Origin: Pseudomonadales bacterium
GTDB lineage: Bacteria; Pseudomonadota; Gammaproteobacteria; Pseudomonadales; UBA7434
Length of the DNA: 64,000 nucleotides
Reading direction: 5' to 3'
Assembly (NCBI GenBank): GCA_965659815.1
Contig: CBFHXO010000002.1
Location: forward strand, 794 to 64,793
The position numbers and the translations under genes are program-made. Below the pieces are notes generated by a model. That model saw only the letters and a list, made by a program, of their open reading frames with translations, did not search any database and was not told where the DNA came from. This document shows positions 1 to 64,000 of the stretch, piece after piece; positions within the stretch are counted from its first letter, which is position 1; each line of letters opens with the position of its first letter.

Positions 1-126
1 GCAGCAGGTATGCGCGAGATGGCTGAACCCGAAGATATCGCCGCAGTGATTTGCTTTGTCGCTTCCGATGACGCTAAATCAGTGCACGGCGCTATTTATA
101 TGGCCGATAACGGCAAAACGACTTAA
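1..126 (+). CDS. Short-chain dehydrogenase/reductase, C-terminal fragment (5' end outside window)
   Basis: Frame 1 is open from the window edge to TAA at 124-126. The tail ...MAEPEDIAAVICFVASDDAKSVHGAIYMADNGKTT is a typical classical SDR C-terminus. Confidence 0.6.
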   Translation, partial: AAGMREMAEPEDIAAVICFVASDDAKSVHGAIYMADNGKTT

Positions 127-143
127 CGCTGATTTAACTAAGC

Positions 144-806
144 CTACTGCAACGACTTAAGCGCCTTATTAATCGCATAGTCAAAGAAGCTGTCAAAATC
201 AATGGACCAATTTTGCTTTGCACTGGTTGTGGGCCAATGGTCACAAACCTCTTCAGGCAAATAGTCAGTAATCGTTGCCGCAAATGCGCGGTTTTGTAAC
301 CGCGGTGTTTGCCTGGCCATCGCCTCACTTTCGGCAATCGATGTGATTAGATGCAGCAAGGTTTGGGTGGCGTAGAGTAATTCGGTGTCGCGTAAGCCAC
401 GCTCAAAAAATAAGGTCGCAATTAATCCATTGGCGCGAGAATAAAATGGCGTTGCACGCGGCGATGCCTGGCCGTGAATACCCAACTCGGGGTGCCGGGT
501 AATACGCTGGCGAATCGTATTGGCCAGCGTTAAAAAACGTTCGCGCCAATCGCCCTTGTCGGGCAACTCCAGGTCCAACGATTGCGAAACAATCTGGCCA
601 ATTTCGGCCAGTAATGTTTCCTTGTTTTTAAAATGTCGATACAGCGCCGCTACATCAACCTCAAACAGCCCGGCAATTTTACGCATCGACAAAGCTTCCT
701 GCCCCTCACTGCGAATAATATCAATCGCCGCATTGGCAATTTTTTCGCGGGTGAGCGGCTTGCTGTAGCGGCTGCTATCAATGACTTTTTTTCTCGCCGT
801 CGCCAT
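144..806 (-). CDS. TetR/AcrR family transcriptional regulator
   Basis: 220 aa. The N-terminal HTH (REKIANAAIDIIRSEGQEALSMRKIAGLFEVDVAALYRHFKNKETLL) is a canonical TetR_N signature. Confidence 0.9.
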   Translation of the reverse strand: MATARKKVIDSSRYSKPLTREKIANAAIDIIRSEGQEALSMRKIAGLFEVDVAALYRHFKNKETLLAEIGQIVSQSLDLELPDKGDWRERFLTLANTIRQRITRHPELGIHGQASPRATPFYSRANGLIATLFFERGLRDTELLYATQTLLHLITSIAESEAMARQTPRLQNRAFAATITDYLPEEVCDHWPTTSAKQNWSIDFDSFFDYAINKALKSLQ

Positions 807-856
807 ATCTTTTTTTACTCAGCTGCGATAGATTGAGATTGCCAGCTTGTAAATGC

Positions 857-1354
857 TTAACTGTATTTTTTGTTCCAGCGCGAACGCAACAGCGAGCCCT
901 CGGTGCGGGGTTGCAGGTCTTCAAAAATGCGTTCGTAACCCGTGTGCTGAATTTGCCACTGCCCGTCGACTTTAATGTACTTGTCAAAATACACGCCGGT
1001 GCCATGCATAACGGTGCCATTCGGCGCCCAGTCGCTGGCAATTCGGGTAATAACAAAGTCTTCAAGGTACCAGGTGCCGGTAGCGGTTGATTCACCTGTT
1101 AGCTCAATTTCAGGAGTATGAGCGTGATGCATAGAGACAATATCGGTGCTGCCCAGCCCCTTTGGGTTTGATAAGAATTCAACAATAGCATCGCGGCCTT
1201 CGTAGCTGTGTTTGCCATCACTGTATACGCTTACCGCATCCTCCGCCAATACACTGCGCATTAAGTCCCAGTCTTTGGTATCAACCGCACGCTGATAGCG
1301 CGCCTTTAACTTTTTAATGGCTTCGATTTCCAGTAATTGTTCAACGTCGCTCAT
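857..1354 (-). CDS. NTF2-like (SnoaL_4 / BaiE-like) family protein
   Basis: 165 aa. The opening IEAIKKLKARYQRAVDTKDWDLMRSVLAEDA is typical of SnoaL-like NTF2-fold proteins. Tightly linked to the upstream SDR. Confidence 0.75.
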   Translation of the reverse strand: MSDVEQLLEIEAIKKLKARYQRAVDTKDWDLMRSVLAEDAVSVYSDGKHSYEGRDAIVEFLSNPKGLGSTDIVSMHHAHTPEIELTGESTATGTWYLEDFVITRIASDWAPNGTVMHGTGVYFDKYIKVDGQWQIQHTGYERIFEDLQPRTEGSLLRSRWNKKYS

Positions 1355-1404
1355 GTGTGTACTCCAAAAAAAATAACTTTAATATGTTTTATATCAGTCG
1401 TTGT

Positions 1405-2187
1405 TTACAGCTTCATAAACTGGCCGCCGTCAACACGAACAAACTGCCCGGTTAGCATGCGCAGCCGCTCACTCATAAACATGACGACGGTTTCTGCGAC
1501 ATCATCGTCAGCGGGAATTTCTCCCAGTGGGAATAAAGCCTCAAGCTCTGCTTTGACTTCTTGTTCAGAGACACCGCGTTTACCCGCTTGCCACTTAATA
1601 TATCCTTGTACCGGTGGCCCCCACATCCAGGTAGGTATAACCGTGTTAACACGTATTTTTTTAGGCCCCAATTCTGTTGCTAACGCGATTGCGACAGCGC
1701 GCAGTGCACCCTTGGATGCGGAATAAGCCAACTGCGGTGAAGGCGGTGGGATCTCTGTCGATTGTGAACCGATAAGTACTACCGAACCGCCGCCTGCGCG
1801 CTCAAATGCAGGTACCGCGGCTTTAACCAGTTGCACAGAGCCTATGACATTGACTTCATTGGCTTTACGAAAATCATCCAATGGTGTTGAAGTAAGATCG
1901 CCCATCGGCTCTGCGGCAGCTACTTGGGCAATACCATCAAGCTTGCCAAAGCGGTTTTCTGCCGCGCTAATAATTTCGGCACAAGATGATTCGTCAGTAA
2001 TATTGAACGCATGTGCCAATACACGCTCACCAGAGGGGTCAAGTTGTTTGGCGATGGTGTCGAGTTTATCCGCTTGCCTTGCGCCAATCACTACTTTGCC
2101 ACCGTCGCGTAGCACCCGTGAAGCAATTTCACTACCTAGCCCCGGCCCTACGCCCGAAACAAGAATGGTCTGGTTATTCAAAATCAT
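1405..2187 (-). CDS. SDR family oxidoreductase
   Basis: 260 aa. Has the Rossmann motif VSGVGPGLG and the catalytic YSASKGAL (YxxxK). Confidence 0.9.
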   Translation of the reverse strand: MILNNQTILVSGVGPGLGSEIASRVLRDGGKVVIGARQADKLDTIAKQLDPSGERVLAHAFNITDESSCAEIISAAENRFGKLDGIAQVAAAEPMGDLTSTPLDDFRKANEVNVIGSVQLVKAAVPAFERAGGGSVVLIGSQSTEIPPPSPQLAYSASKGALRAVAIALATELGPKKIRVNTVIPTWMWGPPVQGYIKWQAGKRGVSEQEVKAELEALFPLGEIPADDDVAETVVMFMSERLRMLTGQFVRVDGGQFMKL

Positions 2188-2263
2188 AATGCTACACCTG
2201 CCGGTTTTTTGCGTTGCTTGTTTACTTGATTGATTGATGGGCAGCTTAGAGGATCATTACAGC

Positions 2264-2282
2264 TAAGTCAACAGTGTTGACT
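2264..2282. promoter_or_regulatory. Candidate TetR-type operator (19-bp palindrome) in a divergent promoter region
   Basis: AAGTCAACA-g-TGTTGACTT has perfect 9-bp arms. It lies in the 204-bp gap between the divergent SDR operon (start 2187) and esterase operon (start 2392). Confidence 0.45.
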
Positions 2283-2391
2283 TGTGAGCGGGCGCGCGGC
2301 ATGATGCAGTCGTCGCCAAAGCTATTGTCGGATTTATTGATTGCCCGATGTGGTTGTGGCTTATTTGTTGCTGTTAATTTGAAGGCTTACT

Positions 2392-3279
2392 ATGGCCAGC
2401 GCCGAGCTAACTGGGTTTTTAAAAAACTTTTCGCAATGCATGATGGATGCAGGCGATGATCTTGAGGTGGTACGCGCCAAAATGGCGTCGATTCATCCCA
2501 ATGATCATGCTGATGATACCGTTGTTGAGCGCGTTGATATTGCCGATGTTCGCTGCGCCTGGGTTTCTACACCGCTTAGCGACCCATCGCGTACGGTGTT
2601 TTTTGTTCACGGTGGTGCGTTTGTTTCAACGGGTATTACTGACTATATGCGCACCGGTGAGTCAGTGGCTAATTACTGCCGCGCCCGTGTGTTAATCCCT
2701 GAATATTCGTTGGCACCTGAGCATCGTTTCCCCTATCAGCTGGAACAAACAATGCATGTTTACGACGCAGTGAAGCTTAATGCATCACGCACTGCGTTTA
2801 TGGGTGACTCATGCGGCGGTGGCATGGCGCTTGCGTTAATGTGTCAATTGCGCGATCGCGGTGACGCTTTGCCCGCTTGCTATGCAGGGTTAACGCCATG
2901 GTTTGATGCGCGTCAGCAAGGCGATGCGGCGCTTAACCCGCGCGGAGTTGATCCATTTTTAAATGCTGCCTGGGTGCGTGCGCGGTTTAACGATTATTGT
3001 GAACCCGAACAGCTGGATAACCCGGCAGTGTCGCCTATTAATGCAAATCTTGCGCAGCTGCCGCCCTTGTATTTGGGGGTTGGCACTATTGATACCACAT
3101 CCGATGATTCCACCCGACTTGCCCATCGTGCGGCGCAAGCAGGCGTACAGGTGTTGCTGGATATCAACGCCCGTTTAGTTCATGGCATGCACGGCTTGTC
3201 GGGCATGGTGCCGGAGGCGGCTTCGGCAATGACGCGCGTTGGCGATTTTGTGCAAAGTTGGATTCCCGATATCCGGTAA
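2392..3279 (+). CDS. Alpha/beta hydrolase, hormone-sensitive-lipase-like esterase
   Basis: 295 aa. Has the oxyanion-hole motif HGGAF and the nucleophile elbow GDSCGG (GDSAGG type). Confidence 0.85.
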   Translation: MASAELTGFLKNFSQCMMDAGDDLEVVRAKMASIHPNDHADDTVVERVDIADVRCAWVSTPLSDPSRTVFFVHGGAFVSTGITDYMRTGESVANYCRARVLIPEYSLAPEHRFPYQLEQTMHVYDAVKLNASRTAFMGDSCGGGMALALMCQLRDRGDALPACYAGLTPWFDARQQGDAALNPRGVDPFLNAAWVRARFNDYCEPEQLDNPAVSPINANLAQLPPLYLGVGTIDTTSDDSTRLAHRAAQAGVQVLLDINARLVHGMHGLSGMVPEAASAMTRVGDFVQSWIPDIR

Positions 3280-3334
3280 CTGGTATTGCACAAAATCTGG
3301 CGCGTCGCGTAAAAACAACTACGGAGTAAACTGT

Positions 3335-4720
3335 ATGAGTAATGATCCCAACAATGCTAAACAGGCCTTACGCGAAGCCTTTGACTCGCTAATTACCAAC
3401 CTGCAAGCGGCGCGCGATATTATTGATTCACCCGATCATTTTGCGCCGCCAGCCACCGAGCGAAATCTTGCCGAAGGTTATCGCTACCTGTCGGGTTTTA
3501 TGCATCATGCCATTGAGCGCTGTTTTCACGATGACCCTGACTTTCCTGCGTTTCGCAACGCGCTTTCAGTCTTTAATAAGTCGACAATAGAAAATTCCGA
3601 CGCAATCTATTTTTATACTTCAATCGACGGCCGTAAAAACTATCGCGTTACCGGCAAGGTGGGTGACTGTGGGCATTGGCAAGGTAAGCCGCGCAGTGGC
3701 GAGGGCCCGTTTGCACCGCAATACCTGATTTTTGAAGTGGCCACCGGACCTATGTCTGGTGATAGCGGTGACTTGCGCGAGTTGACACCCGGGTTTCGCA
3801 CCGGTTTTGGCACATTAGATTCATCCGATATACAGGTTGCCGACGACGGTAGCTTTGAAATACTGCTAGGCCCGCAAAAACCCGCAGGCTTTACCGGGCA
3901 TTTTATTTGCACCCGTAAACCGCCTTCAAAACGTAACCCCGACGGTGATGATCGCTACGCGGAGTTTATCAGCGGCAGGCAGTTGTTTTATGATTGGGAA
4001 CACGAAGAAGCCATTCATATTGAAATTGAATGCATAGACACGGCAGGTTCGCACCCCGCACCGTTAACGCCCGAAAAAGTCGCTGCTAACTTGCGCAATA
4101 TGGGCGGCATTATTTATGGCCAAATGAAATTCTGGCTGGAGTTTTACGATGTGGTGCTTAACTGTAATCAAACCCATAAAGATGATGGCCGACCCTACTT
4201 TATGCCGGTAAATGGTTACAACAAGCCGAATGCGGCTTCGGGCGATACCGGCGGCGGCATGAGTACCAATATTTATGCCGGTGGTATTTACGACCTGGCC
4301 GAAGACGAGGCCTTATATATTGAGGCGACATTTACCGGTAACCCGGTGTATACCAGTATGCACTTGGGCAATTTATGGGGTGAATCGCCCGACTACGCCA
4401 ACCACCAAAGCAGTTTGAACTTATCGCAAATGCATATTGGCGCTGATGGTAAGCAGCGCTGGGTGGTGTCGCATCGCGACCCCGGTGTTCAAAACTGGGT
4501 TGATACTACTGGTTTACCCAGTGGTTACCTAAGTCACCGCTGGGCATACTCTGAGCTGCCGCCAAAAAGTGAGTGGCCCACTATTAGCTGTAAAGTCATG
4601 CCGGTTGATCAAGTCGCTGATGCATTTCCCGATGACCAGCCCAGAGTTAACCCGGAGCAGCGCCAAGCGGTGATTCGCAAGCGGCAGCAGCACGTACAAA
4701 AGCGCTATAGGGTCTACTAG
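3335..4720 (+). CDS. Conserved protein of unknown function (possibly DUF1214-like)
   Basis: Long ORF. I prefer the ATG at 3335, which is preceded by ACGGAG, over the 3239 start that overlaps the esterase. No catalytic motif recognised. Operonic with the downstream NTF2-like and flavoprotein genes. Confidence 0.65.
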   Translation: MSNDPNNAKQALREAFDSLITNLQAARDIIDSPDHFAPPATERNLAEGYRYLSGFMHHAIERCFHDDPDFPAFRNALSVFNKSTIENSDAIYFYTSIDGRKNYRVTGKVGDCGHWQGKPRSGEGPFAPQYLIFEVATGPMSGDSGDLRELTPGFRTGFGTLDSSDIQVADDGSFEILLGPQKPAGFTGHFICTRKPPSKRNPDGDDRYAEFISGRQLFYDWEHEEAIHIEIECIDTAGSHPAPLTPEKVAANLRNMGGIIYGQMKFWLEFYDVVLNCNQTHKDDGRPYFMPVNGYNKPNAASGDTGGGMSTNIYAGGIYDLAEDEALYIEATFTGNPVYTSMHLGNLWGESPDYANHQSSLNLSQMHIGADGKQRWVVSHRDPGVQNWVDTTGLPSGYLSHRWAYSELPPKSEWPTISCKVMPVDQVADAFPDDQPRVNPEQRQAVIRKRQQHVQKRYRVY

Positions 4721-4724
4721 TTCT

Positions 4725-5195
4725 ATGCCAGCTTTTCATCGTGAGGAAATAGAACAAGCCCTGGTGTTTATGGATTCGCTGCGTGCTGAGTCATCGAAGA
4801 CCGGTGACTGGACGATTTGGGCGCAGTGTCTAAGCGATGATGTTGAGTTTCGCGATGAAGTGTATGGCAACTTTTATGGCCGGGCTGCGGTGAGTGATTT
4901 TGTTGTCAGGGCGCATGCGCCTTTTCCTCATCTTCGCTATCAGCGCGACTGGACCTTAATTGACGATGTGCTTGGTGAAATCATTATGTATCAGCGCTTA
5001 ACCTTACCCGAGCCGGTGGGCTATCAAGGTCAGCCATTTGCGATTGACGTTTGGTCGCGGCATCGTTACGCAGGCGATAGGTGCTGGAACTTAAAGCACG
5101 ATGTAACGCTTTCAGCTAAACAGTCAACCGAGGTGTTTGCTGCCTGGTTAGCCGCAGGCGGCCAGTTTCAGGCCAGCCCGCTGCCTCAGCCTTAG
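4725..5195 (+). CDS. NTF2-like fold protein (SnoaL-like)
   Basis: 156 aa. Starts 4 nt after the previous stop. The size and the pattern TGDWTIWAQCLSDDVEF...YG fit SnoaL-like domains. Confidence 0.65.
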   Translation: MPAFHREEIEQALVFMDSLRAESSKTGDWTIWAQCLSDDVEFRDEVYGNFYGRAAVSDFVVRAHAPFPHLRYQRDWTLIDDVLGEIIMYQRLTLPEPVGYQGQPFAIDVWSRHRYAGDRCWNLKHDVTLSAKQSTEVFAAWLAAGGQFQASPLPQP

Positions 5196-5206
5196 TAGCC
5201 AAGTGT

Positions 5207-6691
5207 ATGAATGACCAAGCGCAGGGCGTTAAGCCCTACCAACTTATCAATGAGGCTGAGGTTGCACACTGGCATGAAAGCGCGGATGTTATTGTGGTTG
5301 GCTGTGGCGCTGCTGGTTTAAGCGCGGCGATTTCGGCGCGCGAAGCAGGTGCTTCGGTATTGGCCCTGGAGCGGGGCAGTGGCTTAAATGGCACGACCAC
5401 TTTAGCCGGTGGCATGTTGTACCTTGGCGGTGGTACGCGCGTTCAAAAGGCGAATGGTTTTGAAGACAGTACAGAGGCCATGTTTAATTATTTGCTGGCC
5501 AATACGCCTGATCCCGATTATCAAAAAATTCGTTTGTATTGTGAAGAAAGTGTGGCGCACTTCGACTGGCTGGTTGCCCACGATGTGCCCTTTAGTGACG
5601 GCTATTATGCCCGCAAACACCATACGCCTCCCTCAAGCAATTGTCTTAGCTGGTCGGGTAATGAAAAAGCCTGGCCTATTGCCGAGGCTGCCGAGGCGTT
5701 TCCTCGTGGTCATAAGGTCGAGCATGAGTCCGAGGGCGGCGCACTATTAATTGAACGACTCGCCGCCAATGCCGATAAACAAGGCATTGCATTTGTATAC
5801 GACGCTAACGTCACCAATTTAATTGTGGCAAGCAATGGCGACATTATTGGCGTGCGCTATACAGTTTTTGGTGAGCCGCGATTTGCCCAGGCATCAGGCG
5901 GCGTTATTTTGGCGGCGGGCTCGTTCGCAATGAACAAGGCAATGGTTGCCGAGCATTGCCCGGAGCTGGCGCAACGCGGCATTATGCGCCAGGGCAACCC
6001 CAACGATGATGGCGCGGGTATTCGCATGGGCATTGCTGCAGGCGGTCATGCCATTCATATGGAAAAAGCTTTTATTACCGCACCGTTTTATCCACCGGAA
6101 AGTTTAATTAAAGGGATTATGGTCAATAAGCACGGCAAGCGTTTTATTAATGAAGACTGCTACCATGCACGCACCATGGATGCCGCGGTAAAACAGCCCG
6201 ATGGTGTGGTTTACCTGATTTGTGATAATCAAACCTTTGGTCGGCCAGAGCTCGGTATGCAGCAGTTGATTGATGCCTGGGAAACCATTGAAGAAATGGA
6301 GCGCGACTTACAACTTCCTGCAGGCAGCCTGACCAATACCATCGAAAACTATAATCGATGCGCCGTAAGCGGCGAAGATACGCAATTCCACAAAAGCAGT
6401 GAATGGATGACGCCCATTATTGAGCCACCGTTTGCCGCTTTGCAGTGTTCGCTGCGCGAAGCCGTTTATATTGGTTTTGCATTGGGTGGTCTGGATGTTT
6501 CTATCGATGCAGAGCTATTAAGCGCCGATGGTGAGGCGTTAGGCGGCATTTATGCAGTAGGGGCCTGTGCCTCTAATATTGCGCAAGATGGTAAGGGTTA
6601 TTCCAGCGGAACCTGTATTGGTGAGGCCACATTGTTTGGTCGTCGCGCGGGTGAGCATGCCGCTAGCCGCGCTGCTAAACGCAGCAATTAA
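5207..6691 (+). CDS. FAD-dependent oxidoreductase, 3-oxosteroid 1-dehydrogenase / fumarate-reductase flavoprotein family
   Basis: 494 aa. Has the N-terminal dinucleotide motif VVGCGAAGLSAAISAREAGASVLALE and the C-terminal GGIYAVGACA flavin-binding segment. Confidence 0.85.
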   Translation: MNDQAQGVKPYQLINEAEVAHWHESADVIVVGCGAAGLSAAISAREAGASVLALERGSGLNGTTTLAGGMLYLGGGTRVQKANGFEDSTEAMFNYLLANTPDPDYQKIRLYCEESVAHFDWLVAHDVPFSDGYYARKHHTPPSSNCLSWSGNEKAWPIAEAAEAFPRGHKVEHESEGGALLIERLAANADKQGIAFVYDANVTNLIVASNGDIIGVRYTVFGEPRFAQASGGVILAAGSFAMNKAMVAEHCPELAQRGIMRQGNPNDDGAGIRMGIAAGGHAIHMEKAFITAPFYPPESLIKGIMVNKHGKRFINEDCYHARTMDAAVKQPDGVVYLICDNQTFGRPELGMQQLIDAWETIEEMERDLQLPAGSLTNTIENYNRCAVSGEDTQFHKSSEWMTPIIEPPFAALQCSLREAVYIGFALGGLDVSIDAELLSADGEALGGIYAVGACASNIAQDGKGYSSGTCIGEATLFGRRAGEHAASRAAKRSN

Positions 6692-6741
6692 GCAGGCTTT
6701 CAAACCAAAGAACGTTCAAACCCAAAAATTAAAAGTTAAAG

Positions 6742-6969
6742 ATGGTGGTTACCGCTACGACAGTAGACAGTCAATCCAGACCTTATGGGGAGTGGGCCTT
6801 AATTACCGGCGCCTCCGAAGGTATTGGTAAAGGTTTTGCGCGTGCCTGTGCTGCACAAGGTTATAAACTGGTGATGATTGCCAGCCGCGTTGAGCTGTTC
6901 GAGGCTGCCATTACCCGTAATGGTGAAGGTATGAAGCATGGTTTTGCCGGTCAGTTAAGCAACATCTAG
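6742..6969 (+). pseudogene. Truncated SDR remnant (N-terminal Rossmann segment only)
   Basis: The 75-codon ORF contains WALITGASEGIGKGFARACAAQGYKLVMIASR (TGxxxGIG), then diverges and stops. No catalytic S/YxxxK region follows. Confidence 0.6.
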
Positions 6970-7017
6970 CGAGCTTTACAGTAAGCAGGTTTAAGTCAAA
7001 CGATTTTGGAGTTAACT

Positions 7018-7473
7018 ATGATTTTAGGTTTACATCACGCGGCAATTGCAGTGCCATCAATAGAGCAGGCGGTGGCTTTTTACTGCGATGTGCTTGGTTT
7101 TGAAGTAGTTATGGAGGCCGATATCCCTGGCGGTATTGATGTTATGGCGCAGGCGCTGGGTATTAGCGATTCTGAGTTCAAAGTGCGCATGATTAAAAAG
7201 GGTAACTCCTGCATTGAAATGTTTGAGTTTGGGAAAAGTGAGGCGGGTGAAGACGCGCGGCCAGCAAATAAATTAGGCATTACCCATTTTGCGCTGGTAG
7301 CTGATGATATTGAAAGCGACTACAACAATTTGGTTAATCACGGCGTTACATTCAATGCGCCGTTGTTTGGCGCAGCACCGGCGCGTTTTGCTTACGGGCG
7401 AGATCCATTTGGCAATATTTTTGAGTTACTCGAAAATAATCCCGATGCTGCTGATGCTGTAGATTTCTCCTAA
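7018..7473 (+). CDS. VOC (glyoxalase/bleomycin-resistance/dioxygenase) family protein
   Basis: ATG at 7018 with GGAG 7 nt upstream. LGLHHAAIAVPSIEQAVAFYCDVLGFEV is a typical VOC beta-alpha-beta-beta-beta start. Confidence 0.85.
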   Translation: MILGLHHAAIAVPSIEQAVAFYCDVLGFEVVMEADIPGGIDVMAQALGISDSEFKVRMIKKGNSCIEMFEFGKSEAGEDARPANKLGITHFALVADDIESDYNNLVNHGVTFNAPLFGAAPARFAYGRDPFGNIFELLENNPDAADAVDFS

Positions 7474-7493
7474 GTCAGCTGAGCCAATATGAA

Positions 7494-7528
7494 CAGCAAA
7501 CAGCAAACAGTAGACAGTAAATAGTGTA
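7494..7528. repeat. Five degenerate tandem heptads (CAGCAAA CAGCAAA CAGTAGA CAGTAAA TAGTGTA)
   Basis: Read directly from the sequence, immediately upstream of the RBS and ATG of the SDR at 7540. The 11-mer CAGTAGACAGT recurs at 6761-6771. Confidence 0.55.
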
Positions 7529-7539
7529 AAGGAAAAAGT

Positions 7540-8283
7540 ATGAATCAGTTAAAAACCGCATTGGTTACCGGTGCAGGGCAAGGTATGGGCGCCATTGTTG
7601 CCAAGCAGCTGGCGACAAAAGGCATCAGGGTTATTGTCAATGATCTTGATCAGACCAAGGCGCAGGCAGTGGCTACTGATATTGAAGCCAGCGGCGGTCA
7701 GGCCATTGGCTGTGCTTTTGATGTAACCGATCTTACTGCGGTGCGTGCACAACTCGAAGTGTTAGCTGGCGAAAATATCGTCATTGATATTTTGGTTAAT
7801 AACGCCGGTAACGCTGGCGCCAAAGCGGTGAATCAGTCGACTTTTCGGCAATTACCCGCCGAGGAGTGGGATGATTATCTTAAGGTAAATCTCTACGGTG
7901 TATTGAACTGCACCAAAGCGGTTATCGATGGCATGTGCGAGCGAGGTTGGGGTCGGGTAATTACAATTTCTTCTGAGGCCGGGCGCCAGGGCCTGGATGT
8001 CAATGTATCGGTGTATGGTGTTGCTAAAGCCGGCGCTGCGCATTTAATGCGCCATCTGGCGCGCGAAGTCAGTGCCGACGGCGTAACCACCAATGTTATT
8101 TCACTGGGCTTAATGGATAACGTTCCCGAAGAGTTTGCCGATCGCATTATTCGCCAAATTCCGGCGCGGCGTTTAGGTACTGGTTACGATGTTGCCGGTG
8201 CGGTGAATTACCTCGCATCCGATGAAGCCAGCTGGGTCACCGGACAAACACTGGTTGTTAACGGCGGTTCGCTGGCTTGCTAA
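7540..8283 (+). CDS. SDR family oxidoreductase (FabG-like)
   Basis: 247 aa. Has TGAGQGMG, NNAG and YGVAKAG (YxxxK) motifs. Confidence 0.9.
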   Translation: MNQLKTALVTGAGQGMGAIVAKQLATKGIRVIVNDLDQTKAQAVATDIEASGGQAIGCAFDVTDLTAVRAQLEVLAGENIVIDILVNNAGNAGAKAVNQSTFRQLPAEEWDDYLKVNLYGVLNCTKAVIDGMCERGWGRVITISSEAGRQGLDVNVSVYGVAKAGAAHLMRHLAREVSADGVTTNVISLGLMDNVPEEFADRIIRQIPARRLGTGYDVAGAVNYLASDEASWVTGQTLVVNGGSLAC

Positions 8284-8331
8284 AGACTGATCGTTATTTT
8301 TCATGTCGCGTTGAAAATTGGAGCTAGTGTT

Positions 8332-9225
8332 ATGTCAGATAAGCCGGACGTGCGTCTTACGCCCATGCAAGTTTGCTATATTGTCGATGATGTTGCCGCA
8401 ACCGTTGCGTTTTGCGAACAGGTGTTTGGCTGGGGGCCGTTCAATCAATTCACTGCTGAAGTGGATTCTGCCGAGTACCGGGTTTGGCGCGGCGCCAAGC
8501 GTATTGATGTTGCGCTGGGTATGGCAGGTAAGGTGCAAATTGAGTTTATGCATATTCATCAGGGGCAGGACCCGGTCGCTGTGTATCAAAGCCACTACGG
8601 TACAGGCATACAACATTTAGGTATTCATTGCGGCGATCGGGAGCTGGGTATTGCCTATCTTGAGCAGCGTGGTGCGGTGGTCAATGAGGTTAATGAGTTT
8701 CCTGGTATTCGCTTTGCATTTATGGATGTACTCACCGGTGATGCAATGTTTGAGCTGGTGAGTCCTACCCAGGAATTTGAGCATAGTGTGGTTTCAGACA
8801 ACGCGAATACTGAAGATAAAGAGAAACAAATCAAACTACAATGCGCGGTTGATCGGGTAAGTATTGCGGCCGAGTCTATCGATAAAGCCGTTGAGTTTTA
8901 TGCGTCAGTGTTCCACTGGCAAAACCCTGTCATAGAAAATGCAGTGCTTGATATTGAGGGCGAGAAATTTAATGCAAAACGTGCGCGCAATCGCGCTGGA
9001 CTGTTAGAGATAGAGCTGATTGAGCCCGAAATAAATAGCAGCTGCCCGTATCGACAACATTTGCAACGCGGCGGTCACGGCATCGTGCATGCCAGTTGTG
9101 CGGCAAATGATTTTGATACCACTCGTTTGGTGCATGGCGTATCCGGTCGCTGGTTAGATACCGAAGAGTCATTTAGCTTGCATTCGTGGCAGGGCGGCCC
9201 CTGTTCATTACAGCTAAGGCACTAG
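8332..9225 (+). CDS. Two-domain VOC family protein
   Basis: ATG at 8332 follows GGAG. Two glyoxalase-like halves are present: VCYIVDDVAATVAFCEQVFGW and VSIAAESIDKAVEFYASVFHW. Confidence 0.8.
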   Translation: MSDKPDVRLTPMQVCYIVDDVAATVAFCEQVFGWGPFNQFTAEVDSAEYRVWRGAKRIDVALGMAGKVQIEFMHIHQGQDPVAVYQSHYGTGIQHLGIHCGDRELGIAYLEQRGAVVNEVNEFPGIRFAFMDVLTGDAMFELVSPTQEFEHSVVSDNANTEDKEKQIKLQCAVDRVSIAAESIDKAVEFYASVFHWQNPVIENAVLDIEGEKFNAKRARNRAGLLEIELIEPEINSSCPYRQHLQRGGHGIVHASCAANDFDTTRLVHGVSGRWLDTEESFSLHSWQGGPCSLQLRH

Positions 9226-9233
9226 TTTTGCTA

Positions 9234-9731
9234 TCAGTTGCTGGCTCTTAAGCCCTGGAGAATTGCGATAGGTACCATTACCGATGCCAGCAGCGCAGCC
9301 CAAATGCCTTTAATTGCTGCATATTCAATAGGCGACAAGTTTGTCACGTTAAGTAAAAAGAAAAACCCAAGTAGCAGCGGTACAGCGACTAAAACGCCTA
9401 AAATACCCAACACCGGTGCGGCAAGCCAGAGGTTATAGGGCAATAACCAGCTAAGGCTTTGGCCCTCGTGGCCTGCGGGCTTAAGGTCGCCGCTATCGCG
9501 TTTACGACGCGACATCACAATAAAAATACCGCCTAGAATCGTCGACAGCAAAAAGCCGGTGATCAATAAATCCATTACATAGCCGTGCTCACCCCAGGGG
9601 TTTAGCACGGCTTGCTTGCCCAGTAGCGCATAGGCAATACCGGCGTTAAGCACCAGGTTAATAATAAAATTCATGATGGTTTCTTTGCGAATATGTTTTT
9701 CTATTGCAATTGCGCTGTCGGTTTTTGTCAT
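9234..9731 (-). CDS. Integral membrane protein, function unknown
   Basis: 165 aa with about four hydrophobic helices. An alternative start is the ATG at 9674 (MNFIINL...). Confidence 0.6.
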   Translation of the reverse strand: MTKTDSAIAIEKHIRKETIMNFIINLVLNAGIAYALLGKQAVLNPWGEHGYVMDLLITGFLLSTILGGIFIVMSRRKRDSGDLKPAGHEGQSLSWLLPYNLWLAAPVLGILGVLVAVPLLLGFFFLLNVTNLSPIEYAAIKGIWAALLASVMVPIAILQGLRASN

Positions 9732-9770
9732 GATGGTTATAAACCTGTCAGTAAGCGATAGCGGTCTTTA

Positions 9771-10328
9771 TTAGGCTGCTTTTACGGTGACAATATCTTC
9801 AAGGCTGAGTTTGCGGTTTTCTATGCCAGCAAAGCCATCCTCACCTGTGTAGCTGTCTTCGCCAACGACCAGGCCATCATCATTAATGGGCCAAACAATG
9901 GCGCTGCGGGTTTCATATAAATAATAGGCATCGGTATCGCTGACGTTATGGCCCATATCTTTAAGTAGGCTTCCAGGGTAGGCGATACGCATTTGGCCCT
10001 CAGTAATCACGCAGTGTTTGTCGACCACTAGTCGGTCTATATTGTGCTCAATGCGATGGATATCCATGTCGATAATGGTTTTATAAAACGCCTCGACATT
10101 CTCCTTGCCTTTGGGTCCGGCAAAGGCCTCATCGTTTTCGCTGCCAAAAAAGTGATACCGCGCTTCATCGGCCACGGTTGACATCAAGGCATCAAAATCG
10201 AGCGTGGCCTCGGCTTTCATGTGTTTTAACACCACTTCAAGGTTGCGTATTAAAATGGGGTCGGTTTCTTCCGCCAGTCGTTGTTCTACCAGCGCCCAGT
10301 TTTTATGTGGATCAATTACTGCTGTCAT
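9771..10328 (-). CDS. NTF2-like (SnoaL-like) protein
   Basis: 185 aa. Size and secondary-structure-like pattern fit SnoaL/NTF2-fold proteins. Operonic with the 381-aa unknown upstream. Confidence 0.65.
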   Translation of the reverse strand: MTAVIDPHKNWALVEQRLAEETDPILIRNLEVVLKHMKAEATLDFDALMSTVADEARYHFFGSENDEAFAGPKGKENVEAFYKTIIDMDIHRIEHNIDRLVVDKHCVITEGQMRIAYPGSLLKDMGHNVSDTDAYYLYETRSAIVWPINDDGLVVGEDSYTGEDGFAGIENRKLSLEDIVTVKAA

Positions 10329-10382
10329 GCGGTCTCTCCCAGCGGTTGATTTATTTTATTTGTCTGTACTTATGAGTGGCTT

Positions 10383-11528
10383 TTATTTGGCGCCATCAAA
10401 CCAGTCATCAAAACCCAATACTGCGTGGCGGCCCATATGCATCTGCTCCAAGACGCCATGGCCGATTTCAGTCTCGCCCGAAGGCAGTGTGCGCCTGGCG
10501 ATAATCACTTGCTGTAAATGAATGTTTTCTAAGGCCAGTGGGTCAACGGCGTTGCACTGCCAGTTTTCGCTGCCAATTTTCAATTCGTCATGCCATTTGC
10601 CGTGACCCCATTCCGGATTTTGGTAACCCAGACCTTTCATTCGGTGTAACATGCCGGTCATTTCTACGGTGATATCCATACTCGCACCCGATCGGTCGGT
10701 CATAGTAAAGCTGCCGCTATTGGCATGGCGGGTGCCGGGTTGTAAATCGATATCGTAAATCACTTTGCCGTTCCACATTTTCATTGCCGGGTCGACCACG
10801 GCGGGTATGGCATCCATAGTGCTATAGCTGGGCACGATGCCCTGGTCGGTATGCCATTGATAGCCGTCGCCATCTTCAAACCAGCCGGCCAGTGTGCACT
10901 CGTTAGGCCAGTGAATGGGCAGCCACATAAAGTGGTTGGCCTGGTAGGCATCCATGGGAGCGCCGCCGGTATAGGCGTCACCCACCGGGCGAATTCCCCA
11001 GCTGCGATCTTTTAAACCAAACGTGGTTTCACCGTCGACAATAATTTCTTTACCGTTATAACGTATCTTGCCGCTCCAGCTGCCAAACTGATCGAGGCGG
11101 GTAGCATCCATCACCACATAGCGATGATTGCCCAGTGTTTGCCTGGCTTCCTGTATTGCGCCGGTTTTGGGCGTAAAAATTAAATCGCATTCAATGCCGG
11201 TGTCATTGGGCGCAATGGTGATTTGATGCCTGCCCATAGGCTCAAGAATTTTTAACTCAAAGGGACCCACGCGGGTATCGGTGGGTTCGTCGGGTGCGCG
11301 GCATGAGCCATGAAAGGCATGCTGTTCGCCATCGGCCACAATGCTTAAGCTGCAATCGAGAATGCCCAGGTTGGGGTAGCGGCACATCGCAACGCCAAAA
11401 TAAAAACTGCTGTCTTGGGCGTGGGCGTTATACCAGTAGCGGTCGTAGGTGTTGCGGTCGCTGGAGGCCGTTCGGTAGAGCGGCTCAGGTGTTTGATGAA
11501 CCGGGTAGTCGTCGAGTTTTGAAAGCAT
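10383..11528 (-). CDS. Conserved protein of unknown function
   Basis: 381-aa uninterrupted ORF (MLSKLDDYPVHQTPEPLYRTASSDRNTYDRYWYNAH...). W/H/D-rich and soluble. No motif I can assign. Confidence 0.7.
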   Translation of the reverse strand: MLSKLDDYPVHQTPEPLYRTASSDRNTYDRYWYNAHAQDSSFYFGVAMCRYPNLGILDCSLSIVADGEQHAFHGSCRAPDEPTDTRVGPFELKILEPMGRHQITIAPNDTGIECDLIFTPKTGAIQEARQTLGNHRYVVMDATRLDQFGSWSGKIRYNGKEIIVDGETTFGLKDRSWGIRPVGDAYTGGAPMDAYQANHFMWLPIHWPNECTLAGWFEDGDGYQWHTDQGIVPSYSTMDAIPAVVDPAMKMWNGKVIYDIDLQPGTRHANSGSFTMTDRSGASMDITVEMTGMLHRMKGLGYQNPEWGHGKWHDELKIGSENWQCNAVDPLALENIHLQQVIIARRTLPSGETEIGHGVLEQMHMGRHAVLGFDDWFDGAK

Positions 11529-11596
11529 AGCGATTCTCTTATGGGTAGCATGGCTGTATCAATTACAGCCAATAATTATCTACCCGAAAGATTAGG

Positions 11597-12460
11597 CTAA
11601 TTATTAATGTTTCCCAATGATTCACCGAGTCGAATCGTGCTGCCATTACTTAACATATTGTTCCAGCTCACGGTATTGGCGGGAAATAGCACAATAGCGG
11701 TTGAGCCCAGTTTGAATCGGCCCATTTCTTCGCCTTTATCGAGAGCAATAGAATGGGTTGTATCGGTTTTTATTGCCTGAATATCGTTAGGGGCAATCTG
11801 TCCGTCCCAAACGGTTTCGATACCGGCAACAATCATTGCGCCAACCAGTATCAAAGCCATGGGGCCGTGTGCTGTATCAAATATACAAACCAGACGTTCG
11901 TTACGGGCAAATAAACCTTCAACATTGTCTGCGGTTGTTTGGTTAACTGAAAAGAGTTTGCCAGGCACATAAATGGTTTTGCGCAAGGTGCCGGCAAAGG
12001 GCATATGCACGCGGTGATAATCACTGGGCGATAAATACACGGTGGCAAAAGCGCCATTAGCAAACTCATCGGCCAGTACCGTGTTGCCACCGAGTAAAGC
12101 GGTAAGGTTATAGTATTGTCCCTTGGCTTGTAATACGCGCTGCTTATCAATGCTGCCTATTTCGCTAATGCTGCCATCGGCGGGCGATACAATCACTTGT
12201 TCGCCAGCTGCGATGGGTCGCGCACCGGGTTTTAATTGTCGGGTAAAAAACGCGTTAAAGCTTGGGTATTTTTCGTAATCGGCAGGCACGGCCTCGGGGA
12301 TATTAATGTTAAAAAAACGGCTAAACAGACGAATTAAAAAATCTTTGAGCCAGGGTATTTCTGATTCGGCCAGCCAGCCTGTGAGTCGCGATAGGCTATG
12401 CTGTGGAACACAGTGTTGTAAGGTAATAAATAATTTGTCGCGTAATTCAGCCAAGTTCAT
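11597..12460 (-). CDS. psd: Phosphatidylserine decarboxylase proenzyme
   Basis: 287 aa. Contains the self-cleavage LGST motif (FKLGSTAIVLF) and a typical Psd N-terminus. Confidence 0.95.
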   Translation of the reverse strand: MNLAELRDKLFITLQHCVPQHSLSRLTGWLAESEIPWLKDFLIRLFSRFFNINIPEAVPADYEKYPSFNAFFTRQLKPGARPIAAGEQVIVSPADGSISEIGSIDKQRVLQAKGQYYNLTALLGGNTVLADEFANGAFATVYLSPSDYHRVHMPFAGTLRKTIYVPGKLFSVNQTTADNVEGLFARNERLVCIFDTAHGPMALILVGAMIVAGIETVWDGQIAPNDIQAIKTDTTHSIALDKGEEMGRFKLGSTAIVLFPANTVSWNNMLSNGSTIRLGESLGNINN

Positions 12461-12489
12461 GCTGTTGGTGTTCCTGCGGTATGGGTGTT

Positions 12490-13311
12490 TTAAAGTGTGT
12501 TGACGGGCGTGTGTTCAAGGTTGCCCCATTCAGACCATGAGCCATCGTAGGCTTTAATATTAAGCCCCAGAATTTTACCCACCAGGTAGGTTAGCCCCGA
12601 GCGATGATGGGTTTGGCAGTGCGTGACGATTGCTTTGCTGTTGGCAATATTGCGTTCAGCCAGCATTTGCTTTATCTCATCTAACGGTTTAAGCCTGCTG
12701 TGGTTAGTTCTATCAATCAAATCAAGCCAGTCGAGATTGGCAGCGCCGGGAATATGCCCGCCTTTTGCAGCCAGTACTTTGGTGCCCGCGTGCTCTTCCG
12801 CCGAGCGCGCGTCCCAAACAATAAAATCCGGTTTGTCTAGCGCGGCGATAATAGCGTCTGCGGTTATCAGTTGCGAGCGGTCAATGGTAATTGCATAGTC
12901 AGATGGATTTATGGCTTGTGCGGTTGTGGTACTGGCTCGCCCCTCGGCTAACCAGGCAATACTGCCACCGTCCAGGTAGTGATAGTTAGTGTGGCCTATC
13001 ACATCCAAGGTCCAAATCAGTCGACCTGCCCAGCCGCCGCCTTCATCGTCGTAGGCAATAACAATGGTTTCGGGTGTTAAGCCAATACGTGAAAACAGAT
13101 CGGCTAAATCATCGGCATCGGGTAGCTTGCCAGTGGCGGGGGCCACGCCGCAGACGATATCTTTGGGTCGGATTAAAGCAGAGCCTGGAATATGCCCGGC
13201 CAAAAAGGCCTCTTCGCTGCCGACAAAGATCGGCAGTACATTAGCGTTGCCAAGTAGGGCTTCGCATTCGTCGGTTTGGAGCATAATACTGTTGGAAAGT
13301 GTTGATGGCAT
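12490..13311 (-). CDS. rhdA: Tandem-rhodanese thiosulfate sulfurtransferase, RhdA type
   Basis: 273 aa. The active-site loop HCQTHHRSG matches the Azotobacter/Pseudomonas RhdA CQTHHR loop. Adjacency to psd is as in Pseudomonas. Confidence 0.85.
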   Translation of the reverse strand: MPSTLSNSIMLQTDECEALLGNANVLPIFVGSEEAFLAGHIPGSALIRPKDIVCGVAPATGKLPDADDLADLFSRIGLTPETIVIAYDDEGGGWAGRLIWTLDVIGHTNYHYLDGGSIAWLAEGRASTTTAQAINPSDYAITIDRSQLITADAIIAALDKPDFIVWDARSAEEHAGTKVLAAKGGHIPGAANLDWLDLIDRTNHSRLKPLDEIKQMLAERNIANSKAIVTHCQTHHRSGLTYLVGKILGLNIKAYDGSWSEWGNLEHTPVNTL

Positions 13312-13423
13312 AAAGTGGCCTTCTTTTTTAAAACCTGTTGTTTAAAACAATTGACTCTAACGCTAGTGAACATAAATCGGTATTCGTCCAATGGGTTTCT
13401 ATCAAACGCGTTTGGTGCGTTCG

Positions 13424-14434
13424 TTATTTTTCCAGCGAGTCGAGAATATGATAATAACTGCTTACGCGCGAGGGGTGAATATCACCGCGCTCAATTGCCG
13501 CCTGTAACTCACAGCCTTTGCTATTGCCGTGTTCGCAATCGCGAAATTTACATTGCAGTGCATAACGCTGAAACTCCGGCAGCCCATTAATAATATCATT
13601 GGGCGTTAAATGCCATAGCCCAAACTCGCGAATGCCGGGCGAGTCGATAATACTGGCCTTGCCCGCCAATAATCGGTAAAGCTGTGAGGTGGTTGTGGTG
13701 TGTTTGCCTTTGTCATTGGCCTCAGAAATCTCACCCGTTTTAGCGCTTTGTTCGCCTGCCAGTGCATTAATAATGGAAGACTTACCTACACCCGACTGCC
13801 CAACCAGAATACTGGTTTTATTGATCAGCGCGGCGTGAAATTCACTAGCGCTTTCTGACCCGGCTGTGAAGGCGCTATAGCGATAAACCGTGTAGCCCAG
13901 GTCTTTATAAAGCGTTAGCAGCTGTTCCAGCTCTTGCGCTATTGCCGAGTTTTGCTCAAGTAAATCGACCTTATTCAGCACCAGCGCCGCCGCTATGCCG
14001 GCATTCTCAGCGGCGATTAAAAAGCGATCAATAAGCGAGGTGATGGGTTCGGGGCTGGGTGACAGTGTAATAAAGATGGTATCGATATTCGCTGCCACGG
14101 GTTTTGGGTCTTCGTAGGGTCGTGGCCGTTGCAGTAAGGATTCGCGCTCCAGCAGCGCTTCAACTACCCCGGTGGCCGACTCGGGCCCTGGTGCCTGCCA
14201 GCGCACATAGTCACCACACACAATGGTGGGTAGCTTGGCGCGAAAATGGCAGCGCTGGGTGATTGCGCCAGCTGCTGATTCGGCTACCCGGTTGGCATTA
14301 ACGGCAAGCACTTCAACTTCTTTGCCGTAATGGCTAATGACCAGGCCATACAGTAGCTCGGCGTTATCCGATGTTGCTGCCTGGTTGCTGGCAATGCGCC
14401 CGCGCTGCTGCTTATTAAGTTTTCGTTTACTCAT
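13424..14434 (-). CDS. rsgA: Ribosome small-subunit-dependent GTPase A
   Basis: 336 aa. Has the circularly permuted GTPase motifs NKVDL and GQSGVGKSSIINAL, and a C-terminal zinc knuckle (CKFRDCEH). Confidence 0.95.
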   Translation of the reverse strand: MSKRKLNKQQRGRIASNQAATSDNAELLYGLVISHYGKEVEVLAVNANRVAESAAGAITQRCHFRAKLPTIVCGDYVRWQAPGPESATGVVEALLERESLLQRPRPYEDPKPVAANIDTIFITLSPSPEPITSLIDRFLIAAENAGIAAALVLNKVDLLEQNSAIAQELEQLLTLYKDLGYTVYRYSAFTAGSESASEFHAALINKTSILVGQSGVGKSSIINALAGEQSAKTGEISEANDKGKHTTTTSQLYRLLAGKASIIDSPGIREFGLWHLTPNDIINGLPEFQRYALQCKFRDCEHGNSKGCELQAAIERGDIHPSRVSSYYHILDSLEK

Positions 14435-14582
14435 TCTTCACGCTATCACATGTGGGCGGCTAGCTTACTGTATTCGTCATTAAACCGCTATTGCACTGTA
14501 AACTCTCAGGTGGCGCGTTATACTGTTGCCGTTTTAACAAGCATTGCAAATTAAGCGCAAAAGGGTAGGGAGTTGTAGCACA

Positions 14583-15125
14583 ATGCAAGATATTAATCGC
14601 CTGATTTGGATCGACCTTGAAATGAGCGGGCTGAACCCCGACAGTGATGTGATTATTGAAATTGCCACCATTGTTACCGATGCCGATTTACGTACCATTG
14701 CCGAGGGCCCCATGTTAGCCATTCACCAGCCGGACTCGGTGCTGAATAATATGGACGAATGGAATACTCGCCAGCATGGTCAGTCGGGCTTAACCCAGCG
14801 CGTACGTGAGAGCAAAATCAGTGTTGCCGAAGCTGAGGCGCAAACCATTGCCTTTTTGCAAAAGCATTTACAAAAAGGCGACTCTCCTATGTGCGGCAAT
14901 AGCATCTGCCAGGACCGTCGCTTTCTTGCCAACTATATGCCAGATTTAGAAGCATTTTTTCACTACCGCAATCTTGACGTTAGCACACTTAAAGAGCTGG
15001 CCAGGCGTTGGAAGCCGGCGGTGCTCGAAGGTATGAAGAAAAAGTCCAGCCATTTGGCGCTCGACGATATTAAAGACTCGATAGAAGAGTTGCGTTACTA
15101 CCGAGCCAAACTCATGGATGTATAA
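14583..15125 (+). CDS. orn: Oligoribonuclease
   Basis: Near-colinear with E. coli Orn ([43 protein letters not shown]). Start taken at the ATG at 14583. Confidence 0.95.
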
Positions 15126-15146
15126 CTAACAGGTTAAACGTTTGCT

Positions 15147-16265
15147 GTGAATAAAAATAACACTCACCAGCTGATAGCTCGCCTTATTGATCGCGTTAGC
15201 AGCGATACCACCGATACCATGGCAGCGCCTGGCATTGATACGCCGGATATTTTTACCGACCCGGTACGTTTTGCCAAAGAGCGTGAACAGTTCTTTTTAA
15301 ATACTCCGCAGGTCATAGGCTTTGCCGGCGAGGTGGCTGCCAATAATAGTTTTATGACTGCTGAATGTATGGGTATACCCATTGTGGTTACGCGTGATGA
15401 TAGTGGTATGCTCAGGGCATTTATTAATGCCTGTGGTCATCGCGGCGCCAAAGTTGCCAGCGGTCACGGCAGTAAAAAGCGTTTGACCTGCGGTTTTCAT
15501 GGCTGGAGCTATGCGCTTAATGGTGAGCTGGCTGGTCGACCCAAAGACGATTGCTTTGCCTCAGATAAACAAGATTGTGGATTGGTGCAGTTACCGGTGT
15601 CTGACCGCTCGGGTTTGCTGGTGGTGGGTTTACGGCCGAATATCGAGCAGTCGTTAGTGGATCATGCGCTCGATGATATTGCTGATGAATTTGCCGGGTT
15701 TGATTTTGATAAATTACATACGCTTGAAACCAGGCGCTATGATGTAGCGGCGAACTGGAAGCTGGTAACCAGCTTAAGCCATGAAGGTTATCACTTTGCT
15801 AACCTGCATAGAGACTCGCTGGCGCCAATGATGACATCGCATGGCGTGGTAGATGAATTTGGCATTCATACCCGTTGGGCCTTTGCGTTAAAGGGCATAG
15901 AAAACCTGGCTGATAAAGATAAAGCGCACTGGCCGGAGCGATTTCCCGGTGCCATGAATCATACGATTTTTCCCGGCACGGTGATTGTAGTCAATCCGGG
16001 TGATGCGCAAATTATCCGTGCCGAGCCCGGTGCTACACCAGGTACTTCGGTTGTTTACTATTCGGGTACCTGTTCGGATATTGATAAGCGCGAAGAAAGC
16101 CTGCAAACCTACGCCTTTGGCGGTGATATTTTTTCTAAAGAAGATTTACCGGCGGCGGAGCAGTGTCAGCAGGGGTTAGCCGCAACCGGAAGGCCGATGC
16201 GTATTGGTAAAAACGAGCCAGTGGTGCAGATGTGGCACCAGCGTTGGAAGAGCGAATTAAAATGA
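15147..16265 (+). CDS. Rieske [2Fe-2S] non-heme-iron oxygenase, alpha-subunit type
   Basis: 372 aa, GTG start. Has the Rieske motif CGHRG...x17...CGFHGW. No beta subunit, ferredoxin or reductase lies adjacent. Confidence 0.9.
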   Translation: MNKNNTHQLIARLIDRVSSDTTDTMAAPGIDTPDIFTDPVRFAKEREQFFLNTPQVIGFAGEVAANNSFMTAECMGIPIVVTRDDSGMLRAFINACGHRGAKVASGHGSKKRLTCGFHGWSYALNGELAGRPKDDCFASDKQDCGLVQLPVSDRSGLLVVGLRPNIEQSLVDHALDDIADEFAGFDFDKLHTLETRRYDVAANWKLVTSLSHEGYHFANLHRDSLAPMMTSHGVVDEFGIHTRWAFALKGIENLADKDKAHWPERFPGAMNHTIFPGTVIVVNPGDAQIIRAEPGATPGTSVVYYSGTCSDIDKREESLQTYAFGGDIFSKEDLPAAEQCQQGLAATGRPMRIGKNEPVVQMWHQRWKSELK

Positions 16266-16873
16266 AAACCGTAGTAGTAAAAGGAAAATCGTTTACACCG
16301 TCAAAGATTATTTGCGTGGGCAAAAACTACGTAGAACACATTGCCGAAATGGATAGCGAAGTCCCCGATGAGATGGTGATTTTTAACAAGCCCAACTCGG
16401 CTATTGGCGATGCACTTTTTGCGGTAAAAGATGACGCTTTGCATTATGAGGCAGAAATCGCTTTTATAGTTGAAGGGGGTGAGTTTGCGGCGGTTGCGGT
16501 TGGCCTGGACTTAACTAAGCGACAAACCCAGAGTAAGTTAAAAAAGGCCGGTTTACCCTGGGAGCGCGCCAAGGCCTTTGATGGTGCGGCATTATTCAGT
16601 GAGTTTGTTGATTTGCCCGATCCATTGGAGCAGTTAACGGTTAAGCTCGATATCGACGGTGTTACCACCCAGCACGGCGGTGTTGGATTAATGATTTATA
16701 AGCCCGCACAAATTCTTGCCGGTATCAAAGCTTTTTTAACGCTGGAGGATGGCGATATTGTGATGACGGGTACGCCAAAGGGCGTGGGTGCAGTACAAGC
16801 CGGTGCCAACTACAGTGCCAGTATTCTCAACGGTGAACAGCTGGTGGTGACCCAGCAGTGGCTGGCTAAATAG
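16262..16873 (+). CDS. Fumarylacetoacetate hydrolase (FAH) family protein
   Basis: The ATG at 16262 overlaps the Rieske stop (ATGA). KIICVGKNYVEH and GDIVMTGTPKGVG are FAH-family signatures. Confidence 0.9.
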   Translation: MKTVVVKGKSFTPSKIICVGKNYVEHIAEMDSEVPDEMVIFNKPNSAIGDALFAVKDDALHYEAEIAFIVEGGEFAAVAVGLDLTKRQTQSKLKKAGLPWERAKAFDGAALFSEFVDLPDPLEQLTVKLDIDGVTTQHGGVGLMIYKPAQILAGIKAFLTLEDGDIVMTGTPKGVGAVQAGANYSASILNGEQLVVTQQWLAK

Positions 16874-16875
16874 TT

Positions 16876-17355
16876 TTATAGCTGGTGTTTTTCTTTTACG
16901 TATTCCAATAAGCCTTTCGCGGCTTTTTCTAACACTTTTACTGTGCCGTCGAATTTATCTGCGTCGAGATAGTAGGGGTCGGGCACTTGCGCGTGTTCGG
17001 TGGCGCCGCCGTAGCGCATAAACAAACTCAATTCGCCTGCGTAGTTATCGGGTGCCCAGGCTTTTACGCTCATCATATTGATATTATCCATTGCAATGAC
17101 GTAATCGGCTTTTAGGTAATCGTCGGGGGTGATTTGCCGTGCGATTTGTTCGCTAATATCGTAGCCCTGGCGTTCGCAGGCGGCAATGGCGCGCGGATCA
17201 GGGCTTTTGCCCGCGTTAAATGCGGCGGTGCCGCAGGAATCGACAGTAATTTTATTTTTCAAACCGGCGTCATGAACCAGTTTTTCAAGAATGCCCTGGG
17301 CACTGGGGGAGCGGCAGATATTGCCTAGGCAGACGAAGATGATATGGATTGGCAT
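16876..17355 (-). CDS. Low-molecular-weight protein-tyrosine phosphatase
   Basis: 159 aa. Has the P-loop CLGNICRSP and the DPYY motif. Confidence 0.9.
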   Translation of the reverse strand: MPIHIIFVCLGNICRSPSAQGILEKLVHDAGLKNKITVDSCGTAAFNAGKSPDPRAIAACERQGYDISEQIARQITPDDYLKADYVIAMDNINMMSVKAWAPDNYAGELSLFMRYGGATEHAQVPDPYYLDADKFDGTVKVLEKAAKGLLEYVKEKHQL

Positions 17356-17595
17356 GAGCAGAAAAATCGATAGTTGAGTGTATATCAGTTAATGCCGGTC
17401 AGGATAACGGGGATAGGGTCTGCAGTGCAAATAATTGAATGTGATTGAGATTAATATGCTTTAAAATAATAGCTAACGGTGGGTTTTCTAGCATCAGGCG
17501 TCTTATAGGCTAAAAGCAGATAAGAGCGCGGGCTTAATAGTCGATCGGCATAGCTATGCTGATATCGATGAGCCATTTATAGTTTTAGAAAAGGT

Positions 17596-17781
17596 ATGAG
17601 TGAGAATAATAATATGTGGAAAGCGCCAGTTATTTCCGCCTATGCGGCGGCGGCCGGTATTACTTTGTTCCAGTACCTGTTTTTATCGAGTGACTTTAGT
17701 GTTTGGAATTTGTTTATCAATTTGACACTGGCGCCGGTAGCGGCCGGGCTGGGAGCTTTTATTTCTCAGGCGGGTCGTTGA
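17596..17781 (+). CDS. Small hypothetical membrane protein
   Basis: 61 aa with two hydrophobic segments. AAAGG lies 5 nt upstream of the ATG. No family recognised. Confidence 0.4.
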   Translation: MSENNNMWKAPVISAYAAAAGITLFQYLFLSSDFSVWNLFINLTLAPVAAGLGAFISQAGR

Positions 17782-17842
17782 CAAAACGGGAGTTGTATTT
17801 AGTCTGTCAACCCACCAGTCAATAGCGAAAACTCAACAATCA

Positions 17843-18088
17843 ATGTCCGAAATTAAACTTTCAAAAGATGCCAGTGATCGTATAGTGGCAAAAATTAAAA
17901 CGTATTTTAATGACGAGTTCGATATCGATATCGGAAGTTTCGAGGCGGAATTTCTGATCGAATTTTTTATTGAGGTGTTGGGGCCGCAACTCTATAATCA
18001 GGGATTATCCGACGCGCATACCCTGTTTACCGAAAAGTCCGAAGAACTCGGTTACCTGATTCAGGAACTTGAAAAGCCAGGCAGCTAA
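17843..18088 (+). CDS. DUF2164 family protein
   Basis: 81 aa. The pattern FDIDIGSFEAEFLIEFFIEVLGPQLYNQGLSDA matches my recollection of DUF2164. Confidence 0.7.
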   Translation: MSEIKLSKDASDRIVAKIKTYFNDEFDIDIGSFEAEFLIEFFIEVLGPQLYNQGLSDAHTLFTEKSEELGYLIQELEKPGS

Positions 18089-18429
18089 GCCGGTGAATAT
18101 CCGAAAGCTAACACCACCTGATACATTTATTGAATACACAATCCCCAAAGCGTCGCCAGTTAACCTCGACGCAATTTTCAACCCGCCGGGCAGTTTTGGC
18201 GAGCGCACATCGGTTAATCCGATTCATGGGTTCCCGCCGTTTAAGCAGCCCAATACTCAATCGTTGGCATGGGTGCGTGAAAATTCGGGCCGAGCATTCT
18301 ACTGTCGGTTCCAGGCTTCGAATCTGGAGTGAGTCAGGGTCGTTGTTGGCTTCCAGTGAGCAGCTTGCTACACTGCGTTGGCCGCTTGTTATCGTATGCA
18401 GGCAATTACCAGACCACACTCAAGAGGGC

Positions 18430-18810
18430 ATGGCTATGAATTTTCTCGATAAGTTTCAAGAACAGAGTTACGCACTACTCAGAATTGTCGCGGGTTTTTT
18501 GTTTATATGGCACGGCGCGCAAAAGTTTTTTAATTTCCCGGTCGAATTTCCCTACGGTCCTTTAAACCCGTTGATGACGGCAGCTGCCGGCATTGAGCTG
18601 GTTGGCGGGGCGCTGATTATGATTGGTTTGTTTACCCGCCCAGCGGCGTTTATTTGTAGCGGTACCATGGCTGTTGCCTATTGGATGGCGCATGGTATGC
18701 AGAGTTTTTTCCCCATGGTTAACGGCGGCGAATTGGCAGCTTTATATTGTTTTATCTTTTTGTTTATCGCCGCGCGTGGCCCTGGTATATGGAGCATTGA
18801 TAAAACCTAG
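18430..18810 (+). CDS. DoxX family membrane protein
   Basis: Start taken at the ATG at 18430 (MAMNFLDKFQEQSYALLRIVAGFLFIWHGAQKF). The 300-nt upstream in-frame extension is Arg-rich nonsense. Confidence 0.85.
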   Translation: MAMNFLDKFQEQSYALLRIVAGFLFIWHGAQKFFNFPVEFPYGPLNPLMTAAAGIELVGGALIMIGLFTRPAAFICSGTMAVAYWMAHGMQSFFPMVNGGELAALYCFIFLFIAARGPGIWSIDKT

Positions 18811-18923
18811 CCAGCTTTGTCTCTGTAACAGACGGGTTGTTAGACTCGTTGGAATCAGCCGTGAATAGAGTGGCTTGGGCTTTTTTCGGTAGGGATTAGT
18901 TGGCAGAAATTAGGCGACAGCAA

Positions 18924-20396
18924 TTAGTCGATGCCTAAAGAGTCCCATAGCGAATCAATTTTTTCTACCACGGCTTTATCCATTTCAATGGTTGTGCCCC
19001 ATTCGCGGGTGGTTTCGCCTTGCCATTTATTGGTGGCATCAAAGCCAATTTTAGAGCCCAGGCCCGATACCGGTGAGGCAAAATCCAAATAATCGATAGG
19101 CGTGTTTTCAACAATCACTGTATCGCGCGCCGGGTCCATGCGCGTGGTCATCGCCCAAATCACATCTTCCCAGTTGCGCGCGTCGACATCGTCGTCGGTG
19201 ACAACGACAAACTTGGTATACATAAACTGGCGCAGAAAAGACCACACACCCATCATTACGCGTTTGGCGTGGCCAGGGTATTGTTTTTTAATCGTGACAA
19301 CGGCCAGCCGATACGAGCAGCCCTCGGGCGGCAAATAAAAATCGCTGATTTCAGGAAAGGTTTTTTGCAACAGTGGCACAAACACTTCGTTTAATGCCAG
19401 GCCTAAAATCGCCGGTTCATCGGGTGGCCTGCCGGTATAGGTGCTGTGATAAATTGGGTTGTCGCGATGGGTAATCGCCGTAACCGTTAATACCGGAAAG
19501 CGATCGACCTCATTGTAGTAACCGGTGTGGTCGCCAAATGGGCCTTCATCGGCCATTTCGCCAGGGTGAATCACACCCTCAATAATGATTTCGCTATGCG
19601 CAGGAATTTGCAAATCGGAATTTAAACACTGGGTAACTTCAGTTTTAGCGCCACGCAGTAATCCGGCAAACGCGTACTCAGATAAGGTGTCGGGTACTGG
19701 CGTCACAGCGCCTAGTGTTGTTGCCGGGTCTGCACCTAAGGCAATCGCGACCGGAAAAGGCTCACCGGGGTGTTGATCTTGCCATTCTTTAAAGTCTAAG
19801 GCGCCACCGCGGTGTGATAACCAGCGCATAATTAATTTGTTTTTACCGATTACCTGCATGCGGTAAATGCCAAGGTTTTGCCGGTCTTTATTGGGACCTT
19901 TGGTAATGACCAGTGGCCAGGTAATTAATGGGCCTGCATCACCTGGCCAACAGGTTTGCACCGGTAGCTTGCTTAGGTCGATATCATCACCGGTTAAGCG
20001 ATTTTTTTGGCAGGGCGCTTTATTGATTTGCTTGGGATTCATATTGAGCACCTGTTTAAAGATCGGTGCTTTTTCCCAAATATCTTTTAAGCCCTTGGGA
20101 GGCTCGGGTTCTTTTAAAAAGGCTAACAGTTTACCTATTTCGCGCAGCGCTGAGACCTCGGTTTCACCCATGGCATAGGCTATGCGTTGCTCGGTGCCAA
20201 ACAGATTGCCCAGTACCGGCATGTTATGACCGACGGGGTTTTCAAATAAAATTGCGGGGCCGCGTTTTTTTAACGTGCGGTCGCAGATTTCGGTCATTTC
20301 AAGCTTGGGGTCAACCGGCTGGCTGATGCGAACCAATTGCCCCTGTTTTTCAAGGTAGGCAATAAATTCGCGCAGGTCGGTAAATTGCAGGCTCAT
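18924..20396 (-). CDS. ubiD: 4-hydroxy-3-polyprenylbenzoate decarboxylase (UbiD)
   Basis: 490 aa, colinear with UbiD ([17 protein letters not shown]..., [10 protein letters not shown]). Confidence 0.95.
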
Positions 20397-20427
20397 TAAC
20401 AGGCCAAATTAAATCGGTTTAAAATGC

Positions 20428-21708
20428 TTAAGCGATTTTTCCGGTTTTCTGACGTTTCATCGACGTAAAGAATTCGTCGTTGGTCTTGGTGTCTTTAAGC
20501 TTGTCGATAAGAAACTCGACGGCCTGGGTGTCTTCCATAGAATGCAGCAGCTTGCGCAAAATCCACATATGTTGCAGTTCTTCTTCTTTGGTAAGAATCT
20601 CTTCACGACGCGTGCCTGAGCGGCGCACATTAATGGCGGGGTAAACACGCTTCTCGGCAATTTTTCGATCGAGATGCAGTTCCATATTACCGGTGCCTTT
20701 AAATTCTTCGTAAATTACTTCATCCATTTTTGAGCCGGTATCGATTAGCGCGGTAGCAATAATGGTTAAGCTGCCGCCTTCTTCGATATTACGCGCGGCA
20801 CCAAAAAAGCGCTTGGGGCGCTCAAGTGCATGGGCGTCGACACCACCGGTTAATACTTTACCTGAGCTTGGCACAATCGTGTTATAGGCGCGGGCAAGGC
20901 GGGTGATAGAGTCGAGCAGAATAATAACGTCGCGCTTGTGCTCAGTAAGACGTTTGGCTTTTTCAATCACCATTTCGGCAACCTGCACGTGACGCGCTGG
21001 TGGCTCGTCGAAGGTACTGGCAATGACCTCGGCGGCGCGCACCGAACGCTCCATTTCGGTAACCTCTTCAGGGCGTTCGTCAATCAGCAAGACAATGACA
21101 TAACACTCAGGGTTATTGCGAATAATTGCTTGCGCCATGTTTTGCAAAATCAGGGTTTTACCGGCTTTGGGTGGCGACACAATCAAGCCGCGCTGGCCCT
21201 TACCGATTGGCGCGCTTAAATCGATAATTCGGCCCGATAAATCTTCGGTACTGCCATTGCCGGCTTCGAGCACCAGGCGATGGTCGGGAAATAGTGGTGT
21301 TAAGTTTTCAAACAGAATTTTTTGCTTGGAGTTATCAGGCTTGTCGAAGTTGATTTCGTTAACCTTTAACAGTGCAAAGTAGCGTTCGCCATCTTTGGGT
21401 GGGCGGATTTTGCCGGCAATGGTATCGCCGGTACGCAGGTTAAAGCGACGAATTTGGCTGGGTGATACGTATATATCATCGGGCCCAGCCAGGTACGAGC
21501 AGTCGGCCGAGCGCAAAAAGCCAAAACCGTCTTGCAAAATTTCCAGCACACCGTCGCCGTAAATATCCTCACCACTTTTTGCGTGGCGCTTAAGAATCGA
21601 AAAAATAATGTCCTGTTTGCGAGAACGGGCGACATTATCGAGCCCCATTTTTTCAGCAATTTTGACGAGTTCGGAAATGGGTTTGGCTTTAAGATCAGTT
21701 AGATTCAT
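20428..21708 (-). CDS. rho: Transcription termination factor Rho
   Basis: 426 aa. Has the N-terminal RNA-binding domain (DGFGFLR) and Walker A (PPKAGKT), with high identity to known Rho. Confidence 0.97.
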
Positions 21709-22619
21709 AGTGACGGTTCGTGATTATCGTGAAGTTAAGTGTGAGGAATAAATAAAGGTGTTTGCTGGTGGTATTAGACCATTGTGGGTAATTGGTTTAC
21801 GCCATTGGCAAGTTTTAATTCGCTGCGAGTACAGCTTGAACTGTACCTACGGTTAATGGCGTTGTTCCTGTTTTCAATTGTGTTTCAAATAGCATTTTAA
21901 ATAGTTGGCGACCTTTATTAGTAACTGACGCTGCCGGGTGTTTTCGCTAGGGTTTTGGCATAGAGAAATAGCAGATGAACAAGGCTTATGCGTTTTACGC
22001 GTGGAGGTATTCACCTGATTTACTGGCTTGTGGGTACAGTGGCATTCTGTGGCCATCAACACCGGCTACTTTGGTCAAGTACTCTTGAACAAGTCTGTTT
22101 AAATTGAGTTTCTTTAATTGGGTTTAACAAAGGTTGTTTTAATAATTTATCAAAACGAGTTTATTAAAACAGATCATTAAAAAGGGTGAAGATTTTAATA
22201 TCTATAGTTATACCAGCAACTCTAGCATCGAATGCAGTAAGCGTCTAGCCTAATTTAAACGTATTTGCGAACCGCTTAGGTAATATCTAACAGATCGCTA
22301 TTTCAGCCTCCGACCCCTATTGTAAACTGCTCTGCTGACCAATTTTTGCCCGAAAATAGTGGTCGTGCCGCAATAAGTTATAAGCAACATGAACTGAAAT
22401 TCATTACCAGCTACGAATTATTACAGGCTTTCTATATATCCACGATACATAGTAGATGCTGGCCGGCGGTGCAAAAGCTATGCAGCTCGGCCGATAATTG
22501 GAGGGGTAAACGAGACGTTGGAGCGCAGAAGCTGCCAGCGGTAGTTTTGCCAGCTTGACAGCTCATTGGCACCTGAAATAACTGATTTTAAATCAGGTGC
22601 TTAAGATACATTGGCTGCA
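21709..22619 (-). promoter_or_regulatory. Unusually long, AT-rich trxA-rho intergenic region / putative rho leader
   Basis: 911 bp without a credible CDS. The proximal about 200 nt of the minus-strand transcript is C/A-rich and G-poor, which is rut-like. A small hairpin GTACAG-n6-CTGTAC lies at 21829-21846. Confidence 0.5.
22569..22600 (-). terminator. Stem-loop just downstream of trxA
   Basis: GCACCTGA...TCAGGTGC has 8-bp arms and lies 20 nt after the trxA stop. There is no clear U-tract. Confidence 0.4.
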
Positions 22620-22946
22620 TTAAAGCGAGTTGTCGACAAACTCTTCGAGCTGGGTTTTAGACAGTGCGCCAACCTTGGTTGCGTGGGCGTTACCACCTTT
22701 AAACACCATCAGGGTTGGAATGCCGCGAATACCGTACTTTTGTGCGGCTTCTTTATTGGCATCGACGTCAACCTTAACCACTTTGATTTTGCCTTCGTAG
22801 TTTTCGGCCACTTCTTCAAGCACGGGTGCAATCATTTTGCAGGGTCCACACCACTCGGCCCAGTAATCGACCAGGACAGGTACGTCGGATTTGATAACTT
22901 CTTCTTCAAACGAGGCATCGGTGACATGAACGATGGCGTTACTCAT
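22620..22946 (-). CDS. trxA: Thioredoxin 1
   Basis: 108 aa with the WCGPCK active site. Colinear with E. coli TrxA. Confidence 0.97.
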
Positions 22947-23054
22947 ACTTTTTTCTCCAGTCCTGGTTAGCCGGTGATTGACCGCATAACCGCATAATTA
23001 GTAATGGTGCGGGCTCTCTTGCCCTGTCTGGCCGGGTATCCTACCACCGTAATC

Positions 23055-23070
23055 ACGATATTAATATCGT
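23055..23070. promoter_or_regulatory. Perfect 16-bp palindrome in the divergent trxA / DedA-fusion control region
   Basis: ACGATATTAATATCGT read directly from the sequence, about 110 bp upstream of the trxA ATG. Confidence 0.35.
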
Positions 23071-23361
23071 CAATGGCGGCCGCAAACTTGCCCGGATACC
23101 TCAATGGGGCTTAATTGGCGGGTTTCAAGGGGGCGGCCGCACTGATTGGCCGATTTTAAGCAAAACAGTGCTTAATGGGTTTGTGCTGATTGCTGCTATT
23201 GAACCAATTGGGTCTGCGCCGATCCTAGTTCGCCTGTGCAATCAATCGAACCCGGTTATGAGCTTATTCGCATTTGGCAGGATAGGGGCAATAGGGCATG
23301 TGTGTTAAGGTTTGTTGGCACAGCACTTGAGCTAACAGTCTAACGGGAGTCATTAGCGGCT

Positions 23362-25506
23362 ATGAATAGCCCTCAGCGTCTTAGAATTTTCTTGCTTGTT
23401 CTTGTAGCGGCAGCGATTGCGGCATTTTTCTATTTCGATATTGGTCAGTATTTTTCGCTGGATTATTTCTCGGCACAAAAACAGGCGCTCGATGCGTATA
23501 TTGCCGAGCACTTTGTGGCAGGTTCGCTGATTTACTTTTGCATCTATGTCGTGGTGTTTGCGCTGGCATTGCCGGCAGGGGCAATTCTGACACTGGCAGG
23601 TGGTGCGTTATTTGGTCTTGGCTGGGGCATTGTGTTGGTGTCGTTTGCCAGCACGCTGGGCTCAACACTGGCGTTTTTGGCGGCCCGTTTTGTTGCCCGC
23701 GACTGGGTTAACCAGCGCTTTGCCGGTAAGCTCGACACCATAAACCAGGGCGTGGCAAAAGACGGTGCATTTTATTTGCTAACCCTGCGATTGGTGCCGA
23801 TTTTTCCCCCTGCGCTAATTAATCTGGCCATGGGCCTGTCGTCAATGAAAACCTGGACGTTTTACTGGGTGAGCCAGCTGGGGATGTTGGCCGGTACCGC
23901 CGTGTATGTAAACGCAGGTACCGAGCTTGCCAATATCGATATTAACCAGGGCATTTTATCGCCCGGTTTGATTTTTGCCTTTGTGTTGTTGGGGGTTTTT
24001 CCGCTGGTGGCCAAGCGTGTACTTGGCTTGTTGCAGGTGCGGCGGGTTTATCGTAATTATCCAAAGCCAAAAAGTTTCGACAATAACCTGGTAGTGCTGG
24101 GTGCAGGCTCGGGTGGTTTGGTCACCGCTTATATCGCGGCAATGGTCAAAGCTGAGGTGACATTAATTGAAAAGCATCAAATGGGGGGTGATTGTTTAAA
24201 TACCGGCTGTGTGCCGAGTAAGGCGCTACTGCGTTCGGCAAAAATCGCGCACTATATCGATCGTGCCGAAACGTTTGGTATTAAAGATGCCAGCGCCAGG
24301 GTGGATTTTGCCGCGGTCATGAACCGGGTACAGCAAGCAATTAACACTATTGAGCCGCATGACTCTGTTGAGCGCTATACCGAATTGGGCGTGAACTGCG
24401 TCAGTGGTGAGGCAAGCATTGTTAGCCCCTATGAGGTTAAAGTGGGCGAGCGCGTAATTACCACGCAAAACATCGTGATCGCCACCGGTGGCAGGCCCGC
24501 GGTTCCGGCAATCAAAGGTATTCAGCAAGTGCCGTTTTATACCTCCGATACCATTTGGAACCTGCATGCACAACCTGCGCATTTATTGGTGATTGGAGCA
24601 GGCCCTATTGGCTGTGAGTTGGCGCAGGCATTTTCGCGACTGGGCAGTGAGGTGACTATTGTGAGTCGCGGCGAACACATACTGCCAAAAGAAGATCCCG
24701 ATGTTAGCGAAGTAGTGCTTAAGCAGATGCGCAGTGAAGGTGTTAATGTTGCGCTGGCGCATTACCCCATTGAAATTACACAGCGCGATCAGGACTATGA
24801 AATGCTGGCCGAGCATCTGGGGAGTCAACAGCGGTTTCGCTTTACACATTTGCTAGTGGCAACGGGCAGGCGTGCCAATACCGAATCCTTAGGTCTCGAT
24901 GCGCTGGGTATTGAGTTGTCTGACGATGGCACCATCGCCGTTGATGACTATTTAAGAACGCGCTTTCCCAATATTTATGCGGTTGGTGATGTGGCAGGCC
25001 CTTATCAGTTTACTCATGCCGCCTCGCATCAGGCCTGGTATGCTGCGGTGAATGCGCTGTTTGGCCGGTTCAAATCGTTTAAAGCCGATTACTCGGTGAT
25101 TCCCTGGGCGACATTTACCGACCCGGAAGTTGCGCGAGTAGGTTTGAGCGAAACTGAGGCGCGTGAAAAAGGTATTGATTTTGATGTGACGCGTTATGAT
25201 TTGGACGATCTGGACCGAGCGATAGCCGATGGCGAAACGCAGGGCTTTGTTAAAGTGATTACGCCCAAGGGCAAAGATAAAATTTTGGGTGCGACGATTG
25301 TTGGCTACCATGCCGGCGAGTTAATTAATGAGTTTATTGCCACGATGAAACGCGGCGGGCGATTAAACGATATTCTGAGTACTATTCATATTTACCCGAC
25401 CTTGGGCGAGGCCAATAAATTTGCTGCCGGGGAGTGGAAGAAAGCGCGTAAGCCAGAAAAATTACTGGCCTATGTGCAGCGCTTTCATCGCTGGAGTCGT
25501 AGCTGA
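23362..25506 (+). CDS. Fusion protein: N-terminal DedA/TVP38-TMEM64 membrane domain plus C-terminal class-I pyridine-nucleotide-disulfide oxidoreductase
   Basis: 714 aa. Residues 1 to about 225 are polytopic with the LRLVPIFPP DedA-type motif. Residues from about 240 have GAGSGG, the redox CxxxxC (GGDCLNTGCVPSK), a second GxGxxG (GAGPIGCE) and the C-terminal HIYPTLGE dimerisation/active-site motif. Confidence 0.9.
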   Translation: MNSPQRLRIFLLVLVAAAIAAFFYFDIGQYFSLDYFSAQKQALDAYIAEHFVAGSLIYFCIYVVVFALALPAGAILTLAGGALFGLGWGIVLVSFASTLGSTLAFLAARFVARDWVNQRFAGKLDTINQGVAKDGAFYLLTLRLVPIFPPALINLAMGLSSMKTWTFYWVSQLGMLAGTAVYVNAGTELANIDINQGILSPGLIFAFVLLGVFPLVAKRVLGLLQVRRVYRNYPKPKSFDNNLVVLGAGSGGLVTAYIAAMVKAEVTLIEKHQMGGDCLNTGCVPSKALLRSAKIAHYIDRAETFGIKDASARVDFAAVMNRVQQAINTIEPHDSVERYTELGVNCVSGEASIVSPYEVKVGERVITTQNIVIATGGRPAVPAIKGIQQVPFYTSDTIWNLHAQPAHLLVIGAGPIGCELAQAFSRLGSEVTIVSRGEHILPKEDPDVSEVVLKQMRSEGVNVALAHYPIEITQRDQDYEMLAEHLGSQQRFRFTHLLVATGRRANTESLGLDALGIELSDDGTIAVDDYLRTRFPNIYAVGDVAGPYQFTHAASHQAWYAAVNALFGRFKSFKADYSVIPWATFTDPEVARVGLSETEAREKGIDFDVTRYDLDDLDRAIADGETQGFVKVITPKGKDKILGATIVGYHAGELINEFIATMKRGGRLNDILSTIHIYPTLGEANKFAAGEWKKARKPEKLLAYVQRFHRWSRS

Positions 25507-25520
25507 TAAAACGTCGGCAT

Positions 25521-25910
25521 TTACGCCTGGTTAGATTTTGCTGCCCGTAGGCTTAGCAAGGCCAGCAAAGCGGTCAATGACTCATAAAAGATCGCGCCAT
25601 AGGTATAGCTGGTTACGTCACCCAGCCCCTGGCTTAAGCCAATAACACGACCAATGGCGAGCGAGCCAATCACAAAAACAATCGATAGCAGGCTGGCGCG
25701 GGCATAGTCATTGTTGATTGCTCCTAGCAAACACCAAAGGCCGAAGCCCGCTTGCAGGCCGCCATACATCGCAGACACTTCTACAAAGGCATCGCCACCT
25801 GCCATTTGGAAGCCGGCGTAACCGGCAGGGATTGCCGGGTCAAACAGGCATACCACGCCATAGGCGAAAAAAATTAAACCCGATACCCATAAAACGAATT
25901 TACCCAGCAT
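25521..25910 (-). CDS. DUF4345 family membrane protein
   Basis: 129 aa with four helices. AMYGGLQAGFG is typical of DUF4345 as I recall it. Confidence 0.7.
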   Translation of the reverse strand: MLGKFVLWVSGLIFFAYGVVCLFDPAIPAGYAGFQMAGGDAFVEVSAMYGGLQAGFGLWCLLGAINNDYARASLLSIVFVIGSLAIGRVIGLSQGLGDVTSYTYGAIFYESLTALLALLSLRAAKSNQA

Positions 25911-26041
25911 GATGCTCTCCGGTTAACACTTTGGTCAGTTTTATTTGCCTGTGTTTAGCTTGCCGCTGAGCTTAACGGTTTTTGGCAACGCTTAAAAGCG
26001 GGCTTTAACTTGTTGGTGCAATTGCCGGCGACAATTGACAA

Positions 26042-26287
26042 TTAGTAATGTGGAGGTTTTTCCAGTGCGGGGTCATCGCTCTCGGTAGGCAATTCATTTT
26101 CTTTGTTTTCGAGGTAATCTTTTAGTCTGGTGTATTTTGTGTTCAGCAGATCGAGTTGTTTTTGCTGTTGGTAAAGCGCATCGGATAACTCATTAATGTG
26201 TTTTTCCATAAACGCCACTTTGGTTTCAAGCTCAACAATAGCCTCTGATTCTGGTGTAACGTTTGAAAGGGTTTGCTTGTCACTCAT
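26042..26287 (-). CDS. slyX: SlyX family protein
   Basis: 81-aa coiled coil ending in ...EKPPHY, like E. coli SlyX (...PPPHY). Confidence 0.8.
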   Translation of the reverse strand: MSDKQTLSNVTPESEAIVELETKVAFMEKHINELSDALYQQQKQLDLLNTKYTRLKDYLENKENELPTESDDPALEKPPHY

Positions 26288-26437
26288 GGTGGTGATGTCC
26301 GGGCGCGTGATAGCGTGGCTATTATTTACTGGTATTTACTCGGTTATCAGTTAAAACAGCGGTCAGTTTACTACCGCCAGGTCGAGATGTGAAATGGCTG
26401 GTAAGATGGCAGCGGGGTTCGATAGGGTGGCAGTATT

Positions 26438-26468
26438 GCGCCGGTGATAAAACGTTTATCACCGGCGC
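26438..26468 (-). terminator. Strong stem-loop downstream of hsp20
   Basis: GCGCCGGTGATAAA-acg-TTTATCACCGGCGC has 14-bp perfect arms and lies 16 nt after the hsp20 stop. There is no U-tract. Confidence 0.4.
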
Positions 26469-26483
26469 ACAGGGTTGGGATAT

Positions 26484-26945
26484 TTAGTTGACCTCTATAC
26501 GCCTGACTTTTTCCTCTACAGGTTCTCGCGTGGCGAGCTTGATGGTTAAAATGCCGTTGTCCAGCGATGCGGCGATAGACTCTTCGTCGATTTCCTCGCC
26601 CAATGTAAAGCTGCGTTTTACTGTGCCACGATAGCGTTCGCGCCGCAGTTCGACAACGTTATCGCCGGTTTCGGCTGCGCTTACTTCGGCGTCAACTTTT
26701 AGTACGCCGTCTTCAATATCAATGCTTATGGCTTCTTTGCTGATACCCGGAACTTCAAGTTCAATCGTATAGCCGCTATCGGTTTGGTAGATATCGGCCG
26801 GTGTGGCTGTTACGGTTTTTTGTTTTGTTTGCTTTGTTCGTGCAGCAAATGGAAAAAACAAATTATCAAAAGGCTTGTCTGAAAATATCTCGTCGGCTAG
26901 ATGATAGCTGTGGCCAAAGGGTCGAGCGGTTGATAGGTAGTTCAT
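26484..26945 (-). CDS. Hsp20/alpha-crystallin family small heat-shock protein
   Basis: Alpha-crystallin domain (ADIYQTDSGYTIELEVPGISKEAISIDIEDGVLKV...SLDNGILTI). Start taken at the ATG at 26945, which has a GGGAG SD. The longer 27029 start would overlap its own promoter. Confidence 0.9.
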   Translation of the reverse strand: MNYLSTARPFGHSYHLADEIFSDKPFDNLFFPFAARTKQTKQKTVTATPADIYQTDSGYTIELEVPGISKEAISIDIEDGVLKVDAEVSAAETGDNVVELRRERYRGTVKRSFTLGEEIDEESIAASLDNGILTIKLATREPVEEKVRRIEVN

Positions 26946-27002
26946 AATCTTACTCCCGTTATATGATTCGTTTAGCGATGTTGCTCTTTGCGTCGAATAA
27001 TA

Positions 27003-27030
27003 ATTTTGGGATGCAATAAATAATTTCAAG
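27003..27030 (-). promoter_or_regulatory. Sigma32-type promoter for hsp20
   Basis: The minus strand reads CTTGAAA-N13-CCCAAAAT (consensus CTTGAAA-N13-15-CCCCATNT), about 55 nt upstream of the hsp20 ATG. Confidence 0.6.
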
Positions 27031-27074
27031 CGATAGATTGGATTTTTAGTGTATAAAAATTTGAATAGCGGGGG

Positions 27075-27101
27075 TTGAAACGAAAATTCCAGCCCCCATA
27101 T
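27075..27101 (+). promoter_or_regulatory. Orphan sigma32-type promoter facing an ORF-poor region
   Basis: The plus strand reads TTGAAA (27075-27080)-N13-CCCCATAT (27094-27101), a near-perfect consensus. It is divergent from the hsp20 promoter 45 bp away. Confidence 0.6.
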
Positions 27102-27204
27102 CCTAATAGATGCTAAGATAAAGCACGTGCGTATTAAATAAGAATGTACAGCCAGCGTTTGCTTTTAAACAGGCTGGCATTAATCTTGCGCAGTGGTTGT
27201 TGCT

Positions 27205-27246
27205 AAATTGATAACAATCCAAATTGATAACGATATAAATTGATGG
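27205..27246. repeat. Three direct repeats with 16-bp phasing (AAATTGATAAC / AAATTGATAAC / AAATTGATGG)
   Basis: Read directly, with repeats starting at 27205, 27221 and 27237. The third repeat overlaps the ATG at 27243. Confidence 0.55.
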
Positions 27247-28092
27247 CGAATTGCCATTGCGCGACTACGTTGGTGATGCGTTTAACTGTTACGGTTGGGT
27301 GCTTTGAGAAGTGTGGAGTTTATATCTATAAAGATTTGTGGATTGGTACGGAAATTTTACTTTTTTTACTTGTGTAAAATAAATTAACCAAAGAAAAGCA
27401 AAAACAACGCACCGCCGTTTTATTGCTTGTGATGACTACGCTGCTTTTAGTGATCGTCGTTATCTGATTTATACCTAAGTCCTTGACATCACGAAATCGC
27501 ATTGCGTTCCAGTACCGAGTTTCCGTCCCTGCACCTGTCGTGACCCTGTAATAGTTTGGCTCATTGCTTTTAACCTCTAACCGAGATTTGAGGGGTCGCT
27601 TCGAGTAGGCTATCCGGATTTTTCATTTGCCATTGGTCTTGGTTTATCGCCTGCTTTTGCCAATGTCGCGTGATATTCAAATCTAAAGCGGGTTTGTATT
27701 TTAAAAAAAGTAAAGCTCTTGCCGATCTGAAAAAAACGGATAGCGGTGTGTTAGAAAAATAGTCGGTACTGATAAGTCAATAGATTTTCAGATATCGAAT
27801 TGTACGCGGTGGTCAGTTATGGGCAACTTTGCTGCTTGATATAGCTTTCGTCTGATCTCCGTGATTAAACGGCGGCAAGTTTACGGCATTCTTTTTTAAG
27901 CAAGAGAAAGGTTGTTTTTCTTGGCTGTCGAAAAAAGTAACTGCCCAGCACAGTATCCCGTGCAGCCAACCCTGCAAACAATCTAGAAAAATACAAAAAC
28001 GCCCGACTACTCAACAGAACACCCCCCCCCTCCCATGCGAATCCTAAAAAAAAGCCTCATTCACCCAAAAAATCGTGTAGCATCGCCTCCCA

Positions 28093-28953
28093 ATGTTACC
28101 TATCCGTCCTCAATTAATTGTCGTTGCCATCACCGCCATTAGCACCATGGCGCTGGTGCCCGTACTAGTGAGCAGTATTGGCACCAACGAAGTAACCATT
28201 GGTATAGCGCGTGTCATAATCGCCTGCGCGGTCTTAACGCCGCTATTAATCCGTCGCCAGTATTTTAAGCAGCTCAAAGCACGTGAGTGGTTAATCATGC
28301 TCGCCATCGGCGTGGTATTTGGCATCCACTGGCTCACTTATTTTTACGCCATTAAACATACTACCCCGTCACTCGGCGCCCTGTCCCTTTCTACCTACGG
28401 CATCCATATGCTGTGGATTAATGCATTAATACAATCCAAGCGACCCTCCCAATCCGATACCTTGGCCATCGCACTGTGCTTTGTTGGTTGTATTATTGTC
28501 ACGCCCTCGCTAGACCTGGCTAACGATGTGACCTTTGGCTTTGCCGTGGGTGTTTTTAGTGGGCTGTTGTACGCGTGCCTTCCCTTTATGCACCAGCGCA
28601 TAGCATACTTGCCCACGGCCTTGCGCAGTTGGGCACAATTTGGTTTTGCCGGATTATTTTTTATGCTGTTTTGGCCGCAAACCCACTGGCAGTTAGACAG
28701 CGCCGATTGGTCGCGACTGCTGGCATTGGGGGTGGTTTGTACACTGGTGGCGCATACGCTATGGGTCAAAGCCACGACCGAACTACCCGCCGTGGTAGCC
28801 AGCGCCTGCCACTATCTCTATATTCCTATTGCAATGGCGCTGAGTTATTACTTTATGAATGAAGCCATAACAACAAACAAGGTGGTTGGTGCAATACTGA
28901 TTGTTGGCGCCTGCCTGTTGGGCATACTGCTGCCGGCATTACGTCGTCGGTAA
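28093..28953 (+). CDS. EamA/DMT superfamily transporter
   Basis: 286 aa with about 10 TM helices in two EamA-like halves. Confidence 0.85.
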   Translation: MLPIRPQLIVVAITAISTMALVPVLVSSIGTNEVTIGIARVIIACAVLTPLLIRRQYFKQLKAREWLIMLAIGVVFGIHWLTYFYAIKHTTPSLGALSLSTYGIHMLWINALIQSKRPSQSDTLAIALCFVGCIIVTPSLDLANDVTFGFAVGVFSGLLYACLPFMHQRIAYLPTALRSWAQFGFAGLFFMLFWPQTHWQLDSADWSRLLALGVVCTLVAHTLWVKATTELPAVVASACHYLYIPIAMALSYYFMNEAITTNKVVGAILIVGACLLGILLPALRRR

Positions 28954-28975
28954 GTGCCTGGATTTAAAGCTGGGT

Positions 28976-30022
28976 TTAACAACAATTGACCGGATCAATT
29001 GCGTTGTTAGTTTTGGCAAAGGGTACTGGTGTGCCACAGCCTTCAAAAATGCCAAAGTGCTTATCCCAATTGCCGATAAACTCAAAGTGCGGTTTAAAAC
29101 GCGACTCGTGTAGCATGAGCCAGGTGTTGCCACATACCGGGAACACTTTACCGGTTGGCATGCAGTGATGACTATCCAGGCAAAATGATTCTGGCAGGTG
29201 TTCAATACTGCCTTTATAAATTACGGCCTGGCCGTAGTCTTCACATGCCGGTTCTAGCTGGTCAATTTTAAATAGCCGATAGGTTGCCGAATAAAAATTA
29301 ATATGCCCAATCAGAGCTTCAATATCTGGGTTTTCTATACCTAGCGGGCGGTCGTTGACCAGGCGCGGGTCGAGAAAGCCATTGCGCTTTGCCAGCTGGA
29401 TAAAATCGTTCCAGTACAGTGCACCACTTAGGCATTCACCGTACAGCAACGGATTTTGTACCAAGGTTTGCGGTATGCGACGGTCAGCATAAACATCCGA
29501 AAAATACATTTCGCCGCCAGGTTTTAATAGTCGGTAGGCTTGTTCTAGCACGGCGTTTTTATCTTCGGATAGATTAATTACGCAGTTGGAAACAATAATA
29601 TCGAAACTGTTATCGTCAAAATCCAGTTGATCGAGTTTTTCGATATAGCCGTGATAAAAATCAATATTGGCGCGCTGATAGCCAAAGCTTTCGGTGTGGT
29701 ATTGAATATGTTGCCTGGCAACCGCCAATTGTTCTTCAGTCATATCGACGCCGGCAACAAAGCCGTGTTCGCCGACCAGCGACGATAAAACGTAGGCATC
29801 GCGGCCTGAGCCACTGCCTAGGTCGAGTATGCGCAGGCCGTCGAGTAACTCGGGTGCAACCAGGCCGCAGCCATAGTATTTCATCATGACTTCGTCATGA
29901 ATCTTGCTAAGAATCGCTTTGATATGCTCGGGCGGCGTTTCAAGCATACAGCAGGCATCGGTTTGCAGGTCGTCAGAGCTTGCGAGGGTTTTGCCGTAAT
30001 AATCTTTTACTTGTTCGAGCAT
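28976..30022 (-). CDS. arsM: Arsenite S-adenosylmethionine methyltransferase-like protein
   Basis: 348 aa. The N-terminus YYGKTLASSDDLQTDACC...YYGCG, the SAM motif ILDLGSGSGRD and conserved downstream Cys residues (SNCVINL, YGECLSG) fit ArsM. Confidence 0.8.
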   Translation of the reverse strand: MLEQVKDYYGKTLASSDDLQTDACCMLETPPEHIKAILSKIHDEVMMKYYGCGLVAPELLDGLRILDLGSGSGRDAYVLSSLVGEHGFVAGVDMTEEQLAVARQHIQYHTESFGYQRANIDFYHGYIEKLDQLDFDDNSFDIIVSNCVINLSEDKNAVLEQAYRLLKPGGEMYFSDVYADRRIPQTLVQNPLLYGECLSGALYWNDFIQLAKRNGFLDPRLVNDRPLGIENPDIEALIGHINFYSATYRLFKIDQLEPACEDYGQAVIYKGSIEHLPESFCLDSHHCMPTGKVFPVCGNTWLMLHESRFKPHFEFIGNWDKHFGIFEGCGTPVPFAKTNNAIDPVNCC

Positions 30023-30265
30023 AGCATTATAGCCTTGGTATATTTGTCAGCGTGTGTGGCTTATTATCAACCGCCAGTTGATGGTGGTTGAATGTGCGTT
30101 ATATGATTCATTATTCGAATCAGTGTACTGTAACAATACCGCTATTGGCAGAAATAGTTTCAGTCCATCGACCAATTGCAGCTATTAGCAACGGGTTAAG
30201 CGGGCCGGTGCGATTTTTTGTAGATAGATACTATTTTGTGTAGCTAGATACTACTGGGTGTTTCT

Positions 30266-30817
30266 ATGCCGCTAGATCGTGCGCAATCACTATGGGATTT
30301 TGCCGTTAGTCTGTACGGACATGCGCAGGTTAAGTCTTGCTGCCTGTCTTTACAGGCGCGCGCCGATATCGATGTGTGCGTATTGCTGGCGGTGGCATGG
30401 CTTGCCAGCCGCGGGCGTTTGCTCGACAGTGCTGAGCTGCAGTCGCTATTGGCGGTTGCCAGCCCCTGGCGGCAGCAACTGATGCTACCAATTCGCGCTT
30501 TGCGCAATACTTTACGCCCATCTAATGAAAGTCCGCAAAGCCAGCAAACGCCATTGCCCCACAGTGATATTGAGGCAATGTATGCACAGCTAAAAAACCT
30601 GGAGCTTGATGCTGAGCGGCGCCAGCTCACACAAATGCAGCAGTGGCTTGAAAACCATTTGCTGCAGCCTGCGCGCAGTGGGCCAGCCCATGCCAGCGCA
30701 CTTGCCAGTGGTGACTGTATTGATGCAAATATACAGTGCTACCTTAGTCGTTTTGCCGTTTTAAAAACCGATACTGTCTGTGAAACGGCAGCGCTTTTTC
30801 GCCAATATGTGAATTAA
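30266..30817 (+). CDS. TIGR02444/DUF2390-like conserved hypothetical protein
   Basis: 183 aa. LWDFAVSLYGHAQVKSCCLSLQARADIDVCVLL resembles that family as I recall it. Confidence 0.55.
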   Translation: MPLDRAQSLWDFAVSLYGHAQVKSCCLSLQARADIDVCVLLAVAWLASRGRLLDSAELQSLLAVASPWRQQLMLPIRALRNTLRPSNESPQSQQTPLPHSDIEAMYAQLKNLELDAERRQLTQMQQWLENHLLQPARSGPAHASALASGDCIDANIQCYLSRFAVLKTDTVCETAALFRQYVN

Positions 30818-30958
30818 CCGCGTTAGCCACCGCAATAAAGCTGACAAATTTGGCTAATATTATTGGGTTAGCCTGCGATGGTGTCGTATGTCTCATATCC
30901 TGGATTCCCGCTTCGCCTGTCTGTTGAATCCTGGCCAATTAAACAAGGAACTGCAGCA

Positions 30959-31576
30959 ATGAAGATGCTCGGCATTAAATTGATTCTGATGTTGGTATTT
31001 TTGGGTTTTGTCGCCCCGATGTTTATTCGTGGCCCCGATGGACAGCCGATTATGACCCTGGACGACTGGATTCCGAGCGATGCAATTGCCTGGTCTGAGC
31101 GTCAGCTCAACCATTTGCGCAATTGGTTTGATGAGCTGGGAGCCGCTGAGGGCTTTGCTGGATATGACGATCAGGCCGAAGGCAATGTGGGTGGCGTGGT
31201 AGGCGCCGGGTCTGAAATTTATCGCTGGCGCGATGCTAATGGTGTGCTGCACTTAAGCGATACTCCGGTTGACCGGGCGGGCAAGCTAGTGGTGCCTGAA
31301 AATGGGCTGGAAATACCGTCCGGTCGCTTTGTGCAAAGCGGTTTAGCGCCGCCCAAGCCCAAGTCACGATCCAGCCGTTCATCCGGTGCAATTCTGCTCG
31401 AAGAGCGGGAGTTTCCGCCTAAATCGGCTAACAGTGGTGATGGCGCGGCAAGCTTGCAGGACGTTGGCGATATTGCCAATGGTGATTTCTCCAATGCCGG
31501 TAATGTAGCGGCTAACCTGCCGGAGTTGATTGAACAGCTAAAAACGGCCCGGCATGCGGTGCGCGATACAAACTAG
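30959..31576 (+). CDS. DUF4124 domain-containing protein
   Basis: Start at the ATG at 30959 (MKMLGIKLILMLVF... signal/anchor). IYRWRDANGVLHLSDTP is the DUF4124 signature. Confidence 0.7.
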   Translation: MKMLGIKLILMLVFLGFVAPMFIRGPDGQPIMTLDDWIPSDAIAWSERQLNHLRNWFDELGAAEGFAGYDDQAEGNVGGVVGAGSEIYRWRDANGVLHLSDTPVDRAGKLVVPENGLEIPSGRFVQSGLAPPKPKSRSSRSSGAILLEEREFPPKSANSGDGAASLQDVGDIANGDFSNAGNVAANLPELIEQLKTARHAVRDTN

Positions 31577-31748
31577 TCAATGATAAAGCGTTCAAAAATC
31601 ACTCAGCGTTCGTCGTTTTATGGTTCGACTGGCGGTGAATCGAAAGCGCCGATTTAGCTTTGTCGATTGCCTACTCGACAAGGTCGCTTTCAGGCGCTAG
31701 TCTACGCGGCTTCTAATTATCAGCTAATGAAACACACAGGAATATTAA

Positions 31749-32486
31749 ATGAATAAGTTGAAATCGGCATTCGCAGTAGTAATGACCCTGGCTTTGCTGG
31801 CCGCATGCAAACAGGAAACCGCTGGCTTGTCGCGCGCGACTGACGCCCCGGATACCGATTTGCAAAAGCAAAGCTATGCACTGGGTAGCAATATGAGTAA
31901 TAGCTTAAAGCAGGCCAGTGTCGAAATTGACCAAGCGTATTTTAATGCCGGCTTTTATGACACCATTGACGGCCAACAGTTAATGACAGTAGAGGACATG
32001 CAGGCGGCACTGATGGCTATGCGTGATGCCGCACAAGCGCAGCAGCAAGCTCAGCGTGCCGAAATGATAGAAGCTAACCTGGCTTCTGCAAATGAAAGCC
32101 TGGCCGCCAATGCAGAACTTAAAGGCGTTGTAACCACCGACAGTGGTTTACAATATAAAGTGCTTGAAACCGGTGATGGCGCGATGCCAACAGCATCGGA
32201 TATGGTTACCGTGCACTACGAAGGTCGACTGTTTGACGGTACGGTATTCGACAGTTCCATCGAACGTGGTGAGCCGGCAACGTTTCCTGTGGGTGGTGTC
32301 ATTGCCGGCTGGACCGAAGCCTTGCAACTGATGTCTGTGGGCTCAAAGTGGCAGCTATTTATCCCACCTGCGCTAGCATACGGTGAAACTGGCGCGGGCA
32401 ATGTTATCCAGCCAAATGCAGCATTGGTATTTGATGTTGAGTTGCTGGCTATCGAAACGCCAGAACCCGCTGCAGAAGCAGAATAA
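31749..32486 (+). CDS. FKBP-type peptidyl-prolyl cis-trans isomerase (lipoprotein, FkpA/Mip-like)
   Basis: 245 aa. Has the lipobox LLAAC, an FKBP_N helical region, and an FKBP domain (VTVHYEGRLFDGTVFDSS...LVFDVELL). Confidence 0.92.
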   Translation: MNKLKSAFAVVMTLALLAACKQETAGLSRATDAPDTDLQKQSYALGSNMSNSLKQASVEIDQAYFNAGFYDTIDGQQLMTVEDMQAALMAMRDAAQAQQQAQRAEMIEANLASANESLAANAELKGVVTTDSGLQYKVLETGDGAMPTASDMVTVHYEGRLFDGTVFDSSIERGEPATFPVGGVIAGWTEALQLMSVGSKWQLFIPPALAYGETGAGNVIQPNAALVFDVELLAIETPEPAAEAE

Positions 32487-32620
32487 GCTGCGCTTGCTCA
32501 ATAGCGCTAATCATTGGCAAGTGAGCGCCAGTGTGCAGTGGGCGTGATAGTGAAATGATAACGCGTGTCGACAGAGGTATTAACACTGCTGATTGACTTG
32601 TAGATCAAGCGTATAAAAAA

Positions 32621-32665
32621 AGCCGACCCTAGCGCCAGCTATTGGTAAATAGGTCGGCTTTTTTG
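32621..32665. terminator. Bidirectional Rho-independent terminator between convergent genes
   Basis: AAAAAA-AGCCGACC...GGTCGGCT-TTTTTT, an 8-bp GC-rich stem flanked by an A-run and a T-run. Confidence 0.8.
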
Positions 32666-32727
32666 TGGGTGTATGGTTTGTTTGCGAGAGTTTGCGACGG
32701 TAAGATTTATCCGTCAGTCAATACCGC

Positions 32728-33744
32728 TTATTTTAATACGTGGGCAAAGCCATCGGAGGTGATTACCCGGTAGTCGCCATTGCTACCGAACTCCAGCGCT
32801 AACACCGCTGCGCTGGTGGGTGCTACAGCGTCGCGCTTGGGCATTTGCCAACGCTTGATTTCCTTTAAAGTACTGGTACTCCAAAGCTGCACGATACGGC
32901 TGGAAGTGCCGGTAAGCAAATACTGACTATCGTCAGAAAAGGCAACGGCAGTAAATATTAAACCGCGGGCAATTGCGCTGGACATTAATGGAATGTTGCC
33001 AAGCGATTCGCCCGTGGCGGTATCCCATAGTGCGGCTTTATCGTATTTGGCCATGGTAAATGCCAGTGTGCCATCGGGAGAAAGTGCAACCAGCTGAACT
33101 TCGTCATTGTGATCCCAGCGTTGCAGCTCGGTGGCGGTCTGCATATCCCACAGTCGCGCTGAGTAATCTTCAGAACCGGTGAGCACGCGGTTGCGCTTGG
33201 TATCAATAGCCACCGCGTTCACCCTGCCGTCATGATAAAACACCTGCTGTACACCACCATTGCGCACGTCAAACAGTGCGGCGCTGTGGTCAACCATACC
33301 GAGTAAAGCCAGCTGCGCCTCTGGCAACAAGCTAATATCAAGAATTTCACTGGGGGCGGTCCAGTAGGTTAAGCTTGCACCGCTATTGGCATCCCACAAC
33401 ACCATGGTTTGTGGTGTAGCGGTAATGGCGAAGTTACCGTCGGGTGAAAAAGCGGCGCTAATAATTTGTGAGTAGTCGTCCTTTTTGTGATTCCAGTTAA
33501 ACTGGCGCTCGTTGGGGCCAAATTGCCACAAGCTGCCGCCGTGGTAAATGGAGCCTACAATTGCACGGGCGCCGTCGTCACTGAATTGGGCGGAGTACAA
33601 ACCATGTACTGCGTATTCGTAGCTGGCCCCGGGGGGGTCACCGTCGGCGCAGCTGCTTAACAGCCCCATTATTGTTACAACGCTTATCAGGCTGCCCAGC
33701 CGTTTGCCAATTTGGCAAGTATCATAAAAATGCGTCAATGACAT
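32728..33744 (-). CDS. WD40/beta-propeller repeat lipoprotein
   Basis: 338 aa. Has the lipobox LLSSC and repeated ...LWD/ALWD/RLWD blades. Confidence 0.8.
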   Translation of the reverse strand: MSLTHFYDTCQIGKRLGSLISVVTIMGLLSSCADGDPPGASYEYAVHGLYSAQFSDDGARAIVGSIYHGGSLWQFGPNERQFNWNHKKDDYSQIISAAFSPDGNFAITATPQTMVLWDANSGASLTYWTAPSEILDISLLPEAQLALLGMVDHSAALFDVRNGGVQQVFYHDGRVNAVAIDTKRNRVLTGSEDYSARLWDMQTATELQRWDHNDEVQLVALSPDGTLAFTMAKYDKAALWDTATGESLGNIPLMSSAIARGLIFTAVAFSDDSQYLLTGTSSRIVQLWSTSTLKEIKRWQMPKRDAVAPTSAAVLALEFGSNGDYRVITSDGFAHVLK

Positions 33745-34077
33745 AGAAACTCTGGTTTATGTAAACCGCTCGGTAAAAACAACGGCTTGCGCCGCTAACA
33801 GCGAAAAGGTAGCGCAAAATTCATAGCCGTGCCAGCTAAACTTAAGGCGCCAGACACGGCGCATGTTATGTTCAGTATAAAAATAAAGCAGCAATCAGCT
33901 GTCGGGCGAGCGGTAGTTACTGTGGAGTACGAAATGGGCATAGCACTGACGCCTGAGGGGAAGCATGCAGTGCTATTCCATAAACGGGCCAAACCATTGC
34001 GAATGTTGCCGCAAATGTTGCTGTCGTTATGCTTATTGTTCTAGCGCCAGCGGTTGTTGCGATTACGTTTGAGCTAT

Positions 34078-34575
34078 TTAAGCGCTCGCAATTAATTCAC
34101 GGTGAGCGTAGTGCAGGCTTTCTATTAACTGGTCTTCCAGTTCAAAGCGTGACACCAGCGTTTCACCTAGCTGTGATAATTCTCGTGCCAGGTTGGGTAC
34201 TAAAGCACTGTCGTCAGCTGCAGACATCACTGCATCAAAGTTATCGTTAAACTGAAGCACTTTCTCGGTTGTCTTGCTGACTTCAGGATAGAGTCGCCGG
34301 GCAACGTCCAAGCCCTGGCCATCGTTAAATTCTTCCGCTTCCTGTATCAGGTGGTCATAGACCTCAAAATGCCCCGCCGAAATATAGTCGACCATTAGCT
34401 CACAAAAGTGACGCAAGCCATCGGTGGTATCTTTTGCGTAAATGGAAGATGAGTCGTGAACGCCGCTGACGGTGCAAAACTCAACAATCAGTTCTTGTCT
34501 TTGTTGCAGCCAGCTGTCCAGTATTTTACTGACGCCGCCCCAACGCTCTTTGACAGATTTACAATTCTCTAACAT
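34078..34575 (-). CDS. algQ: Rsd/AlgQ family anti-sigma-70 regulator
   Basis: Start at the ATG at 34575 (MLENCKSVKERWGGVSKILDSWLQQRQELIVEFC...), the typical Rsd/AlgQ opening. Adjacent to a DsbB-family gene, as in Pseudomonas. Confidence 0.85.
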   Translation of the reverse strand: MLENCKSVKERWGGVSKILDSWLQQRQELIVEFCTVSGVHDSSSIYAKDTTDGLRHFCELMVDYISAGHFEVYDHLIQEAEEFNDGQGLDVARRLYPEVSKTTEKVLQFNDNFDAVMSAADDSALVPNLARELSQLGETLVSRFELEDQLIESLHYAHRELIASA

Positions 34576-34981
34576 CACATGTTTCCTTTTATGGCCCCTA
34601 CACCGGCTTTCGCTGGCGGCGTCTTTATAACGCAAATTTTGCTTTATGGTTTACCTGGCTCATTGAATGTTGTTCTCAATAAGCGAGTTAATATTCAGCT
34701 TAGAAAAGGAATTGGGCTTTCTCAAGAAAGCAGTACGCGAACAATTAACAATAATATGAAGATATAATCATAACTATATGAATTTCATAGTTTATTTTTA
34801 TTTTTCTTGCCGTGTGAATTACATCTTTTAAAGGCTGGAGCAAGCAATTATTGCTGTTTAGAAGTAAGCGCTAACTAACTATTGGCTGATGAGTGATCGA
34901 TATCAGTGTACTGACCCGCTGCAGATTAGCATTGGGTGCTTAGCGTGCTGCATTTACTATGAATGCTGTGGTTATTGCCCG

Positions 34982-35503
34982 TTAATTGCGCTGGCTTGTC
35001 GGCTCGCTTACATAAATTTGCAGCAGCCAAGCAATAGCCAGGCCGATAAACGCGATTAACGTCCAGCCTGGAATACTGAGGCCAAGAAATTGCCAGGTGA
35101 CCTCGGCGCAATTGCCGTCACCGCGCAGCAGAATACTGAGTGCTTCAGAGACCGGAAAAGTCTCAAAAATAAAATCAATACTGGGGCCGCAGGCCGGTGC
35201 TTCGTCGGCGGGCAAGCTTTGCAAGTAGAGTTGGCGGGTAGAAAAACTACCACCGGCAATAGCGGCCAGTGAACCCAGCGCTCCATAAATCATCGCACCG
35301 GTGCGTTGTACTTTTTGTAGAGCTGCTAATAATGCTAGGCCGCCGCATAGAACTAAAAAGAATCGCTGGGTGATGCATAGCGGGCAGGGCTCCAGCCCTT
35401 CGACATACTGCAGGTAATAGCCAAAACTCATTAGGCCAACAACGCCACCAAAAATTGCCAGGCGAATACGTTGTGCGGTTAAAAAATGGGGTAAATCGGA
35501 CAT
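34982..35503 (-). CDS. dsbB: Disulfide bond formation protein B
   Basis: 173 aa with 4 TM helices, a CPLC pair in loop 1 and a second Cys pair (CGP...C) in loop 2. Confidence 0.9.
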   Translation of the reverse strand: MSDLPHFLTAQRIRLAIFGGVVGLMSFGYYLQYVEGLEPCPLCITQRFFLVLCGGLALLAALQKVQRTGAMIYGALGSLAAIAGGSFSTRQLYLQSLPADEAPACGPSIDFIFETFPVSEALSILLRGDGNCAEVTWQFLGLSIPGWTLIAFIGLAIAWLLQIYVSEPTSQRN

Positions 35504-35909
35504 GCTGCTCTCCGCTAGTATTTGGCATACGCAGCTTCCGGTCAGGGTTTACTATACTGTGCGGTGGCTGCTGTTTTTATGGTTCAATGGCTAGTGTCGG
35601 CTATTGCACTTGGTTATTGAACTTCGATATTGGATTTTAACGCTTTGCCGTTAAATGTTGATTGCACTAAGACTAGTATATGTTATAAAAATGATCTAAC
35701 CGCTTTGATAGCCGCTTTTTAATCGATTAATAAAGGCAGATAACCATCGCTGTTGTTAATTTCTGACCACGGTGTGATCAATAAGTTTGCATTTAGTTAA
35801 TCGCACGGCGATCAACGGATACCTGCGCTGGTGAATCCCTTTAACGCGATCGATACACCAGCCCTGGGGCTGTTCCATTGTTTTTAATACTGGCAGGAGC
35901 ACTTACGCT

Positions 35910-36329
35910 GTGATAACGAAACGACTGTATACCCTCTTAATGACGTTACTCTTGGCTTTGAGCTTACCGTCTGGTAGCTGGGCTAATGATGATGAGGGTA
36001 TCGATTCGGAGTCGATTTATGTCGCTATTGAGCCGGCGTTGGTAACCAATTATGGCGGCCCGGGTCGTTTACGGTATATGAGTGTTGAAGTGTCGTTACG
36101 GGTTGCGGGTTCTGAGGGCGAGGCCAGTGTCACCCGGCATATGCCTAATATAAAAGATACCCTGTTAAGCCTGTTCGCCATTCAGACCACCGAAACCATT
36201 AGCGATGCCGAGGGTAAAGAGGCGTTGCGGGTTGAATCGTTTGAGCGGGTATCGGCCATGCTGGCAGAGGAAGATACTGAAAGCTTGCTTGAAGATTTAT
36301 TGTTTACCGCATTTGTGGTTTACCGCTAG
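35910..36329 (+). CDS. FliL-like flagellar basal-body-associated family protein (orphan)
   Basis: 139 aa, GTG start, with a signal/anchor. The YVAIEPALVTN...RYMSVEVSL...KDTLLSLF...FTAFVV pattern fits FliL. No flagellar genes are nearby. Confidence 0.65.
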   Translation: MITKRLYTLLMTLLLALSLPSGSWANDDEGIDSESIYVAIEPALVTNYGGPGRLRYMSVEVSLRVAGSEGEASVTRHMPNIKDTLLSLFAIQTTETISDAEGKEALRVESFERVSAMLAEEDTESLLEDLLFTAFVVYR

Positions 36330-36937
36330 AGCTGGATTAGCGCCGCTCTTTGACTACCCGCAAACTGCTGTATATCGCGGTAAATCGCGATAAATTCATT
36401 AAGCCATAGCGGTGCCAACTGCCACATCTGTTCGCTGGCTAAGCGAAACTCATCGACGCGATTAATGCGCTCGCCAATCCGAACAATAATAGCGTCAATC
36501 GTTTCGCGCCGGGAATAATTATTTAATAAATCGTATTGCTCCATATGCCGGTATAGCTGCCTGGCATCGCCGCTCATATGTTGTTGGTGCTGTTTCAATA
36601 CGCTAAGTATTTCAGCCGTATAGTCGGTTAATGCTCGCGAATCCAATTGCCTCCAGTGGTGGCTAAGTGCGTAATCGCAAAATAGGTCGAGAACAATTCC
36701 TTTGTAGCGCCTTAACTCAGGTGTTAGTTGATTGCCCAGCGAGAGCAGTGTCGGGTGCTGATCGACATAGCTGTCAATTTGTCTGTGTAATTTGATGCCC
36801 TGCACGATATCGGCAGGCAGCGCCAGTGTATTGATACGTTGTTTAGTGAGTGGGCCTTTAACAAAGTCACCGAGCAAGGCGCCAACCCGCATGCCGTCGG
36901 TATCGCCAGCTAAATGAAAGTGGGCAAGAAAATTCAT
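36326..36937 (-). CDS. acpH: Acyl carrier protein phosphodiesterase
   Basis: 203 aa. MNFLAHFHLA...GALLGDFVKG is the AcpH signature. Confidence 0.85.
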   Translation of the reverse strand: MNFLAHFHLAGDTDGMRVGALLGDFVKGPLTKQRINTLALPADIVQGIKLHRQIDSYVDQHPTLLSLGNQLTPELRRYKGIVLDLFCDYALSHHWRQLDSRALTDYTAEILSVLKQHQQHMSGDARQLYRHMEQYDLLNNYSRRETIDAIIVRIGERINRVDEFRLASEQMWQLAPLWLNEFIAIYRDIQQFAGSQRAALIQL

Positions 36938-36961
36938 CTACAGCCGCTGTTAGGTTAACGA

Positions 36962-38590
36962 TTACTGTTGATAATAAGCGTATAGAAAGCTGGAAAAATC
37001 GGTATTGCTATCTTGTTCGATTTTGCGTTGGCTGTCGAGTGAGTCGCTGGCTATTTGCATAAGCCGCTCCTGAGTTTCTGTATCGACATTACGTTGCTTA
37101 TAGTAATTCGCATGTTTTTGTGACTGGCGCATACCAAAGTCGATATGTGTTTCGCCCAGGTCCTGCATTTGTTTTAGCACCTGTGCCGAGGGCGTTAGCG
37201 ATACATCGAGTACTTTTTCGCGTTGCTTGGTAACGCTTTGGGTATACCAATGGGTGGGTATTTTTTGCGAGATGTTATGGGCTTGGTCCAGCTGTTTGGC
37301 AATCGATTCTATACCGTTAATCAGCCGGTTTGCGCAGTCGCCCATGGGTACTTCGGTTTTACCGCAATACAATTTTAATGCGGGGTCGCGGCCCTTGTTA
37401 ACAATGCGAGAATGGTTAACGCTAATCCGTTCAAACTCCTGTTTGTCGCACTGCGGGCTGTCGGACAGCAGGCAGTAAAGTAAAAAGCTGTCGAGAAAGC
37501 GAATGGTTTCGGTATCGATACCGCTAGCAAGCATGGGGTTGATATCCATGCAACGCACTTCAATATACTCGACACCGCGTTGCTCCAACGCCCTAAGCGG
37601 AGTTTCGCCGCTATGAGTAACCCGCTTGGGACGAATAGGGGAGTAAAACTCATTTTCAATTTGTAGCAGTGCCGTTGACAGCTGCTGGTAGGTGTCGCCC
37701 TTTTTTAAGCCAATTTCTTCATAGGCAGGGTATGGGGTTTTAATGGCATTACCTAAGGTTTCAATATAGTTGTTCAGCCCGTTGTAGCAGACAAATAGCG
37801 ATTTCTGAGCAGAGCTTTGGTAGCCCAGGTCACCCATGCGTAGCGAGGTGGCATTTGGGTAATAAAGGTCTTGCTCGGATAATGCAATTAAATCATTGTC
37901 GCGATTGTGAATAAATGATTTATCGACGCAGGGCGCCGACCCAAATAAATAAATTAACAGCCAGTAGTTCCGCCGAAAATTGCGAATCAAATCAAAATAG
38001 CGCTCGTCGATATACGATTGTAAATGCGTGTGTTCAGTCAGGCCGCTAACGCGCGCATGATCAAATGCACGGCGCCAAAATGCTTCGGGCAGCGAAAAGT
38101 TATAATGAATACCGGCAACGGTTTGCATGGCCCGCCCATAGCGGAGACCAAGGCCGCGACGGTAGACGGTTTTCATTTTCGCGATATTGGAGCTACCGTA
38201 TTGTGCTAATGGAATCAGCTCATCGGCGGGCAATATGCAAGGCATGCTTGCGCCCCAGATGATTTCATCGTTTAGCTGCGCGTAGGCCAGGGCGTGGATA
38301 TCGCGAAGGTAATCAATGGTCTCCTCAATCGACTCAAATACTGGCGTAATAAACTCCAGTAGTGACTCACTAAAGTCGGTAGTCAGCCAGGAGTTGCTCA
38401 GTGCCGAACCCAACGCCTGTGGGTGTGGTGTTAGCGCCAGTGCGCCGTTGCTATTGACCCGCAAGCCCTCTTTTTCAATACCGCGCTGAATTCGTCGCAA
38501 TACCGGTTGGATATCCTGGTGCGCGAGTAATTGCAGGTTTTTTTTAAAAAAACTGCCGCTGTCATCTGGTAGGTTAACGGTATCTAACAC
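36962..38590 (-). CDS. gshA: Glutamate--cysteine ligase
   Basis: 542 aa, colinear with proteobacterial GshA (RGIEKEGLRV, LEFITP, GIHYNFS). Confidence 0.95.
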   Translation of the reverse strand: MLDTVNLPDDSGSFFKKNLQLLAHQDIQPVLRRIQRGIEKEGLRVNSNGALALTPHPQALGSALSNSWLTTDFSESLLEFITPVFESIEETIDYLRDIHALAYAQLNDEIIWGASMPCILPADELIPLAQYGSSNIAKMKTVYRRGLGLRYGRAMQTVAGIHYNFSLPEAFWRRAFDHARVSGLTEHTHLQSYIDERYFDLIRNFRRNYWLLIYLFGSAPCVDKSFIHNRDNDLIALSEQDLYYPNATSLRMGDLGYQSSAQKSLFVCYNGLNNYIETLGNAIKTPYPAYEEIGLKKGDTYQQLSTALLQIENEFYSPIRPKRVTHSGETPLRALEQRGVEYIEVRCMDINPMLASGIDTETIRFLDSFLLYCLLSDSPQCDKQEFERISVNHSRIVNKGRDPALKLYCGKTEVPMGDCANRLINGIESIAKQLDQAHNISQKIPTHWYTQSVTKQREKVLDVSLTPSAQVLKQMQDLGETHIDFGMRQSQKHANYYKQRNVDTETQERLMQIASDSLDSQRKIEQDSNTDFSSFLYAYYQQ

Positions 38591-38918
38591 AGCGGTTCCC
38601 GGCTAAAGTAGTTGATAAATAATGATTGGATGGCAAAGCAGTGTTTGTTGGTTTTTGGGTTTTACACCATTGAATCTAATGAATGCCGCGCACAGACAGG
38701 TGGGGCAAAGTGTAACAGACGAAGCGCAAAAGCCTATGCACTTATCGTGACTATTTGTTGAATTTATTGTACCGATTGCGCTATGTTAACCAAAATCCAG
38801 GACTTTAGCGGCTAATCAATATGCCTGATGATAGAGTTGTGGTTTAATTTATCGCTTCTGTTCATAAACGGTCCGTGACTTGCGCATCGCATTGCGGTAA
38901 AAGCCAACAGGTTAATTG

Positions 38919-39542
38919 ATGACAGCCAACCAAATTATCGATTTCTGGTTTGGTGAAAACCCCGAGGCTATTGTAATGGGCCGCGATCAATTATGGTTTG
39001 GTTTCGACCCGGTGTTCGATAGTGAAATAAAAACATTATTTGGCGATACCGTGATTGCAGCTGCCAACGGTGAGCTCGATAACTGGATGGATTCAGCGCA
39101 AAGCAGTTTGGCGCTGATTATTTTGCTCGATCAATTGACTCGCAATATTCACCGTGGCAGTGGCCAGGCTTTTGCCAATGATGCATTGGCGCGTTCGGTT
39201 TGCCGGCAGGGGTTGGTGCAAGGTTTTGATATGGCGCTAACGCACAGCCAGAGAATTTTTTACTATCTCCCTCTGGAGCATTCGGAGTCGATCGAAGACC
39301 AGCAGCAATCGGTGTCACTATTTGATCGTTTAACTGATGATGTGGTTGCACAATACGGTGAGCAATATCGGGCAATGTTTGACGGCACCCGCAGGTTCGC
39401 CCATGACCACTATGACATCATAAAACAGTTTGGTCGATTTCCACACCGCAACCTGTTACTTGGGCGGGAGTCGACCAAGGCTGAGTTAGACTATTTAAAA
39501 TCGGGTGGAAAGACCTTTGGTCAGTCGGATCAGGGTTTATGA
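38919..39542 (+). CDS. DUF924 family protein
   Basis: FWFGE... WFGFDPVFD... LILLDQLTRNIHRG... HYDIIKQFGRFPHRN are typical of DUF924. Confidence 0.8.
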   Translation: MTANQIIDFWFGENPEAIVMGRDQLWFGFDPVFDSEIKTLFGDTVIAAANGELDNWMDSAQSSLALIILLDQLTRNIHRGSGQAFANDALARSVCRQGLVQGFDMALTHSQRIFYYLPLEHSESIEDQQQSVSLFDRLTDDVVAQYGEQYRAMFDGTRRFAHDHYDIIKQFGRFPHRNLLLGRESTKAELDYLKSGGKTFGQSDQGL

Positions 39543-39621
39543 TTGTTATTGAGCAATTTCTTATTTTCTTAAGGTGAACACCGGTTAATGACGGCACGGT
39601 TAACGAGAGCAAAGGTAGTGC

Positions 39622-40953
39622 ATGACCAGAACAAATTTATTTAAAGACCATTTACAGCGCGTTGAGGCATGGATTTGGGATACGGATATCCGTAGTGCTC
39701 CGATATGGGAACGCGTAATATTAAGAACGCTGCGCATTTTGGTGGCAGTGATTCGCGATTTGCGCGATGGCCAGCTCAGTTTGCGCGCGATGAGCTTGGT
39801 CTATAACACCGTTATTGCCATTGTGCCCTTATTGGCGCTGAGTTTTTCGGTGCTAAAAGGTTTTGGTATGCATAATGAGGTTGAGCCCGCGCTGCTTGAG
39901 GCGCTGGTGGATCTCGGCGATAAGCGCTATGAAATCGTTAGCAACGTGATGAGTTTTATCGACAATATTAAGGTTGGCGTATTAGGCGCGGTGGGTTTTG
40001 CTTTATTGATTTATAGCGTTATTTCGATGATGCATAAAATTGAACACTCGTTTAACTACACCTGGCAAATTAAGCGCGATAGAAATATGTCACAGCGTTT
40101 TCGCGATTACTTAAGTGTGGTGTTTATTGCGCCGTTAATGATATTTCTTTCGGCGGCCATTACTACCTCAGCAAATACCAGTTTCGTAATGGAGTATATT
40201 GAAAAACTCCCCGCAGGCTCCAGCTTTGTTGCATTTAGCAGTGACCTGATTCCCTACCTGATTATGTCAATGGGATTTGCATTTATTTACCTGTTTCTGC
40301 CTAACACACAGGTTAGGTTTTTACCCGCTTTTGTTGGTGGTTTAGTTACTGCGATTATTTGGAAAGTTATGGGCTGGGGGGTGTCGACCTTTATTGCAAA
40401 TTCTGCCAGTAATATTGCCATTTACTCGGCATTTGCCTCAGTGATTATTTTAATGGTGTGGATGTATATCGGTTGGCTGGTATTATTGGTGGGAGCCAGT
40501 GTGTCATTCTATTTTCAGAACCCACAATATATTCTGGTGCGACGCGACAGTATGCAGCTCAACGGTGAAAATGCCGAAAGCCTTGCGCTTAGCTTAATGT
40601 ATTTAATTGGACTGCACTATCATAAGTCCATGCCCGCATGGGATGTTGATCGACTGGGGCAGCGATTAAGAGTGGCGCCGCATTTGGTAGAGGACATGCT
40701 GGATTTTTTGGTTTCACAATCATATGTCGTGCGCACTGGCGAGGGCTGTGAAGAAATTTATCCCGCTCAGCCCATGGAGCAGTTATTAGTTCGCGATTTA
40801 CTCAGATGCGTACGAGAGTTGAGTTTAAATGGTGAGCGGCCTAGGGATATTCGCGGGGAGTTACCGGTGGCCAGCGTACTCGATGAGATGCGCGCGGCTA
40901 TTGAGCAGCGTTTTGGTGATAAAACCCTTAAGGATTTGATCGACCAGCATTAG
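39622..40953 (+). CDS. YihY/BrkB (virulence factor BrkB) family membrane protein with a C-terminal soluble extension
   Basis: 443 aa with a 6-TM YihY core (LSFSVLKGFG...; ASVIILMVWMYIGWLVLLVGA) followed by an extension of about 140 aa. Confidence 0.85.
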   Translation: MTRTNLFKDHLQRVEAWIWDTDIRSAPIWERVILRTLRILVAVIRDLRDGQLSLRAMSLVYNTVIAIVPLLALSFSVLKGFGMHNEVEPALLEALVDLGDKRYEIVSNVMSFIDNIKVGVLGAVGFALLIYSVISMMHKIEHSFNYTWQIKRDRNMSQRFRDYLSVVFIAPLMIFLSAAITTSANTSFVMEYIEKLPAGSSFVAFSSDLIPYLIMSMGFAFIYLFLPNTQVRFLPAFVGGLVTAIIWKVMGWGVSTFIANSASNIAIYSAFASVIILMVWMYIGWLVLLVGASVSFYFQNPQYILVRRDSMQLNGENAESLALSLMYLIGLHYHKSMPAWDVDRLGQRLRVAPHLVEDMLDFLVSQSYVVRTGEGCEEIYPAQPMEQLLVRDLLRCVRELSLNGERPRDIRGELPVASVLDEMRAAIEQRFGDKTLKDLIDQH

Positions 40954-40991
40954 CTGGCATTGTTTTGAATTTTGTATTGACTGCGCTTTTT

Positions 40992-41597
40992 ATGGATACG
41001 ATTAATAGTTTTGCCCCAGTGGTTGATGCTAATGCCAGAGTTTTAATTCTGGGCAGTATACCAGGCAAGCGCTCGCTCAATGACAATCAATACTACGCGC
41101 ATCCTCGTAATGCTTTTTGGCGCATTATGTCGCAGCTGTATCATTTTGAGCTGCCCCACTTACCACAAAACCCATCACAAAAATCATTGGATGAGGCTCC
41201 AAAAAAGTCACTAAACAAGTCGCCCAAAAAAAGTGCCGCTGAGTATTTGCACTGCCTGTCCCAATTACGCCAGCATCGCATAGCGCTATGGGATGTATTG
41301 CAAAGTTGCCAGCGCGATTCCAGCCTCGATGCCGATATTGTCGAAGCGTCTATTCAGCCTAACGACTTTAGTCAGTTGTTTAGTGATTATCCGTTAATTA
41401 GACATATTTATTTCAATGGGGCAAAAGCGCAGCAAAGCTACCAGCGTTATGTATTACCTGGGCTTTCTGCTAGTGCGCAGGCTATTCCTGCATTGCGTCT
41501 GCCTTCAACCAGCCCGGCTCATGCGGCACTTAATTTTGCGCAAAAACTGGCGGCCTGGCAGGTGATTAGTACCCATGCCTCTGGTGAAAAGCTATAG
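40992..41597 (+). CDS. DNA-deoxyinosine (hypoxanthine) glycosylase, UDG family 6
   Basis: ARVLILGSIPGKRSLNDNQYYAHPRNAFWRIM and IALWDVL match the family. Start taken at the ATG at 40992. Confidence 0.75.
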   Translation: MDTINSFAPVVDANARVLILGSIPGKRSLNDNQYYAHPRNAFWRIMSQLYHFELPHLPQNPSQKSLDEAPKKSLNKSPKKSAAEYLHCLSQLRQHRIALWDVLQSCQRDSSLDADIVEASIQPNDFSQLFSDYPLIRHIYFNGAKAQQSYQRYVLPGLSASAQAIPALRLPSTSPAHAALNFAQKLAAWQVISTHASGEKL

Positions 41598-41700
41598 CCG
41601 GGTTACGCATCGTTAAAGAACGGCATCGGTAATTGAAATTCTGGCTTTGTCGAGTCATATTGTTTGGCAGTTTCAAACATTCAACCGCTGGGGTTAATTT

Positions 41701-43362
41701 ATGTCTGTTTTATTAGCACTTACGAGTAGCCTTCTAAGTGGCGCTAACAGTCGCTGCAGCGCTGTATCGTTGACGTTGTTTTTAAGCCTTTTTGCTAGTG
41801 TGCCGCTGTGGGCTAATGAGAAACCTAATGTCATTGTGATTGTCGCTGATGACCTGGGTTGGTCGGATGTGGGTTTTCATGGCAATGAGGATATTGAAAC
41901 CAATGCCCTTGATCGACTGGCGCGCGAAGGTGTGCAGCTCGACCGCTTTTATGCCACGCCAATTTGTTCGCCTACTCGTGCGGCGCTCATGACGGGCCGC
42001 GACCCGATGCGGCTTGGCGTCGCTTATGGCGTTATCATGCCCTGGCACAATTTCGGTGTGCATCCCGACGAAACATTTATGCCGCAGGCGTTTTTAGGCG
42101 CGGGTTATCAAACTGCAATGGTGGGCAAATGGCACCTGGGTCATGCGCAGCAAACCTATCACCCCAACGAGCGTGGCTTTGAACATTTTTATGGTCACCT
42201 GCATACCGAGGTGGGTTATTTCCCACCGTTTGCCAACCAGCGTGGCCGCGATTTCCAGCGCAACGGCGTGTCTATAGACGACCAGGGTTACGAGTCATTT
42301 TTATTGGGCAAGGAAGCGGCGCGCTATATCAAGTCGCGCGATAAATCCAAGCCGTTTTTTATCTATATGCCGTTTATCGCGCCGCATACACCGCTGGATG
42401 CGCCGGATGACCTGGTAGAGAAATACGCCGACCTCGAAGACAATCGCCTGCCTGCCCGCAGTCATAACACCGATCAGTCGCGACAGATATCCCGCATGAT
42501 GATGCGCCCCAGTGCGCGGCCAATGTATGCAGCAGTGGTTGATGGGATGGACCAATCGATTGGTATGGTATTGGATGCGCTGGATACCGAAGGCATTGCT
42601 GACAATACCATTGTGTTGTTTTTTAGCGATAACGGCGGTGCGGCCTATGCCAGTGGTGGTGCCGATAACGTGCCGTTGCGTGGCGGCAAGGGTGAGACCT
42701 TTGAAGGCGGTATACGCGTTGTGTCGGTAATGCGCTGGCCGGCAAAAATTGCTGCTGGCACAAAAGCCGAAAGCATTATGTCGGTGATGGATGTGTTTCC
42801 TACGCTTGCTGCGGCGGCAGGTATCGAGCCGAACACACACTTTGAACTGGATGGCCGGAATATGCTGCCGGCGGTTGTTGAGCAACAAAATATACCGTTA
42901 GATGACTATTTGTTTTTTGCGTCAGAAACACCAATAAAAGGGCGGTTTAACTTAACTGCGTTTAATGACGAGTGGAAGCTGGTACAGGAAATGGTGCAGG
43001 GTATTAGCAGCACAGATGTAACCAACTTTTTGTTCCGAATTAAGGATGACCCCAACGAATATAACAACCTTGCCCAGGCGCACCCCGACAAGGTAGCCGA
43101 AATGGCCCGGGCCATTCACTATTGGCGTACGCTATACCCTGTGGCAGGTTTGCGCCATGAGTTAGTGCCACCGCCAGGCTGGCGCGCGCCAAAAGACTGG
43201 TCTACCTATCCCAAGCCGATAGAAGAATTACAGGATACGCCGGCAACCGGTATGGCTCCTGAGTACGCATTAAAAGCGCTCGACTGGCAGCACGGTGAAG
43301 CGGGTCGACTGATTTACAATTGCGAGCCTTATAAGCTGGTAGGCGGTGGGCTTTGCAAGTAG
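41701..43362 (+). CDS. Secreted Cys-type arylsulfatase
   Basis: 553 aa with a signal peptide. Has the sulfatase signature CSPTRAALMTGR and GKWHLG. Confidence 0.92.
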   Translation: MSVLLALTSSLLSGANSRCSAVSLTLFLSLFASVPLWANEKPNVIVIVADDLGWSDVGFHGNEDIETNALDRLAREGVQLDRFYATPICSPTRAALMTGRDPMRLGVAYGVIMPWHNFGVHPDETFMPQAFLGAGYQTAMVGKWHLGHAQQTYHPNERGFEHFYGHLHTEVGYFPPFANQRGRDFQRNGVSIDDQGYESFLLGKEAARYIKSRDKSKPFFIYMPFIAPHTPLDAPDDLVEKYADLEDNRLPARSHNTDQSRQISRMMMRPSARPMYAAVVDGMDQSIGMVLDALDTEGIADNTIVLFFSDNGGAAYASGGADNVPLRGGKGETFEGGIRVVSVMRWPAKIAAGTKAESIMSVMDVFPTLAAAAGIEPNTHFELDGRNMLPAVVEQQNIPLDDYLFFASETPIKGRFNLTAFNDEWKLVQEMVQGISSTDVTNFLFRIKDDPNEYNNLAQAHPDKVAEMARAIHYWRTLYPVAGLRHELVPPPGWRAPKDWSTYPKPIEELQDTPATGMAPEYALKALDWQHGEAGRLIYNCEPYKLVGGGLCK

Positions 43363-43369
43363 TTAGCGA

Positions 43370-43411
43370 AACGGCTGTTTGCAAAATACGCTTATAGCGC
43401 GAACAGCCGTT
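43370..43411. terminator. Stem-loop at the convergent sulfatase / hupE-like junction
   Basis: AACGGCTGTT (43370-43379) pairs with AACAGCCGTT (43402-43411). The 10-bp arms are perfect and the right arm lies inside the hupE-like 3' end. Confidence 0.45.
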
Positions 43412-44414
43412 GCCAAAACCAGACCGCGCCAATAATGCCAATCACATAACAGGTGGCGGTTGATAGCTGGGTGGGTACCTTGATACCGATTCGGTAAAGC
43501 AGATAGGCCAGGCCAAAGAACAGTGTAATAACGGCCAGTTGGCCAATTTCAATGCCAATATTAAATGCCGCCAATGACAGCGTCAGCGCCTGTTGCGGCA
43601 GGCCGATTTCGGCCAGCGCACCGGCAAAGCCCATGCCGTGTAACAAGCCAAAACTTCCTGACATTAACCACGGCCGTTTTTGCAGTACGCCCTGTTGCAG
43701 ATTATTTCTGTTGCGATGAACAATGTCGGCTGCCGCCCAGGCAATAGAAAGTGCAATCATTGCTTCAATAAAAAATACCGGAAAGCGAATGGCGCCTAAT
43801 GCAGTCAGGCTTAGCGTGACACTATGGCCCAGCGTAAACAAGGTGATTGTCCAGAATAATTGTTTATTCCAGCCTACTAGCAGTGCCAGCGTAATAACAA
43901 ATAACACGTGATCAATACCGCCAATTAAATGCTCTATGCCAAGCACAATATAACGGCTGAATATCGACGTGACACTTTGCTGGCCTGGCACTACCAGCGA
44001 TGCTTGTTGATACCCCAGCATCTGGTGCACCAGTTGATTGTCGAGAAAGCGTATACGCAACAACACGCCACTGCTGTTGGCGCTAAAGCCATTAACACCA
44101 ATAGTTTTATCAAACAGCGGGGCTGCACAGTGCAGCTTAAAACTCTGTGATCGACCGGTGCCTGCAGCAACGGGGGCTTCGAGGTCGACGATTTCGCATT
44201 GATCGGGAAAAAACGGCGCCAGCGTGCCGCGGTCGGCGGTTTTATTGGGTAGTTTCCAAATAGCCTGGAACCGATTGGTTTCGATTTCGCTAAGTGCCAG
44301 TAGCCCCGGCGCTAAGGGGTGCGCCTGTGCCGGGCTTTGCCAGCCCAACAGCAGCGCCAGTAAAACGCTTAGCTGACAGAATAGTGAATAGCGATGTCGC
44401 GTGTGATGGCTCAT
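43392..44414 (-). CDS. HupE/UreJ-like membrane protein with an N-terminal periplasmic domain
   Basis: 340 aa. A signal peptide and a soluble region of about 150 aa precede a 6-TM region with GIDHVLF, TLGHS and LLHGMGFAGAL motifs. Confidence 0.75.
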   Translation of the reverse strand: MSHHTRHRYSLFCQLSVLLALLLGWQSPAQAHPLAPGLLALSEIETNRFQAIWKLPNKTADRGTLAPFFPDQCEIVDLEAPVAAGTGRSQSFKLHCAAPLFDKTIGVNGFSANSSGVLLRIRFLDNQLVHQMLGYQQASLVVPGQQSVTSIFSRYIVLGIEHLIGGIDHVLFVITLALLVGWNKQLFWTITLFTLGHSVTLSLTALGAIRFPVFFIEAMIALSIAWAAADIVHRNRNNLQQGVLQKRPWLMSGSFGLLHGMGFAGALAEIGLPQQALTLSLAAFNIGIEIGQLAVITLFFGLAYLLYRIGIKVPTQLSTATCYVIGIIGAVWFWQRLFAL

Positions 44415-45442
44415 TCTTCACCTCCATCAGTATCGGCTCGCAGTGAAGCGTTTTCACTAAATGTAAACGCTGTGTATTCGTCATTGTCACCGGCAACTAA
44501 AATGCGGTATTTGCTGATAATGCCTTGCAGCTTTTGTTGAAACAGTTGTTCTTCGGCTTGCATGGTAATTTCGCGCACGATATTACTGCGCACTTTTGCC
44601 AGCGGTTTGGGTGTTGCTGCGCTGCTATCAGAGATCCACACCAGATGGTGGCCAAAGCCCGATGTCACCGGTGGGCTCCATTGTTGTTGTGCAAGGCCTG
44701 GCAGTGCCTGCGCAAACTGTTGGCCAAAATGCCTGGCAATTTGACGCTGGCTTTGTAAATTAAAGTGGTGGCCGCCGTAAAATACATCGCCTTTTTCAAT
44801 GGCTTTATCCAGTGCGTCTTTGCCACTACTGGCCGGGTTATTGCCGTCGGCTAACAGTTTGGCGCGCAATTGCCCAGCTGCGGCAAGATCAGCGGCGGCG
44901 TCTGCGCCGTTAGATTGCAAATACACATGGCTAAATGCGAAGCGTGCCGCCTGGGTATAGGTCTGCTGGTGATCTTGATAATACTGTTCAATGGCTTGCT
45001 CGCTGGGTTCAGGTACTGCGCCACTGTTTTTAAGTGCGGTTTTATACAGTGTGACCATTTGTCGCCGCACGACGATATCGGTTTCATCGAGCTTCATAGA
45101 CAATGCAGCCTGGTAGCGTTCGTCCATGCTGCTGTCCTTGGGTACCAGTTGCAAAAAATCGGCGACGTTGGCCAGCCTGAGCACCACGGTGTCGAGCTTG
45201 TCAAAGCCGGCCGCCTTTGCCTCGAGGTAGAGAATTTCATCCTCGGCCAACTGCTCAACCAATTTGTTTTCATCAATGGGCTGGTTGCTGCCAAAGGCTT
45301 TTTCAATCTCATCCTTAAGGCGCTGGATTTCCGCCTGGTCAATATACACTTCGGGTGGTGGCTGGGTTTGCCATTGCACAAGTACGATGACTGCGCCAAT
45401 GAGTAAACAGTGCAGCAGCGGTTTTTGAAAGAATTTCGCCAT
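44411..45442 (-). CDS. Membrane-anchored parvulin-like peptidyl-prolyl isomerase domain protein
   Basis: 343 aa with an N-terminal anchor. The C-terminal FSHVYL...FGQQFAQAL...WSPPVTSGFGHHLVWI resembles PpiC-type rotamase. Its stop overlaps the hupE-like start (ATGA). Confidence 0.65.
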   Translation of the reverse strand: MAKFFQKPLLHCLLIGAVIVLVQWQTQPPPEVYIDQAEIQRLKDEIEKAFGSNQPIDENKLVEQLAEDEILYLEAKAAGFDKLDTVVLRLANVADFLQLVPKDSSMDERYQAALSMKLDETDIVVRRQMVTLYKTALKNSGAVPEPSEQAIEQYYQDHQQTYTQAARFAFSHVYLQSNGADAAADLAAAGQLRAKLLADGNNPASSGKDALDKAIEKGDVFYGGHHFNLQSQRQIARHFGQQFAQALPGLAQQQWSPPVTSGFGHHLVWISDSSAATPKPLAKVRSNIVREITMQAEEQLFQQKLQGIISKYRILVAGDNDEYTAFTFSENASLRADTDGGEE

Positions 45443-45467
45443 GATTGTTGCAGATTAAAACAATTAT

Positions 45468-48416
45468 TTAGTGAGCTGTTTGATTAAGTGCGCGATAAAT
45501 CACTGCCTGCAGTTGCGATAAATTAATCGGTTTGCAGAGGTATTCGTCCATACCGGCAGCCAGACACTGCTGTTCACACTCGCTGTTATCATAGGCGGTT
45601 AGTGCGATAATTACTATGGGCGATTGGTTCATGTTTGCTGCGGTGGTGTGGGTTTGGCCCAGGTTTTTTTCGCTGTCCTTATCCGGGTTGTCGATTAACT
45701 GTTGTTGGTAAGCGCGGATCTGTCGGGCGGTGTCGAAGCCGGAGGCGTCGGGCAGGTCGCAGTCCATCAGGATTATATCAAAGTGTTCGCTGCGCACTTT
45801 AGCCAGCGCCTCGTTGCCCGATACAACGTGTTGATAATCGATGCCAAGCTTGTTGAGCATAACCCCAACAATTTTTGCGCTGACCGGATTATCTTCAACC
45901 AGTAGCAGTTGGACGCTGGCAATAGCCTTGTGGTGTTTGATATCGTCGGCCGCGGCCTGGGTTGGCGTCAAGCCATCTTGCAGTGAGTGCAAAAAATAAA
46001 ACTCTTCAAGCAATACCAGCTGCAAGGTATGTGCGAGCACGGGTTTATCCAGTACGCGTTTGATACCGTGGTTTTTGACATTGATTAAATCGATAGACGA
46101 TGCCGCATTCGACATAATGATAATGGCAAGATCGCTGGGCACGTCTGGGCTTGCACGCAGTAACTGCGATGCCTCTATACCGTTAATTCCTGGCATCACA
46201 AAATCGATAAGTGCGAGGTCAATGGGTTGATTAATGGAAGACTGGTGGCGGATTGTGGCCAGTGCAGTATTAAAATCGCTGGTTTTGAAGCTGATAACAT
46301 TCCAGCGGTCGAGGTACGACTCGATCACCTCGCAGGAGGTGGTGCTGTCGTCCAGAATCAGTATGCGACGGTTTTTAAGCAGGTCGAGATCGTATTGCTG
46401 GCGCGAGCGGTTAGCATTTTGCGTTGCTGGTAAATGGGCGTTAATAATCAAGTGGTCCTGCTGTTGCTCAATATGCAGTTCGCCGCTGAGTTTTCTGGCA
46501 ATCGATTCAACCAGTGCGGTGTCTTGCTCAAAACTGTAGGGTCGATTGCTGTGCTGGATATCCAGTGTCAGTAAGAAGGTAATATCCATCGATTCGGCGG
46601 CAAAGTTGCACGGTTTTATACGAATTTCTGTGACATGACTGGCTGCCAAAAAATACTCCAGCGTATGCATTAGCAGCTGGCGAATATATTCGTGGCTACC
46701 ACTCCAGTATTCGGGTGCATCCAATGATAGCTCTACAATAATTTCCTTATTGAGTTCACCGGCACGAAAGCCGTAGAACTGCGTGCACTCGGATAATAAC
46801 GTGCTGAGCTTAAATGGCTCCGGGTTGTGTGGGCGTTGCTGGTCTGCCGACTGTATTGAAAATAGCGCATCGATATTGTCCAGCGCGCTGTGTCCCGAGC
46901 GCTGGATCTCCAGCATGTTCTTGCGCTGCGTTTGATCCAGTGGAGACTCCCCAATAAGTTCGGCAAGCCCAATAATATCCGATAGTGAGGCGCGCAAGTC
47001 ATGTCGGTTGCCGCCAAAGAATGGCGAAATGGCTGCGATATGTTGTTCTTTTTTTGCGGCGTTTATCGACCGCACCAGCGCATGGGTTCGGCGTCGTCCC
47101 TCAAGAACCATTAGCATAATTTCAAGTATCGCCGCCTCAAGCATCACTGCCGATGCCAGCCAGAGCTGCAGTTGCATATCCGAGAGCGTGCCGATGCCCG
47201 CCTGGAAAAAGGCAAAAATCAGCATTAAGAACAGTGTCAGTTTGGTTAAGCCGATTGCCGGTGCGGCCATACGATTGCCAAGCAGATAAGCATGGAAGGA
47301 AATTGTGATCGCTACGATGGCATTGAGTACGATAAGTGCCCGCATAAAAGTGCCTGCGTAGGCAAAGGGTATCAATGCGCCAATGGCGGTAAATAAAATA
47401 ATTGCCGCAAACAGCCAGCGATTCTTTAACAGTGCAATGAGCGGGTGGTTTTTCAGTGCCGACTTTAAAATACCAAAGTAACAGACGGCGGCGATAATGC
47501 CCGAGCAAATAGACAGCTTGCCAAGTTGCTCGGACGTTAAACCCAACCCAGACAGGTTGATCATTAAAAAGTTTGGTACAAAACCGATACTGGCAAACGA
47601 ATAGGACAGCAGCCAGAGTAGCCCACCATGCTTGGTGACAATGGTGGATGACACGATAAAAAATATCATGCCGATAAATATCCCGGTAATTACTTTCCAG
47701 TAGTTAACTTCTTTTGCCCTGGCTTGCACCAGTTCAGCCGCGGTATAGAGTGTAAAGTTGGGAAAAATCCAGTTATCGGTGGCAACGTTAATCAATAGTG
47801 TTGCGGTCTGCCCTGGGTTTATTGAAAACTGATAGTCCATGGCATGGGGCTGGCTGGATTGCCGGTGATAGAACTCGTTGGCCTTGATTAATTTTGGGGT
47901 AATTGCCGTGGGTTTGTGGTTGGTATTATCTGCGCCATCATAAAAAATAACGCTTGCTGCGCTTAGAATCTGGTCGGGCTCAATAGAGAGAATATAGCTG
48001 CGCGACTGCTGACCGGGGTTGTCCAGGCGCAGACGATACCAGTGTGTTTCGGGCTTGGGTACGATCAGTTTGTAGTATTTATATACCGGCTGCCATAATG
48101 GCGAGTAGGGGTTAGATACTTCGTTATAGTCGGGTATTGAGCGGATGCTTGTTGTAGTTTTTGCGGCGATCCTTTTTTCCAGGTAGTTTGCCAGTGGCAC
48201 TCGGTGTGCGCTATCGTTGGCAAGGTGCAGCGTTGGGCTGACCTCAATTAACGGCAGTGGGCGGCTTGTCTGCTTTTGTGCTGGGCTTTGTGTAAGGCTT
48301 TGCGCAAGACTTGGTGCCAGTTCGCCATTGATTGGATTGGCCCGGAGTTGTTCAGGTTGTTTTTGATACGAATTGGGATTGGATAAGGCCGATAATGGCA
48401 GCAGCGTTAGTAGCAA
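45468..48416 (-). CDS. retS: RetS-like hybrid sensor kinase (7TMR-DISMED2 periplasmic domain, 7 TM, DHp, degenerate CA domain, two receiver domains)
   Basis: 982 aa. Has the H-box RHDLRASLSDIIG and two REC domains (LILDDS...LIDFVMPG; LLVEDN...ILMDCDLPD...KP). Sits after purD, as retS does in P. aeruginosa. The TTG start is uncertain. Confidence 0.8.
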   Translation of the reverse strand: MLLTLLPLSALSNPNSYQKQPEQLRANPINGELAPSLAQSLTQSPAQKQTSRPLPLIEVSPTLHLANDSAHRVPLANYLEKRIAAKTTTSIRSIPDYNEVSNPYSPLWQPVYKYYKLIVPKPETHWYRLRLDNPGQQSRSYILSIEPDQILSAASVIFYDGADNTNHKPTAITPKLIKANEFYHRQSSQPHAMDYQFSINPGQTATLLINVATDNWIFPNFTLYTAAELVQARAKEVNYWKVITGIFIGMIFFIVSSTIVTKHGGLLWLLSYSFASIGFVPNFLMINLSGLGLTSEQLGKLSICSGIIAAVCYFGILKSALKNHPLIALLKNRWLFAAIILFTAIGALIPFAYAGTFMRALIVLNAIVAITISFHAYLLGNRMAAPAIGLTKLTLFLMLIFAFFQAGIGTLSDMQLQLWLASAVMLEAAILEIMLMVLEGRRRTHALVRSINAAKKEQHIAAISPFFGGNRHDLRASLSDIIGLAELIGESPLDQTQRKNMLEIQRSGHSALDNIDALFSIQSADQQRPHNPEPFKLSTLLSECTQFYGFRAGELNKEIIVELSLDAPEYWSGSHEYIRQLLMHTLEYFLAASHVTEIRIKPCNFAAESMDITFLLTLDIQHSNRPYSFEQDTALVESIARKLSGELHIEQQQDHLIINAHLPATQNANRSRQQYDLDLLKNRRILILDDSTTSCEVIESYLDRWNVISFKTSDFNTALATIRHQSSINQPIDLALIDFVMPGINGIEASQLLRASPDVPSDLAIIIMSNAASSIDLINVKNHGIKRVLDKPVLAHTLQLVLLEEFYFLHSLQDGLTPTQAAADDIKHHKAIASVQLLLVEDNPVSAKIVGVMLNKLGIDYQHVVSGNEALAKVRSEHFDIILMDCDLPDASGFDTARQIRAYQQQLIDNPDKDSEKNLGQTHTTAANMNQSPIVIIALTAYDNSECEQQCLAAGMDEYLCKPINLSQLQAVIYRALNQTAH

Positions 48417-48642
48417 TATTGCTGGAAGTCGTATTCGTGAACAGCGCAGTGCAACCGCTACGCATGCGATTAGCGATAATCCGACATTAGCGCTGCGCTG
48501 TTGACTGCGAATCCCGAACCAAGAAATGGCAACACTCCTTTTTTATATGGCAATTGCCGGTATTGCTACTCCCGAGCAGTTGCTACGCCTATATAATAGC
48601 TACCCCCGCACAAGTAGCCAGGCAATGTAACCAGGCAATGAT

Positions 48643-49947
48643 TTAAGCGCTGGCGGCTTTCTGCGCACGCTCCCTGGCAACGGCGCGATAACCGATATCT
48701 TTGCGCAGTTGAACGCCTTCCCAGTGAATGTTGGCAGCGCTGCTATAGGCGCGGCTTTGCGCTTCTGCGACGGTATTACCCAGTGCGGTTACGCAGAGCA
48801 CCCTGCCACCGCTGGTAACCACGTTTGAACCGTCTTGCGCAGTGCCGGCATGAAAGACCTTACAGTCGGGATCGTCGATTGAATCGAGCCCATCGATCAC
48901 GCGGCCTTTTTCGTAACTGCCAGGATAACCCTCGGCAGCCAGCACAACACCCAGTGCGGTTTGACTACTCCAGTCGATGCCAAGCCCATCCAGTTGCTGG
49001 TCGACGGCCGCGATGCAAAGCTGGCTCAGGTCCGAATTCATTCGCATCATAATCGGTTGTGTTTCAGGGTCGCCAAAGCGGCAATTATATTCAATGACCT
49101 TGGGCGTGCCATCGGGCGCAATCATTAAACCAGCGTAGAGAAAACCCGTGTAGCGATTGTTTTCTGCGGCCATGCCGGCAACCGTGGGTTTAATCACTTC
49201 GTCCATAATGCGATTAAAAATCACATCGTCCACCACCGGTGCGGGCGAGTAAGCACCCATGCCGCCAGTATTGGGGCCGGTGTCACCTTCGCCAACGCGC
49301 TTGTGATCCTGGCTGGTTGCCATGGGGAGAATATGCTCGCCATCGGTGACTACAATAAAGCTGGCTTCTTCTCCTTCAAGAAACTCTTCAATAACCACCT
49401 TGTGGCCCGCCTCACCAAACACATTGCCAGCCAGCATATCCTCAATAGCCGCGGTGGCCTCGGCCAGTGTCATGGCAACAATGACGCCTTTACCTGCGGC
49501 CAGCCCATCGGCTTTGACAACAATTGGCGCACCTTTTTCCTCGACGTAGGCAATTGCCTGCGCCTGGTTGGTAAAGGTCTGGTACTCGGCGGTGGGAATA
49601 TTGTGGCGTGCGAGAAAATCCTTGGTAAAGGATTTAGAACCCTCGAGCTGTGCGGCGCCGGCGCTGGGGCCAAAGCAGCGCAAGCCGCGCTCGCTAAAAT
49701 AATCGACAATCCCGTCAACCAGTGGTTGCTCTGGGCCAATAACGGTAAGTGCGACGTCGTTATCGGTGGCAAAGTTGGCAAGCGCGGCAAAATCGTTTAC
49801 CGCGATATCGACATTGCTGATATTGTCTTCAAGCGCTGTGCCCGCATTGCCCGGTGCCACAAACACCGTTGTGACTTGTGGGCTTTGCGCCAGTTTCCAG
49901 GCCAATGCGTGTTCTCGGCCACCACTTCCAATAACCAATACCTGCAT
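48643..49947 (-). CDS. purD: Phosphoribosylamine--glycine ligase
   Basis: 434 aa, colinear with PurD (MQVLVIGSGGREHALAWKL...). Confidence 0.97.
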   Translation of the reverse strand: MQVLVIGSGGREHALAWKLAQSPQVTTVFVAPGNAGTALEDNISNVDIAVNDFAALANFATDNDVALTVIGPEQPLVDGIVDYFSERGLRCFGPSAGAAQLEGSKSFTKDFLARHNIPTAEYQTFTNQAQAIAYVEEKGAPIVVKADGLAAGKGVIVAMTLAEATAAIEDMLAGNVFGEAGHKVVIEEFLEGEEASFIVVTDGEHILPMATSQDHKRVGEGDTGPNTGGMGAYSPAPVVDDVIFNRIMDEVIKPTVAGMAAENNRYTGFLYAGLMIAPDGTPKVIEYNCRFGDPETQPIMMRMNSDLSQLCIAAVDQQLDGLGIDWSSQTALGVVLAAEGYPGSYEKGRVIDGLDSIDDPDCKVFHAGTAQDGSNVVTSGGRVLCVTALGNTVAEAQSRAYSSAANIHWEGVQLRKDIGYRAVARERAQKAASA

Positions 49948-49998
49948 AAACGTTGTTATCCTGATTGTTTAAAACTGTGCGTGTAAATTTGCGCGAGC

Positions 49999-51582
49999 TT
50001 AGTGACGGAAATGGCGCATGCTGGTAAAGACCATTGCCATATTGTGTTCGTCCGCCGCTGCAATGACTTCTTCATCGCGCATTGAGCCGCCGGGTTGAAT
50101 AACGCAGCTAATGCCAACGCTGCCAGCATTATCGATACCGTCGCGAAATGGGAAGAATGCATCCGATGCCATACACGAACCGGCAACGGTCAGCCCTGCG
50201 TGTTCAGCTTTAATGGCCGCAATACGTGCCGAGTTAATACGGCTCATTTGCCCTGCGCCTACACCAATGGTTTGCTTGTTTTTACCGTAAATAATCGCGT
50301 TGGACTTCACCATTTTGGCCACCTTCCAGCTAAATAGCAGGTCGGCGATTTCTTCGCGGGTAGGCTGTCGCTTGCTGACAATGGTCAGGTCGCTTTCGCT
50401 AATCATGCCCAGATCGCGGTCCTGTAACAACAGGCCGCCATTAACACGCTTGTAGTCTAATGCGGATGTGCTGGCTGCCCATTGTTCGCAAACCAACAGG
50501 CGTACATTTTTCTTTTCTGCCACGGCGGCTTGTGCACCAGCAGTTGCGCCCGGTGCGATAATGACTTCGACAAACTGTTTGGCGCAAATGGCTGCAGCTG
50601 TGACTTCATCGAGTTCGCGGTTAAACGCGATAATGCCGCCAAATGCAGATTCGGGGTCGGTTTCAAATGCGCGTTGATAGGCCTGTTCAATAGTATCGGC
50701 AGACGCCACGCCACAGGGGTTTGCGTGTTTCACAATCACGCAGCTGGGTTCACTAAACAGCTTAACGGTTTCGAGTGCGGCATCGGTGTCGGCGATATTG
50801 TTGTACGAGAGTTCTTTACCCTGCAATTGCGTGGCGGTAGCGATACTGACATCAGCGGGGTTTTTCTCGACATAAAACGCCGATTGCTGGTGCGGGTTTT
50901 CGCCATAGCGCAGGCTTTGCGTCTTGATGAACTGGGTGTTGAAAGTGCGTGGAAAGCCTTCGCTGCCACCATCGACTTTTTGGCCAAAGTAATTGGCAAT
51001 AGCGCCATCGTAAGCGGCGGTATGTTCGTAGGCTTTAATTGCTAGGTCAAAGCGAGTTTGATAAGTGGTTGCGCCATCGTTCTCGGCCAGCTCGTTGAGC
51101 ACGCGTTGGTAATCACGGCTGTTAACCACAATGGTGACGTCGTTATGGTTTTTTGCTGCGGCGCGCACCATGGTGGGCCCGCCGATATCAATATTCTCAA
51201 CCGCATCGGCTAGTGAGCAATCAGGGTTGGCTACCGTGCTTTCAAATGGGTAGAGGTTGACCACGACTAGGTCGATCGCATCGATCGCATTGGCTTGCAT
51301 GACTGCGTCGTCGGTGCCGCGCCTGGCCAATATGCCGCCATGGACTTTGGGGTGTAAGGTTTTCACCCTGCCGTCCATCATTTCAGGAAAGCCGGTGTAC
51401 TCACTAACCTCGACCACGTTGACGTTATTATCTTTGAGTAACTTGTAGGTGCCGCCGGTTGAAAGAATTTCAACGCCAGCCTGGGTTAATTGTGATGCGA
51501 ACTCAACGATACCGGTTTTATCGGACACGCTGATTAATGCGCGCTGGATGCTAGCTAAAGAACGATTTGTCATATTTGTCAT
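49999..51582 (-). CDS. purH: Bifunctional AICAR transformylase / IMP cyclohydrolase
   Basis: 527 aa, colinear with PurH ([16 protein letters not shown]..., MRHFRH C-terminus). Confidence 0.97.
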
Positions 51583-51870
51583 AGAAGCGTGTGCTTGATC
51601 GAGTGCTTGTTGAATGAGAGTTATAGAGTGAGTACGAATAGTACGGTTTATGCCCAGGTTGTGATGTCAGATTGCGATGCCCCGAGAAAAGCGTATTTAA
51701 CCAGAAAATACGTATTGAAACAGCAAAGAAAATCGAAACCGGGAGGAAAAGTCCCCAGCTTAAGCCAGTTAAGTTAAGTGAGTGTACCTCAGCCAGAGCA
51801 CCGAGCCGCTCCGCGCAAATACGGGTGCTGGATAATGGCTAGACTTGCGAAAAAGCCGATTGCGGAAACT

Positions 51871-51903
51871 AAAAAGCACCTGCCGCAGTAAAGGACAAGT
51901 GCT
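51871..51903 (-). terminator. Rho-independent terminator in the fis 3' region
   Basis: The minus strand reads AGCACUUG-n13-CAGGUGCU followed by UUUU. It lies about 165 nt after the fis stop. Confidence 0.55.
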
Positions 51904-52067
51904 TTGAGTCGATAGACAAGCGCAACATCGATAAACACGACACCCGCACCCGTCGACAATATCCATCGAGACAGGCAAGGCTCCGGTTCATACTGCTCCC
52001 ACCGTCAGTAATAAGCTGGCGATCAGGGCGTTGGTGTTACGCTCGCAACGGTTTTACTTTTAATGGC

Positions 52068-52385
52068 CTATAGTAAACCGTATTGCTTGAGTTTCTTTCT
52101 CAGCGTACCACGGTTAAGACCGAGTAAGTGCGCTGCTTTGGTCTGATTGTTGCGCACATACTTCATCACTTGCTCAAGTAATGGTGCTTCAACTTCAGTC
52201 AATACCATTTGGTAGACATCCGAAACCGGCTGTCCATCAAGGTGTTTAAAGTAGTTGGCCATTGCTGCTTCAACATTTTCACGCAAGCTTGCGGTTGAAT
52301 CGGCTGCCATTGCCGCCTGATCTACTGGAGGCTGGATTTGGTTGTTAGTTGTTGGCTCATGCAAATAAGAGTCGCTTGTGCTCAT
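52068..52385 (-). CDS. fis: DNA-binding protein Fis
   Basis: 105 aa. The C-terminal [28 protein letters not shown] is diagnostic. Confidence 0.95.
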
Positions 52386-53779
52386 GCCGCGATGTCCCCT
52401 GTGGTTTGTAGTTCCCCAAAAAAGTGTTTTATGTGTTCCAGTTGTGCGGTACAGCTGCTTAACTGGTTGAACTGCTTTCTAGCAATTTCTATTTTGTCGG
52501 TCAGTCGCGTGACTTCTTGAGGTGTTAAGCGACATCCCAACGGGATCGTACCTGTTTCACTTACCGAATAATCCGTTATTGTATTTAATGCTGCTGTTTT
52601 CCTAATAGTTTCTTCTCTGTTAGCTGCATGACGGGTTTCTGCTGTTGTTTCTGCAGCTAGTGTTTCTGGTTCAGCAGTTACTGTTTGCTCTTGTTGATGT
52701 TGTTGTCGTTCATCTTGTCGTTCGTATTGTTCGATGATCGAGTGTGCTATTTGTTCAAAATACCAGCAAATATGTTTTCGCGCCATCCTTACGGCCAAAT
52801 TTGGCCGGATTACAGCTTTTACTTTGTTATCAACAGCTTTGCTATCAACAAGTTTACCATTAGTGCTCGTTATTTGTTTGGTATATTCGCCATTATGCCG
52901 GTTGTTATGCTGACTATCGCAGCGGTTATCGTGCTGGTTGTAGTAGCGATGAATATGCCGTAAATGAGCTATTATAAGGCGTTCTTTATTATTTGCATAA
53001 CCAAAGCTCAATGGTTTACCTGTAAAAAGTTCACTCGATGCATTGGCATATCCAAGTAAATCATTGATTTCGCCAAATATCCACGGTTTTCCCTGCGCAC
53101 CGCGGCCTATCATCACGCCGTCGGCTCCAGTGTAGTCCAAAACGGTTTTTGCTTTTATTGCCGATGTGATATCGCCATTGGCAAATACCGGAATCGTTAC
53201 CGCTTGAACAACTGCCGCAATAGTATCGTATTCGGCCGCGCCATGATACCGGCAAGCTCGCGTGCGGCCGTGCACGGCCAGCGAAGCTATACCCATATCT
53301 TCGGCCATTTGGGCGATTTGTACAGCGTTTCTATTATCGAGATCCCAACCTGTACGCATTTTTAATGTTACTGGTACGTCGACACTGGCAACCACGGCAG
53401 TAAGGATACGGCGAACCAGCCCTTCGTCTTTCATGAGTGCTGACCCTGCCAGTTTTTTACAGACTTTTTTTGCCGGGCAGCCCATATTAATATCGACAAT
53501 TTGCGCGCCGTGCTCAACCTGGTAGCGCGCCGCCATGGCCATTTGTTCGGGGTCGGTGCCAACAATCTGAATTGCCCTAGGTTCAAGATCGTAGGGGTGG
53601 GTGAGCCGCAGCTGCGATTTTTTGGTATCGCGCAGCGCAGGGTCGCTGGCGCTCATTTCGGCGGTCACCATGGCCGCGCCCATTTGGCGGCAGAGTTGCC
53701 GAAAAGGAACGTCGGTAACGCCAGCCATGGGTGCCAGTACTGCACGACCGGCTAACTTGTAGGGGCCTATCTGGATCAT
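52382..53779 (-). CDS. dusB: tRNA-dihydrouridine synthase B with two large low-complexity insertions
   Basis: 465 aa, against about 320-340 for typical DusB. The TIM-barrel core is intact ([25 protein letters not shown]). Its stop overlaps the fis start. Confidence 0.9.
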
Positions 53780-53883
53780 TGGGTCCGAATCATCTGGGTT
53801 TTAACTCAAACGCTTTTAATATCCGCCGGTAACTGTGCATTGCCGACACGCTAGCGGGGAGTGTTTGGTGAGTAATGACTTGC

Positions 53884-55011
53884 TTAGCTCGCCGGCTTTA
53901 ATTTTAGCGTGTAATTGACCGCCTCGTCACCTGGATTTTTGATTTCAATGGCAATGTGAACCGGGGTTGCCCTGGGCATGTCACTGGCACCGCTAAGCTC
54001 GCCGTGCAGGTATTCTGCCGAGGTAAATCGGCGGTACGCTTTACTATTGCCATCGGCATCGCTAAAGCGCAGTTCGATATGCGGGAAGGGCAGCAGTTGT
54101 TTGCTGGTGTTGATAATCACAGTTTCAACAATTAGCGCATCGTTTTGCTCGGGGTGTTCATAAACACGCAGCGATTGCGCTTGGTAGTCAGCCTCTGATG
54201 CAGCCAGTTGGCACTGGCTAAGCTGGCAGGCTATCGCATAAGCCTGCTGCCAGCGGGGGTGGTGTTGAAAGTCTGCCGGATGGTTAAGCATCCATTGGGC
54301 AAATAGCGCGGCCAGCAAGCCAAGACACAGCAAGCTACCGCCTATGCTATGCAGCCAATGGCTTGCGCGCCAATGTTGGGTGGCAAGGGCGATTTCAACC
54401 GGCTGTGTCTCAATGCTATTTAGCCGCTCAAACGTGTTTATCGTATGCATTGAGGGCTCAATGCGACCATCTTCATATATTCGCTGCATTTCGCCGCTAG
54501 GAATAAAGGCGGGTTCACTGACCGATTCAGCATCGATTGGTAATTCGCTTTGGTTTGCCCGAGCTTGTGCCGCTGGTGGGGCATTATTCTGGCTGCTGGC
54601 TTGCCGTTTTTCTGGCAGCAATTCGTTTAGCCAGTCGCGCGTTACTTCATTTTCGCGCTCAGCTTTATTTTCATCGCCGCCAGTAATACCAATCTCAGCT
54701 TCAGATGGTTTATCACTATTGTTTGCGACCCGGCCAGCCCGGTTTTCAAAGTCGCTGTTTGGCAGGTGATTGTGTTGGTCGGCTGATGGGATCGATTGGG
54801 TTTTATTCAGTGACATGGTGCCAGTCTCAGGCGCCATGGTTGCACTGTTAGTACTCGTAGTACGGCAATTGTCGGAATCGTCGTTAACCCGATTATCGAT
54901 GGCAACAAATACTTTCATGCACGTACCGCAGCGCACATGCCCATTGGCAACGCTAAGCTGTTCGCCACTAATAGCAAAACGTGACTGACAATTAGGGCAT
55001 TGGCTGATCAT
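53884..55011 (-). CDS. MJ0042-type zinc-ribbon / DUF3426 domain protein
   Basis: 375 aa. Has the N-terminal CPNCQSRF...VRCGTCMKVF zinc ribbon, a disordered linker, one TM helix and a C-terminal beta domain. Confidence 0.8.
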   Translation of the reverse strand: MISQCPNCQSRFAISGEQLSVANGHVRCGTCMKVFVAIDNRVNDDSDNCRTTSTNSATMAPETGTMSLNKTQSIPSADQHNHLPNSDFENRAGRVANNSDKPSEAEIGITGGDENKAERENEVTRDWLNELLPEKRQASSQNNAPPAAQARANQSELPIDAESVSEPAFIPSGEMQRIYEDGRIEPSMHTINTFERLNSIETQPVEIALATQHWRASHWLHSIGGSLLCLGLLAALFAQWMLNHPADFQHHPRWQQAYAIACQLSQCQLAASEADYQAQSLRVYEHPEQNDALIVETVIINTSKQLLPFPHIELRFSDADGNSKAYRRFTSAEYLHGELSGASDMPRATPVHIAIEIKNPGDEAVNYTLKLKPAS

Positions 55012-55068
55012 GCAGGGAATCCCGGTATGTTTTTGCGGCGCCTTTGTTGTAGAGAATGTTGTCGCTAA

Positions 55069-56031
55069 TTATGCAAAAAGCGTGCGGCCGTTTAATCTTA
55101 CCCATTCATCACGCTTTGCCATAGGGCTAAAGTTTACCTTGCTGTTATACGCTTGCATAACCTGCTCTGCCTGTATATCGAGAATGCCCGATAACACCAG
55201 TTCGCCATTGGGTGCCATTAGCCCGCTAAGCTGCGGCGCTAAGGTAATTAGCGGCCCCGCCAGTATATTCGCAATGACCAGGTCAAAACCGTCATGTATG
55301 TCGCTATTTTTGCTTTTGGCGCTAGTCTCACTTGTGGCAATAGCCTCGCTTCTAGCAATATCATTGAGTGTTTGCTCAAGCTGTTCGGGGAGGCAAACTG
55401 CTAGAGACGCCTCATCAATACCATTTTGTGTGGCATTGGCGCGGGTAGCGATTAGCGCTTGTGGATCATTGTCTACGCATATCGCCGACTTTGCGCCCAG
55501 TAACAGTGCGGCAATTGCCAGAATACCGGAGCCACACCCGTAATCGATAATCACTTTATTAGTGAGCTCGGCTTGTTCAAGCCATTCAAGGCAGAGTGCG
55601 GTGGTTTGATGGGTGCCGGTGCCAAAAGCAAGGCCGGGGTCGAGGGCAATGACAACGGCATCGGGGTCGGGGGCTTGTTGCCAGCTGGGGCAAACCCATA
55701 AATTGTTACCAAAGCGTAGCGGGGTAAAGTTATCTAACCAGCTGCGCTCCCAGTCCTGGTCTTCCAGAGATTCAAAGCGATAGTTTGTTGGCGGCTGGCC
55801 CAAGCTGCGGCCCAGCTGCTTGATAATATCCTGTGGGGTAGCGCTACCGCTAAACAGTGCGGTAAGACGGGTTGCATCCCAAAGTGGTGTTTCGCCAACG
55901 CCCGGTTCAAGTACGGGCTGGTCGGCATTGTCTTGTAAGGTGACTGAAACGGCACCCGCCTCTGTCAACGCATTTTCAATGCGATCGACACTGGCGGGGT
56001 CGGTATCAATATGGAGCTGTAACCAGGTCAT
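55069..56031 (-). CDS. prmA: Ribosomal protein L11 methyltransferase
   Basis: 320 aa. MTWLQLHIDT..., the SAM motif VIDYGCGSGILA and ANILAGPL fit PrmA. It carries an insertion of about 25 aa relative to E. coli. Confidence 0.93.
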   Translation of the reverse strand: MTWLQLHIDTDPASVDRIENALTEAGAVSVTLQDNADQPVLEPGVGETPLWDATRLTALFSGSATPQDIIKQLGRSLGQPPTNYRFESLEDQDWERSWLDNFTPLRFGNNLWVCPSWQQAPDPDAVVIALDPGLAFGTGTHQTTALCLEWLEQAELTNKVIIDYGCGSGILAIAALLLGAKSAICVDNDPQALIATRANATQNGIDEASLAVCLPEQLEQTLNDIARSEAIATSETSAKSKNSDIHDGFDLVIANILAGPLITLAPQLSGLMAPNGELVLSGILDIQAEQVMQAYNSKVNFSPMAKRDEWVRLNGRTLFA

Positions 56032-56057
56032 TGCGAGGGCTTCGCGATAACCGGTGT

Positions 56058-57410
56058 TTACGACGAGGCTTCGTTGGCAAGCTTGTGCTCAAGGTAGTGA
56101 ATATTAACACCGCCGCAGCGAAACTCGGTATCACGCACCAGCCGCTGGTGCAGCTCAGTATTTGACTTAATGCCATCGAGGACCAGTTCGTCGAGCGCAT
56201 TGGCCATACGGGTTAACGCCGTGTCGCGATCAGGGCCGTAGGAGATGATTTTTGCCACCAGTGAATCGTAGTGGGGGGGTACCGTGTAACCACTATAAAT
56301 GTGGGAGTCGACCCGTATGCCATTACCACCGGGTGCGTGGTAGTGTTTGATTAAACCGGGGCTAGGCATAAAGTTATTGGGGTCTTCGGCGTTAATTCGA
56401 CATTCAAAAGCATGGCCTTTAAATTCGATATCGTCTTGCGTTATTGATAGCTTTTCACCTGAGGCGATCAGTAGCTGCTCTTTAACAATATCGACGCCAG
56501 TGATCATTTCTGACACTGGATGCTCAACCTGAACCCGGGTGTTCATTTCAATAAAGTAAAAACCGCCATCTTCATATAAAAACTCAAAAGTGCCTGCGCC
56601 TCGGTAACCGATTTGAATACAGGCGTTAACACAGGCCTGTGCGACCTCGGCACGCAGGTCTTCGGGTATTAATGGTGCAGGCGCTTCTTCAATAACCTTC
56701 TGGTGACGACGTTGCAGCGAGCAATCGCGATCACCCAGGTGAATGGCTTGGCCCTGACCGTCGGCCAGCACCTGGATTTCTACATGGCGAGGATTGCCAA
56801 GAAATTTTTCCAGATAGACAGTGTCGTCACCAAAGGCGGCTTTCGATTCTGCCTTGGTCAGCGCAATAGAATTGATGAGTTCCGATTCATCCTCAACCAC
56901 GCGCATTCCGCGACCGCCACCACCGGCAGCTGCTTTAATAATCACGGGGTAGCCAATGTCTTTAGCGATGCTCAGCGAGCGGCTTTTATCGTCCGTCAGC
57001 GGGCCATTGGAGCCAGGAACGGTGGGTACGCCGGCCTCTTGCATGGCTTTAATTGCGGCGACCTTATCACCCATAATGCGAATCACGTCGGCGGTGGGGC
57101 CAATAAAAGTAAAGCCGCTTTTTTCTACTTGCTCGGCAAAGTCGGCGTTTTCTGCCAGAAAGCCATAGCCTGGGTGAATACCTTCGGCCTGGGTGACCTC
57201 TGCGGCACTGATAATTGCGTGACTGCTCAGGTAGCTATCGCTGGATGGCGCCGGGCCAATACAAACGGCTTCATCGGCCAGCCGCACGTGCATTAAATCT
57301 GCATCGGCGGTGCTGTGCACGGCAACGGTTTTAATACCCAGCTCGCGACAGGCGCGAAGAATACGTAATGCAATTTCGCCGCGATTGGCGATAACGACTT
57401 TGTTTAACAT
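56058..57410 (-). CDS. accC: Acetyl-CoA carboxylase biotin carboxylase subunit
   Basis: 450 aa, colinear with AccC ([21 protein letters not shown]...). Confidence 0.97.
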
Positions 57411-57472
57411 GTTGATGGACCTTGTGAGTCAAAAGCTTTGCAGGCGCTTTCGTTCAGCAGCCTAAGTAGTAA

Positions 57473-57931
57473 CTATCCAATGATGATAAGCGGCTGGTCG
57501 AATTCGACGGGTTCGCCGTCTTTCACCAAAATGGCTTCAACCGTGCCCGATTGATCGGCTTCGATCTGGTTCATCATTTTCATGGCTTCAACAATACACA
57601 CTACGTCACCTTTGTTAATGGTTTGCCCAACGGTAACAAAGGCTGCCGCATCAGGTGATGGCGATTGGTAAAACGTGCCAACCATGGGCGAGCGCACGGC
57701 GTGACCGGCGGGTGTGTCGTCGGCAGCTGCCGGTGCGGCCGCTGCTGGGGCAGGCGCTGCGGCAACAGGCGCTGCCGGTGCTGGGGCAGGCATTGCTACG
57801 GGAGCAGTAACCATGGCGGTTTGTCCGCCGCGACTAATGCGTACCGATTCTTCACCCTCTTTAATTTCAATTTCCTGAACGTTAGATTCTTCTAACAGTT
57901 CAATTAACTTTTTAACTTTTCTGATATCCAT
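57473..57931 (-). CDS. accB: Acetyl-CoA carboxylase biotin carboxyl carrier protein
   Basis: 152 aa with an Ala/Pro linker and the biotinylation motif EAMKMMN. Confidence 0.95.
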
Positions 57932-58014
57932 AATGCGCTCTCATATAATGGATTTAGCTTTACTAAAATAGTGTTGATAACTGTACTCAATGTTGCTCTG
58001 CGTTAACGCTGCGA

Positions 58015-58452
58015 TCAGCCGGATAATTTGCTGATTGCTGCCGTAAGCGCCAGCGAATAACTTTGTGCGCCCAGCCCCGAGATCACGCCGACCGCAATAT
58101 CGGATAAATACGATTGATGCCTAAAGCTTTCACGGGCATGAATATTTGACAGGTGCACCTCAATAAAGGGTATTTCAACGCCAAGCAGTGCGTCGCGTAG
58201 TGCCACACTGGTATGGGTTAGCGCTGCCGGATTGATGATAATAAAGTCGATTTGGCCGCGGGCGGCATGGATGCGGTCGACCAGCTCGGCTTCGGCATTG
58301 CTTTGCAGGCTGTCTAGCGAGCAGTTGTGCTGTGCCGCTATTTCGTCCAATTGCTGATTAATATCGGCCAATGTGGTATTGCCGTATTGCTCAGGTTCGC
58401 GGGTACCCAATAAATTAAGATTTGGGCCATGCAGCACAAGAATTGTCGACAT
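58015..58452 (-). CDS. aroQ: Type II 3-dehydroquinate dehydratase
   Basis: 145 aa. [21 protein letters not shown] and [13 protein letters not shown] fit the family. Confidence 0.95.
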
Positions 58453-58652
58453 TGTCTTAAAAAAGCCTCGATCTGCCCGCGCTAGAGTGACTAGCGGCGG
58501 TGTTGGGCGAATGCCAACAGAATGGAGGCAATGCTATGGGGATAGTTATGCTAATGCAAGAAAAACAGTATGGGATGGGCGAAATTAGCGACAAATATCG
58601 CTTTTTAGAGTAATTTTATCGTTGTCGGCCTTGGTCGTTTGTTTAGTCAGGG

Positions 58653-59366
58653 CTAGGGCAGCTTTGTTTTGAGTTTTGTCGCTGTGTTATCGGGTAGGTT
58701 TTCACTGTTGGATTGCCCAGGCGCTGTTTGGCTTGCCAGTACCAGTTGTTTAACCTGTATTGGGTAGCAAAGTCCCGCATCGGCGCAGCCCTGGTATTTG
58801 ACCGTGAGTGTTATTGGGTTGGTTTGTGGGTGGCTGGCCTCAATCGCGGCTGACTCAATGGCTGTTAATGGTAACTTGCCAGTGGCCTGGTAGTAGTAGG
58901 CTTCGACTGGGCCGAAATAATCGTCGATTTTGCGAATACCCTGACTAAACTCCACTTGTTCGGTCAGGGGCTGGACTGCGGTTTCGCTATCGATGGCAAC
59001 AGAAAATGCGTGGCGGTAAAGGTAGTAATCGGGCGCAATCACCCACACCAGTGTCGCGGTATCGCCATCGAGGTTGATGCTAAGTTCGAACGCATCGTCC
59101 ACCGGCAGAAATTCATTGTCGCCGCTCGCGGTGCTGGCTAAATCGCCTTGTTTAAGGCTTGCTCGCTTTAAGCCGTTATCAACCTGGTCGGTGGCTGTTT
59201 CCTGCGGTGCTGGAGCTGCTAAATCGGCTGGCGGTGCATCACCAGCCTGGGTTGGCACGGCCAGCGCCAGCAAAAGCGCAGTCAATAAAGTGCCCGGTGG
59301 GTTGAATAGCGCGAGTTTTCGTGTCAATCGAATGGTCATGCATACATCTCGGGTTTGTGAATTCAC
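58653..59366 (-). CDS. Stand-alone DsbD N-terminal (alpha) domain protein
   Basis: 237 aa (or a start at 59339). Has a signal peptide and an immunoglobulin-like DsbD-alpha region with the redox motif YQGCADAGLCYP. No TM (beta) or thioredoxin (gamma) domain follows. Confidence 0.8.
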   Translation of the reverse strand: MNSQTRDVCMTIRLTRKLALFNPPGTLLTALLLALAVPTQAGDAPPADLAAPAPQETATDQVDNGLKRASLKQGDLASTASGDNEFLPVDDAFELSINLDGDTATLVWVIAPDYYLYRHAFSVAIDSETAVQPLTEQVEFSQGIRKIDDYFGPVEAYYYQATGKLPLTAIESAAIEASHPQTNPITLTVKYQGCADAGLCYPIQVKQLVLASQTAPGQSNSENLPDNTATKLKTKLP

Positions 59367-59444
59367 TTAATGACGCTTGCTTCTATTTAAAACTATAGCC
59401 CCTATAGCTTACACCAGTTCTATAAGGGTGGCTGTGAATGGGGT

Positions 59445-60143
59445 TTGACGTCGGTAAACGGCAATAATTCCATGCCTGCGGTGAGAATCGTCGATCCAGT
59501 CGCGGTCAGTGTTATAGTGGCTGCCTTGGTAGTAACCATTGAACCCCGGTGGTTTATCTACTTTTTATTGCTACTAAGCGGGTATTTAACCGGAGGCCAG
59601 CGCTTGTTTTTTCACCGTTTTACCTTAACAGCTCCCACCATTTTAGTCCCTGTTGCGTCGTTTTTCATTGTGACTTTAACCGTGTTTTTAACAACGCTTT
59701 TAGCTCTGGCGTTGACGATATTTTCCACGCCCAGCGCGAGTGCCGGCGATAGGCCTGCTGCACCCCAGCCGCAAACGCAAACGATAAGCGCCGTTGATGC
59801 GTATTTTCGTTTAATGCCGCCGGGCAAAACCGTATCGGCCGCCTTTATGCAGCTGAAAAATACTGGCAGCAGCGCCGCCACGTTGGTGGCCCTGCGTTCG
59901 CCCAGCGTTGAGCGCGTCGAGCTACATGAGCACAGCCATGCCAACGGCATGATGCAAATGCGCAAAGTCGATAAGCTCAGCATCGCGGCAGGAGAGACGC
60001 TTGAGCTAAAGCCGGGTGGTTACCATATAATGTTGTTTGGCATGCCGCAGGGGTTAACGGAAGAAGACCGCATTGATATCGAGCTGGTATTTGAATCCGG
60101 AGAATCACTGTTTATTAACGCCAGTGCACGTTCACTAAAATAA
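59445..60143 (+). CDS. Copper chaperone PCu(A)C (DUF461), possibly with an N-terminal three-helix membrane extension
   Basis: The C-terminal 150 aa match PCuAC (AYFRLMPPG...SAAFMQLKN...ELHEH...MMQMRKV...GGYHIMLFG). Alternative starts are the ATG at 59472 and the GTG at 59670; the latter gives a conventional 157-aa form. Confidence 0.75.
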   Translation: MTSVNGNNSMPAVRIVDPVAVSVIVAALVVTIEPRWFIYFLLLLSGYLTGGQRLFFHRFTLTAPTILVPVASFFIVTLTVFLTTLLALALTIFSTPSASAGDRPAAPQPQTQTISAVDAYFRLMPPGKTVSAAFMQLKNTGSSAATLVALRSPSVERVELHEHSHANGMMQMRKVDKLSIAAGETLELKPGGYHIMLFGMPQGLTEEDRIDIELVFESGESLFINASARSLK

Positions 60144-60207
60144 CGCTTTTTATTAGTCGATTTGCATTATTTATTAGTCAAATTGCAGTAACACTCGAGA
60201 GTGACCC

Positions 60208-61251
60208 ATGGATACCCGTGATCGAATTAGCATGACCCGAGAGAATATTGGCGATTGGTGGGCTAGCGGGTTTCTTGCGCGCACCTTGGTCATTGTGCTG
60301 TTGGTTTATTTGCTGGCCTGTATTGTGCTGGGGTTTATCTGGTCAAACGAGCCCGATACTTTTGATGTGGCTGAGCGGGTCGCTTCGCATAATGCTAGTG
60401 AGCGGCGGGGTACGGTTACGGGTACTGCTACCACGGTCGCACTCATTGAGGTGGCGACTATTATGCTGGATAAGCCTGGAGGCTTTTTATCTAACGATAT
60501 TGTGCCGCCGGGTGCCGTGCTCGACAATGTGCCCAACTGGGAGTTTGGTGTACTGGTACAGGTGCGCGATTTATCGCGATCAATGCGTGAAAGCTTCAGC
60601 CGCTCGCAATCGCAATCGACCGAAGATGTGGACCTGGTCATTGCCGAGCCGCGTTTTCACTTTGATAACGAGAGCTGGATACTACCGCGCTCTGAAGATG
60701 AGTATCGCGAGGGAATTAATTACGCTCGCGCTTACCTGCTGCGCTTATCCGACCCCAATCAAAGTGCCTCGCAGTTTTACTCGCGTGCCGATAATTTAAA
60801 TAGCTGGCTGGCCAACGTCGAAACCCGACTGGGCAGTTTGTCGCAACGTTTAAGTGCAAGCGTTGGGCAAAAGCGTCTTAATATTGATTTGGCCGGTGAT
60901 GCACAGGCGGGCCAGTCGACCTCAGCGCCGTCGGAATTAGAAGTTAAAACCCCCTGGAATGAAATCGATGATGTGCTCTATGAAGCCCGCGGTACCACCT
61001 GGGCGTTGATTCACTTTTTGCGGGCAATCGAAATTGACTTTGCCGATGTGTTAGAAAAGAAAAATGCCCGGGTCAGCTTGCAGCAGATTATTCGTGAATT
61101 GGAGGCAACTCAACAAACTATTTGGAGCCCGGTGGTGCTTAACGGCAGTGGCTTTGGCCTGTTTGCCAACCATTCGCTGGTCATGGCCTCGTATATCGCG
61201 CGTGCCAATGCCGGAATTATTGATTTACGTGAATTGCTCTCTAAGGGCTAA
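60208..61251 (+). CDS. DUF2333 family protein
   Basis: 347 aa with an N-terminal anchor (TLVIVLLVYLLACIVLGFIW). Matches my recollection of DUF2333. Confidence 0.7.
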   Translation: MDTRDRISMTRENIGDWWASGFLARTLVIVLLVYLLACIVLGFIWSNEPDTFDVAERVASHNASERRGTVTGTATTVALIEVATIMLDKPGGFLSNDIVPPGAVLDNVPNWEFGVLVQVRDLSRSMRESFSRSQSQSTEDVDLVIAEPRFHFDNESWILPRSEDEYREGINYARAYLLRLSDPNQSASQFYSRADNLNSWLANVETRLGSLSQRLSASVGQKRLNIDLAGDAQAGQSTSAPSELEVKTPWNEIDDVLYEARGTTWALIHFLRAIEIDFADVLEKKNARVSLQQIIRELEATQQTIWSPVVLNGSGFGLFANHSLVMASYIARANAGIIDLRELLSKG

Positions 61252-61548
61252 CTACCTGGTAGCAAAGGTGAAAACTACATTCCCCACGCCCGGCGGGCAT
61301 ATACGGGGTAACCGGCCAGCATCTTTACTCATCATTACTGCTTACACAGCTGTATAGCGGCGTTTATTCGGGTAGAATTAGCGCCCGCTGGTGTTCTGGC
61401 CGAAAAAACCGGTGAACTGGCGGAGTAAAAAATATAAAAATAAGGTTTAAGCCATCGCTTAAAACGCGTATTTCAAACAGTGTTTCAGCTAATAGTTTTA
61501 AACTTATATCGATTAACACGCACCGTTAAACAAAAAGAGAATTTTTCC

Positions 61549-62604
61549 GTGAACCACCAAACTGATGATGTACGAATAGACCAAATAATGGAACTGCTGC
61601 CACCGGTGGCGCTTATGGAGCGCTATCCGGTATCGGAGACAGCTTCTAACACAGTTGTCAAATCGCGCGAGGCTATCCATAAAATTCTTGTCGGCGAGGA
61701 TGACCGTTTGCTGGTGGTGGTAGGCCCTTGTTCTATTCATGATGTTGCTGCTGCTAAAGAATACGCAGGCAAGCTAAAAGCCTTGCGAGAAAAGCATGCA
61801 GGCGAGCTTGAGGTTGTGATGCGGGTTTACTTTGAAAAGCCACGCACTACAGTCGGTTGGAAAGGCCTAGTTAACGACCCTTATATGGATGGTAGCTTTA
61901 AAATTAATGACGGCTTGCGTATTGCGCGCGAGTTGCTTTGCTATTTAAATGATGCTGGTTTGCCCACGGCGGGAGAATTTCTCGATGTGATTTCACCGCA
62001 ATATGTTGCTGACTTAATGAGTTGGGGGGCTATCGGTGCGCGCACCACCGAGTCACAAATTCACCGCGAGTTATCGTCGGGTCTTTCTTGCCCGGTGGGT
62101 TTTAAAAACGGCACAAACGGTAGTATTAAAATTGCGATCGATGGTATTGGCGCTGCCAATAATCCACACCACTTTTTATCGGTAACCAAATTTGGTCACT
62201 CGGCCATTGTGGCAACCAAAGGCAATGAAGACTGCCATGTGATTTTACGTGGTGGCACCGAGCCTAACTACAGTGCCGAGCATGTTAATACGGCATCTGA
62301 GCAACTCGCCAAAGCCGGTGTTAACAATAAAGTGATGGTTGATTTTAGTCATGCTAACAGTGCCAAGCAGTTTAAACGTCAGTTAGATGTGAGCACGGAT
62401 ATTGCCGGACAAATTGCCGGAGGAAGCCAGGCGCTATTTGGCGTGATGATTGAAAGTCATTTGGTTGAAGGGAATCAAAAAGTGGTTGAGGGTCAGCCTC
62501 TCGCTTACGGGCAAAGTATTACCGATGCCTGTATTGGTTGGAACGATACCGAAATCGTATTGGCGCAATTGGCGGATGCGGTTACAGCGCGAAGAAAGGG
62601 TTAG
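61549..62604 (+). CDS. aroG: Class I 3-deoxy-7-phosphoheptulonate (DAHP) synthase, AroG-like
   Basis: The GTG start at 61549 gives MNHQTDDVRIDQIMELLPPVALMERYPVSE, colinear with the E. coli AroG N-terminus. Also has GPCSIHD and KPRTTVGWKGL. Which feedback-specificity isoenzyme this is cannot be decided. Confidence 0.93.
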   Translation: MNHQTDDVRIDQIMELLPPVALMERYPVSETASNTVVKSREAIHKILVGEDDRLLVVVGPCSIHDVAAAKEYAGKLKALREKHAGELEVVMRVYFEKPRTTVGWKGLVNDPYMDGSFKINDGLRIARELLCYLNDAGLPTAGEFLDVISPQYVADLMSWGAIGARTTESQIHRELSSGLSCPVGFKNGTNGSIKIAIDGIGAANNPHHFLSVTKFGHSAIVATKGNEDCHVILRGGTEPNYSAEHVNTASEQLAKAGVNNKVMVDFSHANSAKQFKRQLDVSTDIAGQIAGGSQALFGVMIESHLVEGNQKVVEGQPLAYGQSITDACIGWNDTEIVLAQLADAVTARRKG

Positions 62605-62669
62605 AGTCGGCGCGAAGAAATGCAAAGCGCTTAAAAAGCTTACCACCTAGCTAAGGCAATAAAAATATT

Positions 62670-63431
62670 ATGGCTAAATTTGTAGATAAAGTGGTTCTAG
62701 TTACCGGTGGAAGTCGTGGTTTGGGTAAGGCAATGTCGCTGGGTTTTGCCAGCGAAGGCGCCAAAGTCATTATCGTCAGCCGCAAGCAGCAAAATTGCAC
62801 CGAGCTTGCCGAGCAAATTATTCAACAGGGCGGCCAGGCCGAGGGTATTGCTGCCAATGCCGGCAAAACCGAAGATATTGACCAGCTGGTTGAGCAGGTT
62901 AGTGCCAAATACGGTGCGGTGGATATTCTGGTTAATAACGCCGGTACCAATATTGCCTTTGGTGGCCTTAAGGATTTGACACCAGAACAGTTCGACAAAA
63001 TGTACCAGATTAATTTGCGCGGCCCTTGGTATTTGGCATCGCGACTGGCACCGGCCATGATTGAAAACGGCGGTGGCTCCATTATTAATATTATTACCGT
63101 CGGTGCATTGCGACCGCCGGCGTTTAACGGTTTTTACGCGGCAACAAAATCGGGGCTGGAAGCTTTAACCAAAGTGATGGCACAAGAGTGGGCGGCATCG
63201 GGTATCCGCGTTAACGCGATTGCGCCGGGGCCTTATCGTTCGGATTTGGTTGATGCCAGCATTGCTTCAATACCGGGATTTGAAGATGGTATGCGCGACT
63301 CAACCTTATTGAAACGTATTGCCGAAAGCGAAGAAATTCTAAATCCGGTGTTTTATTTGGCTTCTGAGTCCAACACCACCGGCATTACACTGGTTGCCGA
63401 TGGTGGATTTTTAGCGAATGCTGGTCCTTAA
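62670..63431 (+). CDS. SDR family oxidoreductase
   Basis: 253 aa with TGGSRGLG, NNAG and YAATKSGL (YxxxK). Confidence 0.9.
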   Translation: MAKFVDKVVLVTGGSRGLGKAMSLGFASEGAKVIIVSRKQQNCTELAEQIIQQGGQAEGIAANAGKTEDIDQLVEQVSAKYGAVDILVNNAGTNIAFGGLKDLTPEQFDKMYQINLRGPWYLASRLAPAMIENGGGSIINIITVGALRPPAFNGFYAATKSGLEALTKVMAQEWAASGIRVNAIAPGPYRSDLVDASIASIPGFEDGMRDSTLLKRIAESEEILNPVFYLASESNTTGITLVADGGFLANAGP

Positions 63432-63511
63432 GCGTTGCCTTAACTGTCGCCACATAATAAGCGTTGGCTATTCAAATTTTTTCTTTTATGCTTCCTTGCG
63501 GTGTTATTTTG

Positions 63512-64000
63512 CTAAACCTCTATTGCCGCATAACCAAACGAATCATCCGACGCCAGCAGTTTGCCCAGTGCTGCTAACTGGTGTGAGCCATTGCCCAGCG
63601 AATAACTTAACTGCTTAGCCCACAAATAAAAGCGGTGAATGGGATATTCGACATCAGCGCCAATACCCGCATGCAAATGTTGTGCAGTATGGATAACGCG
63701 GTGTGCACCTTCACAGGCCCACCATTTTGCCGCGCGCACTTCTGCCTCGGCGGGCAGCCCCTGACTGAGTCGCCACAATGCTAACCAATAAGTTGAGCGA
63801 ATGGCTTCAACATCGATATAGCTGTCGGCCATGCGCATCGCCAGTGCCTGGAAGCTACCAATAGGCACACCAAACTGCTCGCGTTCGCTGGTATAAGCGG
63901 CTGTGCGTTTCATTGCTTCTTCGGTAATGCCGGTTTGCAGTGCGCACTGTGCAACATTGGCGTATTGCTCAAGCCAGTGAACAATTTCATCACCCTGACC
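63512..64000 (-). CDS. Acyl-CoA dehydrogenase, C-terminal part (5' end outside window)
   Basis: The frame is open to the window edge. ...YTSEREQFGVPIGSFQALAMRMAD... is the ACAD C-terminal helical domain signature. Confidence 0.85.
   Translation of the reverse strand, partial: GQGDEIVHWLEQYANVAQCALQTGITEEAMKRTAAYTSEREQFGVPIGSFQALAMRMADSYIDVEAIRSTYWLALWRLSQGLPAEAEVRAAKWWACEGAHRVIHTAQHLHAGIGADVEYPIHRFYLWAKQLSYSLGNGSHQLAALGKLLASDDSFGYAAIEV

Follow-up and report, generated by a model that had tools for sequence, protein, structure and literature searches.

A conserved divergent pair of sigma-32-type promoters at a marine gammaproteobacterial hsp20 locus, one arm of which lacks an adjacent gene

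What does a consensus heat-shock promoter transcribe when no gene stands next to it? In the window, the whole 64-kb (64,000-nucleotide) stretch of DNA analysed here, two sigma-32-type promoters lie back to back beside hsp20. The first, CTTGAAA-N13-CCCAAAAT at 27003–27030 on the minus strand, faces hsp20 (26484–26945, minus strand), an ORF with the ribosome-binding site GGGAG that encodes a 153-aa small heat-shock protein (sHSP); its Pfam HSP20 assignment was precomputed on the identical protein. The second, GTTGAAA-N13-CCCCATAT at 27074–27101, faces the opposite way, and the −35 hexamers of the two are separated by 45 bp. This plus-strand element is composed of TTGAAA (27075–27080), a 13-nt spacer and CCCCATAT (27094–27101), with a predicted transcription start at ~27108. 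The original prediction placed both motifs correctly, fitting the minus-strand one to hsp20 and calling its plus-strand neighbor 45 bp away the better match. It was also right that the latter is directed into about 1 kb without an ORF of at least 60 aa. Within the 991-bp, AT-rich non-coding spacer (27102–28092), the longest minus-strand ORFs have 58, 54 and 49 aa and the longest plus-strand ORF has 45 aa; GC content there is 37–44%, compared with ~50% in the adjoining genes. The description of a promoter without a gene holds for the adjacent gene, which is absent, but not for the strand as a whole. The first plus-strand gene downstream encodes a 286-aa EamA/DMT-family transporter (28093–28953; Pfam EamA). 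The spacer is a putative long leader or a putative template of a non-coding RNA.

The plus-strand element matches the definition of a sigma-32 promoter exactly at 27075–27101, namely a −35 TTGAAA and a −10 CCCCATnT 13–15 nt apart, the E. coli-type consensus summarised in PMC9866376. Searching the window for TTGAAA-N13-CCCCATNT with 0 mismatches returned this element as its only match, where 100 shuffles gave an expectation of 0.00. Allowing up to one mismatch brought the count to two, against 0.07 expected. The second of these, CCCCCTTGAAA-N13-CCCCATTG at 23102–23128 (minus strand), is a classical sigma-32-type promoter ~155 bp upstream of a thioredoxin gene (22620–22946, minus strand), a sign that the E. 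coli-type consensus is in use in this organism. It is itself divergent from a gene encoding a VTT-domain/pyridine-nucleotide-disulfide oxidoreductase fusion (23362–25506). Against the 13-base core, the motif on the hsp20 side has two mismatches; that tolerance gives five matches in the window against 2.2 expected, so the motif alone is at chance level. Its position, ~50 nt upstream of the hsp20 ATG (26945), and its conservation in relatives validate it as the predicted hsp20 promoter. Small heat-shock protein genes are classic RpoH targets.

Direct searches with hsp20 returned only same-species sequences (L002–L007) and one 47%-identical sHSP (L008). The closest relatives, reached by exact-protein look-ups or as 94–96% relatives (L002–L007 and L009), are ~99% identical in DNA and therefore have no footprinting power. 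A scan of genome contigs with hsp20 gave just one unrelated Sulfurovum sHSP. Scanning metagenome contigs with an sHSP alignment gave 80 distant sHSP loci, at no more than 43% identity and without common synteny, among which a single sigma-32 promoter of the ordinary kind was seen in L039 alone. Syntenic loci were obtained via homologues of the neighboring SAM-dependent (arsenite-type) methyltransferase (28976–30022, minus strand). With this anchor, the order methyltransferase–(EamA)–hsp20–SlyX was found in L006, L008, L010, L011 and L012, and the informative promoter comparison is limited to four independent lineages. L010 (methyltransferase 84%) has the methyltransferase gene, then EamA and a 143-aa SnoaL_2-like gene, both on the opposite strand, then 260 bp, hsp20 and SlyX. 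L012 and L008 (80%) have methyltransferase, 243 bp, hsp20 and SlyX, and L011 (79%) has the same genes with an interval of 278 bp. In L109 (72%), hsp20 is absent and the methyltransferase gene directly adjoins SlyX, which implies stepwise insertion, first of hsp20 and later of EamA. Homologues of the flanking genes carry the source names Halieaceae and Cellvibrionaceae.

The back-to-back layout is kept in four related lineages with the methyltransferase–hsp20–SlyX neighborhood and, in ungapped alignments, in every lineage bearing hsp20. The divergent element reads gcgggggTTGAAA-N13-CCCCATAT in the window, tgcgggcTTGAAA-N13-CCTCATCT in L010 (with CTTGAAA at −35), cgggggcTTGAAA-N13-CCCCATTA in L012 and L008, and tagaccTTGAAA-N13-CCTTAAGT in L011. 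Its −35 TTGAAA is present in all five lineages at a constant spacing of 13 nt, and its −10 is CCCCAT in three lineages, CCTCAT in L010 and CCTTAA in L011. The original prediction would have been undermined by −10 and −35 elements that were not conserved in relatives; the −35 is invariant and the −10 is kept except in L011. The sequence between the hexamers has diverged (~5 of 13 positions identical between the window and L008), and constant hexamers at constant spacing around a diverged spacer are the pattern expected of a promoter. On the hsp20 side, homologous elements of the form TTGAAA/TTGATT-N13-CCC(A/C)A.AT occur in L010, L011, L008 and L012, and the paired −35 hexamers are 45, 37, 58 and 49 bp apart across the lineages. 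In the ~428 kb of fetched loci, about five matches with up to one mismatch fall outside the homologous sites (given also as roughly one per 140 kb), and given this rarity, chance does not explain the recurrence 37–58 bp from each hsp20 promoter. Between L008 and L012, the hexamers and the G-run upstream of them show no changes, compared with 3 of 13 in the N13 spacer, ~14% in the flanks and 13% at third codon positions. By our own estimate this constraint beyond the flanks is marginal (P ~0.05) and suggestive only. Together, we tentatively take the plus-strand element to be a real, inherited promoter of the sigma-32 (RpoH) type, a reading to which we give somewhat less than an even chance; its use by sigma-32, its start site and the extent of read-through we infer from the sequence.

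The plus-strand promoter also sits inside a hairpin, a feature overlooked in the original prediction. In the structure (27055–27107, minus strand), G5 at 27070–27074 pairs with C5 at 27094–27098, so that the promoter overlaps the G5...C5 segment (27070–27098). Read on the minus strand, a 17-bp interrupted stem is followed by AAAUUUUUAU, which is terminator-like. The fold has a predicted energy of −19.4 kcal/mol (z = −3.5; none of 200 shuffles equally stable), giving it the stable GC-rich stem-loop of an intrinsic terminator. Among terminator-like sites in the spacer, a lenient scan ranked it first by strength; a strict scan did not call it. The G-run/C-run hairpin is also present in L008 and L012, where it begins 17 nt past the methyltransferase stop codon in the orientation fit to end the methyltransferase mRNA. 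The G-run upstream of the −35 is kept in four of five lineages, and the thioredoxin promoter has a C-run there. That a G-run outside the sigma-32 consensus is kept so widely suggests that the hairpin may be selected itself.

These observations raise an alternative explanation, in which the hairpin is the selected feature and the resemblance to a sigma-32 promoter is secondary or non-functional. The structure would then be a minus-strand terminator or insulator shielding the hsp20 promoter from upstream transcription, and in the ancestor it would have ended the methyltransferase mRNA, the arrangement in L008 and L012. The tail in the window is AAAUUUUUAU when the stem is extended; in L008 and L012 the U-run lies 13–18 nt from the stem, which is not the arrangement of a canonical terminator. 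In the window no co-directional gene ends just upstream of the hairpin for ~1.9 kb. TTGAAA is invariant even though it falls in the loop in L008 and L012 and partly in the stem in the window, and in L010 the hairpin has shrunk to a weak 4 bp while the −35, the −10 and a downstream gene persist. It is also very unlikely that chance would place an exact 13-base sigma-32 core within a hairpin. We consider this explanation quite unlikely. The promoter and hairpin roles are not mutually exclusive.

If the element is a promoter, what does it serve? The original prediction had called for a search of relatives for a gene at this position, and L010 has one. There, ~125 nt separate the promoter from the GTG start codon of the downstream SnoaL_2-like gene (143 aa, ribosome-binding site AGGAG, Pfam E = 2e-6), and EamA begins 54 bp after that gene. 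The window EamA is 64% identical to its counterpart in L010, so the two loci share the EamA arm. The putative transcription unit downstream differs between lineages, comprising SnoaL_2 and EamA in L010, EamA after 991 bp of non-coding DNA in the window, and nothing in L008 and L012. On this comparison, the orphan element is an ordinary inherited, putative promoter with its first gene missing and not a new kind of element.

A mechanism consistent with these features can be proposed. The sigma-32 promoter and that of hsp20 would have been passed down as a divergent pair. In L010, the nearest distinct relative, it would transcribe a two-gene unit, the SnoaL_2-like protein followed by the EamA transporter. 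The window has no SnoaL-like gene, and ~1 kb of non-coding DNA separates the promoter from EamA. Its likeliest present output would be a heat-inducible transcript from ~27108, with the spacer as a ~985-nt leader, continuing into EamA unless stopped by Rho. We favor, at a confidence a little short of even, the reading that this sigma-32 promoter has lost its proximal gene and that transcription now starts at ~27108 and proceeds through the spacer towards EamA. Its product is best read either as an EamA transcript with a long leader or as a non-coding RNA.

Among the three options put forward originally, namely a non-coding RNA, a very small protein and the fossil of a lost heat-shock gene, gene loss comes closest to the comparative evidence, although EamA remaining downstream departs from it. 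A further alternative is a decaying relic, in which a formerly functional promoter persists unmutated after loss of the SnoaL-like gene and has no present role. The downstream gene has left no remnant in the window, and L011, which has no gene on the divergent side and a −10 decayed to CCTTAA, shows that decay does occur without one. However, the lack of any SnoaL gene trace in the spacer means that a loss, if any, is old, and the promoter is nonetheless still a perfect match. A near-perfect copy also stands in the independent L008/L012 lineage. We regard a relic without function as improbable.

Whether transcription initiated at ~27108 would reach EamA depends on the spacer. An untranslated leader of 985 nt is normally a target of Rho. 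The stretch 27900–28090 is C-rich and G-poor (GC skew −0.29) and resembles a Rho loading site; together with the untranslated length, this makes read-through to EamA uncertain. A standard scan found no strict plus-strand intrinsic terminator between 27101 and 28093, and a simple, standard scan of the same interval found no further plus-strand sigma-70-like promoter. EamA homologues in other contexts (62–68% identity) have short upstream regions and lack a sigma-32 motif, which argues that EamA is not intrinsically a heat-shock gene; we rejected intrinsic RpoH control of EamA on this basis. The window EamA may have a weak promoter of its own. In two homologues from unrelated contexts (L097:3470–3500 and L099:3250–3280), an TCTGTAGTCT-like motif lies ~12 nt before the ATG, and the window has TCGTGTAGCAT at 28068–28092. 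Upstream of EamA in L097, L099 and the window there is no obvious ribosome-binding site, and the TCTGTAGTCT-like motif may act as a proximal promoter, which would make the leader very short.

The alternative to read-through is that an active promoter makes a non-coding RNA ending within the spacer. It would be either a ~75-nt small RNA or a longer, Rho-terminated RNA, and its counterpart in L008 and L012 would be antisense to the methyltransferase gene at the 3′ end of that gene. Function would then reside in the RNA or in the act of divergent transcription. In both L008 and L012 a near-perfect copy of the promoter points, in antisense orientation, into the final codons of the methyltransferase gene with no gene downstream, which suggests a role independent of a protein-coding target. 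The unchanged hexamers and G-run between those two loci point the same way, with the marginal significance noted above, as does the retention of a perfect consensus in the window although the adjacent gene is absent. The short form would require the candidate hairpin at 27152–27187 (plus strand, −12.6 kcal/mol) with its U-containing tail UUAAUCUU, which would end a plus-strand RNA at ~75 nt. This terminator is weak, being found in the lenient scan and not called by the standard one, and the fold of 27105–27200 is not better than shuffles (z = −0.63).

Other evidence from the spacer also counts against a non-coding RNA. No Rfam family reached its gathering score in 26900–28150, and the best matches at E ≤ 10 (E 0.2–5) were to eukaryotic miRNA and snoRNA models, far under threshold and best regarded as noise. 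A structured RNA in the spacer was rejected, as z-scores from sliding-window folds were unremarkable except at the promoter hairpin. Downstream of the promoter no sequence is alignable between lineages, so there is no conserved RNA product. We rate the non-coding RNA option, favored by the L008 and L012 copies, as unlikely.

The small-protein option is disfavored: no small ORF with a ribosome-binding site was found near the plus-strand promoter. A 20-aa ORF (27144–27206) was rejected as it has no such site, the 45-aa plus-strand ORF because a 40-bp indel breaks it in L006 and L007, and a 29-aa minus-strand ORF (27564–27475) because of an in-frame stop in the same two sequences. The origin of the spacer was also considered. 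Similarity searches against the other fetched loci, the rest of the window, plasmids and phages found nothing, and six-frame translations had no Pfam match at E ≤ 1. A SnoaL_2 pseudogene was rejected, as the best tblastn match with the L010 gene in a 1.3-kb target had E = 0.47 and no Pfam match accompanied it. A mobile element or repeat was likewise rejected, in the absence of terminal repeats, of other copies in the window or the fetched loci, and of plasmid or phage similarity.

Several further features of the locus vary between strains. A 16-bp tandem repeat, AAATTGATAACNNNNN at 27205–27252, has two units in L006 and L007, three in the window and four in L002; it could be a variable-number repeat or a set of reiterated protein-binding sites. 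Two short-read contigs, L003 and L004, are broken at this repeat or immediately ahead of it. L006 and L007 carry a 40-bp insertion relative to the window at ~27302. Just upstream of EamA, a poly-C tract at 28018–28030 differs between strains (CACCCCCCCCCTCCC vs CAACCTCCCCCTCCC). EamA and the methyltransferase gene are convergent, with a 22-bp gap in the window (28953–28976) and a 4-bp overlap in L010 (5041–5044), and no terminator-like hairpin was found between them.

On the hsp20 side, the sHSP of the sister strains (L006 and L007, P0002) has 159 aa against 153 aa in the window. The difference is one additional PKQTKQ unit, which sits in a short lysine/glutamine/threonine repeat of the N-terminal arm. 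An RNA thermometer in the window hsp20 5′UTR was rejected, its fold being no better than that of shuffles. The hsp20 5′UTRs of L008 (4975–5091) and L012 (5168–5284) have three differences in ~150 nt, whereas third codon positions in the flanking genes differ by 13%. This suggests that the L008/L012 leader is constrained, possibly as an RNA thermometer; the window leader is much shorter.

One further possibility combines the two overlapping elements. G5-TTGAAA-N13-C5AT may be a conserved dual module. On one strand, the hairpin would end transcription coming in towards the hsp20 promoter or insulate the promoter from it. The opposite strand would carry a strong RpoH promoter with a non-coding product, in the window an RNA from the spacer and in L008 and L012 one antisense to the methyltransferase 3′ end. 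Its firing would tune the heat induction of hsp20, through the RNA or through coupling by divergent transcription or supercoiling. We hold this to be doubtful, with only a small chance of being correct.

To return to the favored reading, a sigma-32 promoter that has lost its proximal gene, an active promoter would predict that this uncultured marine gammaproteobacterium makes a transcript inducible by heat. Such activity would place a DMT/EamA transporter under RpoH control via an unusually long leader, or yield a non-coding heat-shock RNA. The case would show a strong alternative-sigma promoter outliving the gene it once served. It also offers a compact natural instance in which a promoter on one strand overlaps a hairpin on the other. 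Nothing in these findings conflicts with how the heat-shock response is now understood.

Comparison with known systems places the element among familiar ones. It shares with the E. coli-type sigma-32 (RpoH) promoters of ibpA, dnaK and groES the −35 TTGAAA, the 13-nt spacer and the −10 CCCCATnT, and its partner likewise serves a small heat-shock protein gene. It differs from them in having a G-run (GCGGGGG) upstream of the −35, where the classical extended consensus has a C-rich tract, in lacking a gene within ~1 kb and in overlapping a stable hairpin. As in other divergent bacterial promoter pairs, the two promoters face outward and share a sigma factor; they lie 37–58 bp apart and are conserved as a unit across lineages, and in L010 each has its own gene. 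Unlike such pairs, one arm has no adjacent gene in this genome, and no shared regulator site was identified; coupling of the two arms, for example via supercoiling, is speculation. RpoH-dependent small RNAs of alphaproteobacteria also have a heat- or stress-sigma promoter ahead of non-coding DNA. They belong to a different bacterial class and have no sequence relationship to this locus, which, by comparison, shows no conserved RNA sequence or structure and no clear terminator. As judged from these likenesses, the element is a further putative example of divergent heat-shock promoters, one of them orphaned or heading a long leader, with the overlapping hairpin as its one curious feature.
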